From Utricularia gibba (Eukaryota; Plantae; Magnoliophyta), in assembly GCA_002189035.1 (NCBI GenBank), contig NEEC01000027.1:496001-560000 (forward strand): a stretch of DNA of 64,000 bases. The letters run 5' to 3'. This document shows, one piece after another, positions 1 to 64,000 of the stretch. A program made the position numbers and the translations under genes. Under the pieces are notes generated by a model. That model searched no databases. It worked only from the letters and a program-made list of their open reading frames with translations, and was not told the origin of the DNA. Numbering within the stretch: the stretch's first letter is position 1; each line of letters opens with the position of its first letter.

Positions 1-71
1 ATGATCACATTTTCCAAGAAGAAAGTCATAGTCACTATAAGGAGGTGTATACGTAATTTGTTTGAGCTTAC

Positions 72-1285
72 ACTCGATCTAATCTTCCATTTGCAGCACA
101 TGCATTAAGTAGACAGATGTAAGTTTGGCTAGTAGGTTTGACTTCAGATTTCTTCATTTCCTCCAGAAGCTTCAGTTCAGCGAAAGAAACAAATGGTCTC
201 AAAAAAAAAAGGGGGGGGGGGGGGGGTCATACAAAAAAAAAAAAAGGTTTAGTTATATCTATCTTGAAGGATTTAGAGTCTTTTTGATGTAACTCCATCT
301 TCAATAAAATTACTTCTAGAAGTGATTCTTGAATAAAACACATGTTGCTTCTATTCCATATAAAACTAAAACAATAAAGTGCTTCAATTTTTTAAGAAGC
401 TGAAGGATCCCTACTCCAATAAAAACTGAAATGTTTTTTATATATAAAAATTCACTTTTTTTAAAATTATTTTTTGAAGCTATACCAAAGAGATCCTTAA
501 ACTCAGAAGTAAAATATATTCAATACCCAAATGGCTTGCTCAGAATTCTTGCACTTCCCACATGTAGATATCAAGTAGTTGTACAACGCAACCTGATGAT
601 AATAAACAGAGACAGTGATGATTTCTTCACAGTAAAAACAAAGATAGTCCAGATTTCCTAATTGTAGTCTGAAAACTAAAAGGGCAATGCAAATAATGAT
701 TGACTTGAATATCACCCGGGAACTATAAAATGATCCCAAATTATCAAAAGGCAGGTGAGGCAACAACGTACATCAGGAACCGCACCCATGGATCTCATTT
801 CATCGCGAAAAAAGAACGCATCTTGCATTCGACTCCCCTCATCGTCCCCAGAATAAGTGCGTGAAATGTATCCCTATCTGGCTTCACTCCATCAAGCATC
901 ATATCATCATACACGTCTCTCAATAAATAATGCCTAAAGAAAATTTAGACTCGGCTCACTCAAAAACAATGAAAAACTTGAGATGTCTAAAAGCATCTTC
1001 TCATCAAATTAAAGGGCACGCGAACCTTCTTTGAGATGTAATTGAGCTGATAACAGTGTTGTATTCAGCCTCATTGTTGGCATAATTCCTCTTCAAATAT
1101 TCCTCTGAGTGAGCACTGAAATTCATGTGCTGCATTGCTCGGTAATGAGCTCGGCGACTCGCCAATTCTACAAACAAAAAAAAAGCACGAACCTAGAAAA
1201 AATGGCCCTCGCAATCACATAGTACATACACATTATTTTCATTGGCTCAGCAAGAAGTACCAGCGAATTTACGAATAAGCTTCAT
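72..1285 (-). CDS. Mitochondrial P-class PPR protein, At4g35850-like (5' part; continues past the window start)
   Basis: Spliced exons read MKLIRKFA / LASRRAHYRAMQHMNFSAHSEEYLKRNYANNEAEYNTVISSITSQRR / HYLLRDVYDDMMLDGVKPDRDTFHALILGTM..SRMQDAFFFRDEMRSMGAVPD / VALYNYLISTCGKCKNSEQAIW / LLEEMKKSEVKPTSQTYICLLNACAANGRLDRV, with GT-AG ends. This matches my recollection of At4g35850. A -1 frameshift falls in the C4 run at 835-838. Confidence 0.88.
201..245. repeat. A10-G16-TCATAC-A13 homopolymer cluster inside a PPR intron
   Basis: Read directly from the sequence. Confidence 0.9.
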
Positions 1286-1926
1286 AGTCGCGTCTTTCCT
1301 CAGAAAAAAACCTCAAGAGGACTCCTTGATCAGCCCCCTCGGGCGAGCTGGAGCAGGACGATGCACCGGCGCGTGAGGAAAGCACGTATACCGCCACAGG
1401 GTTTTTATACCTTGCAATTGGGCTCCTATATCCCAAATTCTCTTCCCCAGTCCCCGAGCTGGGCTCGGGTCCAACCCGGTCGACCCGAGCAGACTTGATA
1501 GTAATAATATTGAATAAACCAGAGTGGCAACAAATTGAAATAAATGTTTAAATTTGGAAAATAATTTTGGATTTCGAATTTGACTAAAAAACGAAATTTA
1601 ATTTGAAAAATATTTCATTTATAAAAAATATATATGAAGAATTTCATTGAAATTTCGTCGAAATTTAAAAATTTAATGTGAATCTATTCCTGCGAGCGAG
1701 ACACAGACGGCTTGAGTCCTCTGAATTTGTAGATGAAGGCGTTGCTCCTGCTCCGTACAATCCTCCAGTTCGTCTTTTCCTTTTGGACCTCCTCTTCCTC
1801 GTTGTCAGTTGGATTGTAAACTGGGGTTGCTTGGTTGCAGGTCCTACCCGCTCCTCCAATCCGATTGAGTCGCCTCAGCTTCTCCTCTTTTAGCGATTCC
1901 TGAATTTCCCCGACCCAGGATCTGTA

Positions 1927-2862
1927 ATGGAACCTGAAGCTTCACCCCCTCCCAGCGGAAGGACCCTCGCCGGCTATGCCGCCCACCAGTCTTCGTGTTC
2001 GGTCACCTTAGCGCTCCCCACCCAGAAGCAGAAGAGCGCCGGCTCCGGATTTGGTGGCGGCAGAGAGGATTGCTGGACAGAAGAAGCTACTGCTCTTCTT
2101 ATCGATGCCTGGGGCGAACGCTACATGGAATTGAGCCGGGGGAATCTGAAGCAGAAGCATTGGAAGGATGTGGCTGAAATTGTAAACACCCAGGAAGGCT
2201 TCAGTAAAACCCCTAAAACTGATGTCCAATGCAAGAACCGGATCGACACTGTCAAGAAGAAGTACAAGACAGAGAAAGCCAAGGTCGTCTCTGGTTGTGG
2301 ACCTAGCAAGTGGAGATTTTTCGATAGGCTTGATGAATTGCTTGTTCCCACAGGGAAGATTAGCTCGGGGTCCCTTCCCTCTGATCCTGATCGACTGACT
2401 CGATCTTCTTCTGCAACGAATGGAAAATTTCAGTACCAGCAGAAGCGTAGCCGCCGTAGGGCCCCTGTGCAGTCCTGCGATGACTCTGAATCGGAAAATT
2501 CTGTTGATTCATCTGATGGGTTTTCTCCTCGGATTTGCAAGAGGCCAAGGTCGACAACTGCTAACTATGCTCCTTCATTGAGGCCTTGTGCAATGAATAA
2601 TAAAGCAGTTGATTCTGCTAGAGGAAATGCAATGGAGCCAAATTCATGGGCCAGCTGCATTCAGGGATTGACACAGACTATCTTGAGATTTGGTGAGGCT
2701 TATGAACAAGTGGAGACTGAGAAATTGCAGCAACTGATGGACATGGAGAAGCAGAGGATGAAACTTACCAAAGAGCTCGAGTTACAGAGGATGCGATGCT
2801 TGATGGAAACTCAGATGGAGCTCTCACAGCTGAAGAACAGGAGGCCCGCGAACAAAGATTAA
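1927..2862 (+). CDS. Trihelix transcription factor, ASIL/SIP1 clade (Myb/SANT-like), single exon
   Basis: 311-aa ORF with REDCWTEEATALLIDAWGERYMELSRGNLKQKHWKDVA..KTDVQCKNRIDTVKKKYK and a C-terminal coiled coil (ILRFGEAYEQVE..MEKQRM). Confidence 0.95.
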   Translation: MEPEASPPPSGRTLAGYAAHQSSCSVTLALPTQKQKSAGSGFGGGREDCWTEEATALLIDAWGERYMELSRGNLKQKHWKDVAEIVNTQEGFSKTPKTDVQCKNRIDTVKKKYKTEKAKVVSGCGPSKWRFFDRLDELLVPTGKISSGSLPSDPDRLTRSSSATNGKFQYQQKRSRRRAPVQSCDDSESENSVDSSDGFSPRICKRPRSTTANYAPSLRPCAMNNKAVDSARGNAMEPNSWASCIQGLTQTILRFGEAYEQVETEKLQQLMDMEKQRMKLTKELELQRMRCLMETQMELSQLKNRRPANKD

Positions 2863-3347
2863 GACAAGGGGATCATAGCACTACCCTTCTTATGGGCTGA
2901 ATCATCCTCAATGATACCTTCTCAGTACCGTATACATACACTGTCCTTCAATGCTTACACGATCAACACAACTCCTTCCTCATGTGCTGGAATGCTTTAT
3001 TCTCGATTCTTGCAATGATACTCTTAGTGCTGTATAATGTGAAGGGTCTTTGGGTTGTTAAAATGAAGATGAGCATTTCCACAACACCATGAAAAGTTAG
3101 GATGAATGCATTAGCAGGAAGGGATGCAGCAGACTGGAGTTAAACGCTTCTCTGGATGGACATGGACCTTATTTTTTTTTTTTTTGACTGAACTCGTTTT
3201 TCAATGTACATCGCAGCAACCCATACCCCGTGGTTCAGAAGAGAAGCCATGGGCCAAAACATTTTTGTTGATAAGCAGCAGCCATCTTCATCCCAAAATT
3301 TCAGCCTTTTGAATACCCATTCCATGGTTTTGTGCTTTCTTGGGTGA

Positions 3348-5377
3348 TCAGTAGCACTGGCGAAAGCAGTGGAACAATCCTCTGGGCTTGTTTTCAGAAG
3401 GGGTTTTGGGCGTGTCACCACTGTCATCTCGCTTGGCCATCAATGAGCTTGTGCCTGGAGATTCTGGTGGAAAGACACCGTTCTCAGAGGTGAAGATCCG
3501 GGGCGGTACCACAGGCTCCATGGGCGAAATTGCAGACAGATAATGCAGTAGCATCTGTATTATCTGAGTGAAGTTGGGGCGGGCCTGAGGGTCCTCCTTC
3601 CAACATGAAGTCACGATTAGAGCCAAATCTGCTGGAAGATCATCAGCATTCGGCCTTGCATTCTACAACAACACCATGGACATGAAAGGGATTCTTCGCC
3701 AAAAATGTATCAACATGGAAGCGAATTTGAAGGTGCTTACTTTGAAAGCTGCAGCATAGGCTGCCTGCAAGTTCGACATGCCTTCGAAGGGTAACTTGTT
3801 ATGAACGAGCTCCCATAGCACAATTGCGAAACTGTAAGCATCAACCTTGTGATTGTAATGCTTCTTTTCTCCTTGTCTAAGAGTCACTGTGCTGTAAAGC
3901 TGGAACCAAGCAGATGAAGGAAATGGCAACAAACTACACGAAGAAGGAAAACTAAGATGAACTACCTCCGGCGCCATCCAGCGATACGTTCCAGTCTCTG
4001 CCGTCATCATCTCTGTCAATGTTTCTTCTCTAGCCAAACCAAAATCCGCTAGCTTCACAGTTCTATGGTCTGCTGTCAAGAGGAGGTTTTCTGAAGGAAA
4101 ACAAAGAATCAGGGATCATTATGCATATGATGGCAATGAACCAAGTTAGCATAATTGATTCACATGCTAACAATCGATCCTAGAACTGTAAGATCACACC
4201 ATGGATGAGACACAAGCAAGGAAATAATAGAACTTTTCCCTTGTAGACAATGAAAGTGCAATCTTTGGGGTGTATGGGATTGAAAGAGGAAGGAGTTAGA
4301 AGAGTCATTACCAGGTTTCAGATCTCGATGTATTATTCCGTGTGAGTGCAAACACTCCATGGCACGAGCAATGTCGAGAGCAAATCCTATAGCAACATGC
4401 ATCTCCAGGCACCTTGGACGAAGATTCAGCAAGTACTTCCGCAATGTCCCTCCCAGCAGGAGCTCTGTCACTATGACCATGACAGGTTCCTGGCAAGCTC
4501 CAATGAACTGTAGAAAGAGCACAGGACCTTCTGTGGTATCAAACCTCAAACACTAGCAACTAACCCAACAGCCAAGCCAAGAAAGAAAACCACTTGCTGT
4601 GAAAGTATGAGAGCCTAAACATGCCAAAAAGAGGGATCTTTGAGATAAAAAACTAATGAAGTGGAAAACAGATGACCCCAGAAGATCAGCAACACTACTT
4701 CATAATCCTTAATCACTCAGCTTCAAAGATCAGGAATGTAACTTCAGCAGGATCTCAGGGAAACGTATAAAGGAAGCGTTCAATATGAAATGGAAACCTT
4801 GACTAAGTTCTTGTGCTGTACTCGGGATAGCATGGCTACTTCTCTTCCAAATCTTGCCTCCCTCTTGGCTATCTCTTCAGGTGTCTCCCCTCTTTGGACA
4901 ATTTTGATAGCAACATTTTGATTTTTGTATCTGAAATATGGTTCCAAGATGATACTCAAATACTGACACCAAATAATACGTTGCACCAAGAACTCTGTTA
5001 TACTGTGGAGGCGTGTAATCATAGCACCGGAAAATTCAAACACAGTGTTGAGGGTGAAAATGAGCAACAAAAGATTAATGTGATTGTCATTTCTGCTGCT
5101 CATTTGAAATCATAACAACCCAGAAAGCTTTTCTTTTTTGAGAAAAGGAACAAACAAAAAGCATTGCTAAGTTTACGTGCTCAACTCGAAATCATTCCCC
5201 TTCACAGATCACAGTTCGTAAGGAAGATCGGAAAAAAAATACTTACTTTCCTTCATACACTTTAGCGTGAGCTCCTTCTCCAATCTTTGGGCCAACAAAA
5301 AGAAGATTCGGATCAACCAGCCATTTAGGGTCTAAAATTAACTCTGTTCCTGAGTAAAAACCATTAGCAGATCCCAT
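3348..5377 (-). CDS. Raf-like Ser/Thr/Tyr kinase, ATN1/At5g50180-like
   Basis: Exons give [60 protein letters not shown] and C-terminal [13 protein letters not shown]. Confidence 0.95.
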
Positions 5378-6771
5378 TTTTCACACTCGTTCTCTCTCTT
5401 GTCTTCCAGGTAAAACCGTCTACAGATGCATCAACGTCTATTTAGAAAGCACAAAAAAGTTGACTGGTTTCCCACAAATTTTCAGTAAATCCCGTAACCT
5501 AAAAGCCATTGTTGAGCATACTCCCAACCTGAACACAAAAGAAAGCCAAAATCTTCACTTGCCACCCCAAAGCCAAAGAGATCAATCAATAGTTCTTGAA
5601 TAAGTATCTTTACGCTGACAAAAGTACAGACTCCCAACCAGCTAAAGTTTTCAGATGAACGAAAGCAAGAAAAAGGGGCTTCACTGCCTAAGAAGCAGGT
5701 AACAAGAAAAAAAAAACCCGAGATTTCAAAGGAGTCCGCCGCAGACGGCTACTCCTACACCCCCCTTCAGGCCCATCTGCTTTGGTCTGCGGTTGATCCG
5801 TGCAGGGATAAACAGAAGGAATTCAGCAAGAAATTGTGGGGTCGCTTCCCTTCCCGAAATTATGTGAACAAAGCCAAGGAATCGGGTGGGGACTGGGGAG
5901 ACAATTGGAGGGTGAAATGGGAAATGCCCCGGAGATGCTACTGCATTTGGTGCATATGAATGACCATGTATTTGTCATGAAAATCTTAATCACAATTCAT
6001 TCACCCCTCTACCTACCCCAGCTGTCCGATCATCCCTGAACTCCTAATTTTAGTGCAAATCTTAATGACCCAAGTACACCAAACGTCCTCCAGATGTTGC
6101 AACTCCAATCCAAGAGCGCATCTTTCTGCCTTCAACTCCATAAAAAACCTTTCTTGAAACTGTACTGATCATGGGGTTGTCTGTTCCGCAACTACTTGGC
6201 TGTTGAGAGGGCAGGGCAGTATTGATCAAAACAATTAGCCCTTGAAAAACCAGAAGCAACTGTTGCTGATTCCTCACATGTCTGTGGGAGGGTCAGGGGG
6301 AGACCAAAATAGACTTTCTTACCGGAAAGGGAAGACCAGAATACAGATGATGATGTAGAAAAATCAGTGGGTTATGTTTGTTATGTACGACCTTTCTTTG
6401 TAATAAATCGAATATTTTTGTAAGAAGATGCTTTGAAACTTATCCATTGGGTCTTCACAGCTCAAAAAAAAAAAAAAAAAAAACTCGCGCAGACGGAAAC
6501 GTAACCCTCGTGAAGCGTGACGCCTGATAAGATTGACATTTCGAAGGTTGTTGAGTTGGGTCCGAGAATCCGATGGTGATTAGCGTTACGCGATTTCAGT
6601 TGGGAATCGGAGAAAGTGGTACTTGATGGAACCTCCTCCAACATTCTGTGCGTTGACGAGAAGTTTTGCATCATTTGCCGTGAAGTGGAACAATTTGTAC
6701 CTCCGCCTCTCCGTCTACTGATTTCAATTTTCCTCGAGTCTTCGAAGTTGCAGTCGAATTGGTTGTTTGAG

Positions 6772-9700
6772 ATGAAATCGCCGCTCCAGAAACTCAAGAA
6801 ATTGGGGCTGCACAAGAGCGAGCCTGAGGAGAACTTGCCTCAGTTTGTTTCTTCCCACATGGATGAATTAAATCAAGCCGCCAAGGTGTGTTCATTTCTT
6901 TTTCCGCAGCTTCTTGGCTTGTTCGTAAATCTGTGATGCAATCGTGCTCCTAGGTTAAATTCAGTTGCCACAATTGTACGCCCGCTAGCTTCAAATTCAA
7001 TGTCGATGCATATTCCATCTATCTTTATGCTGCTTTCCAGAGGGGAAAGTCGCAGTGGGACTTTTTTTGTGTCGTGTTTCTGTGTGGTGCTGTTAAATCC
7101 AATCCTCGACTTATGTGTTGGTGTACGTGGAGTAGAATGAAATGAAAGAATCTCATGGAGCTTGCCTGCCTGATCTGAAACGTTATCTTCAGACGTTGAA
7201 ATGCTTGATTTCAGAAGTGTTCTTGGTTTATCTTTTATTGATATGAATCAGTCTTGGTAGAGCTGGTCATTGTGCCCTGAAAGTGCATACGTGTTGCTCT
7301 CTCCATTATTTAGCCATCTTTAATCAAGGTAGCTACTTGACTCTGGAAATTTTTGCTTTCAGGATGTAGAAGACATGAAAGCATCCTACGATGCGCTGTT
7401 TTCTTCAGCTGCTGCAACAATAAACAGTGCTTACGGTACTGATTTGTTTTTTTTAGTTTCTAAAAAAAAACTACCTTACTGAAGTGGTAGGACGCCGCCT
7501 AGTTGGCTAGATACAAGAATCTAGTTAAAGATTTGCATGTTGCATGTAACTAGTCAAATATTTTTCGTTTTGGATTACTTTCTGAAAGTCCAAACATTTG
7601 TTTTGCCCTCAGTATAGTTATATCATATAAATGCTATGCCTCTCTATTCAGAGTTTTCGGAATCATTGCAAGAGATGGGAAATTCTCTACTGGATGAAAG
7701 TGCGTTGCATGATGATGAGGAGACTGGTTAGAAAACTATTTAATGCAGTCTATCTATGCATTGTTGGGTTTTCGAAATCTGAATGAGTTTAAATTTTCTT
7801 TATTTTCGCTATGTTATGCGAAATCTTTATTTGGTGGTTTTTTGTAATCAACCAAGTTTCGAGTCTATGTCTACTAACTTGGGAATAACCTGAATTCTAC
7901 TTAAACGTTCAGAAATTCTAGGCTTGTTAACAACATGTATGACCTTGCAGGAAAAGCATTATCACAGCTGGGAAGAGTGCAGCATGATCTTCAAAAACTT
8001 TTTGATGGCTACGTTAGTATTCACTATCATTCCAAATTAAGTAATGCATGATGTTGGACCATCACATAATTTCATGCTTCGCAGAGGTCCCAAATTATCT
8101 CAACAGTATCAAATCCATCAGAGTCTTTCTTAACGGAGCTACGTAAAGTGGAGGTTGAAACACCACTAAAATACATATAAACTTCTGCATTTTCATGGAT
8201 TATGACGTGATTTTTTCTGTCTTAGGAAATGAAATTGCAATGTGATGAGAAGAGGTATAGCTTCTCTTTGATAACTATTTTTTGGTATTCCCAGAAGTTG
8301 CATTTGTGAAATAATGTTCAATCGAAACCCAGGGAATTGTTTGAACACATTGTGGGACAACTCAAAGAAAAAGGTAAAACCCGGCATGGTAAACTCACGG
8401 CACATACCTCGAATCAATTGAAGGCAGTTCATGAAGAATATGATGAGACAGCAAGGTTGTGCATTTTTCGTATACAGTCATTGAAGAAAGGGCAGTGTCG
8501 AAGCCTACTGACACTGGCAGCTCACCATCATGCTGCACAGGTTCACTGAATGTTCACAATTCATGCCCGTCTGCCTGATTTTAGATTGCAATTAACTCCT
8601 TCTTCTGAAAGCAGCTAAACTTATTCCGAAAAGGCCTCCACTCCCTTGAAGCATTAGACACACATATTAGAAGTGTTGCAGAAAGGCAGCGAATTGATTA
8701 TCAGCTGTCTACAGAGGAATGTGATGACGGAAGATACAGTGTAGAGGTTCATGGGGATGGGGACCTGAGTTTTAAATATAACCTAAACGAGGCAGAAGAA
8801 GAGGTGAGTGCCACATCAACCTTGAGAATCACCATTATTCTTATTAGAAGTTACAGAGGGAATTTTTTGGAGCCTTTATTAAGCTATTTTATATTTGGAT
8901 TACTAGATGGTTGTTTTCCATCCACAGGTATCTTGTTATCTGAAGTCCTAAGTATTTCTGTTTCTGTTTCATGCTCACAGATGTCTAGGACGAGAAATGA
9001 AGTACAAACAAGTGTAGGAAAATCCCAGGGAGAAGCAATGCTCAGTCAGGGGTACAAAGCTGTTAGTCATTCCGCTCCTCTATATTCAGAGATGCGACCA
9101 TCCGCACAAAAATCAAATACGCATGTGCTGCCCACTCCTGATGATGCCAAGGGATCATCAGTCAGTCCTGTTTCTGTGTCAACTACCATGTTGCCTCGAG
9201 GAGGAAGCTCCAAAAATCTATGGCATTCATCACCGCTGGATGTTGATGCGCAAAAGAAAGCTGCCAATGAGCCATTGCCTTCTTTCAACATTCCAAAACC
9301 ACATTTATCAGCTGAGGAGAACAGCAGCAACAAACATATGCTCCCCTTGCCCCCTCGACTGACAGAAGCAGACTCACAAGTGGTGTCTGATGGCCATAAA
9401 TTTAAAAGGCAAGCTTTCTCTGGCCCCTTGGCAAGCAAGCCCTTGGCCAACAAGCCACATGTACCAGGGAGTGGCCCTATTAGCTCTAATGAGATCTATG
9501 GCTCTGTTAGTCGTGCATCTGGTCCTCAGCCGCTGTTATCTGCAAGTATGCTTCACAGTGCTCCCCCTATTGCACCTTCACCTAAAGTGAGCGAGCTTCA
9601 TGAGCTTCCAAGGCCCCCTTCAGATACTACTACTGCATTCAACGCCAAGCCAGTGCGCGGGCACAGGCATTCTGCTCCCTTGGTCAATAGGGAGCGAGAA

Positions 9701-10024
9701 ATATCGCCCCCAAGTAGAAGTATGTTATCATCAAACGAAGGGTCTCCGCTCCCACTCCCTCATCTCACCGTTTCACGGAGCTTCTCCATCCCGTCTTCCA
9801 GTAATAGAATTATGTTTCATTCTGGCAAGCTATTTTCTTCACAAGCAACTCAACTGAGACACGGGGGTTCTTCACCCCTCTCTCCCCTGCAGAGCGGTAC
9901 AAGGTATTTATCAGCCTTTGGTCTTTTTTTTTTTTTTTTTTGTAGCAAGTGCTTGTTGTGTGGTGGAGTTGGTTGGGTTGGCATGACCGGGACGACGATG
10001 CAGGTGACAGCTGCTATAGAATAA
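6772..10024 (+). CDS. BAR-domain / proline-rich protein (At2g33490-like 'hydroxyproline-rich glycoprotein' family); 3' end uncertain (9986 if spliced, 10024 if not)
   Basis: MKSPLQKLKKLG.., DVEDMKASYDALFSSAAATINSAYEFSESLQEMG.., then a long Pro/Ser-rich exon with KRQAFSGPL, PKVSELHELPRPP, HSAPL and RSFSIPSS motifs. Confidence 0.85.
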
Positions 10025-10373
10025 CTTCGGTTTTGGGAGGTGAACATGCTGGGAAGATTTGAGCCTGGAAGACGACACCAACAATTGTAAGTACAACCCC
10101 TTAGTCCACCGGTGCGGATGCTTATCATGTGTATTCCTGGTGGGGTGCTGATGGCATCGCGGGAGTCCTACGTAGATTACTCATCAATGTGTGTCTGTTT
10201 TCATGCGCGTAATATGATGAATGAATGAATGCTCCAAGTGTGTGTATGTAGCTCCTTTTGGGGGGTCAATGTGTCTCCCTTAAAATGTTCAGTTTTGCTA
10301 CGCCGCCATGTGATGTGATCCATACGTAAGAGATCGGGTAACACGCTACACATATATACATAAATATATGTAA

Positions 10374-10440
10374 TGCGTATATATATATATATATATGTGT
10401 GTGTATGTGTACGTATACGCATATACGTGTGTACGTATAT
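10374..10440. repeat. 67-nt strictly alternating purine/pyrimidine compound microsatellite ((AT)n/(GT)n/ACGT)
   Basis: Read directly from the sequence. Confidence 0.9.
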
Positions 10441-10709
10441 TTGCGTGGTTTGGAAGAAGAGAACTAAAGAGTAAAGACACTTCCATTCCCAAACTACGCA
10501 GACAGATATTATCACGCATTTGATTCATGGAACCAAAAATATTTCAAATAATCAGATTAGATTCATGAGGTAACAATTTATAACTTCATAATACCCTAAG
10601 TACTACAATCAAACGTGGCATAAATACTGTCCCTAGTTCTAACAACTAAACACAATATTAAAAAATTAATCTTTTCACACCATCTTTATCTAAATCCAAA
10701 TGAATTAAA

Positions 10710-12665
10710 TCATGTTAGGGGTTCGCTGGAAGTTGCAGATAAGGAGGGGGCTATGCAGAATTTACCAAGAGAATCGTGTACAGGGGCAACTGCAGTAGGA
10801 GCGACACCGCCGGTAGTTGGCCTACAAAACAAAGCACGGGGTTGCTGTTACACACCAAAAATGCAGCAAACACATCTTATGTATGACACAACGTAACATG
10901 CACACGACTTACAGCCCGATGGAAACTTTGAAGGCATCGTAAATGCCCCACTGAGCACCAGTGAGGGCTCCGATCATGACAATACGAAGGGGAAGGCCGC
11001 GTGTGAGTAAACCCCACAGCCCCAGTCTTCTAACCGCCTGTGTGGAAGGAAAACGAAGGCTTGTTGCTCTAAAACACATTCTTGAAGAAAGGAAGAAGCA
11101 AAAGAGGTGAAAACTGACATCGCCGACAGTAGCATCCTTGGCATTGTTAAGGAAAGATACGAGGTTATCAGCTGGATGGGATACAACCGCGCAAAGAACA
11201 CCAGCAATGTAGCCACCAGCAAAACTGATGGCAAGCTGTGTTGTCTTGCTGCATTCAGATTTGGGTTTGGGGACTGCATGCTTGTAGATTAGCTCCACGA
11301 TTGTCTCAAAGGAGGCAAACTTCATCATTGTATCTGCCACCATATGAGTTAACCTAAGGGAGACAAGTTTTGATACTAGAACGCTCTAAAGGCAAGAGCT
11401 AAACTAAAGGAGAAGTAGCAGAATATCACATAAAATTAGGATGAGATGCTGATAAATGAAAATTATCAACTTACATGGAATCTGACGCCCCCAAAGAGGA
11501 ATTAAGCCCTTGTACAGCCTAAACAAAGAAAGCGTAAGCAACTTCTTTCGTTGAGATAACATAGTGAGGTTGATGCAAAAGGAGACATACCCAAGAGCAC
11601 CTTCAGACTTCACAAAATTGGGGAGTCCATCAGACAATCCTCTAGCGAAACCAGGCTGGGTTTGAACACGAACCTTTACGGCTTCTAAGGGGCACAGCGC
11701 AACATCCGCAATTGCCTCAGCAGACGCCGCACCAGCAAGATAAATCAGAGTCTTGTATTTAGCAAAATTTTCTGACCCAGCCAGGTCTGCAAAATGTTTC
11801 TTTAAGAACTCATAAAATCCAAACTTGCAGGCACCCTGAGCACTATAGCCAAGTACGGTAGGTACCCATCCCTTGAAGAAGCCTTTGAATCCCTGTTCCT
11901 TGAGTAACACTTGGAAACCTGATGAAATACTCCTGAACTTCGCAGGATCAATCTGCAGGGACAAAAAACATCCGTAAAAATTTGATATATTACCCCTTAA
12001 AACGGTAAACAAACAGGTCACTAAATATGCATACGGAGAACTAACAGCAGCTTATATCTTGACGTTCAGATAAACGCTTTTCCCGAATAACGGAACAACA
12101 TCCCGATATACTGAAAAAAGGCCACACACAACACAATTCCGATGGAAAGGTGTAAACAAATTGTGGTACTGCACATAAATCCTTTACAAGAGAAAATACA
12201 ATAAGCTAGCTAGATTGATATCTATTTCTAGATTCCGAAACATGATAAATTCAACGTCTCATTTCATATGTACACCATGAAATCAAGCAAGGTACATAAA
12301 CAAGTGAACAAATCAAAGCATCTACGGAAAGCCTAATTCGTCAAGCAAGATTACAACCGAACCTGCATATTACATTTCACGAGATCAAGAGGTGTGAGCG
12401 CCATGTGAGTCAGGCCGCAACTCAATATTCCGCCGATAGTACACGCAGCGTAGTACTCAGGAGAACAGATCTCAATCCTCCTTGGCACCGCCGGAGCAGG
12501 AATCGCGAAGTCGTGGTCGGAATAAGCAACAGCAGAGGACGATAACTCCTCCCCTAGGCTACACGTCGAGTTTCCTTTCATCGCGCCCAGACTTAGATAC
12601 CTGGAACTGAACGAGGAGTAAAGATAACACGGAATAAGAGAATGACGTTCCGAAAGTAGATCCAT
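10710..12665 (-). CDS. Mitochondrial phosphate carrier (PHT3/MPT)
   Basis: SPEYYAACTIGGILSCGLTHMALTPLDLVKCNMQ, GYSAQGACKFGFYE, ALCPLEAVKVRVQTQPGFA, SHPADNLVSFLN, GAQWGIYDAFKV; last exon LPTTGGVAP.. ends at TGA 10710. Confidence 0.95.
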
Positions 12666-14425
12666 GAGTTCCTCCCTTCAGCGCCGGCGATGAGAGATTA
12701 GTTCCCTCGGAAGGCGACTGAAGCGCCGAGACGCGGCTGCTGGAGGCGACGAAAGAGGGCAATTCCATTTCAATCTAAGCCACGTATATACAGACAAAAC
12801 AGCTGCGCTCAGTCGGATTCAACACGTAAGAAAAAAGAAAAAAGCTCTGTCAGTTGCATCTAGATACCTAATAGCAGTTTAAAGGAGATAATCACACCTG
12901 TAGCATTCCTGAATACTTGGATTCGTTCATCTCCTTCTTCTTCCTCAGACGGTTCCTGTTTGTTGGCATCTAAATACCAACATTGCTGCATGTTGGTGTT
13001 TCTCAACGGAGGCCAAGGCTTACTGCTGGAGGAAAAGACCGACGAACTTGTGCCTGGCATTTCACAGTTGCATCACCTTAGGGCGGGCTCGGCCCTATGT
13101 ATCGACCAGCAAGAGAGGGCGGGGCCTCTTAAAGCGAAATCCACTTCCTCGGACGGGAACACAAAGACTGCCATATTTGGTGTAATGCAGAGTTTCCAAG
13201 AGTGTGGTTGGCGGTCAGGTTGAAAGGATCCACGCTGGACTCCGTCAGACATGCCAAGGTAGGTATCTTCTTAGTGTTTGTTTTCTGGCTCCCAAAGGGC
13301 ACTCGCACCGATGGAAAGAGTTGAGCAAAAGGAAGCTGAGTCATCTGTATTAGTCACGAGAAACAACACGTAAGATGATCATTCTAGAAGCGCCACCAGA
13401 GAAGCAGATGATATAGCATGATGGCATCATACGGACTGAAAATATGATTTTGAATTCACACAACACTTTGCGAGTTTGGAAGCACTGACCTGAAAAAAGG
13501 GAGACCTAGCACCAAAAAAGCAAGTTTTAAAAAATGCAAATCGGTGTGAACCCGTGAGCAGCATCTCACAACCACAAAATGCCCTGCTACCAGACGAAGG
13601 GAGTCACGGGTTGCTGTTAGGACATTCAACCCCCCCTCCTTTTTTTTTGCTGTTACTTCTTCCATCTTGCATCACCAACCAATGGTTTTCACACACCTTG
13701 CTTCCACTTCCACCATTTTTATTTCATTGGTGGCTTTCCGTGGTATGAAAAAGCAACACCTGGAACCACGAAAGGTTATCCCCTCTTTCTTCACTACTTG
13801 TTAATCATATCTCATCATAAAGCAGAATGAATTGGAACACGAAGGCATAAACTCACATGGAGCGACGATCGGGTTCATTTCAATTTGTGGATTGTGAGCA
13901 GTTGGAGTGTGGAGAGCGTAAATATCATGGTGACAGGTGGCAGATCGTGGTGCAGGAACGCTCTCCAAGAGAACCAGGGCCATACATTTGCCGAAGGATG
14001 CTCCACCCCACATCCAGTGGCATACAGAGAATCCAAATCTTGAATCCCTGGAAGGGAGGTTTCACTAAGGGCCACAGGCATTGGAACATGCATCACAATA
14101 AACAAGCATTATAATCGAATACTGTTCAGAAGAAACAACGCCACCATTATAACCACCAGCAATATTTTTCACACTTAAACCAAATTAGAGAGAGTGATAA
14201 AATATGTTGGTCCACTAAACTCACCCCATGTGGACTGTGGAGCTTTTGACTATAAAAGGAGAGCCAGGAAAGGAGTTTGCAACTGTCAACCTCTTTCTTT
14301 CTTTCTTCATCACCCCTTCTATCCTCTTCACGAGAAGCTTCTCTAGCCATAAAACTTCCCCAGCAAAGCACATCTGCATTTTTTGTGCTTCATCATTGTT
14401 CTAGAATTTCATCACAGGAATCACA

Positions 14426-16361
14426 ATGTCAGATCATAGAGCGAAAAGGCGTCAAAAAAGAACCTTTACCTTCTTGTTTCTTCTCATCACCATCTCTATA
14501 TTTTTGGAGGGATGTGGTAATGTAGACGCAACCAGGAATCCTTACGGTCGGAGGAAGCAAAAGAGCAAAAGGGCAAGAATTCTAAACAAAGCATATGCCC
14601 CCAGGAGCAACGGCGCTCCTGTTCCACAAGCCTCTGCCTTTCCTCCCTTGATCTACGCACCTCCCCCAACCCAACCAGATGAGGCATCAGCAAACTCAAG
14701 CACAAACTGCATTTTCAATGTCATGGACTTTGGTGCAGTTGGTGACGGGGATACTGATGACACTGCTGCCTTTAGGTCAGCTTGGGACTCGGCATGTCAA
14801 GTGAATAATAGTGTTCTTTTGGTTCCATCAGGCAACACATTCATGATCACCTCCACCATCTTCTCCGGTCCCTGTCAGCCAGGCCTCGTTTTTCAGGTAC
14901 AAGCGAAATCAATCCTGTGCTTTCAGTAATCACACAATGTCAAAGTACTTCCAATCCTCTGTTATTCGGTAATTAGAAACTTGAGGTTCACAGGTGGATG
15001 GGATATTAATGCCTCCAGATGGACCAGACTGTTGGCCAGATTCAGATAGCCATAGGCAATGGCTCGTGTTTTACAGGCTCGATTACATGACTCTTACAGG
15101 CACAGGGACTATTGAAGGAAATGGACAGAAATGGTGGGATCTTCCATGTAAACCTCACAAGGTATGCCCCTTGATTGTCTTGATATCCGCACTTGAGTTG
15201 AGAGTGCATTACTTGCTAATCACTGCATTTTTTCTTACCATGGCACAGGGCCCAAACGGATCAACAATGTCTGGGCCATGCGACAGCCCTGCTGTAAGAA
15301 GTGCATTTTGATCAAGACAAAAACTCTGCTTATTATAAGAGAATGACTGATCTCACATTTATCTTCTTTGCAGCTCATTCGATTTTTCACGAGCAGCAAC
15401 TTAGCTGTGACTGGTTTGCGAATCCAAAACAGTCCCCAATTCCACATTAAATTTGATGATTGCCAAGGAGTACTCATAGATAAGCTATCCATCTCTTCAC
15501 CTAAGTTAAGCCCCAACACTGATGGGATCCACATTGAGAATACTAAGTCCGTCGGCATATACAATTCCATGATTGGCAATGGTATCTACCACAAGCACCC
15601 CAGCTACATATATATTCAGACTGAAACGTGAATATCATTTTTTTTTTGCTTACCAAATGCATCTGACTCAGGGATGACTGCATTTCCATCGGTCCCGGGT
15701 GCTCCAACGTAGATATAGACGGAGTCACATGCGGGCCAAGTCACGGAATCAGGTATCATCGATTTTATTTTTTTCAGTACAAACTTGAAAAAAACTGCCC
15801 ACATTTTTTTCAGTACAAGTCACGAGTGTTTTCAATCCTTGATCACATCCCTGTCAACAGTATCGGGAGCCTTGGCGTCCACAACTCCCGCGCCTGCGTT
15901 TCCAACATTACCGTACGCAACGCGGTAATCAGAAACTCGGACAATGGACTTCGAATCAAGACGTGGCAGGGCGGTACCGGTTCGGTCTCTGGCATAACCT
16001 TCGAGAACATCCAAATGGAAAACGTGAGAAACAGCGTGATAATCGATCAATACTATTGCCTGACGAAGGCGTGTAGGAACGAAACAGCGGCAGTTTACCT
16101 TACGGATGTAACATTCAGAAACATCAAAGGAACCTACGACGTCCGTAGCCCCCGATTCACTTCGCCTGTAGCGAGACGGTGGCTTGCACGAATATCACGA
16201 TGTCGGAGGTAGAGCTCCTGCCGTACGAAGGTATTTTGGTGGACGATCCTTTCTGCTGGAACGCCTACGGCGTCCAAGAAACGCTCACCATCCCACCGAT
16301 CGATTGCCTGCAAGAAGGATTCCCGGACACACTCGCCGAGAATGAGCTCTACGGCTGTTGA
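14426..16361 (+). CDS. Polygalacturonase (GH28), with an apparent -1 frameshift at 16149-16153
   Basis: [43 protein letters not shown] and [10 protein letters not shown] motifs, plus an N-terminal hydrophobic anchor. Confidence 0.95.
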
Positions 16362-17039
16362 AGCCCAATTGTACGGATGATTAGTTTAGATCCCATTTCA
16401 TGGGAAATGTAAATGAGCAATAATCCCAAGTTTTTTCTAAAGAAAAAATACTAATAAATAAATGTTAATTTATTTAAAAAATATTTAATGAAGTATTAAT
16501 ATTCGTCATCGGTACGAATATTTGAAATGTGGACAGGAAACGCGGGCGTGGCTCTCCCTCTTCTTCTCCGTATAGGGAACGGAAATGGCGTTTCTGTAGA
16601 TTCCAGTGGATTACAAGCATCCCACGCAACGCACAACCCAGCGAGCAGCTCTCAAGTGCAGCAGCGCAGCCGCAGCCGCAGCCAGCAAGATTTCGTTGGT
16701 CTGCGTTCGGTTCGGTATATCCTCTCTTTCTCTTTATGGCTTTAGGTTAAAACGGGTCTATTCCCATCAGAACATCATCCCGATCTTCATCAATGAGTAT
16801 GTCTGCCCATGTCGAGAGCTGATTTCAACCACCAGCCTTCTCTGTTTTCCAGCTGCTTACCGATATAGGAACCCTGAACGACTATATATCGATTGAGTTA
16901 GTTTTTTCTGCTCTGCCTTTCATTCGTGGAGTGGCGATTTCCCTTTTCCTACTGGAACTCTAAACGTTGCGATATCCCTTTGCTTGCCGTACTTCGACTG
17001 TGATTGCAGGATCCTCAGTTTCTTTAGTTTTCTGTAGGA

Positions 17040-19329
17040 ATGGATGGCTATGCTGCTGCAAATCAGACTCTGTATGGAATGTATATGGTACTTCTGCATT
17101 TTCATTGAGGGGCGAGTTTGTGAAATTTTTTTTTTATTCTATATTGTAATCGGTAGCTTCTCCTAGATTCAAGGTGGTGAGGTCACACCTGGGTATTTCA
17201 TTGAACAATCATTTTACAGCCCTGGCCCCTCTGGGTATGGACATGTATCTGCAGGTATAAATTAGTAAACTAGGTTCAAAGTTCTTACCTTTGGTTGTCT
17301 GTGATTATTCATTGGACTCCGTTAGTCTTTTTTTAGGTGTTGAGCCAGTCAGTGATTTTGAAGATGACCAGGAAGGCCTTGGTTTGGATGGTGATGATAT
17401 TCATTATCCTGTGAGTCACTATTATCTGGAACTTGAATTTACAAACTGGATACGAGATGTTGAAATTGATGAATCTTCTGGCAGGGTGTGACACATGAAA
17501 ATCCGTCCTATTTGTATTATGTTCCCAGCTATGTATACACTGAATCTCCATATAACCCATACAATCCTTATATTCCTGGGGCTGTGCTGGTAGAAGAGGA
17601 TGGGTCGACTTCTGCATCTTACCACTACACTGTTCTCCCCTCATGTACGGATTGTGCATCATTACCTGCACAGATGCCTGTGGTTATCCTTTCAGGTGCT
17701 GAAGTCACTAGCAATGGAACTGGAACCTCATTCACCACCAATATTCCAAGTGCTGAATGCAATTTCTATAAAGTAGGTAAATCTGCAAATACTAGATCGA
17801 GACTGCACCATCCACTCCAAACTCCTTCCGGTAGGTTTAAGCATACAGCGTCAGCTAAGGCTTCATTGGTGAGAATGCATACATGATCTTTTTTCTTCTA
17901 CTTCCCTAGATGCGACCATCTACTGAAGTGTTCGAATCTTGTATTTTAGGCCCAAAGAGCTCAAGCTCAAAAGAATGGGACGGGCAGTGATACGTTATCA
18001 TCCGATGGTAGCCAGATTAATAGCTGTCTTACGTTTTCTAATGACTCCAATTTGAGCACTCAAGGATGCACATCTATTGATGAACCCGAACCTGAGCTTC
18101 CCAAAGATGTGACAGTGTCCCCTCCTCATACATGGAATGGTTTGAGATGGACCTCGGGACCAAAGAAGCCAAAGAATGAGTTGGTGGTCAAGGCCTATAC
18201 CACAAGAGCTGGAAATTCAGATCCGCAGGGAAACATCAGAATATTCAGGGATCAATATAACCGTAATGATTTCTGTGTGGATTATGTGAATGCAAAATTC
18301 TTTGTGATCAAGTCATATAGTGAGGATGATGTTCATAAGGGTGTAAAGTACAATGTATGGTCATCTACCCCTGCTGGGAACAAGAAGCTTAATGCTGCCT
18401 ATGAGGACGCTCAGAGATTAGATCCAGAAGATGCCAAAGGGTGCCCTGTCTTTCTCTTCTTTTCGGTGAGCTATCATGTTTGGTAAAAGTTGTGGATGGC
18501 ACGAAGTAGATGCATTTAAGTTCATCATTTTACGGACATTCATCTTTCTCTCTTTTAGGTGAATGCCAGTGGGCAGTTCTGCGGGGTTGCTAGGATGATT
18601 GGCCCTGTCAACTTCAAAGCAGATATGGATTTCTGGCAGCAAGATAAATGGAGCGGCAGTTTTCCAGTGGAATGGCACTTCATAAAGGATGTTCCAAATT
18701 CCATGTTAAGGCACATCACTTTAGAGAAGAATGAGAACAAACCAGTCACAAATAGCAGAGACACGCAAGAGGTATCCATCCGTTGCCCTTGGTGATTTTC
18801 TCCTGTATGCTGTATCATTGCGCGTAAGATTGAAATCTGCTCCCTTCCATGAGTATTATTTCAGATACCCCGCAAGAAAGGTTTGGATATGCTGCGAATT
18901 TTCAAAAATCACATTTCAAAGACGTCTTTGCTTGACGACTTCATGTACTACGAAACCAGACAGCTAATCTTGCTTCAAGAGAGAGCCAAACAAAAAGGTA
19001 ACGCCACTGATGTTGCCAACCTTTGTCGAAGCACTTCCTCAGGCAGTTTGGAAGACCACTCTGTACCTGAGAAACATTATTCTGAAGAGGATACTGCCAA
19101 GAGAGGCTCGCATGCTTCAGCTGGCACAACACCACCAAAATCATTGGTCGTTCCGGAGAGGGGTGCACCAGCTCTGATTCCAAAGACACCTGAGCCAGCG
19201 TACGAGTTGCCTACAGCCTCCGTTTCTAGTACAAAGAGTTGCGCCAGCATCACGATAGGATCCTTGCCAGTATCAATAAGTGGTCCGAAAGGTGCAACAG
19301 TTCCACTTCAGCCTTGCAGAAACAGGTGA
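17040..19329 (+). CDS. YTH-domain m6A reader (ECT family); start codon approximate
   Basis: [71 protein letters not shown] and [12 protein letters not shown]. Confidence 0.93.
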
Positions 19330-19794
19330 AATTGGGTGTTCACCAACTTGACGGGGGTTCCTGGTGCACTGCTACAGGGAATACTGTCGATGAGCCTGTG
19401 AATTTGTACTCATGTTTCTTGTTGGTTTTGCTAAGCTGGTAGTGCAACATGAACAGCCACAGTGACTTGTTTTGCTCCCCCTCAGTCATACCACACCATT
19501 CTCAGGAGATTCAGTCCACTTTTGCCCCCATACGAGAGAGACATCAGTACTTGTTTTCTATGATTATTGTAAGAATGTTGATCAACTGCTCTGTACAGGA
19601 GCCAGACAAGTGTCTCCTATCTGGGCACTGGGTAAATATTTCAGAAAAGTAGGTTCTGCGGCAGCTGCTTGCGCAACCAATACGTGGAAGAAGCATGTTC
19701 GCCGGGAAGTCTCAGCCTGCCACGTTATCTTCATGCGCTCGGTTTAAAAGCTGGGGCAGAGCACCTCCGTGTTCGTGAAGCGGTGAAGATCAAA

Positions 19795-20538
19795 ATGCCG
19801 GGCCTGACGATCGGAGACACTCTCCCCGACCTGGAAGTGGAGACAACGCAAGGGAAGCTGAAGCTCCATGACTTTGTGGGGGATTCCTTCGCCATCATCT
19901 TCTCTCATCCCGGCGATTTCACGCCGGTTTGTACGACGGAGCTGGGGATGATGGCTGCCTACTCCGACAAGTTCGCCGCCAGAGGCGTGAAGCTGCTCGG
20001 TATCTCCGCGGATGATGTCAGCTCCCACCGAGAGTGGATCAAGGATGTCGAAGCCTGCAGCAACGGCCACACAGTGACCTACGCCATCGCAGCTGATCCG
20101 GAGCGGCGGATCATCAAGCAGCTCAACATGGTGGATCCCGATGAGAAGGACTCCGCAGGGAACAACGTGCCGTCGCGCGCGCTCCACATCGTCGGCCCTG
20201 ACAAAAGGGTATTTATTCTTTCGTCTACAACAAGCATTCTCTAATGGTGCTGCATTTTAGGCTGAGCTTCACATCGTGAGAGTGTGCAGATCAGGCTGAG
20301 CTTCCTGTACCCTGCATCCACCGGACGGAACATGGATGAGGTGCTGCGGGTGGTGGACTCCCTGCTGAAGGCGTCCAAGCACAGGATCGCCACTCCGGCG
20401 AACTGGAAGCCCGGGGAGCCGGTGCTGGTGGCTCCCAGCGTGTCTAACGAGGAGGCCAAGAAGCTGTTTCCGCAGGGGTACACCGTGACGGGCCTCCCTT
20501 CAGGCAAAGACTACCTGCGGTTCACCAACGTAGACTGA
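19795..20538 (+). CDS. PER1: 1-Cys peroxiredoxin, 2 exons
   Basis: [59 protein letters not shown]. Confidence 0.96.
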
Positions 20539-21266
20539 GGAGACTACCCATCCGAAAAGCATGGATTTTGAACGTGCCGTGCTCTGTGTGAGCGTGTGGT
20601 CTGTAGACGACGTACGGGGAATCCCCCAATAACAACAGGCTGCTGCATCAGAGTCTTCGTAAATCAAAAAAACTCATAATTCATATGCGAAAACTAACGG
20701 ATGGCAAAGCGATGTTACTTACACGGCTTGGGCGCCAGAACCGAACCAGTGTCGACTGCAACGAGAGCACATCCATCGGCCATTTCATTGGCGGCGACGG
20801 CGTCAACACGAGGATCCGATTGCCGGGATAACTACCTTCACATCTGAAAAAAACAAGTAGCAAGAAGAAAGACGATACACATTTTGATGTGAAGGGGAGA
20901 CAGGTGTGTATACGTGCCCCAAGTCTATAAGTATCTTTTTTCTTCTGGAAGATATAATAAAATATCAGGTAAAGTAAGTATAAAAAAAAGATATTTTCAC
21001 ATTCTAAACATAAGATATTTGGGTTAAATATTTGGTATATAAAAAAAAAAAACTGGCAAAGGATTGGGGCCGGAGACATTGATTGCGTTTCGGAGGAATA
21101 TCATATGGGGATGCGAAGAAAAGAAAGCAAACGAATAACATCGAATGCTCCCCCTCCATCAAAACCTACTCATCCATCGGAGTGGGCCACACGGCGGCGA
21201 TGGAATTGCACGCGCAGTATTTATTGTAGCAACAAGCAGGGTGGGTGTGGGTGCGGGTGCGGCGCC

Positions 21267-24200
21267 TCAAGATGGAACCTACGAGTACACAGACAGACAT
21301 GTTCACCTTCACGGCTGGGTGTGTGATGCTTCTTTGAAGGGAATTGCGGCTAGCTTACCACTGCTGCAGGAAGATGAAGGACAGCAAGTCCGATGCAGTA
21401 GAGAGTGGTGGCTATCACAATGGCAGCCACCAAGTTGTGGCCGAGTCGCTTGTCGTTGTTGGTGGGTACAAAGGTGGATTTCAGGGTGTTGGTGAGCTCA
21501 AAAAGCCTGTACGACACCTGCAATGTGTCCTCTCACACTGGGCCACATACACAAAATGCACACCTTGACACCTACACGAGAGCATGAGTGTGGAAGGAGT
21601 ACCGCAATGTATATGGAAGTTGTGAGCATGAAATTCAGCAATGGGTAGTTTGGAATCAATGAGAGCAGGTGCTTAGGCTGCCCATCTGGGACGCCGGACC
21701 TGGAAACAAAAGTTAGTTTCCACATTCATTTAGACGAACTCCAAGGAAGGGTTCGTTCCTCTGACAAATGGGAAATAGGAGTCATACCTCAGCCATATGT
21801 GTATCTGTGAGATGTATGTCTCGAGAGTGACTTTTCCCAGCCATCTAATCACAGAGAGAGAAGGTGAATTGTTACCATCTACAGTTGTTGCATACTCAAA
21901 AAGGGTTACTAATTTCCAGTTATGATGATAGTCATGACTACTTACGCAAAAAGCGTTAGCGTGTAGCACCGGAAATGTTGGGTCACATTTCTAATGCATA
22001 TGTATACGCTGATAAGCAAAACGGAAATTTCTAGTCAGCAAAAACAGCCGAATCAGAGGATGATGACACTTACGTGGGAACTTACGTTATAGGAATCCAA
22101 GAAGTGTAAGGATGATATTTGTTGTAAGTGATTTTCGGCAGCTTGTATACGAACTCCCACCACACGTAACCCATCTGAAACAAGACCTTGCATGCTGAAA
22201 TTGACACAAGAAAGATGAAGAATGAGATAAGGTTCGGCTCATACTGAAAGTGATGATATCAAAATTGCTGCTTTTATGATCATCCTCTGGTTAATTTCAG
22301 CTTCCTCCAATTTCTCCATCCATCTCTCCACCTTAGAAAAATGCAGTATGTCAAGAACACACAAGGGAAGAACAATTATCCGCTACGGGGTACATGTAAG
22401 GATGTGCAGCACTTGCCGTGGGATGGTAGTATGCATATATCATCCCAATTATCCAGATGTACCTATCAAGACCCGAGCGGAAATGCCATTCATGCAAGAG
22501 AGTCTGCGATGGTAAAGCCGGATCCTTGTATCCTGAAACATGATAACGTGCCATGTTTCATAGATCCATTAGCTCCAGCAAATAACCCATGTAACATAGC
22601 CAATGCTGACTAACCGAGCAAAAAGGTGAAGGGGCTCCAGACGATCTCAAAAACACCGGGAACTTCCCAAATAAGAATAACCACCAAGAAGCAGGCCAAA
22701 AATTTTACAGCTATGACAGCCCCATGCTCATTATACTTGTTGAAAATACCAAGAGCCCCATAAACCATAAGGGTGAAAAGCGTGTGCATGGGGCATATGT
22801 AATATAACATGTAACTATTGTTGAGCACGATGCAGCAGAACAGCACCAAGAAGTTAAGTCGCCACATCATCTAGAAGTTCAGTTTAGGAGCATAGGATTA
22901 GTATGTGCTCAGATGAGAGGAAATTACGCTGCAGTGGCGTAGAAATTCAACCTGAATAAACCTGGAGAGGCTAAAATCTTTGCGGATGTAATAATATGAG
23001 AAATTCCCAAAACCAGTCATCCAAACGTATCCAGCTATGAAGACTCTTATTGCATTGTAGAATTCTTTCGCAGCGAAGTAGTGGTACATGAGAAACAGCA
23101 CCTGCACATATAGTAAATATGGTTTATGAAAAATAAAATCATAACAGACTCAGATTAACAAATTTTTTCTTACAAACAACATTACAAAATTACCTGCATC
23201 CAACCTTTCCACTCCTCTGTCTGGTGCCTGTTTAAATACATTATTGACTTTCCAGAGAAGGGGGACTTGTCACTGTGTATCTTGAATGAAGTGAATGCCG
23301 AAACAATGATGAGGAGAAAATACAAAAACAAAAAAAGATCCCGATTGTAGTTCTGCAGAAAAAAAGAAATGTTAACATGAGCAAATGAACAGCTCATTCA
23401 GTTAGCAACAGTTATGCCTGAAATCCTACAACAACAATGAAACATAAACTATAAAATAAAATCGGAAATTATGCAGATCCGCACCTTTTCCGATTGACCA
23501 AAAACATTTGTACGGTCACACAAGTAAAAGTAAATTAAAAGGGCACCAAACTCCGACCTGCAAGAGAAATGGAAAAGTTGAAGATACATAAAGGATTACG
23601 AAATATGAAGTTGATGGAATAGATCAAAATAACTACGGCTGTTAAATGATTTAGAAGACATACATGGCTCTTAATGTCAATTTGTTCTCCAACAAGAACG
23701 ACTCGTCCAAAGTGAGAAATCTGAGACACTCACTATAAGCATATTAAGTTCCCACAGCACTACAAAAAGAATAAAATTTCTCCTACACCTGAAAACATAA
23801 GATGCAACAGACATATTTTTTGCCCAAGGAGAGACACGCTGAAAGCTGCCGCCTTCCAGAAGAACATCTCTATCGTTTTCTGAACCAGTTCCATCCAACT
23901 CATCCAACTTGATATCAGAGCTCCTGCCCCTGAAATCCAAAAGATGAAGTCAGTGTAACACTATAGCGCTTCTAAGTCTTATACGAATTGTAATGCAATA
24001 AAAAGGCATCGTCACTCTGGTGAACACTAATCACTTTACAGGAAGTTAACAAGTCCCGTTCATCTTAATCTACGTTTCTGTTAAATCAGGTAGTACGGAA
24101 ACTCACAGCAGCAACCATCTTTCTAGAGGGAAAACAAAACTTCCAGAATATACGGTTTTGAGAATTTTCATTGGAATTAGACCGGAAAACGTGTGAAGTG

Positions 24201-24627
24201 GACTCATTTCGACTTACGGCTTGGAAACAGATGAGCTTTTCTTGTGATCCAAATACTCCGAATATAGCCAAGCGCAGAATACGGGCACTATCCCGATGAA
24301 AAAAGCCACCTGGATCAGTCAAGTCATGTTACCGACCGACGAAACCCAACCATTAGTAAAACAAGAAAAACAAAAACAAGCCGTGATTTCACGTTCAGGC
24401 TTCAGAGAACGCATCTGCAACATCAAAGGCCTTTAGAACTAAATGCGCTAACGGTGATCTACTTCACAACTCTTCTATATTCCGAGAGTCACAACTATCG
24501 AAAACGGAACAAACAAAGCGACAATGCAACCGCAACGGAATAGAAAGCGACTCGAAATTAACCATCTGAAGTATACGTAGACAAGTGAACTCACCTGAGC
24601 AGGCGAGAATGAGCCACGGATCACCAT
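21267..24627 (-). CDS. RWA: REDUCED WALL ACETYLATION / Cas1p-domain O-acetyltransferase
   Basis: [11 protein letters not shown] start, [88 protein letters not shown]. Confidence 0.93.
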
Positions 24628-25683
24628 TTTCCTCTCAGACCGAGTGCAGGAGCATTCCACACTCAGAAAAAAATCGTAAGTCAATGCCGCCGAAAATCGT
24701 TGTTTCAGGTGACGATGAACTCTACGTCGGCCGAACGCTACTGCGGCTATCTGATCCTAATGCATGCCTAGGTAACGGTAGCATTGAATGTCAATGTTGG
24801 AATAAGGAAAAGTCTGATCTTCATTCGATTCCCTCCACAATTCACATTCGCATTGTGGACCTGGTGAATGGATCAAGCTTTTTTGTCAACGGGCCCAAAC
24901 TACTACGGCGGCCAGCCGACTGCGCTCTAGGCTGCTATGGCCATTGAATCAATCCCGCAGATTCTCTCTGACCTGAACAGAGATGGCGGCGGATGGGGTG
25001 CCTCATCTCCAGCCACGCAGGCAGGCGATGGTAGAATCCTTTGCTGGAGCTGTGAAGTTTGGTCTGCTGCGTCAAGCTCGTCCACTGAGAGATTGATATG
25101 ACATGGGGTCGCCTGTTTGTGTGTGTGTGTGTGCCTCGCCTCAGGGAGCAGCCTGAAGTGGATTTCAAGCACAATGTTCAGAAGTACAGCAGCTCAGTGG
25201 TGAAGTTCGTGCGTGGATACCACACCAAGGGATCCGGCGACACACTGGGGAAAGGCCACTGCTTGTTGCCAGGAGCAATAAAACTCTTGTTGCTGGGCAT
25301 GTTTTGAAGAAGAAATTGAGATGATGACTACGGGCTCAATGCATTCCCTACTTCATCATCTCAAGGGGTGACAGGACACCACCATGGAAAAATGTTTTTT
25401 TATTGATATAAACGAAAGCAAACGCCTCATCTACTGGTATCAAGAGAGAGTATATACCATACATGCCACTTGTAGGTAGGATCAAGTAAAGCTGCAGGAA
25501 ACGGAGAGCGGTATACATACCTGAGCAGCCTATAAATCAAACCACCCAGGCACCGCGCCGTGCTGCAGCCACGTGGGCAGTGGTAGATCTCTTCCTCCGC
25601 CATGCTATTTACTGTATACTACTCCCCTCGCCATCACAAGATTATTGCTAGCAGCAAGACAGAAACGGCGTTGTAACTCCGGG

Positions 25684-28600
25684 TCAGTGAAAAACTTGGG
25701 GGGAAGCGTAGTATTCGCTTTCTTTGAAGACAGGCCTCAAGTCTTCTTTGCACATAAAATTCAGGGGAAATGTAACAAGATGTCCCTTCACGGATGCTAG
25801 TCTTTCCATTGGGTCTGTAGCAGTGTCTTCCGACATTTCCAACTTGGGAGGAGCTATTCCCATGTCAATAGTGGTATACTCGCTTTTCTCCTTCCAAGAG
25901 TTCAAGCATTGCCGTAGTGAAGCCCTGAATGGAAGGAATCCGAGTTGATGATGCAACGTGCTTTGCAATTATTTATGTTCGGCGATACAAATACAAGCAA
26001 ATGCCAGTCATCATCATATGGAGATCATACCTTGAATGGATGAGATCGTTTGGTATGCAAGAAAATACATCTTGGTAGATCCTGGAGTTCGACTGCAAAA
26101 CAAATAAGCAAAAACATGTTGCACTTTTTGATGATGTGAGGAACATAGCTTGGTATCCTAAAAATTTTATCAGACACCTCCGCAGTGGCCATCCATATGT
26201 TCTTGTAGGTTGACTCTGCTATGGGGTCTCGAATTTGATCAACCTAAAATGGGAAGCATGACGATCAGCATTTCAGATGGTCTTTTCAATGACTTGAAAT
26301 AACTTATTTTGAGTTTATTGAAAGTTAGTGCTCAAATCGAATCCAACCTCTTTGCCACGAAGACCAAGGTGCTCAGACCATAGGGAAAGGCGTAAGCTAG
26401 ATGCAAACTTCCCAGCTTTCCAGTGCTTGCCCCTCATTGACGAATTTATGAATGCTTTGTCTTCAATAACTACCCCAATCTGAGAGGCAAGCTTATATAG
26501 TTAGAAGTGGAAATATGGGTGAAACGGTCACTCCCTCTTTTCATTTTATTCCCCTGATTCAAGTTTTACTATATCACAAGACAGGTACTATGCCAATTTG
26601 GAGAACAATGAACATCAAAATAAGCAGAATATCAAGAATCCGTTAAGACCTTGAGAATAATACCTCAGAGTCTCTAGACCCAAGCAAGCTTCTGTCATTG
26701 AGATTGGCAGAGCCAATGAGCGTGACTCGGTCATCAATAATCATAATCTTGCTATGAACATAGACCTGAAAGTCAGTGAGAAAGAAATTCAGAACCTAGG
26801 AATTGATTTCTATGATGGGAAGATAGAAGCAGGATTCTTGAATGGGAAAATGCACATTACCTGACTAGAGGCTACTGGCCCACCTTCAGAAAGTTTTCCG
26901 TATGCTCTCAAACCATAGAAGGATATATAATCATGCATATCAGGGCCAATGGAGTTGAATAAATTATGAAGTATTGAACATGGTCCCCTGCAAATTGTTC
27001 TGTACTGCCAGTGCATAATGGCTCTTACAGACGCAGCACCAGAGTCGTCCACTCCACCCTGGTGATTGAACATGGAAGTCTCAGAAAATGATGCAGAAAA
27101 TATAGATGCCCACAAAGAAATATACGCACCTGGAAACCTGGGAGAAGTGGTATTACAACAATCGCCCTGAAAGCTTTCTTCTCATTGTGAGCCTGTATGA
27201 TTCGCCTATACAATGATTCTAGGACACGATTTTGTATCACGTCATCGCCAGCGAGTCCAGAAATGAAGAACTGATTCTGGAATGGTGTAGCCCGAAACAA
27301 TTAATTCAGACGTAACTGTAGAACAGGATTAGTCATCGGGATTGAAAAGTTAATCGAGTACCAACCTCAATGTAAACATAATGTTCCGCTTTTTCTATTA
27401 GAGAGCAGTAAGCATTATGAATACTTTCTTCAGTCTGGCTTGTTCCAGCTGACCATTGAGCTACACTTCGGATAACCTGACAGAAACCGTACATTATAAT
27501 CATGCATGTGGCAGTTTTCTAAACAAAGCACATGGCATAGGCGTCTTCTGCTGCTTTGGAAAATTGGATATTTTCATGTAAGAATTGAAGCATACTGGTG
27601 ATTTGGAAATATTCTAAAATAAAAATATTTCTCTATCGATGACAGCAAAAGCTTCAGTTCTCACCTGACAATGGCATGGAACACGGGGGCCCAATTGTCC
27701 TACTTCATCAGCATTAAAAACCTGATTTCCTCTTTCCTGTGTTTCCCACCAAGCCTTTTCGGGTAATGGTGGCCCAGGCTGCATCATCACAGAAGACAAC
27801 TCCAGGGCATCGACATCATCAATGAATCCCCTCATATGCATCACCTGAGGTGCAGACTCGTCACTGGAGTGTGGAGAAGAAAAGGGGCTCCTGCTATGAT
27901 GAAGGGGATCACGAGATGCATTAAATTCAGTTGAATTGGAACCCCCATTTAGAGATACTAGCCCATCAGCCTCTTTAGGCATTAGCAAGGGTATATCTTG
28001 AAATGATGATCTAGTGGAAAGAGAGCCATCTCTCTTTATGCCACTTGTATTACTAGTGATATCAGTGTCATGATTCTCTCTTGCTTGGCTGATTCCCAAA
28101 TAATGAGGAATGACCATGTGGTGCTGAGGTAAGAGCAATGGAATTGCGTGTTCATTTGGAGCTTTATTTCTCTGAGATTACAAAAGTGCAGTAATAAGAA
28201 TAGAACAGTTATGAAACACAAGAAATGACGTCAACCAAAAAGATTATGTGACCTTAGCGTAGTTCCATCTTTGAACAAAATGCCGGGCTACATCACGGCA
28301 TGGTGGCCCCCATAGCGCACAGTGAACATCATGCCAAGGCATGCGCGGATACATTGTTCTATCTACTTCATCATTCATTGTATCCTCCCAGGAATTGGGT
28401 TCTGACTCCCTGAATTACGGAGATATTCATGTAAGCAATTCAAGGAAATCCATAAATTCATGATTTTCCATAAAAATTCCTTCTTGCTAATTTAAAACTC
28501 TAAATCAACAATTAGCAAACCTTGGATTATAGTAATCCTTTCCAGGCCATATGCAAGGCGGATGATCCCCAACACTGTGGTGGCCATTGTCATACCGGCC

Positions 28601-31397
28601 AAAGCAAAGATCCAATCCTCCAATGAAACAAACTTGATGATCCACAATGACAAGCTTTTCATGATGGGACCTATGTGACATTATTCGAATGCTCCATTTC
28701 AGAGATGCAAAGGTGGATCACATAAATCTTCAGAATTTGCACGCATAGTAAGCATACCATAGATATACGCCAGTAGAAAAATGGTCTGGATATCGAAGCA
28801 CTCTGACATTTTCATGAATTCCCAAGAGTTTTTTCTTGCTATATACACTGTTAATTTTGAGAGCTAGAGCAACCTCTTTGTACAGCAGAATATATACCTA
28901 TATTAAAATTTACGTCCAGCTCAAGAGCAACAAAGTTCTACAGTAGCAGGACAGGAGTACAGATGTTCTATTTCATTACCTGTACACCTTGTTTTGCTTT
29001 AGATTCCAGCAAAAAGTCAAGCCTAGATGATGCATGAATCTGAAAAGGGCGCCTCATGTATAATTCAGGGCATAGCCACCAACCACATATAAATATCTGC
29101 ATCGCATGTACATTCAGTGTTCTCCACAAAACAACCATAGAATCTTCCACAAATATATTCAAGGTTGGAGCTACCTCTGACTTTGCTTCCTCAATAGCCA
29201 ACGCAATAGCTTCAAATGCCGCACAACCATCAACAAACCACTGCACTTCGCTTCCATCTTCAGATAAGCCCCTGGGGGCGCAAATGATCCAAAACGATGG
29301 GGGTGACACCATCCTTCAGGTGGGCGAAGGGCAGCATCATTGATAGCTAATACCCACTCTTTAACTCTAGCATCACTCTTTGTTCTAAGCTTGATGCTCC
29401 GAGTGCCACAAGTTACCTAGAAAAAGCACTTCAAGGTTCAAGGCTCGAGGATCTGAACTCAACTTTCAGATAAATATGGGTGACATAACATGAAGTTTAA
29501 GAAATCTTAATATGATGTTGCTCAAAAAAAATGTTCAGTGAATATACCCTGAAATAATGGCGCAGTGGATTGCGATCGTTTACTTCTTTTGCCAAGTGTA
29601 CTCGGTCATCATTATCACCACCATTATATGCTGGTAGAACATCAAAAACAACAATGTCTATGGGCTTCAGATCAAAGGGATGCTTCAAAAAGGCCAGAAA
29701 TCCAGGCTTTAGAACAGCCCAAACCTGATTTTATCAAATATTTAGGTTGGAACAGTTTACATAATAATATACAATAATGAAATGCAGCTTCACAGATCAA
29801 CAAGAAAGAAAACAAACAGCAGGAGTAAAAAAGAACAAAGTGAAGAAGAATGGTTATGTAGCATCGATGGGTACACAACTAAAAAAACTGTTTAGGCTTT
29901 CATAAGGTTGGTTGTACCTTCTGCCAATTATCTCTGCAACAACTGGACCATTGAGAAAAGCAGCATCCACTCTCATCATCACCGTTGGAAATCTTTGGTA
30001 AGTGCTTCACCATTAAGTACTCTTCCTTTAGCTTAGGCCCATACTCTGGTGAAAAGGACAACTTGGAAACTTCCATAAATTTGCAGACCTACACTTTCCA
30101 GAGTTTCAAAGGCAAGAAAAAATCAAATTAATGATCAAAGTGGGCTTCAATGAGCGAAGGACCTTTTTACCCATATAACAAATTAAGCAGAAAGTCTCTG
30201 TTCAAACATCAAAATAACAGATTCCGCTCTGAGCTACTTGGATTTAGAAACAGGTTCTAACCTCTTCAGAGTTCACAATGTCCATGTTGCTGAGAAAGTG
30301 ATTCAAATATCCCTGCATGGCAACCCTAGCTTGATCCGACATAGAATTCTGCCTTCCCAGTGCTGGACGAATAATTGGAAGAGCAGCACTAGAAGGAACA
30401 TCTCTGAACAAAAAACTACCTGTAAGGTACATAAATATTAAACAGGAATATACATTATTCACATATCTTGAAATCGAATTGTATCATGCTTGCTCAAAGA
30501 AACACCTGTTCCTAGAAATCTCATCATGGCGTACAGTAACAACTTCCTCATCGACATCATCGTCATCTTGAAAAATGGTGGCATTGTCTCCTATTCCTAA
30601 GTTTTGAAGCCATTCTATAACCTTCATAAATTGGAATCGGGAGTAAATCAGGAAATTGTTAACTACTAGGGGGAATGCATACAAAATAAAGAACTATCAA
30701 TTAAAATACGTGATGTAGTTCCCAAGGATTGAGATTATTGTTGGAAAAGGTGCGGATACCTGTTCCTGTTTCTCATGCATCTCTTCAATAAACTTCCTTT
30801 TCTTCAAAGCGAAGTGCAAATAGAAAACTTGTGACGCTTTTTTCTTTAACTGCCACTTGAACTGAAGCAAAACTAATCGTCAATTAGCAGTTAGATAGTG
30901 AACATTCTGCCAATCACACTCAATAACAAAGTCTAAGTGGGTAAACGAAACCTTTCCGAAAGTTAAAAATTTTGGATCAAGAGACATGTACCCCAATCGA
31001 ATGGATTTTCTTTGAAGCCTTTTAGCCCAATTCACTACCATCTACCGTTCAGAATTCAACACATGCACGCCCGTGAGAATTAAATCTTATTCTTTGTGAG
31101 ATAATCGAGAAACAAATTACCGCATTAAACATCAAAATTCCCGAATAAGCCAAGAACACATTAATGAATAATTTCGGAAATACCAAAAAAAAAAAAAGCG
31201 ACCTGCTTGTACTGGAACTCGATCGTGTATGTGAGCAGCGCGGGGCTAATATCCCCTGCATCGGGACGAGAAACTTGAACAATCACAGCTTTCGGCAACT
31301 GATCAAATATTCGATTCGACTCCGCTTCCTCCAGCCGCTGATGGCTGGACATGATCGGCGATGAGTCTCCCGCCAACCGCGAAGCCTCAGTCCCCAT
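25684..31397 (-). CDS. PLDZETA: Phospholipase D zeta (PX/PH-PLD), with an apparent -1 frameshift at 29274-29278
   Basis: [25 protein letters not shown]-terminus; both HKD motifs (HHEKLVIVD and VHSKIMIID); C-terminal [18 protein letters not shown]. Confidence 0.95.
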
Positions 31398-31674
31398 GGG
31401 CAGATACTTGTGCCCCATCAAGTGCTCCACGAAGGCCATCCTCGTTCAGGTCAGGGAGAATCCGTGGGAGATCAAATGCCGACTATTCTGTAATCAATAG
31501 CCAGGAGAAACTGCACCATACTTCTCCTCTTCTTTCCCAATTGCGTGAGGAAACGGCCAACCCTTATCACCCCTATATATATGTTTCCACGCCCCTATGT
31601 CTTCTTTACTTAGGGACCAAATATTAATTTCGTAAAAGATCAGATCCAAAATTTGAAATTTTTACCGTCAATCG

Positions 31675-31682
31675 CCACGTGG
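31675..31682. promoter_or_regulatory. Palindromic G-box CCACGTGG in the divergent PLDzeta / small-gene promoter
   Basis: Exact motif, 80 bp upstream of the plus-strand ATG. Function not shown. Confidence 0.5.
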
Positions 31683-31762
31683 TAGCGGTTGAGTGAAAGG
31701 CAGCCATTAAATGCCATGAGGAAGACCCCAAGGGGCATTTACCTTCCCTTTCTTCTTCTCCG

Positions 31763-32261
31763 ATGGCGAATCAGGCCCCCGTCTTCTTCCCTACCTCCCA
31801 AACCTTCACAGAGTATGGATTCCAGCCTCCCCGGATCCCCTACCTGAAAAGGGTATGCTCTCTTTCTTTCTTTCCTAGTCTTCATCAAAGTAATGATCTG
31901 TCGCAAGTGACGTTTTTAGGTTCTGGGAGGAGCTGGGAGGTCCAGATCGTTCCATTTCAAGATGCAGAAGCCCGATGCCTCCAAGAAAATTGACAAGAAG
32001 AAGCGGCGATGGTGGCGCCACGTCCTTCTTCTGTTCGACTTCCCCAAGCGGAAAACGCCGCCGGCGGAGACGACCGGGAGCCGCCGCCATTTCCACGCTG
32101 GCTCAGTGTACACTGTCGACAGCTGGAGTAGCGCCCGCTCCGGCGGTTACAGGTCGGGGTCCGGGATCCCGTACATTAGCCTCAGGGAGCTGAATATGGA
32201 CAACGGCCACGTCCCCAGTTCAGCTCCTGGCAGTACCAGGCCCATATATCTGGTCACATGA
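31763..32261 (+). CDS. Small uncharacterised conserved plant protein (EYGF..HFKMQKP..RRWW..PYISLRELN..PIYLVT), 2 exons
   Basis: Exon 1 MANQAPVFFP..EYGFQPPRIPYLKR splices (gtatgc..ttttag) in frame to VLGGAGRSRSFHFKMQKP... The terminal PIYLVT motif is recalled from a plant-specific family. Confidence 0.8.
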
Positions 32262-33138
32262 TGCACTGGCAACCCAAGGACGCTCGCATTTTGTCGTTCC
32301 TCCGTCCATCGTCTTTTTCTGCTCCGATACGCCACCATCATTGTAACTTGTAACAGCAATATAGTTCCGACTAGGAAGTCGATCCAGTTACAAAATAAAG
32401 AAGCAGGCTTCCCTTTTCTTTCAGTCCCCTCCTCAGTTCTCCTGAATTTGCTAACGAATCCATCAAAATCAGTCTCCTTTCACTGTCGAAAAAGGTACCG
32501 CTGAAGTTATTGGGGCTCTCCATCGCCGCTCCTGCCCTACACTTGAGCATTTAAAATTTGCAGCCGCGTGGTCCAGGAGCGAATGGTAACTGTTAAGATG
32601 ATCAATCAAGAAGCAAGGCTAGTGTTTACTTCTTAAACCCATCATGAATGGAGGAGTCTGCTCGAAGGGCTTTTTCTCTCACACATTTCTCGTTCCCACT
32701 TCAGGAAACTCTTCTTCAAGTACCCCGGCTCCTGAGAGAAACAAGAGCAGCAATGGCTCCCCAAACTTGGCGTCGACCCCATCTTTGTTGAATGCCAGCG
32801 ACTGTCAAAAGCAGTAATACGCGACGGTGACGGTGATCATCCCCGAACGTCAAGATCACTGTTTCAAGGCCTAAGGGGTCCAAACCCATGCTTCTCAAAG
32901 TAATGAGCCACCGGCCACCGGTGCAGATCAAGACAGTGCTTTCACCGAGCCCTAACTCAGGATTGGGCCTAGAGAGCCCATGTAAAGTTTGCTATTCGAC
33001 GGCGAGCCCATGTATAAATTTCTCCGCGTCGTTTCTCAGAGACGATACCTCTCCGGGTCCGTACTTTTCAGAGGTATCTTGATTGTGGAGGCGGCAGTTC
33101 TCGGTTGCCAACGATTGAGAGCTGAGCCTTCTGCAATC

Positions 33139-34136
33139 ATGTTGGTTTATCAGGATTTACTCTCAGGTGATAAATCTTACGCCTTCTAGTATCAGATCAT
33201 CGAATTTCCTTCTCCTCTGTCCGATTCTTAGTAGATCTGTTCGTGAATGGGGGTCCTGTTGTATAAGATCCGTGTTTGAATTGTGATAACTGCTCTTATT
33301 TTATCTGATGTCTGGTGACAAAGATCGTTACTGGATTTCTACTCGAATGATCGTTTCTTTTTTAATCCTGGGTGTTCTTTCTCAATTATGGATTTCTTTT
33401 CGAGTAGGAACTTGGTTATACTGAGTTGTTCCAGAGTTTTCTTTCTGATTTTCGTTATGTATGGGTCATTCTTCCGTAACATGCAGGTGATGAACTCCTT
33501 TCCGACTCTTTTCCCTACAAGGAGATCGAGAATGGGGCTCTATGGGAAGTTGAGGGAAAGGTTTGTTAAATATTCTCTTTCTATGCCTTGAATTTCCCAT
33601 GTTGGATGATGTTGCCTTTACAAGTTTATTGATACCGAGCGTCTGTTGTGGAAAATAGTGGGTCGTCAAAGGAGCAGTTGATGTAGACATTGGTGCAAAC
33701 CCCTCGGCCGAAGGTGGAGAGGACGATGAAGGTGTTGATGATCAAGCCGTAAAAGTTGTTGACATCAGCGACACATTCAGGCTCCAGGTCCTTTTTCACA
33801 CAAGCCACCAACCCTTCACTGTCTTCTTTGTTGCCATCTAAAAAGCTTGTTTTTGGGCAGGAGCAACCTCCCTTTGACAAGAAGCAGTTTGTGGCCTGGA
33901 TCAAGAAGTACATCAAGCTGCTTTCTGCTAAGCTTGAACCCGAGAAGCAGGAAGAGTTCAAGAAAACGATTGAAGGGGCGACCAAGTATTTGCTTGGGAA
34001 GATAAAAGATCTTCAGTTTTTCGTTGGGGAAAGCATGCATGACGATGGCAGCCTGGTGTTTGCTTATTACAAGGATGGTGCTGTGGATCCAACTTTCTTG
34101 TACTTTGCCCACGGTCTCAAGGAGATCAAGTGTTAA
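33139..34136 (+). CDS. TCTP: Translationally controlled tumour protein, 4 exons
   Basis: MLVYQDLLS / [24 protein letters not shown] / [20 protein letters not shown].. / [28 protein letters not shown]. Confidence 0.97.
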
Positions 34137-35686
34137 TCACCTGGAGATGTCCGAGGAATGACTTTTTCTGAAGTATTTGTCTCTTCCGTATTGTGCTTTG
34201 ATTATGTGGTTACCCATTGACTTGCTGAAAACAACGATTTGGGTTTACTTTGTTGTATCCTACGACTTCGCCTGTGCCTTCTTTACCTTGGTATTTGGAC
34301 ACTTATTTCGTGCTTGACTCTGTTCTCTTCTTTTCAATGGGAGGTGAAAATGCTATAGAAACTGATGCAAATTCAACTAAGTAATCTCTTTTAAATGCTC
34401 TAGGTGCAAAACCTTCTACAGCTAATGGTGGTTTAGCCGGCCTACCCTCCATTTTTACTGATTCTCAGTAGAGTTCCTTGTGTGTTTTACCTTTCTGGGC
34501 TTTCAGGAAGACAGATTCCAAACTATGCCCCAGTTCATCATCTCCAAACACAGCCCTTTACTGAATGCTAGTAGTGTTCTTCTTTGACTGGTTGCCTGAT
34601 GTGCGCAGCTGTAGCTCAAAATTCTCAACATTTAAATGACTTTCCTATGAATCCTGTCATAGGAACAAATCAGGCAGCCGCCAAATGAGTTTACTGAGTA
34701 TATTTTGTTCTCAAGTGCTAGGCTAAATCCTTCTGCTGCATTGATGTCCAAATATGGACCCAGGGCTAATCAAGTGAGCACATTCCTCTGCTTATTCATG
34801 TCCAGGGACTTCCATTCCATTTGGGATCCGGTTGATCCTTTGCCTATCTCATTGTGTTTGTGATTCTTTTCAGTATGTCCTTGAAGAACGTTCCATTTGG
34901 ATGTCTTGTCAGGAACAAGACTCCTCTGAGTTCTCATTTCTCAAGTTCGCCACCATTATGAAAATGGGAAACATCTCGCGCCACATCCTCCCATGCAGAG
35001 CTTGGGAGCCATCTTCAATTCCCTCTACAAACCTCAACCGCAGCCTGAAACAGCTAAGACCAACAGGAAAAGGATCCCCCATGCAACAAAATCATTGGGC
35101 GGGGCCCCGTGTCTACCACAATCCTCCATTGCACCTCTAGTCCCAGAGCCCCATCATTCTCTTTCTCGCTCCGGAGGATCAAATGCTGCGTACGTGTAAC
35201 TAGGAGGCACATTCAGTTCGGATGTGGCTCTTCATTAGAATCACCATTATCGTTGCTGCTACTGTGTGATATGATGTCAGTTGAGCCTGATTTGATGGTT
35301 TTGACCCATCTGAAATGGAGAAGAAATGGAGAGAATGCTGTCGGTAAAGAGGATCTCTTTCACTTTCCAGACAAGGGCAGGCTCCACGCCATGTGCAGAA
35401 CTGGAAGTTGGGTTGAAAGAGAGGATGACGGTCTGTGGGTGTCCGCCCAGCCACAGCCACAGCCACGGCCAGAAGCCAACCCACAAGAGACAGGGTTACT
35501 ATTCATCAACTAGTCTCATACATCCTTCCCACAACAAACACAGAGCCCTCTTGTGTTTCTTTCCTTACTGTTTCGTGGCAACCTGCTAGCACTAAAACAC
35601 CCTCCAGCTGCTGCTGTTGCCTGTGCGGATTCTTGAAAAGTAGCACAGTGACACTGTTATTAATACTCCTTCCCCTGAATTTGTGG

Positions 35687-36555
35687 ATGGAGAGTAGCAG
35701 GAGTGGGGTGTTTCTCGGGTCAGCTCCTTCGACGAGGGAAGCAGAAGCAGAACGCCACCAGAAAAATTCCATGCCGTGCAAACTGTCGCTCCCACTGAAC
35801 CTCTTTTGTGATGCGGCTGAACATCATCAGCATCATGGACCGCGCCTTGGAGGAAACATGAACAGCCCTGTGGAGGTGGTTTTTGGTCAAAAAAGGGACA
35901 TGGAGCTGGGAACAGAGGAGGAGGATGGAGTTTCTTGGAGGAACAGCGACGAGGGTCCCAACTCCAACGTCAGCAAGAAGCTCAGGCTCACCAAAGCTCA
36001 GTCTGCGCTACTGGAGGAAAGCTTTAGGCACCATTCCACTCTCAATCCGGTAGCTCAGTAACCCCTTTCCATTTCTTCTTCTTCTAGTTGAGATGAAAGG
36101 AATTGAAGTGCGTGGGTTCTCTGATCAGAGACAAAAGCAGGAGTTGGCGAGGGATTTGAAGCTCAGGCCTCGGCAGGTGGAAGTCTGGTTCCAGAACAGA
36201 AGAGCCAGGTCCCAGTCATCAGCCATCCTCAAGCTCAAACCCCCTTCAGGCAAACCAAATCTTCATCACATGCTCTGTTTTTGTTCAGGACCAAGCTGAA
36301 ACAAACGGAAACGCACTACGAATACTTGAAGCAATACTGCGCCACTCTAACAGAGGAGAATCGATGGCTGCACAAGGAGCTACAGATCTTGAGAATGCCC
36401 AGCAACAACAGCAGCCTGTGTACATGTGCCCTTGCTGTCAAAGGATCGCCTTTGCCCCAAAGGACAAGGACAACGACGGAGACCAGCCTGGAGACCCCGC
36501 CAACGCCACCACTCTCTTTAACATCCCCCTGAAGCATCCGCAGCATAGCAACTAA
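35687..36555 (+). CDS. HD-Zip class II transcription factor (HAT-like), with an apparent -1 frameshift at 36398-36400
   Basis: [40 protein letters not shown] zipper; the CPSCE-like motif (MCPCCQR) sits in the next frame. Confidence 0.9.
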
Positions 36556-38208
36556 TTGCATGTGGAGTCTCCTTATCAGTAGCATATGTGCACTATCCTT
36601 TGTTTGTTTGCTTGCTTGATTCTTGTTGAACGTTCAAAGGGCTTCTTAATTTGCAAGTCTGAGTCATTGAATCGGACCTAGAGAAACCATCCAGGCATTC
36701 TTACGAGTATGGCCATTTTCATGGTGCAGTACTTTCCTGTTAGTTAGGTGGCCATGTGCTGCATAGCAATTCATGATCAGAGCAACCAAAGGAAGGATGC
36801 GTGAGTGAAGTGAAAATGGCCTAACCTTGAGCCTTGAGGGAACCGGTGGGTCAATCCCACGTGATGTGGCGGTGCTCCCTCCCTCCCCCACACAAATAAT
36901 CGGCAATCAGTCATAGGCTTCATCTCTCCATTTCCCACCTTCTAAATCAGTCTTCACTCCAACAGGACGCCAACATCCCGGGCCTGATCTAATCCTCCCA
37001 AGGAAGAAAAAAGAAATAATCTTAGAATGATTCCCCAAGGAAAGAGGCAGTGGGAAGCACTCGTCGTCATGGAAAATGGGTAGTCGGCAAGCGTTTTTCC
37101 TTGTCTGTCCATGTCGATACTGGGTCAAAAGAGAAAAGGTAATCGTGCGGCTGACTCATCACATTTTCCTCTTTTGTTGAAGAAGGTGCAAGGAAACTTC
37201 CAGCATGAAGTTCCGTGAACAAGTTCTAGACTTGCCCCACTTCATGAACTCCTGAGCGTAGAATGACCAGCTGGCTGTCACTCAGTGGCCCAAGGAGCGA
37301 ATCATGTCTGCTAGTTGCACCGCAGGTGAGCCCCTCAAGATGGTCCAATTCACACGACGGCTTAACCACACTTCGATCTGGGTTTCTTTTCTGCAGAAGC
37401 GGAGCCGAATGCATTGCAGGCTTCTTGCGGATTAGACTCCTGGTCGGTCCAATTCAACACACACAGCATCATCTATTAGCTAGGTCAGGAGCGCCTCGAG
37501 GCGGAGCATAACTTACTCGAGAGATCCACCTGATCGCAGGAGAAACAGGCCTCCGATTCCCTGCCGGCTGCATCAGCATCCAAATCCATGAACAGCAGGT
37601 CACAAGGTTGATGATTATCCATGAGAATTCAACCGTCCAGACCCTGCAATGAACACAGCAACCAAAAACAGTTAGCCTCGTCTGCGCTGGTGAGGAAGGG
37701 GAATCTGGCAAGCGAGAATGTGGTGAGAGGGTGTGGAGAAGGCGATTCCATATGCAGTAAGCAGCACCAACAGGGAGAAATATCATGTATCTGCTACGGT
37801 GTGCGTGTGTTGGGTGTAATCTCGACTATGCCCTGAATATGTACGGTCATCGTCGTCCCAGGTGGAAGGGCTTCTGTATGACTCCTCATCCTTCCCAAAT
37901 GCAATTCGAGTGCACAAACATGCAGCTGGTGGCAATCATTTTGACATACAAATAACATTTTGCACAGCACAAATATGCAAGGGAATGGCATTCCAACAAG
38001 AGAGTGGCAAGGGAGGGGGGTATCAACTTAAACAAGAGTGAAGGAGGGGCATGTTCTATTCTTCAGTGTACCCAAATGCAAATTAGTGATCCCTAGCAGT
38101 CTCTAGGAGCATGGAAGAAACACAGCAACAATAGCTAAACACCATCCCCACCAAGCCATTTTAATCTATCTTATTGAATTCATTCATACTGCAGCAGCAG
38201 CAATGGGT

Positions 38209-41200
38209 TCAAAGTGCAGGTCCAGCTGCCAGAATTTTATCGGTGAGAGAGCCATCTTTCCCAATTTTGTGGGTTGCAAACACTTCGAAGTTGCTCTTGA
38301 AAAGGCCACCAAGTTTGAGCAGCGTCTCCTTGTATGCGTTCTTATTAGCCCACTGCGCAGCCATGGGCACATCACGACAGGTCCACAGTGGGTATAGAAT
38401 AGAATCTAATGGCATAGTAATAATCGCGTACCGTGTTGATGGGATCCAGGATCTCTGAAGGCACACCATCCACTTCAGTTGGAATCTCCAAACCAAAAAC
38501 TTCAGTTTTCTGGTATGCAGCATTCAACAAGCTACCTGAATGTATGGCATCTATAATCTTTCTGGTGTAAGCTAATTTGATGCGACTGCCAGAACCATAG
38601 CTGCATAGAAGGGTGGGTATTGTCGTAAAGTCAAGCCTCATCAAAATCCTGATAAATTCAAACATATTCTTACCTTCCTCCTGACCAGCCAGTGTTGACA
38701 AGCCACCCTGTGGCACCATGCTTTTCCATCTTTTCAGCTAGCATAGCCGCATACTTGGTAGGATGCATCATTATGAAGGCTGCACCAAAGCAAGCTGAGA
38801 ATGTTGCTGTTGGCTCCTTAATTCCATCTTCGGTCCCAGCAACCTGGAAAGAAAGAGAATGATTTCGGTCATAAAAGCAGAACTAAGTATTGGCATTGAT
38901 ATCCTATAAAATGGTAAAAATCCATACCAGGGCAGTATACCCACTGATAAAATGGTACATTGTCTGCGCCAGATTCAGCTTGCTTACTGGTGGAAGAACG
39001 CCAAACGCATCACAGGCCAAGAGGATGACATTCTTGGGATGGGGAGCAACACATGGAATTTTAGCATTGGGGATATATTCAATGGGATATGCCGCCCTAG
39101 TATTCTCTGCATTGAGAGTTTCAAATAACAACATATTATCAAATGGGCAAAGTATTACTCTCAGTCATTATAGAAATGGCATATCGCTTAGAAACATGTA
39201 TCACCTGTGACGGACTTGTCAGAGTAATCCACTTCCCGGGTATGCTCTTCAAACACAATATTCTCCAACACTGTGAATTACGGACAGGAAATCACACTAA
39301 GTTGCCCTACAAGGAAAAAAAAAAACAAAGTGTTCAATTTTGCTGGTACCTGTCCCAAATTTTATGGCATTCCAGATATCAGGCTCCTTTTCCCTAGAGA
39401 GATCAATACACTTCGCATAGCAGCCTCCTTCGATGTTTGACACTCCATTATCTCCCCAGCAATGTTCATCATCTCCAATAAGGTAACGATTGTGATCAGT
39501 AGACAGAGTTGTCTTTCCAGTCCCTATGATTCCCAAACAAAGAAAAACCCACCAGTTAGAAAGCAGCATCTACTTTTAAAAGCAGCAGTCACCATTCTAA
39601 ACATAAAACAACATAATCCTAAGGCTAGGGGTAGGATGCACAAGCATCATTCTGTGCGGGATATAGACCGTCATCGGGTAAACACCCGATGAACTTACCT
39701 GACAAACCAAAAAAGAGAGCAACATCTCCATCTTTGCCCATATTGCATCCAGAATGTAAGGATAAGATTTGACGCTTAGGCATGAGATAATGCATAACAC
39801 TGAATAGGCCTTTCTTCATCTCCCCGGCGTATTGAGTGCCGAGGATGACCATTTCTCTTCTAGCAAGGTTAAGATCTATGCTAGTGGATGATGTCATAGA
39901 GTGTGTGTAACGATTACATGGGAACTGTCCAGCATTGTATATAGTGAAGTCCGGAGTACCAAAGTTCTCCAGCTCCTCAGGTGTAGGACGAATACACCTG
40001 TCACCCACCCAGTTATCCACACGTACAAAGACTATACCATTTTACTAGGGAGGTTTTCTAAAGTTCCAACTCTCAATCAAACCATTTTCCCAGGAGTATC
40101 ATCAAAGGGACGTATTAGAAAAACTTATCTGGTAGGACCAGGCACATAGAACTGCAAACGAGGTTAATAAACAAGCACTCCATCACTCACATGTTATGCA
40201 TGAACAAGGAATGGTATGCCCTGGCGGAGACTATCCTGACTTTGATACGATTCTCTGGGTCCCAATTGAGGAACTGGTCATTGACAAAGACCTGAAAGCT
40301 TAGGCCAATCAGAGAAAGCCTTTTTCAATTGAAAGAACGACAAGGAGAAAAAAACAATATGTCATCGTGTTCTGTACAGTATGAATTTCCAGGTAACTTT
40401 CTTATAAGAAACCAGAAAGAAAATAAAAATCCACGGGAAAGAGAATCCAGTATAGCCAGTCAGCAAAGTACACATCCATCAACATCTCGGAAACAGGGTT
40501 ATACTCATTTCATAAAAAACCATCAAATCTACCTTTTCCAGCGAATTCAAATAATCCACAGCTCTTTCCCTGTTAACCAAAAAGGTGTGCTCATCCATTT
40601 CGATGTTCGGTGAGCCCCTGTGCATGGTTTTGAAAGAACAAACACGCAGAAACGAATTACCGGGAAGCTGTTAAACAAGTCAAGAAAGCAGAGAAATGAA
40701 AATTCTCACGCACCTTCCCCACCAAAGATCATCTTCTGTTGTCTCATCCCTTACAACGCGTTTGTCTTTTGGAGACCGGCCAGTCTTCGCCCCTGAAAGG
40801 GTCGCTAATGCACCAGTGGATGTAATAAATGACCCCTTTTCGTACATTATGGCCTGCTCATATAATTCTGCATCGATCATGCAGCAATGAGTAGTTTCAC
40901 ATACTATACCAACAATCGAGCAATCAAAGGTTAAGCATACAAGCCTGACAATAAAAAACGGCGACAAGAAATTACCTGCAGGCGAGAGGTTATAGAGGAT
41001 GTGGGTGAATTTCAAAGAGCTGTCGCTGACTTCTATGTTTGGCACAACATGGTGGTGGCCAGCTTTCGGTATCCGGGGAGTCTCAGCCCTCGCAGGGTCA
41101 CCTCTCACCAACCTCGGACCAGTTTCTCTTGTCAACGATGCCAACGATGCACTGGCGGGAAAGAAACACAAATACGCAAACACACAGTTCAGGAAGTGAA

Positions 41201-41608
41201 GAGAAAAAGCAACCCGGCATCAGCATCACATTTATTGCCAGTAACATGTTTACAAATGACCGAGCGTATAGGAGGATCAATGATGGGTGGATCGGGTCAA
41301 CAAGCGAAAGACCCACGGGAGATCCGGCTAGTACCGAATCAAAGGCGAGCAGATCGAATCCGTAACCGAGTTTACCTGATGGACTGAAGCTGCTTCCGGT
41401 TACGCTCCTCCTCCGCAGCCGCCGCAAAGGTGCCGAACGCACCGTCAAGGGGAGTCGTAGGCGCGGATTTCTTCTTCTGCAGAGAATGGAGTTCGTCGAT
41501 GGTGTGAGCCCTGACCGGCGGCGTGCTGTCATCATAGCATATCCCCTCGGCCTTCTTGTCCGTCTGGATTCTGGGCAGACCGTTGCGCCCGCTCCCGCTC
41601 GACGCCAT
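38209..41608 (-). CDS. PCK1: Phosphoenolpyruvate carboxykinase (ATP)
   Basis: [89 protein letters not shown]. Confidence 0.97.
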
Positions 41609-42403
41609 GATTTCACCCAACCTGCAGTGAACACAGCAGAAACCGACGCCGTCTTCGTTAACGTGGTTCACCACCTGTTCATATGTAAACGAGAGCGAGA
41701 GAGAGAGACGAACCAACCAGTGAAGCAGAGAGAGATCGACAACGCTGCGAAGGTGGCGAGGGTGCCCCTTTATAGGATGGTTAAACTTAACCACGGTTAG
41801 CCTAGCTGCAGTTAGGTTCAACCCAACCCCAACGGCACTCTCCCTTCCATTGACTTCACTTAACAAATAAACAATATTTTAAAAAATTAAAAAAAAATAA
41901 ATATAAAAGAAGATGATGAGGAATGGGTTAGCGTCTAAATGTATAGTAGTTGAGAATTGCACGTTAAAAAACGAACCATATGGTGAGACACACGGATCGT
42001 ATTTAAATTTAATCAATAAAAGTGGGGGTTAGTGTTTTAAAAAAAACGAGTTCAATTTATTTCTTTTTATTTCAATATCATTTTTGTTGAAATTATTAGT
42101 TTTCATCATATTTATTAAAAAAAACAAATTATTAAATCCAACTAAACTAAGCATGTGTTGAAAGAAGAGATGGAAGAGGTTTACAGATACCGAGGACCAG
42201 TACGTGATTGCGATTGCTTTGCATTGTATTGCTATCCTGCAAAAGCGATAAGATCAGATCGGGTCCATTTTTGTATTCTTTTTTTAATAGCCATCCACCT
42301 ACTCAGTGATTTTATTTTTATTTTTATTTTTCAGGTCTCTCGTGCTGTGTGCACTGCACCCATCCATATGTCATGTCCCGCCGGGAATGATATTAAACTA
42401 ATA

Positions 42404-42621
42404 GGGTGTGTTTTTTACATGATAAATTATACCTGAGGTAAGTTTTATTTGAAATAAAATATGTTATATAACAGTATAATTTTATTCCAATCCTTACTCT
42501 TTTATTATTTTATTCCATATTCATGAAATGAATTATTATGATTATAATTTATCTAGTTTATCAAGCATTATGTTTTTTTTCATTTAATTATTACATTTTA
42601 TAATTTCTACCAAACACACTC
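42404..42621. mobile_element. Putative Tourist/PIF-Harbinger-like MITE (218 bp)
   Basis: Ends GGGTGTGTTT and AAACACACTC (9/10 inverted match), identical 3-nt ATA flanks (42401-42403, 42622-42624), very AT-rich non-coding interior. Confidence 0.55.
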
Positions 42622-42903
42622 ATAGTGTTTGAGTGAATAACCATACAAATCTAAATTTTACAAGAAATACTTTACTCGTAATAAATAAAATGTAAAATTG
42701 TAAGAATTGAGTATTCAAAATTGATGATATCATCCAAATGAAGTTGGGTAGTTAATCCATATGTATATATTTGTGTATTATGCTGAAGAGAGAAAGGGCA
42801 TGCAACTGCAATGCATTCATTGACAGCAACGGAGAACAGGTACAGAACAGTGAGTGAAAAGGAGGGGCAAATCAATCAATCAATCAATCAGTCAGTGAGT
42901 GAG

Positions 42904-45484
42904 TCAATCAGCTCCTATATCTGTTGTGTTCCAAATGCATATCTCAAGATCCAGACTTCCTGAAAAGTCCAAGAAGCCGAAGGGGATGAGCAGGAAGTCG
43001 ACGAGGGGCGGGCCTTCCACCCTCCCGGGGAAGTTGTTCGTGTACGACTTCAGTCTCAGGCAGCTGTTCCCTCGTTCTGATACGATGTCGTACAGGTACT
43101 GCTCCTTTGAGGAACCAGGGCTCACGCAGGTTATGAATACGACATGCCCCACGGCCTCGGTTCCTTTGCTCAGGAGGAAGAGCATCCCATCCTTCTCGGC
43201 TTGTAGGGTGGAAAAAGTTTCATTCTTGGCTATGCTCACGGGGAAGGGGCAGTTGTACTGAAAACGCCTGCCGGAGTCCCAATGCTTGCTGCTGAAATGC
43301 TCCGACAGCTGGTCGGATGAGCCAATGAAATGGCACTTGCTGATGGGGCAACTGCAGGGTGAAAAGGAGCAGACACCCTCGTGCTCCTTTCTCCTGGACT
43401 GGTCTCCAATGTCTGTGCATCCGTACTGTGCATTTCGACAGGGTATTGGATCAGAAATGTCGAAACCCATACTGACTCCGATGCCCTCATTGCCAATGAT
43501 GGACATGTTTCCCTGAATATGAAAAAGTTTCCCCATTGATTAACATCATCAAAGTATTGTAAGCCCATGAGAGGAGGAGAATCATCGGTTACCTCTGCCG
43601 TGAGCATGTCATCCCCATTAACTTGGCCCTGCGCTGCCTCCTGAAAAATAAGCTGAGCTGAAGTGCTTGCTAATCATGGATTCAATCACAATAAGAGTGG
43701 TTGAAATGAAGAAATCAAGGCGATCCCGATAAAATATAGTTCAATTACTAAGCCCCCCTTCCACCATTTCAACATCAAGAATTCCTGAAAGCATAAAAAG
43801 TAGCTGTCTTTCACTTAAAATCTGAACACGCCTAGACCCCTTGTGTAGAAGCTACTTTGGACGAAATAAAATGCAGACAGCCAGCAAAATGAAACACATT
43901 GAGAACACAAGGGTACCTGCTCAATAAGAGCATAGCTATCAAAATCTGATGGTATTACTGGCATTGCAAAGCTCCCTGCCAGGGCTCTACAGCTCAGCAT
44001 TCCCAACCCAAGGCCTCTTTCCTTACAAACCACCTGCAGAGAAAGAAGTGAAGAAATCATCCTCAGACACGATGACACGGGCAAGCACCATGCATGTAAC
44101 ATACCTCTCCACATCCATAACCTCCAAGTTCTCTCTCTTTCTTTTCTCGCTCACTGATCTCTTCCTCGCCCCATGAAGCCAGGCATGGAAAGACAGCCGG
44201 GGAAAGTTCAGATGGTTCTCCAACAGCAATACTCTCATAGTAAAAAAGCTGAAAAAAGTTCGGAAGTTGAAACAACAACAAGTTGTCAAAACACGGGAGT
44301 AACAAAAATGGCTAACCTGTAGAAACAAGAGACAACCACCAACAGCATGTTGCTTACCCTGGCGGTACCGTGCTACCTCTCGTACTAATCGGTCAAGTAA
44401 GAATTTGGCCCAATTATAATGATGGACAGTATCCATATTTGTCAGGAAATGAAGAAATGATGGACTAACATCAAGCCTTGCTGTAGGGCACAAGAGAGTG
44501 CCTAGCACATACAAAAGAAAAGATCTTCTAAAGTCCTCTCCTGATTCTGGAGCTGCCAATCTTTCCTCAAGGAGACGGACAGAAATTCCATGATTTGTAG
44601 CATTGTACTTCTTACGCAGTTCAGAAATTAATTCATCAGGTCCAGAATTAACAACATCCTTTCCACTAGATGCCAAGCCCATGACTAGCTCAACATCCCG
44701 AGGAGTTAGAGGTATACGCTCACCACATATCTCCAAGGTGCGCCTAACAGTGTTAAATTTGTCCAACAACCAAAGACACAAACTTCGTCGTAGTGTTCGA
44801 CATCTGAGACTAAGGATACTACCAAATCCCATGCTCTTTACAGCAGTTTTCTGGTCAGGAGTGAGGCGTTGTAACAGATTTAATAATCGACCAGGAGAGC
44901 ACCTAGTTACAAGTTTGGTCTGCACAATATGCATCATAAGTTCAAGACTCATCAGACACTCAACACATTAGATGATGAAAAGTAGCTAACACCTACCTGT
45001 CTTCTTGGCTTGGGATTCGTAGGTGTGCTGCTCAAATATCTGTCCCATACTTCACGCGCTCGATTAGTGTACTTTGCTTTCTCTTCAGGAGTCATCAGCT
45101 TCCAAGCATCTGAAGCAGCTTTTGTTGCCTGAAACAGCCATTGAGGAAAATTATGAAATTTTGTGTTTCAGAAAATGAAAGTTAACTAGGGCTTTAAGTA
45201 AATGGGATTCCATACAGCTTTCAGCCCTGAAGACTCTGGATGGGTGGCAGTATACTCCTTGATAAATTCCCGGCTACAAGAATACGCAAAATAATTAACA
45301 CAGAGATATCAAAAGAGGCCATATTTAAGTTGATGAAGTACCTAAAATGCACCCAAGAGCATGCCGGACGTGATACTCCTCCATCTTGCTTCTTCTTCCT
45401 CCTCCGTTTCTGACTGCCTTCACACTCCGCTCCCTCTGGCCCATTTCTTGTTGCCATCATCATATCCTCTTCTTCTTCTGCCAT
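42904..45484 (-). CDS. HMG-box + Mutator/PMD-like domain + RING-less SINA (zinc finger/TRAF) protein, predicted 8 exons, ~617 aa
   Basis: Exons 45484-45342, 45273-45216, 45128-44997, 44919-44317, 44248-44105, 44033-43917, 43640-43593, 43512-42904. All introns are GT-AG and phases are consistent (1854 nt). The HMG and central domains are firm; the join to SINA is predicted. Confidence 0.72.
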
Positions 45485-46342
45485 GGATAATACAGGACCA
45501 TTTAACTTGCATTCCAACAGAGTCAAATCAATTTCCGGCATCAAGGCTGCAATAGAAAGCTGATTCCAGAAAAGATCAAATACGCAGGGGAATATCCAAA
45601 CATTTCATCGGTACGACGAATGGAACTCCCAGGAGTATTCCCGTTTTCTGAATGCAACAGAGCAAGAGTTGGATGGTATTCACGAGCGACGGTACCCACG
45701 CAAACCCCAATTCGCATCCCAATGATGAAAACAAAATTCGCCTCGCGAGAACAAAAACTAACTCGTAGAGAAATATAGAAGAAGAAGCTCACCAATCCCC
45801 AAGCAGTGATTTACTGTTCCGCCGTTTGGTGGGTAGCCTTTGTTCTCCCGCAGTAGTGCTCCGGTCTCTTTTTCACCTTCGTTCTTTCATTCTTTCTTCA
45901 ATTTAGTTTAATTCGGGTCTGGCCGAGCCCATTTATTCCTTTCCCGGTTGGCGCCCATGGATCGCCGTCCGGCCCGGCACATTTTCCAGGCCCAGTTTCT
46001 GAAACCACAGCATCAATTTTCTCTGTTGTTTCATTTACAATCCCTTCAAGAAACCATTTTTACCTTGAAAAGAGTTGCTGGGACGGGCATGCAGTAATAT
46101 ACAAATGAGCTAGACAGCATTACAAGCAGCAAACCCAGAGGAAACGGGCTCGAACTTGTTGCAGATGCAAGAACAAAACCAGGCACAAGAGCCAACAGAG
46201 AACTAAACGGATGAAAGAAGCAGCATGCACAAGAAGATGAGCGGCACCCCCATGTTGTAAAATGATACGACCCACTAAGCAGTGAGGTCTCACCAATCTT
46301 TGGAAGTGGATTCTTCCTGGTAAACGTCTGCTGGAACTGATG

Positions 46343-47683
46343 TCATGACCATATGGTTAGCTCCCATACAGGTTCTTGATTCATAAATGTATCAGGGACA
46401 AAAAGACATTTCCCTGGCCGGTGATGCTCAGTCCACTGTGGTGTGTTCTCCATCACACCACATAGGCTAATACTACAACCATCTTCTGTATCCTTAGCAG
46501 CAAGTGCATAATTGAATGCTTCATCTGAAGCGGTAGGAGCGATGCAGGCTACATAGGCATACATCCCGTTCCTTTCAAGATGACGATTTAGAATGAAAAC
46601 AATGCCTTCATCCTCCTCTACAAAAACAACATGATTCCTACCATGATCCAGTGAAAAGTCTAGGGTGTCATCAAGGTGGATTTTCTTGTAAGATGATGGA
46701 TGCGTAGCTTCAAGATGGGAATACAAGTCCTTGTAGAAGCCAGAATGATAACATCTAGGAAAAGGGCATGAGCAAGGCGCATATTTGCATGCCTTCTCAT
46801 GATTGGATTTCTTACTGTACTTGAAGGTTTCCACACATCCATGTACCATGTTTGGACATTGGACCATAACTGATTCAATAATCTTTTCAAGAGCCCTGCA
46901 GCGGTTGTATCCGATTGGTAAACAGCAGCTTCCACATTTATTCATCATTCCCTTGCAACACAACTCGCACGCTATATGACCATTGTCGCACTGCACAAGA
47001 TCAAAAAAAAACTGCATTTTGTTAAGCACATCCAACTGATTAATAGAAATACAGAGAATCAACACCCTTGTTTTGAAACTGCACTTTCACTGGCAGAAGA
47101 TCGTGAACCCTTAAACATGAGTTTACATTGACGTAGTTTAATCAAATTCCATGATCCTTGATGGGGGACTAAGGAAAAAATGTGGCTGTTCTGAATAAAT
47201 GGAACATGAACCCGGGTGTGTGAAATTGATCAAGAAAAAGAAAACCACCTGATATACAGGCGATTTGAGAGGTTCGACACAAATAGGGCATTCCAGTGCA
47301 TCTGGTTCAAGGGTGACGACGATCCTTGCGTCTGAAGTTCTATGAGGCTTCCCCAACTTCGAAACCCCACGGCCACCGATATCAGGCGTTGAAATCTGCT
47401 GCGGTCCAGGGGTTAACGCCACGGCCCTCAATTCAACTTCTCTACCGCTTTCTTCATCTGGAGGAAGGGGAGAAGTAGGCCCGTATTCGTGCTCGCCATC
47501 CGACTCCAATTCTTCCTCAATTCGCAACGCTCCACCCAACTGAGGCTGGGAAGTGGAATCCGAAGACGAGGAGGCGTCATAGTGGGCAGAGAGCCGAATT
47601 TTTTTCCACGACGAGCTCTGGCTGCTAAATCTCCGGATCCGGCGATTCCCATCTCCGTTTCCACCTACAGAAAACCTTGCCAT
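46343..47683 (-). CDS. SINA-like RING E3 ubiquitin ligase, 2 exons
   Basis: LECPICVEPLKSPVYQ / CDNGHIACELCC..CGSC..RCRALEKIIES..CPNMVHGC..HEKACKYAPCSCP. Confidence 0.92.
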
Positions 47684-47864
47684 TTTTCCCGACCACCCAT
47701 GAAAATTTAACAATTTATATTTTGCCATAAGTTACTTTTGCCCTAAGGACAATTATTTGATTGTGCGAGGGCTCGGAAGCAAATTATCTCGCCATCACCT
47801 AAACGTTACTTGTTCCCGTAGATGTTAGATCCATTCCGCTGGTGAGCGACATACCAAGGAAGAA

Positions 47865-49485
47865 ATGGGGTGGAGCGTTATGTCTTTTACAGCGGCCTCA
47901 TCAACACCTCATATGGCCGCCTCCGCCGGTGCTCTTCATCCCCAAGGCTTACCCTTTTCCAGAAAATCTCCAACCTTTCCTCGCCATTGCTTCGGGCTTG
48001 GTTCTTCTGGTTTGCGTGTGGGCGCTGGGTATGGCAAGGATAAATTCAGTGTTAGGGGATTTACAAGCAGCCTGACTAGCAATTGGGATGTTTCAAACTA
48101 TGCGGCTCCTTCATGGCTACCCAGGTTCGAGGAGCTTGATACCACCAACATGCTTCTGCGCCAGAGAATTATCTTCTTGGGTTCCCAGGTTTCATGTCTT
48201 TCAACTCTTTTAATTTCATCCAAAAAAAAAAGCCTTTTCTGGATATTTGATGCCCCCTTTGTGATTATAGTGCCTCTTGTGACCTATTTGAAGGAATTCT
48301 CAAACGTGTGTTAGTTATCCCATCTTTGGCTGTTGATTCAGCCCTATCTGAATGCCAGTGCTAGTAAAGTTTCAATTTTTATTGTTTCCTGCATCATCTA
48401 ATTGACTGAATAGAACGGCGAGAACACCTTCATCATTATGTTCATGGTTTTGCCGGAAAATAAAAAAGCAATCTGAACATACACACTGCGGTTCCATTAT
48501 TAATCAACTTCTTAAGACTTGATTACTGCCATTCGTTTCTTTGAAAAAAAAAGAAGTAGCTTTGAATTTTTTGTCAACAGATAGATGACATGACAGCAGA
48601 TTTTGTCATCAGTCAGCTATTGTTGCTCGATTCAGAAGACCCGAAAAAGGATATCAGATTGCTTATCAATTCTCCTGGTGGTTCTGTAACTGCAGGTTAA
48701 TCCTGTTACTTGACATAATATTCTAATTTGATGTCTGTATCCATTCCTTTTCCTTGATGTGTAGGAATGGGTATATATGATGCTATGAAATTGTGCAAGG
48801 CAGATGTGTCTACCATTTGTATGGGTCTTGCTGCTTCCATGGGGGCATTCTTGCTTGCATCAGGTAGTAAAGGAAAAAGGTTCTGCATGCCAAATTCTAG
48901 GGTGATGATCCATCAACCCCTTGGAACAGCAGGTGGAAAAGTAAGTGTTTCATGAGTTTTTGCACTATTGTTTTGAGGTGTAAACAAGGTTCACCTTTAC
49001 TCAACTCATTCACATGCTTATTGCCTTGTTGAGTTGCGAGAGTGTTTCAGAGATCTGCTCTAAATTGCTACTCTTGTTTCAGGCAACCGAGATGAGCATT
49101 CGCATCCGAGAAATGGCTTATCACAAAGTAAAGCTTAACAAGATACTATCAAGAATCACTGGGAAGCCTGAGGAGCAGGTTTGGCTGGCTATCCATCCAT
49201 ATTAACACACTGTAAATCTGGTTTTCTTTCTGGAAGTGGGCTTGATGCATATTCTACATGCAGCTTGAATTGGACACCGATAGAGATAACTTCATGAATG
49301 CGTGGGAGGCAAAGGAGTATGGATTGGTGGATGCAGTGATTGATGATGGGAAGCCTGGACTGGTTGCTCCTGTGGTGGATGCGTCTCCTCCTCCTAAAAC
49401 CCGGGTTTGGGATCTCTGGAAAGTGGAGGGAAGCAAAAAAGCCAAGAAGAATCTACCATCTGAAGAACGACTTTTGCAAATATAA
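47865..49485 (+). CDS. CLPP3: Chloroplast Clp protease proteolytic subunit 3
   Basis: [58 protein letters not shown] and the ClpP3-type tail [12 protein letters not shown]. Confidence 0.93.
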
Positions 49486-49610
49486 TCAGCAGCAGGAGGA
49501 ATCTGCATCATTGTGTTAAGAGTTCTTCTTTTGTGTGTTGTTTGTAAGTTATTTTTAGGCTTTTGGTATGTTAACGACGAGAAAATTAATTTCTTTTTGA
49601 ACAGCAAACA

Positions 49611-49682
49611 GCCCCTATAGCTCAGTGGTAGAGCGTCAGTCTTGTAAACTGAAGGTCTGTAGTTCGATCCTGCATGGGGGCA
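49611..49682 (+). tRNA. tRNA-Thr(UGU), copy 1
   Basis: 72-nt cloverleaf: acceptor GCCCCTA/TGGGGGC, anticodon loop CT-TGT-AA, T loop TTCGATC. Confidence 0.97.
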
Positions 49683-49747
49683 TGAAGCTTTGTGTTGTTC
49701 AGTTGTTACAGATCTAGATTACTTGACTCAGAATCTCCCAATGTCCG

Positions 49748-49819
49748 GCCCCTATAGCTCAGTGGTAGAGCGTCAGTCTTGTAAACTGAAGGTCTGTAGT
49801 TCGATCCTGCATGGGGGCA
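49748..49819 (+). tRNA. tRNA-Thr(UGU), copy 2 (identical), followed by CCA and a T5 terminator
   Basis: Same 72 nt as copy 1; CCA at 49820-49822; TTTTT at 49828-49832. Confidence 0.97.
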
Positions 49820-50185
49820 CCATTGCCTTTTTGCGTTTTGACCTAACTCAAAAGTAGGCAGCCTCTATTCCATCCCAAGGGGTGGGCAGGTGGAGATTCA
49901 CCAGCAGCAACTTGAACCTCCGTTCCGGTCTCTTGCTCCCAACCGAAGGCTTTTCCACTCCTCGGTTTTCTGCTTTTTTATCTTCCCCACTCCCGCCGTC
50001 AAATTGTTGGACTGGCAATTAGGAAAATTCCCGTTCTCCGCCTTCCCCCTTTCCAATTCGAACGTTCCAGACGGAGTTGGGTGGAAAGCTAAAAGGGGGC
50101 TCTCCCTGTCTAGGCGTCCAATTTTGGATCCCCTTTTCCCACTGGGGGTAGCCCTGCGACTTCGTTGAAGCTACTCGAGCGAGGG

Positions 50186-52286
50186 ATGGGAGTGACTGCG
50201 TCGATCGCTGCTAAGTTCGCCTTTTTCCCGCCTAACCCGCCCTCTTACACTGTTATCGAAGACGAGATGCGTGGAGGAGCACTCCGGATACCCGAGTTGC
50301 CCCCGAGAGAGGGCGTCCAAGTATTGAAGCTGAGGACGCGAAGAGGTAACGACGTCGTCGCCGTGCACATCAGGCATCCTAAATCCACTGCTACGGTACT
50401 GTACTCACATGGCAACGCCGCTGATTTGGGCCAGATGTTTGAGCTGTTCGTCGAGATTACCCGGCGTCTACGGATCAATCTGATTGGGTACTTTTTCCCG
50501 CGTGTGCCCATTCTTACTTAGGGTTAAACTTACTCCGACTTCTTGAATAATTCTGCAATGAAATTTGTGGTCTACTCAAAATGTTTAAGGATATTATAAT
50601 GCTTGTTGTCCCCTCTCTTTTAAAGAAAAGGCGATCTTGTAATGGTTAACAACAAAAATGCACATTGAAGTTAAAATTCATAGCTTGATAGCCATTAGAG
50701 ATGTGCATTGGTTGTCACCGTTCTTATGTTTAGGTGGTGGCTTTCATGTTGCTGGTTTTATTTTAGAAGTTGTGGTCTATATCTTCGAAGGAGGAGTTCG
50801 TTACTGATATTTTTCTTGTATGATTCTAATACTGATATATTCAAGTCTTGTTTTATTACTGGAAATTTGTTTACCAAGGGTTCCAACTTCAATCAGCTGA
50901 ACTTCTTTTTCTCCCAATGCTACTTCTACTTTACCAGATGGAAACTAAACATGTTTTTCTGCTGTGCATTTCAATGTGCTTTCTAACGTGTTAGTTGCTT
51001 TTGTTCCTTTCAGTTACGACTACTCAGGCTATGGACAGTCCACTGGCAAGGTGAGATTAATACTTGAATTTCTTTGCTTGTGCCTAACTTGTGTTTATCA
51101 CAGTACTTTATGCTTTTTGCACATTGGTTGTTTGATGTAGTGCTTAACAAACATTCTTTCCATTGCATCATATATCATTCAGCGCTTCATCCAGCATTGT
51201 CATGTCTCGCTTCTTGTGTCTTTCCGATGATATTTCACCTGAAGACTATAAACTTAATGTGCCGTGATCTCACTGTTTCTTTGAATGAAAAAAATTGCAT
51301 TCTTCTTGTTTCGGCTTTCTTTTGCTCTTTCCATGGATCAAATATGCAAACTTCCTACATGAATTTGTCGTGTTTTTTTTAGTTTTATGTAACGTGACAC
51401 AAGAATCCATTTCCTTTGAAACAGCCAACTGAATGTAATACATACGCAGACATTGATGCTGTATATGAGTGCTTGAAGGAGCAGTATGGTGTTAAAGATG
51501 AGCAGTTAATACTATATGGTCAATCAGTTGGTAGTGGTCCCACCATTGATTTAGCCTCACGTGTATCCAACTTGAGAGGTGTAGTTTTACACAGCCCAAT
51601 TTTATCTGGTATAAGGGTATTGTACCGGGTGAAGAGGACATTTTGGTTCGATATTTACAAGGTAATTGCCTTCATATATATTTCTATAGATTCGATTGCT
51701 CAGGTTTCCTCAAGTTTCCACATTCATGGCAGAACATAGACAAAATTGGTGCTGTGGAGTGTCCAGTTCTTGTTATTCATGTAAGTTGGCATTTCATTAT
51801 GAATGATATGGTATCATACTTCCTGTTTCCCTTTCCAGGGATGCAGTATGTATTGTGCAATAAAAAGACTGATCTAGAGACTCCCATTTCTAGGGTACTG
51901 CTGATGAAGTTGTTGATTGCTCCCATGGTAAGAAGCTCTGGGAGCTTTGCAAGGAAAAATATGAACCATTGTGGGTAACTGGAGGGGGGCATTGCAACCT
52001 CGAGCTATATCCAGAATTCATAAAACATCTGAAGAAGTTTGTACTGACTCTTGGAAGATCGAAGCCATCCATGAGTAACCCAGCGACAGTGCCTGAAGAT
52101 AGGTCTGTTGAAGTTGGAGGTACAGATGCAGTCGAGGTGGAGAATGTTGTTCCTGAATTTTCTAGGAATAGCTTGGATAGTCGCCTAGACAAGTTTAAGA
52201 AGGCTGAGAGGCCGGAGAAATCAAGAACGAGTATAGATCATCTTGACAGATTATTCAGGAGAGTGAAGGGAGGTTGCATTCCCTGA
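50186..52286 (+). CDS. ABHD17-like alpha/beta hydrolase (protein de-S-acylase family)
   Basis: [82 protein letters not shown]. Confidence 0.93.
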
Positions 52287-53705
52287 TCATCCGTGGACAA
52301 TCAGTTGGTTGCTTGTTTCCCAAAAAGGGGGCTGTGTGTTAGAGAGGCGAGAAAGCATGCTTTGTGAGTTATGTGTTTGATTTGAGTTTGAAGAGTGTTG
52401 AGATGATGCTCCATACCACAAATCTGTATATCTGTACATGTTCCTGACAAAACTTTCAGCTGGAAACGACTCTGTATCATTATCATTTGCCTGGTCCCAG
52501 TTTTCACTCAGCTGGTTAAACGGTAAGTTGAACAAATACTTAACCAGACAATTGTTTAATCATTGCTTGGGCATCTTTCAAGTAGTGTGGTGCCTACATA
52601 CGAAGTATGTGCATCTGCACTCATGTGTTACGTCTTGGTCCAAGTATGGGTTGGAGTGAAGAGTGCCTGGCCTCCTATAAAAGGGTGGTATGCACTTGAG
52701 CCTGCAACAGAACTGTTCCTTCTTTGGCATTACCAGCCCAGAATGAAGATCTTCTTCTCCGGGACAGGCCTAATGGTTGCATTTCTAGGACTGCTGCTAC
52801 TACTTCTCACCCCATGTCTTGGTAACATTCTCGCCAGTATAGAGTCACTTTCCATAACCTGACTGATGCATTTCTTCTGTCTGCACACCCGGCTCCGAAC
52901 AGGGCAGCAGCAGCAGAAGCTCAGGTACTGCCATGCCCCGCCCCTGGCGAGGAGAGGCTCGTGCAGGTCGGGCCTGGACAGGAGCTGCATCTTCATCGTT
53001 CTGGGGGAGTACGCGGCAAGTGTGATGCCGAGACACATAAGATGCGTGGAGGTGGGGCGCAACCGGAGCAGATGCATCTGCGACATCGTCTGCAGATGAA
53101 TGAACAACTCCTGGGAGAAGGTCGGATTCAGGAATGGCTGCTGAATGAAGTAAGAAGGGTGATGGTATTAGCAGAAGAAGCATGATGGCGTCACATGTAA
53201 CTCTGGATCTCCCGGGCAAGGGGGACCATTCCCATGTGAGATCTACTGCACCTGCAATAAAATCAATATTCGTACATAAAGAACACACACATTTAACGCC
53301 TCCTGGGCACGCCACCGACCCAGCCGCAGTCTAAAAGTGTGAGCTGCGGTCAATCTGATCCGCTCAGCATGTCACTTCCAGTCAACCAAAACGGACACCA
53401 TGTGCCTGATGCGATCCCGGCGGTGACTGCTGTCCAAAGAAAGGCACAAACTTGTCGATGTGGCGACACAAGGCACAGACCTCTCTGACAGAGAAGAGAA
53501 GCGGAGAGGAGAAGGCAAGAGTCAGAAAACAGAACAGAAGGAGAGGGACATGTGATGCCAATCTCATCATCAAGCTCCTAACTAACGATTTGTTGGCACA
53601 ACTAAACCAAACAGCACCGCAATTCATTTCATGAAACGTCTCTCTCATCCAAGTCCAACAAGCATGTGAAGAAGAAGCAGAAAGACAAAAAAGAACACCT
53701 TGGGT

Positions 53706-53725
53706 GGATGGATGGATGGATGGAT
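53706..53725. repeat. (GGAT)5 microsatellite
   Basis: Read directly from the sequence. Confidence 0.9.
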
Positions 53726-53750
53726 GGGAGGGTATGGGATTCTTCTACTT

Positions 53751-54500
53751 TCAGTTCCTCCTGTTGGTCCGGGAGGGGAATATGGAACCGAGGCAGAAGA
53801 GATTGGATGGCGGAAGGACGTTGAGTACCGGCTGGAATTTCACCCCAGAGTAATAAGAACTTGCACAGGGGTAATTGCTGCTGCTGCTGCTGTTCTTGGG
53901 CTTGAATTTCCAGAGTGGCCTTGAGGAGGAGGAGGCACTAGGATTGGAATACGAAGCTGTGATGCTCCTGTCTCTCTGGTTTTTAAGAAGGTACTTGCTG
54001 TGGAGCTCAACGGAGGGCCGTTGTTGTTTCCTGGAGGCGTTGGAGCCTGTGGAGAAGCTTCTAGAGAGAAGGGGCAGCGGACACAGGCTACTCCCACTGT
54101 AACCCACTCCGCAGTTGAGACTGGAGCTTCGCCTGAACAGCCACGAAGACTTGGGCTTTTCCTCCGACCTCCTCCGATCACTAGTCTTGCGATGGGTTGG
54201 TGGCTCTTCAACTTCAACTTGGCCCGGTGGTGGGATTGGGGGAAGCTGTTTCTTGATCTTTGTCGGGAGGATCTTGCCATCCAAGAAAAGCTCGTCGGCG
54301 TAGGATGAGGATGAGGCTTCGTAGAAGTCAAGATTCTGTCTGAAAACGCAGAAATCAAACTCACAAGGGGAGGCCTGCGGCCGAACGTAGTTCTCCTCCA
54401 CAGGCACTGCTTCTGATTGGCGGTGAAGATCATGGGAGAAGGAGATACGGGGGCTGCTCATCCTCGAGATGGGGCTCTCTGGAAACGCATCAATCGCCAT
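53751..54500 (-). CDS. Uncharacterised Ser-rich plant protein with SPRISFS / EFDF / ADELF-GKILP motifs, single exon
   Basis: SSPRISFSHDL..CEFDFC..SYADELFLDGKILP..WLFRRSSSLN..LLSRSFSTGS..PVLNV, a recurrent plant-specific motif set. Confidence 0.85.
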   Translation of the reverse strand: MAIDAFPESPISRMSSPRISFSHDLHRQSEAVPVEENYVRPQASPCEFDFCVFRQNLDFYEASSSSYADELFLDGKILPTKIKKQLPPIPPPGQVEVEEPPTHRKTSDRRRSEEKPKSSWLFRRSSSLNCGVGYSGSSLCPLPLLSRSFSTGSNASRKQQRPSVELHSKYLLKNQRDRSITASYSNPSASSSSRPLWKFKPKNSSSSSNYPCASSYYSGVKFQPVLNVLPPSNLFCLGSIFPSRTNRRN

Positions 54501-56069
54501 ACTTTTCCTACCAAACACAACACCAACAGAAGAATAAGAATCCACCACACCACAACACCTCAATCTGAAAGCAAGGAAGAACAGGCATGCATTTCAGTCG
54601 TATCATAGCAGCTGGTTTAAAAAACAAATCCAGACTCCCCTCCACCATTTATTGGGAACATGTCACATGGCATGGAACAACCTCACACCTAGCAAGGCTA
54701 GCTGCCTACCCATCCATCATAAGGTTAAAGCCTAAAGGTGGAGGTGAGGATATATACACGATACAGTGGTGCTGCCTTTTCTCAACCACTGTCTCTGTGT
54801 TTTGGGGTTTTTAAGAGTATGATTTAAATCAAAAGCTGGTGGTATAGGAATAACCCAGTACCCACTTTGCGTTTTGAAAAAATGTGCACAACACATGTAA
54901 GGGAATGGAGAAGCATTACCTTCCACACAAGGCAATGTTGACTTGAATTAAGGTAAAGGTGGTGGAAAAAGGCAATGCCTTTCACTTGCCATATGAGTTT
55001 CCAGTTCTCTACGTGTGGGAGCCGGGAGGGTCATAAGAGAAACGCCAGAAGGCAGAACCGAATCTGGTTTTGCTCTGAGAAAGAAGTGAAGGTGCTGGTG
55101 ATTTCTCAAGTGGAGGCCTTGAGCCATGACCTGAGCTCGGTGGCTTCCAACGTCTCCACGGCACAATACAACCCATTTGGCGATGCCCACAACAATACAC
55201 GTGAGATGCCAAAGGAGGAGAATAAAACAGACGGCTGGCCCCAGAACATGTAGTACGAGCGATGTTGGGGTGCACAGGATTCCACTTCATGGCCACTATA
55301 CCGCTTCACCCAAGAAATGCAAAAGCTCTTTGGCCAAAGGAGTTGAAATTCGCCAGTTGGAACAACCGCCCGTTGCTACCTAAAAGGTCAACTGCTCCGG
55401 GACCTCCACATCTTGATTGTTTAATATTCAAATGCAGGAAGCAGACACATGTATATAAAAGTCAGGAGTGGGGACTCTCACGCTGTTTTCCTTTGTTCCA
55501 TTGGACTTTCATCAACTTCCTGGTTTTCTTCTTCCTCAGGGAAGTGGGACAAGCATGGACCCCAATTTGGGGAACTCAGGAGCTTCTGCGATCACGAACA
55601 AAGGGGTTTCTTATTTCCATTGGATTCATCAAGCTTGCATTTCCTGCTGTGGGTTTTGCTTGCTGCTTTTCTGTCTTTTCCTGGATTCTGTATCATTGAG
55701 ACTGAGTACACCTCACGTAGACCCATTCTTCCTCATCTCCGTATCATACTCCAACTCATTCGTGGTTGCCTGCAATGATACTGTATACAGACCTTGTTGT
55801 TCTGCACTAAAGAATTCCGGGTCCCATGAACTAACCTCTAAAGAAATCACCGCAGAATCTACTTCGGTGTAGCGTTATATTGAGCTAGCATCATCTCTAC
55901 TGTTGTTTCATCGTCATAGATGTGCTTTTTAAACAGAACGACCAAGGGCATTACTGTTTACCAATGACTTCAAAACTAGATTAAGAGGATACCAACGTCG
56001 AGCCAATGTCAAGCAGGGTGCTTCACATTCTTCTCCAAGATACTAACCTTGGGAATTACTAAACAAGTA

Positions 56070-56991
56070 TCACGCCTCTACTACTGGGAAATCAAAGACG
56101 ACATCCTTCCCTGAAAGCCTCCTGTAGACATCGGAGAATGTTTCCAGCTTGTTCCCGGAGTCGTTCTTGGCCTTTGGATCTAAGAAAACCTGAAAATTGA
56201 ACGCCACAGAATAACTCACATCAAGAAAGCAAGATGTGGGAAATGCACAGGTGGAAAAACAAAGCAATTCGACCTTGGTGATTTTTGACCCATCTAGTCT
56301 GTGTCTGATGCGTTTTCCAATAATCTCCGCAGGATAAACAATATCTTCCAGCATAGCCTCATGCACAGCAGTCAGTGTGCGAGATCGAGGCCTTTGAACA
56401 GCAGAACCCTTTTTTGGAGGTCGCACTATCCTCCTGGTGGAAACAAGAACAACTTCCTACAAGTGCCAAAAATTCATGCATGAACAAACAAACAACCTAA
56501 AGGCGAGTGTTACGGCAAGTGAAAGGGAAGACAACAACCTTTCCACTGAACTTCTTTTCAAGTTCTCTTACAAGACGGAGATGAATCTTGCGGAATGACT
56601 TGCGCAACCGATAGGGAACATGGATAACAACAGCCTTTCTGCCTCCTGTTATATCAATCTGCCTGGAAGCGCAGATAAAGCATGATTGAAATGACCAAAA
56701 GGGGATGCAGGATAGGGAAGAAGCCCATTGAATAAATAATCCTTACAATGCAGAGTTGATAAACAGGTCCTTCAAATCACTTTTCAGATCTTGGCTCGTG
56801 TTCTCCAAGTCGAACAAGGCCTGGAGAAGCATCATGAAGGGTGCATAATGCGAGGAACCGCCAGAAACTCTATAACAACCTAGAGATATAGGTAACAGCA
56901 CGTTTCAGTAAATCACCTGAGCAACATTTTCTTCGAATTCAGTGGGCGCAGATTCCTTGTCCTTGTGAATCTTCTGCAATGCGGTATACAT
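56070..56991 (-). CDS. RPS7: 40S ribosomal protein S7 (eS7)
   Basis: [25 protein letters not shown] / ALFDLEN.. / [13 protein letters not shown] / [24 protein letters not shown] / [11 protein letters not shown]. Confidence 0.97.
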
Positions 56992-57311
56992 CTTCGCACA
57001 AAGAAAACAAGGAAGACACAGGGACGATTAAAAATGAGGACACCCAAGGAAAAAGTTTCTCATCAAATGGAAGCACTCCGCAGAAGGAAAGCCGTAAAAA
57101 TATCTCAGACCGAAGTAGCTACAGAGGCTTATCCCAACAAAGGAGATACAATATTTCACTCAAACAGGACCACAGACAAGCGATTACCCGAATCTGTTGA
57201 TTAACGACCGATATACCTGAACAAGAAATTTCCAAATTAACCATTTACCGTGAACGAGATATCCCCAGTGAAAACAGGTCAACGCCGGGCAGGAGAGCAG
57301 TGTCGTAGGAG

Positions 57312-57319
57312 AAACCCTA
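57312..57319. promoter_or_regulatory. Telo-box AAACCCTA upstream of RPS7, with a site-II-like TGGGCC nearby (57387)
   Basis: Motif pair typical of plant ribosomal-protein promoters. Confidence 0.55.
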
Positions 57320-57861
57320 TCTTCTACGCTGCCGGACAAATCTATAGGTTAACCCGAACCAGTGTAACGATGTGGGTTCCGGACACTGGGCCACGCCAGA
57401 AAAAGTCCATCCATATACGATCCAATAATACTAGAGACGAAACAAAAAGCCCCACCCATCGGAAGATGAAGAAAATTCCGATCAGGAAAAGGAAATGTAA
57501 CAGCAATAAAGGAAACCCACCAACTAGTGTCGCCGGGTCACTGCAAATCATCATATGGAACTTCTCCGTGTTTTCTTCGGCCCACAGTTACGAAAGCAGC
57601 AAAGGGATATGGATGGTGGTCGCTTTTTCGTCTCTGTACCTTTTTGCAGGGGGCCGCATATGTACAGAAAAAGATCAGTCTTCTATTGCTACTGTGTATC
57701 GGAGTAACAAGGTGGCGTGTTTTGCCACTAGCGGCGGCAAAGCATGATTTTCATTATAAGTAAGGTGATGAGCATAGCCAGGATCAGGATCTCGTCTCGG
57801 GCATTTCCATGAAGACAAGCATCGTGTTCGGGTTCGGTCTCATACAAACAAGGGCACAGAC

Positions 57862-59073
57862 TCACCCTTGTTGAATCTTAGCTTTCTTACGAGCCAAAAA
57901 CCTCTCCCTGGCTGCAGCTACATCATCCCCGCTTTTCCGATGATGCTCCTTGACTGCAGTTGCAGGCACCTCGGTGCTCTGGATTACATCACTGGACTCA
58001 GGTGCATGACCAGCAGATGGCTCATCAGTGGCCTTCACTTGCAAGCCTTCTTCAGCTTGATTCTCAGTTTCCGTCACTTGGTGCCTCTGAGGCTCGCGAG
58101 GCAGCTCGGAGCTCGAAGCTGCACATTCTTCATCACCCTTCTCGGGCCTTCTGGTATCAGCCTCCCCAGCTCCAAATGCCACATTTTTCGAGAGGTTGAA
58201 ATAAAAGTCAGTGAGGTCTGTCTTCTTGGTAACCTAGTGATTGAACAACGAGAAACATGTCAGACGATGTGAATCCATCTAAAATTTCACAGAAGATAAT
58301 GCAGCAACTCACATCATCTTTTTCCTCTCTGAGTTCTCGAAGCCTCTCTTCCTCGAGCCACTTCGCCTGCTCTGCCAACTTCTTCTTGTAAGCACCAGTC
58401 ACAAACCTATCCTTATCCGCGTACAGGTGTTCATCTTTAGTTCTCTCTTTCGCAAGCTTCCTCTCGTATATAATTTCACCCTCCCTTTGACGCAACTTCG
58501 CCTTGTCTATCAATACTTGAATGTATTTTGGCTGCAAATAACCATAGGCAAATACCCCAGATCAGGTTATAACTTTGCTTTCTCTAATAGATACAGCCTC
58601 GTAATCGAATCCCATAATGGCATACCACATACATAAACCAACCAGCATGCACACAAGAAAGCACTTATGTAAGAAGTCATATCAATCCGCAGTAAAATGC
58701 ATCCACTGAGTTGAGGCATACCTTTCTCTCTTGACGCTCTTGCAGGATTGGGCGAATCTGCTTCTCCTTCATCTTGTCATAAACCCCATCGTAATCGAAA
58801 ACAGAGGGGTCTTCTTCAAGAGCCTTCTTCAGCTGCTCTTCGACCTGAAGGCATTTAGAATGAAAGTTTATTGCTTTTTGTTCGTTTGTTTCCAAAAATG
58901 AAAGACAGACGACTTACATCTCTGTGGATTTTGCTCTTGTGAGCTTGCCGCAAGATTTCCTTCTCAACATTATCGTCGTCGTCATCGTCCGCAAAAATTG
59001 GGTTGGAAACAGGCGGATTTGGCTGTTTTTTCTCTTGCGGTTTAACCCTAAGTTGCAACCCGTACTTCTTCAT
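57862..59073 (-). CDS. NSRP1: Nuclear speckle splicing regulatory protein 1 (NSRP1/CCDC55-like)
   Basis: MKKYGLQLR, ALEEDPSVFDYDGVYD, PKYIQVLIDKAKLR, FVTGAYKKKL, ARERFLARK. Confidence 0.92.
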
Positions 59074-60154
59074 CTCTCCCTGCTCTCAAGAAAAATTTCA
59101 AAGCAAAAATCCAAATTCATCATCCCAATCTTCGATCTGCAACACTTAATTCGTAACCTAATGCAGCAAAATTGCAAGAATTTCAAAACATCACCTTCTT
59201 CTATCTCCCCCGAGGCGTCAAATTAGGGATTTCCAGTTCTTGTAGAGAAAAATTGGAAAACCTGACGCAACCTAGCTCCCTTTCTTGTCCGGAGGTAAAA
59301 TCCCCGACCACAAAATTAACCAACCGAAGATTACAGACTTCCGACAACCTGTTCGGAGCGACAGCCCACACTTATCCAGGCGGGCCAGGTAAAGCTGAAT
59401 TAACACGCATCAGTTTGGGCCAGGTTGGCACAGCGAGGCCCGCCGGGCTAAACTCGAGAATGTGGTCTACAAGTTCTTGATTGATTTATTGGTTTTTTTA
59501 TATCTTAAAATACTGATTTAAATTAATGTTTTAAAAATAGAATTTAATTGCAGTTTTTTAATGATAAGATGGTGATGAACATGAGCCTTCTATATGAGTA
59601 AGAGTTAATTCAAGTAATTCACGAGTTGACTCGTATAGAATGAATATGAATGGTTTGTGTTTAACTAGTAGAAATGGAGTCACATATTTTTTATCAAGTT
59701 TGATTCAAGTCAACTCATATTTTTTTAATATAAAACGATACTATATAGTATTATTGTTTTTCATAAGTTATGATAAATATCCATTTAGCATACATGGGAT
59801 ATTTGATAATCCTAGTGTCTTTTATAAATTGTGATAAATACTGATTATAGTATATGTGATTCATAAGCTATGACAAACATTGATGTAATATTTAATTCGG
59901 GTAAAATGGTATTATAAATCAAGTAACTTATGAATTATATATTTTTTCCGTAAATTTTGAATAGACGAGTGCGAAATCTTGAGTCTAACCAACGCCGGCG
60001 GTGGCGCATCAACTACAAAGGAACCGGGAAATGCGATGCAATCGATGTGCTGCGGAATGAGGAGTAGTTTTATTTATTGATCTCGAAGTGCATTGATTGA
60101 TTCGGAATTGGAAGAAGGGAGACGGAGTAGTAGAGTAGAGAGTCTGCAAGCCGC

Positions 60155-60855
60155 TCAGTTGGGCTTGTAGGCGATGAAGCTGCAGATCTGGACTTGGCGG
60201 ACGTTGTCGAATCCGATGATTCTGATGTGGGCATCCGGGTGAGCCTTCTTTGCCTCCAGCACTTCGGCCAGGACCTGGGACGAGTCTGTGCACCCGAACA
60301 TGGGCAGCTTCCACATCGTCCAGTACCTGCCGTCGTAGTACCCCGGCGACCTGTGGTTCTCGCGGTACACAAACGCTTCCTGCACTCCCCACGAAAATAG
60401 TTTACGAGGGCTCAAAGAAAGCGGATTTGGGAGATATTATAACGTGGCTACTCACCCCAAGTGTGAATTCGAGGCAAGGGATGAGCTTTAAGCGGAGAAG
60501 GTAGTCGATTTGCTTCGCTAGTTGCTCGGGAGTCAGGTCGGGGAGATAGGACAGGGTTTCGAACTTCTTCAGCCCCACCGTCGGCCAAACCTGCCCACCG
60601 AAACAAACCGACGCCGACATCATCGAGGTGCATGTCGTAATAAGGGCGTTCTAATTCTACTCATAGATAGTGTACCTTCATGCATTGCACTCTTCCCCCG
60701 TTGGTAGCGACGGAGGTGATGTTGTCATTGGACTTCCTGGTGATGGGGAAACCCGCCGCGGACTTAAGGCCGGTGAAGGGGGCCACCATATTGGCCTGCC
60801 CGTGTGTGGCCACTGGGCTCGCGCTCGTTGTGGAAAACAGAGTGCTGGAGGCCAT
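60155..60855 (-). CDS. RBCS: Rubisco small subunit (mesophyll type), 3 exons
   Basis: Transit peptide ..[17 protein letters not shown], then [17 protein letters not shown] and [25 protein letters not shown]. Confidence 0.97.
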
Positions 60856-60976
60856 GTCTCTCTCTGCAACTTGGAGTGGGGGAGATGGGAATGGGGTGGT
60901 GGGGGTTATGTATGTGAAGCTGCAGGGCATCCCTCGTCCGTAGGATGGACATCATGTGGCTCCTATCACTGCGTTG

Positions 60977-61028
60977 CTTATCATCAACAAGCAACCATCA
61001 GCCATCCACTTGCACAGGACACCTTATC
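60977..61028 (-). promoter_or_regulatory. Two I-boxes (GATAAG) in the RbcS proximal promoter
   Basis: CTTATC at 60977-60982 and CCTTATC at 61022-61028, 120-170 bp upstream of the ATG. I-boxes are established RbcS light-response elements. Confidence 0.6.
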
Positions 61029-62479
61029 GGAAAAACCCACTAAATGGGAGGTCACAAAGCTGGTTTCTCGTACACTGATGTTACGTTCTTCTCGTCCAAA
61101 ACCAACACCCCTTTATAGCTTTCCCTGCTCCTTGTATTTTTAAAATCCTTTCTAGTACTTAGTATGTTTATGTGCACCTGAAGTGGCTAGCTTCAAAATG
61201 ATGACGTACAACCATAAGTTAATTAGATATGATGCTGGGGGCTCAATAGGACCAGGCTTCTTCCAACAAGATCTGCAGAATAATCAACCTCCTCCTAAGG
61301 GTGCTAAAGAAGACAGGAAGGGGTATGAAGGATTGTTCAGGAGCTCACTTGGTGCTTGCTTTTTATTTTGATTTCTGTAGGGGGAGTGGGGAATGGTTGG
61401 CCAAGCCCAGCTGCCCTGAGAAGAATACATGTCTATCTATGCGGGATGCCACCTGTTATCCGGCTAGGCATGTTATGACCACTGGAATACGAGGCGCTTG
61501 TCGTGAAGTTTCCTTTAATTAAAGCTATTTTTTTTATTTTCAGCCGTGCAACTTGAGTTCAGATGTGGCGGTGGAATGTCATCCACTCACTTTCCGGCAG
61601 ATGGATTCCTTTCTCCACTCACGTGTCGCATCACATGTCTCGAGCTGTGCAATGCAAACCCAGGAAGGTAAGCTTTTGGGAACCCCGTTTTCGGCCTCAG
61701 CCACCTCCCTGAAGTCTAGGGTCCCCGGGAACCAAACCAACCAACTGACTTTTGCTGATCTGGTTTTTTTTTTCCCGCACGCTCTCTTCTAATTTCACCT
61801 AGGTTGGGTTTTCGCCCTCGCCCAAAACTTCAACTTCGGGTGCTTCCTTGTCTGTCACTTTTTCAGACTTCTCATTAACTGCAACTAAGGACTCATATTC
61901 AACTGCACCCCGTCCTTTCCCTCCACTTCACTCCCCCTTTGTTTTGTTCTCTGCAGGTTAGACCTTAACTCTCCTTGTTTCACGCTTTTATTTTGTCGCT
62001 ACTACGGTGAAGTGATGCTCTTCGATGATATCTTGACATTTTCCTGTTGGGCCTTTCCCTTTTACTACAGCTTTATTTTCTTTGGATCTGTTCGCTTCTT
62101 TCTTTTGTTTAAAGTCAGTGTTTTGAATGTTGCCTTCCTCTAACGTTGTGAATCGTCCTGCTCTGTCGCCTTGTCCGTAATCTTGCTCAATGTAGGTTTA
62201 GACTGCTGTCATGTAGGCATTTTTGCTTCCGGCAAGTTTGGAGCTATTCCCCTCTTGCAATTGTTGTGAATTTTCTAACTGAGAAAATTCCTGATGAGAA
62301 GATGACATAAACCCAAATAATGATCATATTGAATTATGTTACACTATCATCCGTTTCTTCAATCCAACCAGTGGATGTGACAGACAAGATTGGTATTTGT
62401 TGTCTTCCAGAATAGAAAAGATAAAGACTTGGAACCGTAATCTCCTTTGCACAGGAAGCTGGTTGTGAAAAAAGACTTC

Positions 62480-64000
62480 ATGGGAATTGGGGAAGCGAGC
62501 ACACCTACAAAATCACCTAAGCCTGCATCATCAGCACCTGTACCGTGTACTTTTTGTTTATGTTTCGCCTCAGCACAGGTATAAACCTTTAATTCTTGTC
62601 GTTACAGGAAGTATCTGTGACACCTGCTATGCCTGCATATCCTGATTGGGCGAGCTCTGTTCAGGTTTTTATCTTCTATTTAGTTCTTTTTGTTCTCCAA
62701 TTTCTTTCATTGGTTGTCTTTCCACTGAAAAAAAAGTGAGAAAGATGCAGTTTTTCTCATCATTGTAGGCTCTATATGGCGCCGGAGCCACCCCTTCTTA
62801 CTTTGCCTCAGGCGTTGCTTCCCCAGCGCCGCATCCCTATTTGTGGGGCGGCCAGGTTAATACAGAATAGGACATGAACACTAGATTCATTGTTTTTTAT
62901 TAGGATTCTCTGGTACCAACATATACCGTAGCTGTGTGTTTTCATTGATTTCAGCATCCAATAATGGCACCTTATGGTACCCCAGTGCCTTATCCAGCTC
63001 TGTATCCTCATGGAGGACTGTACCCTCGTCCCAATATGGCCCTGGTAACTGAAGCAAGAGTGCTGGATCTTTTCTTGAATTGCAATAACTGACATGGGAG
63101 TCTTCTGGAGCCGGTTTATTTCACTTTTTTTGACTCGTTTTATAGACTCCTGGTGCAGTACACGGCACATCAGAGCAAGAAACCATGGCAGCTGAAGGGA
63201 AAGAACGGGCTACCAGAAAACCACCGGAGGGTTCAGTAAGCCATTCTGTTAAAACTGGGGATGCCGGCAACACTGCTTCCGGCTCTCTGAATGATATTGA
63301 TGCTCAAAGGTGCTTCAGAAAATCTAGTTTCTTAATGTATCTCTTTTGCCAGAGCGCCTTCCTTGATCTTTGTCATGGTTAACATGCTATTTGTCTAATA
63401 ATTTGTTTCTATGAAAAGTGCTGAAAGTGGGAGTGGAGGTTCATCAGATGGAAGTGAAAATCATGCAAACCAGATGGTTTCTCAGCTTAAGCTCCCCTTC
63501 TTTTCTTTTGAATGCGATGAATGTACTAAAGACACCTGATCATCATTACAGGAATATTCAGCTCCCAAGGAAAAAAGCTTCAACCAAATGCTTGCTGACG
63601 GTGTGTGGCTTCAGTGTGTACAAATTTTTTTCATCTTGTCTGAGCTGACTAGTTTTGCAGGGGCAAGTGCAGGGAATAATGGCCCGCCTAGTGATTACCA
63701 GGCACGAGTGCTCGGCAGTGCAGCAGCAGTTCCTGCGAAGAATCCTAATACTGGAACGGGTTTTCCAAATTCCGGTCCTGGTCCGGGGGTTATGGAACTG
63801 CCTTCTGGAGTTTCTCCTTCTGTTGCAAAAGAACAATGGATTCAAGTACTTCCTGTGTCCCTGGGGAATGAAAGAATTACCATTGAATCTTGTTTCTTGT
63901 TATACTTTCTGGAGAATGATGCAGGATGCTCATGGTTGCAGCATGAGCGTGAGCTGAAAAGGCAAAAGAGAAAGCAATCTAATCGTGAGTCTGCAAGGAG
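62480..64000 (+). CDS. G-box binding factor, group G bZIP, GBF1-like (continues past the window end)
   Basis: Pro-rich N-terminus (YPDWASSVQ, PHPYLWGGQ, PYGTPVPYPALYP) and basic region ERELKRQKRKQSNRESAR at the window edge. Confidence 0.92.

What the first reader, a model, noticed from the sequence alone, without database searches (positions are those of the whole stretch)
42904..45484. One gene joining an HMG box, a transposon-type domain and a RING-less SINA module
Seen in sequence: eight exons join in one open frame (143+58+132+603+144+117+48+609 nt) through GT-AG introns of 68, 87, 77, 68, 71, 276 and 80 nt. The product is an HMG box (WVHFSREFIKEY..DAWKLMTPEEKAKY), a central domain (AVKSMGFGSILSL..LWLLDKFN..ITP-like RDVELVMGL..FRRSFLLYVLGTLLCP..YNWAKFLLDRL..GGCLLFLQLFY), then SIAH-type zinc fingers (CRNAQYGC..HEGVC..CSCPISKC..H..KH) and a TRAF-like tail. 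Known: the central motif set is typical of ORFs from Mutator-like/Ulp1-carrying plant transposons and the PMD/MAIN group; SINA proteins normally need an N-terminal RING, which is missing here. Inference: a domesticated TE domain with DNA-bending and E3-substrate-binding modules could be a chromatin adaptor or a dominant-negative partner of SINA ligases. The ORF track hides it by splitting it into pieces. I cannot tell whether homologues are already annotated.
Basis: partly seen in the sequence, partly recalled or inferred. Interest (0 to 1): 0.8.

Follow-up and report, generated by a model that had tools for sequence, protein, structure and literature searches.

The report
Conserved HMG–PMD–RING-less SINA plant gene
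This is a real, expressed plant gene whose single mRNA joins a DNA-binding HMG box, a transposon-derived PMD domain and a SINA substrate-binding module without its RING; the same gene is already predicted, but apparently unstudied, in over a hundred core eudicots.

Summary
The eight minus-strand exons at 42904-45484 join in frame through seven GT-AG introns into 617 codons. All seven junctions appear in RNA contigs of one organism from three studies, and two contigs span them all. Pfam and fold searches confirm an HMG box, a PMD domain, two SIAH-type zinc fingers with all ligands, and a TRAF-like SIAH1 fold. No RING is present.

One correction: the main isoform has a 5'UTR intron (45478-45792) that removes the proposed ATG. 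Its start is then probably Met8 (45463), giving 610 aa.

The gene is not a lineage oddity. Collinear proteins of 590-640 aa with the same three domains are predicted in more than 100 core eudicots. They carry names such as "uncharacterized" or an automatic "RING-type E3". The window's product is 74-79% identical to Lamiales members. All three domains are under strong purifying selection (pN 0.05-0.2 against pS 0.55-0.8).

Nelumbo has only HMG+PMD. Triticeae carry a parallel PMD-PMD-RING-SINA fusion. I found no paper on this architecture.

Function is inferred, not shown: most likely a chromatin-tethered, non-catalytic SINA-type adaptor or decoy. It is a member of a catalogued but unstudied family, of moderate interest.

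The parts
45793..45883 (-). Alternative non-coding 5' leader exon (5' end not defined)
   Evidence: X2 and X3 RNA contigs join 45793 to 45477. The part seen holds no ATG.
45478..45792 (-).
   Evidence: Joint 45477/45793 in X2 and X3, and the unspliced X1 record 4 at 45442-45732; donor and acceptor read.
45342..45484 (-). Coding exon 1: N-terminal tail, basic KRRRKKK stretch, start of the HMG box. Start codon is 45484 (unspliced leader) or 45463 (spliced leader)
45216..45273 (-). Coding exon 2 (HMG box helix 1-2)
44997..45128 (-). Coding exon 3 (HMG box C-terminal half; the whole box, residues about 38-105, maps to 45015-45373)
   Evidence: Pfam HMG_box E 3.5e-6. The orthologue model matches HMG boxes at Z 9-10.
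44317..44919 (-). Coding exon 4: core of the PMD (plant mobile domain)
   Evidence: Pfam PF10536 at 37.4 bits, above the cutoff. Mean identity of 110 orthologues to the window's residue is 83%.
44105..44248 (-). Coding exon 5: conserved C-terminal extension of the PMD
   Evidence: 73% mean identity; PMD hit in orthologue P0001 runs to residue 342.
43917..44033 (-). Coding exon 6: variable linker, predicted disordered
   Evidence: 29% conservation; pLDDT below 50.
43593..43640 (-). Coding exon 7: 48-nt linker micro-exon
   Evidence: Junctions 43639/43916 and 43511/43592 are present in all four runs.
43279..43446 (-). Two SIAH-type zinc fingers (C440 C447 H459 C463; C468/C470 C475 H487 H492), within exon 8
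   Evidence: Pfam Sina_ZnF E 3.6e-12; phmmer alignment to SIAH1; the ligand set is kept in 83 of 110 orthologues.
42904..43278 (-). TRAF-like beta-sandwich (SIAH substrate-binding domain fold) plus the stop codon, end of exon 8 (exon 8 = 42904-43512)
   Evidence: AF2 model pLDDT 84.5; Foldseek to SIAH1 SBD E 2e-11, TM 0.6-0.68; VIA Z 13.3.
42797..42903 (-). 3'UTR, containing a (GATT)n microsatellite
   Evidence: RNA contigs reach 42797 and 42806; repeat at 42873-42888.
46343..47728 (-). Upstream neighbour, a separate expressed 375-aa SINA-like E3 gene with an intact C3HC4 RING (exon 1 47249-47728, exon 2 46343-46990). It is context, not part of the gene
   Evidence: RNA contigs and the loose end mapped to 47252; translation; Pfam Sina_ZnF and a weak Sina_RING.

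Best explanation
Shown: 42904-45484(-) is one bona fide nuclear protein-coding gene of a lamiid, Lamiales-like plant. Its single mRNA encodes, in order: a basic stretch, one HMGB-type HMG box, a transposon-derived PMD, a disordered linker, two SIAH-type zinc fingers and a TRAF-like SIAH substrate-binding fold. It has no RING. It belongs to a low-copy family that is collinear across core eudicots and under strong purifying selection in all three domains.

Inferred mechanism: the HMG box, and possibly the PMD, tether the protein to DNA or chromatin. The PMD supplies the chromatin-regulatory or partner-binding function known from MAIN/MAIL PMD proteins. The RING-less SINA module binds SINA clients and/or dimerises with RING-bearing SINA-like ligases. 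The protein would therefore act as a non-catalytic chromatin-tethered adaptor that brings an E3 in trans. Alternatively it would act as a decoy that shields clients, as reported for RING-less SINAT6.
For: Gene reality: the frame and splice sites are as described. All seven junctions are seen in RNA contigs from three studies, two of which span the whole CDS. Intron-free mRNA contigs from two other Lamiales-like samples carry uninterrupted 611-aa and 607-aa orthologous ORFs.

Domains: Pfam; SIAH1 zinc ligands aligned; AF2 plus Foldseek and VIA matches to the SIAH1 SBD and to HMG boxes. The nearest Swiss-Prot folds are Arabidopsis SINA-like 10/2/4 (E 1e-16), ahead of the SINATs (1e-9).

Family: more than 100 collinear HMG+PMD+Sina_ZnF proteins in asterids, rosids, Dillenia, Santalales and Saxifragales. 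The window's product is 74-79% identical end to end to Lamiales members.

Selection: pN/pS is 0.05/0.55 (HMG), 0.06/0.56 (PMD), 0.18/0.78 (ZnF) and 0.14/0.81 (SBD). Conservation is high in the domains and low in the linker. No RING appears in the protein, its introns or any unmerged orthologue.

Mechanistic precedents: PMD-C proteins associate with chromatin at DNA motifs and oppose Polycomb silencing (bioRxiv 10.1101/2024.09.27.615353). RING-less SINAT6 hinders SINAT1-mediated ATG6 proteolysis (PMC11605875, PMC10734943). PMD and SINA are also fused in Triticeae (PMD-PMD-RING-SINA), which is Rosetta-stone-type support for a functional link.
Against: Nothing here tests DNA binding, dimerisation, client binding or ubiquitination. 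The SBD is only 18-20% identical to SIAH1, and Pfam's Sina_TRAF model was not among the matches at E up to 1, so the groove and dimer interface may have changed. Asteraceae orthologues have lost the Cys ligands of the first zinc finger. Nelumbo's counterpart lacks the SINA module altogether, so that module may be dispensable for a core HMG-PMD function. RING-less Arabidopsis SINA2 was reported to have E3 activity in vitro (PMC6048857), so 'non-catalytic' is an assumption. The PMD part of the full-length model is of low confidence.
Confidence: 0.55

Rival explanations
1. The SINA module has been neofunctionalised as a plain protein-protein interaction domain of a chromatin factor. It would recruit non-ubiquitin partners to HMG/PMD-bound loci, with no remaining link to SINA ligases or protein turnover.
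For: The SBD sequence is strongly diverged from SIAH/SINAT: 13-20% identity and no Sina_TRAF Pfam hit. It has family-specific invariant motifs such as HWDSGRRF and PPxDFLLIP. Zinc finger 1 is lost in Asteraceae while the rest is kept.
Against: The full SIAH SBD fold and eight zinc ligands are retained in most lineages. A RING-bearing PMD-SINA fusion in Triticeae points to a ubiquitin connection.
Confidence: 0.25
2. The protein is itself an active E3 ligase despite lacking a canonical RING, as reported in vitro for Arabidopsis SINA2.
For: PMC6048857 reports in-vitro E3 activity of RING-less SINA2. UniRef automatically names many orthologues 'RING-type E3 ubiquitin transferase'.
Against: No RING, B-box or other E2-binding domain is detected by Pfam in the window pieces or in the full-length orthologue scanned. 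The unmerged orthologues' precomputed Pfam lists show only HMG_box, PMD and Sina_ZnF. The region before the zinc fingers is variable and predicted disordered. The database names are automatic.
Confidence: 0.08
3. The RING is supplied in cis. Read-through or alternative splicing from the upstream RING-bearing SINA-like gene (46343-47728) would yield a long RING-SINA-HMG-PMD-SINA isoform, as modelled in Oldenlandia and Deinandra.
For: Merged 1040-aa and 1001-aa models with the same gene order exist. In X3 the neighbour's 3'UTR reaches at least about 45970, and this gene's leader exon is seen from 45883, only about 90 nt away.
Against: The neighbour's ORF ends with a stop at 46343, and no junction skipping it was seen. 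In X1 the two genes are covered by separate contigs with zero depth between 45781 and 46102. Erythranthe has no SINA-like gene within 10 kb upstream. The merged models have one member each.
Confidence: 0.05
4. Two separate genes (HMG-PMD, and a RING-less SINA ORF starting at ATG 43536) have been wrongly joined; or the locus is a transposon-borne or decaying ORF rather than a host gene.
For: The SINA exon is a stand-alone 210-aa ORF with its own ATG. An intron-6-retaining contig in X1 would give a 432-aa HMG-PMD protein. Quercus has a 391-aa HMG-PMD isoform. The PMD's relatives are TE-like.
Against: Spliced junctions 6/7 and 7/8 are present in all four runs at full depth, against about 8 for the retained form. 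The fused ORF is conserved in more than 100 species and in mRNA contigs. pN is far below pS. There are no direct or inverted repeats of 25 bp or more in 40.5-47.8 kb, and there is only one copy in the window.
Confidence: 0.03

Closest known systems
Predicted, uncharacterised HMG_box+PMD+Sina_ZnF proteins of core eudicots (e.g. Salvia splendens LOC121747663, Olea europaea LOC111382790, Prunus persica PRUPE_3G152100; one source names P0199 'HMG_box/Sina/PMD domain-containing protein')
   Same: Same three domains in the same order, same length (about 590-640 aa), no RING, and collinear alignment at 62-79% identity.
   Different: Nothing essential; the window's gene is an orthologue. In this species the last exon has an unusually high GC3 (0.66 against 0.38). 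I found no functional study for any member.
Arabidopsis PMD-C proteins MAIN, MAIL1, MAIL2, and the MAIL3 PMD-PP7 fusion
   Same: A TE-derived PMD domesticated into a host gene under purifying selection, fused to another functional module. This matches the 'Rosetta stone' logic of PMC7156037. A chromatin and gene-regulation role has been established for PMD-C proteins (bioRxiv 10.1101/2024.09.27.615353).
   Different: The partner domains here are an HMG box and a SINA module, not PP7. The Pfam match covers only the first half of the PMD model (positions 44-180 of 347). The nearest non-orthologous relatives are Ulp1/DUF1985-linked ORFs. The clade (A, B or C) was not assigned.
RING-less SINA proteins of Arabidopsis (SINAT5/SINAT6 in Col-0, SINA2) and the 'modified SINA motif without RING' class (1447 of 4856 plant SINA genes, PMC10734943)
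   Same: A SINA zinc-finger/SBD module without a functional RING. There is precedent for competitive protection of substrates (PMC11605875).
   Different: Those are stand-alone SINA proteins. This one is fused to DNA/chromatin modules and is conserved as such across core eudicots. By fold it is nearer to the SINA-like (SINAL) clade than to the SINATs.
Human/mouse SIAH1 substrate-binding domain (PDB 4i7b, 1k2f, 4c9z)
   Same: Two zinc fingers with all eight ligands, plus a TRAF-like beta-sandwich. Foldseek E 2e-11, TM 0.6-0.68; VIA Z 13.3.
   Different: Only 17-20% identity; no RING upstream; the peptide groove and dimer interface were not compared.
Triticeae PMD-PMD-RING-SINA proteins (e.g. 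Triticum aestivum LOC123076795, 1032 aa)
   Same: The same PMD subtype (27% identity, including the N-terminal 'RCSP...GFGS...LWL' motifs) fused N-terminally to a SINA module (27% identity over 161 aa).
   Different: Two PMDs, no detectable HMG box, and a retained Sina_RING. Whether the fusion is shared or convergent is unknown.

Membership tests
HMG-box (PF00505) | Profile score above Pfam's gathering threshold | tested here: met
   Exon 3 alone scores 27.8 bits against 25.4. Full box in orthologue P0001 scores 38.1 bits.
HMG-box (PF00505) | Three-helix L-shaped fold | tested here: met
   AF2 model of orthologue P0151 has helices 41-56, 62-76 and 79-99 at pLDDT 80-88. VIA Z 9-10 to Abf2p, Sox11, BAF57 and HMGB boxes. 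Tested on the orthologue, not on the window's own sequence.
HMG-box (PF00505) | Binds and bends DNA | not testable with these tools
   Needs EMSA or ChIP.
Plant mobile domain (PF10536) | Profile score above the gathering threshold | tested here: met
   Exon 4 scores 37.4 bits against 34.9; P0001 scores 46.3 bits. Only profile positions about 43-216 of 347 are matched.
Plant mobile domain (PF10536) | Relatives encoded by transposon-like, multi-copy ORFs | tested here: met
   Of 53 distant relatives, 11 carry Ulp1 C48, 8 carry DUF1985 and 7 carry an HMG box. They are lineage-specific multi-copy clusters in Quercus, Camellia and Citrus.
Plant mobile domain (PF10536) | Assignment to clade PMD-A, PMD-B or PMD-C | not tested
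   No reference MAIN/MAIL or TE PMD sequences could be obtained.
SINA/SIAH E3 ubiquitin ligases | N-terminal C3HC4 RING that recruits an E2 | tested here: not met
   No RING-type Pfam hit in any exon piece or in orthologues. tblastn with RING-bearing SINA-like proteins finds the RING only in the neighbouring gene.
SINA/SIAH E3 ubiquitin ligases | Two SIAH-type zinc fingers with eight Cys/His ligands | tested here: met
   Sina_ZnF 46.9 bits against 32. The ligands align with those of SIAH1 and are kept in 83 of 110 orthologues.
SINA/SIAH E3 ubiquitin ligases | TRAF-like substrate-binding/dimerisation fold | tested here: met
   AF2 pLDDT 84.5. Foldseek top 17 hits are all SIAH1/2 SBD, E down to 2e-11. 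VIA Z 13.3.
SINA/SIAH E3 ubiquitin ligases | Sequence signature of the SINA TRAF-like domain (Pfam Sina_TRAF) | tested here: not met
   Only Sina_ZnF is reported at E up to 1 for exon 8 and at E up to 0.01 for P0001. This fits the 'modified SINA motif' class of PMC10734943.
SINA/SIAH E3 ubiquitin ligases | E3 activity, dimerisation, degron binding | not testable with these tools
   Needs biochemistry or a multimer prediction.
Core-eudicot HMG-PMD-SINA orthogroup (uncharacterised) | End-to-end collinear similarity and identical domain order | tested here: met
   BLASTP covers residues 1-617 against 1-620 at 78.7% (P0151), and 62-79% to 40 members. Pfam architecture shown.
Transposable-element ORF (not domesticated) | Terminal repeats, multiple copies, relaxed selection | tested here: not met
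   No repeats of 25 bp or more in 40.5-47.8 kb. Single copy in the window. pN far below pS. Genome-wide copy number was not testable.

The most novel reading that the evidence does not exclude
The HMG-PMD-SINA family is a core-eudicot chromatin regulator that physically couples the PMD pathway (anti-Polycomb, TE silencing) to SINA-like ubiquitin ligases. It would recruit or block a RING-bearing SINA-like partner at specific loci. It may have gone unstudied because no Brassicaceae member appeared among the hits listed here. The independent PMD-PMD-RING-SINA fusion in Triticeae would then be a second solution to the same coupling.
Probability: 0.2. Interest if true: 0.7.

Novelty: new member of a known kind. 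Interest (0 to 1): 0.45.

Why it matters
PMD proteins are among the least understood chromatin regulators in plants. MAIN, MAIL1 and MAIL2 were only recently tied to DNA motifs and to opposing Polycomb silencing. A deeply conserved gene that joins a PMD to a DNA-binding HMG box and to a ubiquitin-ligase substrate-binding module gives a concrete hypothesis for what PMDs connect to. A parallel PMD-SINA fusion in wheat relatives strengthens that hypothesis. The family appears in crops and model eudicots such as tomato and potato relatives, poplar, cotton, cacao, coffee, Prunus, Malus and Erythranthe, so it can be tested genetically. For genome annotation, the result also shows that the automatic name 'RING-type E3 ubiquitin transferase' given to many orthologues is misleading, because they have no RING.

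Tried and rejected
1. Two-gene or chimeric-model hypothesis: rejected by spliced RNA contigs and conserved fused ORFs.

2. TE-borne or decaying ORF: rejected.

3. Pre-fusion state in Nelumbo. I looked for a SINA-like sequence within 10 kb on either side of the Nelumbo HMG-PMD gene and found none, so origin by fusion of neighbouring genes is not supported there.

4. Conserved adjacency to a RING-bearing SINA-like gene. It is seen in this window and implied by merged models in Oldenlandia and Deinandra. It is absent within 10 kb in Erythranthe, where the neighbours are CCB1 and methionyl-tRNA formyltransferase. The adjacency is therefore not universal, and no formyltransferase lies in this window.

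5. A word-based protein search with exon 8 alone returned only last-exon ORF fragments of orthologues and no stand-alone SINA, so the donor SINA clade could not be placed by a tree. Fold ranking points to the SINA-like clade.

6. PMD structure. There was no PDB sequence match and no PDB fold match in the full-length model. The PMD region of that model is of low confidence.

7. A true dN/dS could not be computed because synonymous sites are saturated (pS 0.55-0.82), so only pN against pS is reported.

8. Ten variants seen in other runs of the same organism (3 synonymous, 7 non-synonymous; the one checked, residue 583, is a variable site) are too few to interpret.

9. Literature searches for the HMG+PMD(+SINA) architecture found nothing relevant.

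10. Earlier scan notes held nothing for this place or these words.
Full report

Yes. All seven introns begin with GT and end with AG. The joined 1854 nt are open for 617 codons and end in a stop. Mechanical ORF listing shows only pieces of 309 aa and 210 aa.

**2. Transcript evidence**

Nine runs labelled RNA (by the tool's guess) of one organism, from three studies, hold 10-66% of the sampled words of the stretch. I laid four of them on 42400-47200.

- All seven predicted junctions were recovered as CT..AC joints on the plus strand.
- X2 record 6 (1975 nt) and X3 record 8 (2045 nt) run from the 3'UTR (42806 and 42797) through every exon.
- X6 record 11 crosses exons 6, 7 and 8. X1 contigs cover exons 3-6, and a loose end matches exon 7.

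Two details were new.

- X2 and X3 carry a further intron, 45478-45792 (GT..AG), which joins a leader exon (45793-45883) to 45477. This removes the ATG at 45484. The first ATG of that mRNA is Met8 at 45463, in frame, giving 610 aa. X1 has an unspliced leader (45442-45732) that keeps ATG 45484.
- X1 also has a low-depth contig that retains intron 6 (depth 7.9, against 52-72 for the spliced form). It would encode a 432-aa HMG-PMD protein without the SINA module.

**3. What the domains are**

- **HMG box.** Exon 3 matches Pfam HMG_box. The full box scores 38 bits in the orthologue P0001.
- **PMD.** Exon 4 matches PMD above Pfam's threshold.
- **SINA zinc fingers.** Exon 8 matches Sina_ZnF. Its Cys/His ligands align one for one with those of SIAH1.
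- **TRAF-like tail.** Pfam does not recognise the tail. An AlphaFold2 model of the window's own exon 8 (58-row alignment, mean pLDDT 84.5) has the SIAH substrate-binding fold. The 17 best PDB matches are all SIAH1/SIAH2, with E down to 2e-11 and TM 0.6-0.68, well ahead of the TRAF and MATH domains.
- **Full-length orthologue model.** A model of the closest orthologue found (P0151) gives SIAH1 at Z 13.3 for residues 436-614 and HMG boxes at Z 9-10 for residues 33-105. It gives no PDB match for the PMD, which is modelled with low confidence, and a disordered linker.
- **Nearest SINA clade.** Among Swiss-Prot models the nearest are Arabidopsis SINA-like 10, 2 and 4 (E about 1e-16, up to 29% identity), ahead of SINAT1-4 and animal SIAH (1e-9).
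- **No RING.** No RING is detectable in the protein, in the scanned orthologue or in its introns. tblastn with RING-bearing relatives finds a RING only in the neighbouring gene.

**4. It is a conserved host gene, not an oddity**

An exhaustive HMMER search with exon 4 found a 628-aa Salvia splendens protein with 92% identity in the PMD, at the same position in the protein. Using that protein as a query returned 169 relatives, of which the best 120 are listed. Nearly all are 590-640 aa with HMG_box + PMD + Sina_ZnF. They come from:

- Lamiales, Gentianales, Solanales, Ericales, Cornales and Asterales;
- Malvales, Rosales, Fagales, Malpighiales, Sapindales, Fabales and Carica;
- Santalales, Saxifragales and Dillenia.

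Their names are 'uncharacterized protein', 'hypothetical protein' or the automatic 'RING-type E3 ubiquitin transferase'. One entry (P0199) is named for all three domains.

The window's product aligns end to end with them, at 74-79% to Lamiales members and 62-69% to rosids. The source is therefore probably a lamiid, near or within Lamiales. Two Logan contigs of 2.2 and 2.1 kb hold uninterrupted 611-aa and 607-aa orthologous ORFs. They are mRNAs of other species with the same fusion.

Conservation across 110 orthologues, measured as mean identity to the window's residue:

| Region | Conservation |
|---|---|
| HMG box | 81% |
| PMD (exon 4) | 83% |
| PMD extension (exon 5) | 73% |
| Zinc fingers | 51% |
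| TRAF-like part | 64% |
| Linker (exons 6-7 and start of exon 8) | 16-29% |

Proportions of non-synonymous (pN) and synonymous (pS) differences against the mRNA contig L001:

| Domain | pN | pS |
|---|---|---|
| HMG | 0.05 | 0.55 |
| PMD | 0.06 | 0.56 |
| Zinc fingers | 0.18 | 0.78 |
| SBD | 0.14 | 0.81 |

Synonymous sites are saturated, so a true dN/dS cannot be given. Every domain is nonetheless clearly under purifying selection.

There is one copy in the window. There are no direct or inverted repeats of 25 bp or more around it. The window is ordinary gene space, with a trihelix/Myb-SANT gene, a mitochondrial carrier and a peroxiredoxin.

**5. Evolutionary context**

- **PMD relatives.** The next-closest PMDs (27-42% identity) are lineage-specific ORFs, several of them in multi-member clusters. 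Of 53 long ones, 11 carry a Ulp1 C48 protease, 8 carry DUF1985 and 7 carry an HMG box. Examples are Quercus, Corchorus, Camellia, Citrus, Hordeum and Eragrostis. It also suggests that HMG+PMD existed as a module outside this gene.
- **Nelumbo.** Nelumbo has an HMG+PMD protein (59% identity in the PMD) with a different C-terminus lacking any SINA match, and no SINA sequence within 10 kb. No monocot or early-diverging orthologue of the three-domain form was found, within the limits of the word-based searches. The SINA module was therefore probably added in the ancestor of core eudicots, or lost in Nelumbo.
- **Asteraceae.** Orthologues in Asteraceae have lost the cysteines of zinc finger 1 but keep finger 2 and the beta-sandwich.
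- **Triticeae.** Unexpectedly, Triticeae have a conserved 1017-1032-aa protein, annotated in several Triticum and Aegilops species. It has two PMDs of the same subtype followed by a Sina RING, zinc finger and SBD. PMD and SINA have thus been joined at least once more, or anciently, this time with the RING retained.

**6. The neighbour**

Directly upstream on the same strand lies a separate, expressed 375-aa SINA-like gene with an intact C3HC4 RING. Its exons are 47249-47728 and 46343-46990. It is only 25% identical to the SINA module of this gene.

Merged gene models in Oldenlandia and Deinandra show the same order, but Erythranthe lacks such a neighbour. In X1 the two genes are covered separately, with no depth between them. 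In X3 the neighbour's 3'UTR and this gene's leader exon come within about 90 nt of each other. Occasional read-through therefore cannot be excluded.

**7. How it most likely works**

Shown: the architecture, its expression as one mRNA, its conservation and the selection acting on it.

Inferred: the basic stretch and HMGB-type box place the protein on DNA or chromatin. The PMD supplies the chromatin-targeting or partner-binding role described for MAIN, MAIL1 and MAIL2. Those proteins associate with chromatin at specific motifs and oppose Polycomb silencing, and their PMD is predicted to resemble the DNA-binding DUF1985 of VANC (bioRxiv 10.1101/2024.09.27.615353; PMC7156037).

The SINA module, which has no E2-recruiting RING, would then do one of two things. 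It could bind clients and a RING-bearing SINA-like partner, acting as an adaptor with the E3 supplied in trans. Or it could compete with such ligases and protect clients, as reported for RING-less SINAT6 with ATG6 (PMC11605875; summarised in PMC10734943).

I put about 0.55 on this general 'non-catalytic, chromatin-tethered SINA-type adaptor or decoy' reading. The rivals are:

- a SINA fold re-used as a generic interaction domain (0.25);
- intrinsic E3 activity despite the missing RING, as claimed for SINA2 in vitro (PMC6048857) (0.08);
- a RING supplied in cis by read-through from the neighbour (0.05);
- a mis-joined or TE-borne ORF (0.03).

**8. Novelty and verdict**

The gene is an orthologue within a family that public annotation already holds in more than 100 species. 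The architecture itself is therefore catalogued, and RING-less 'modified' SINA genes are common (1447 of 4856; PMC10734943).

I could not find any paper that describes or studies the HMG+PMD(+SINA) combination. I found no orthologue among the Swiss-Prot matches, which include Arabidopsis, and no Brassicaceae member among the listed hits. From memory, the Arabidopsis HMG-box inventory has no PMD-containing member, but I did not test this.

The finding is real and correctly read.

Noticed in passing
window 46343-47728 (-): Separate expressed SINA-like E3 gene (375 aa, two exons, intact C3HC4 RING) directly upstream on the same strand. In X3 its 3'UTR has a 65-nt intron (45999-46063) and comes within about 90 nt of the HMG-PMD-SINA leader exon.
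   Followed up: partly
window 42904-43512 (exon 8): GC3 of the last exon is 0.66, against 0.38 for the rest of the CDS. The orthologous mRNAs L001 and L002 show 0.49 and 0.42. Synonymous difference in this exon exceeds 0.75. This is an unexplained local composition shift; GC-biased gene conversion is one possibility.
   Followed up: partly
window 43593-43945 (intron 6): The X1 contig retains intron 6 at low depth and carries a 14-nt insertion behind 43649 relative to the window. The retained form would encode a 432-aa HMG-PMD protein lacking the SINA module. Quercus suber has an annotated 391-aa isoform of that kind (P0002).
   Followed up: partly
window 42864-42913: A (GATT)n / (CAAT)n microsatellite lies just 3' of the stop codon (42873-42888). 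The reads tool skipped 42864-42913 as a repeat and noted that reads seem cut there.
   Followed up: no
P0061/P0370 cluster (Triticum, Aegilops): A conserved 1017-1032-aa Triticeae protein has two PMDs of the same subtype followed by a Sina RING, zinc finger and SBD. It is a parallel PMD-SINA fusion that keeps the RING.
   Followed up: partly
Asteraceae orthologues (e.g. P0205, P0218, P0238, P0261, P0263): The three cysteines of SIAH-type zinc finger 1 are replaced throughout the Asteraceae orthologues. Finger 2 and the TRAF-like part are kept, and Pfam no longer reports Sina_ZnF for them.
   Followed up: partly
L004 (Erythranthe guttata) 15306-18032; P0166, P0191, P0323: A methionyl-tRNA formyltransferase gene lies just downstream of the orthologue in Erythranthe and is merged into the gene models of Phtheirospermum, Liquidambar and Pistacia. 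This conserved neighbour is not present in this window.
   Followed up: partly
window 1927-2862 (+), 11404-12021 (-), 19669-20244 (+): Other ORFs in the window match Myb/SANT-like (trihelix) DNA-binding, mitochondrial carrier and AhpC/TSA peroxiredoxin families, so this is ordinary gene space.
   Followed up: no
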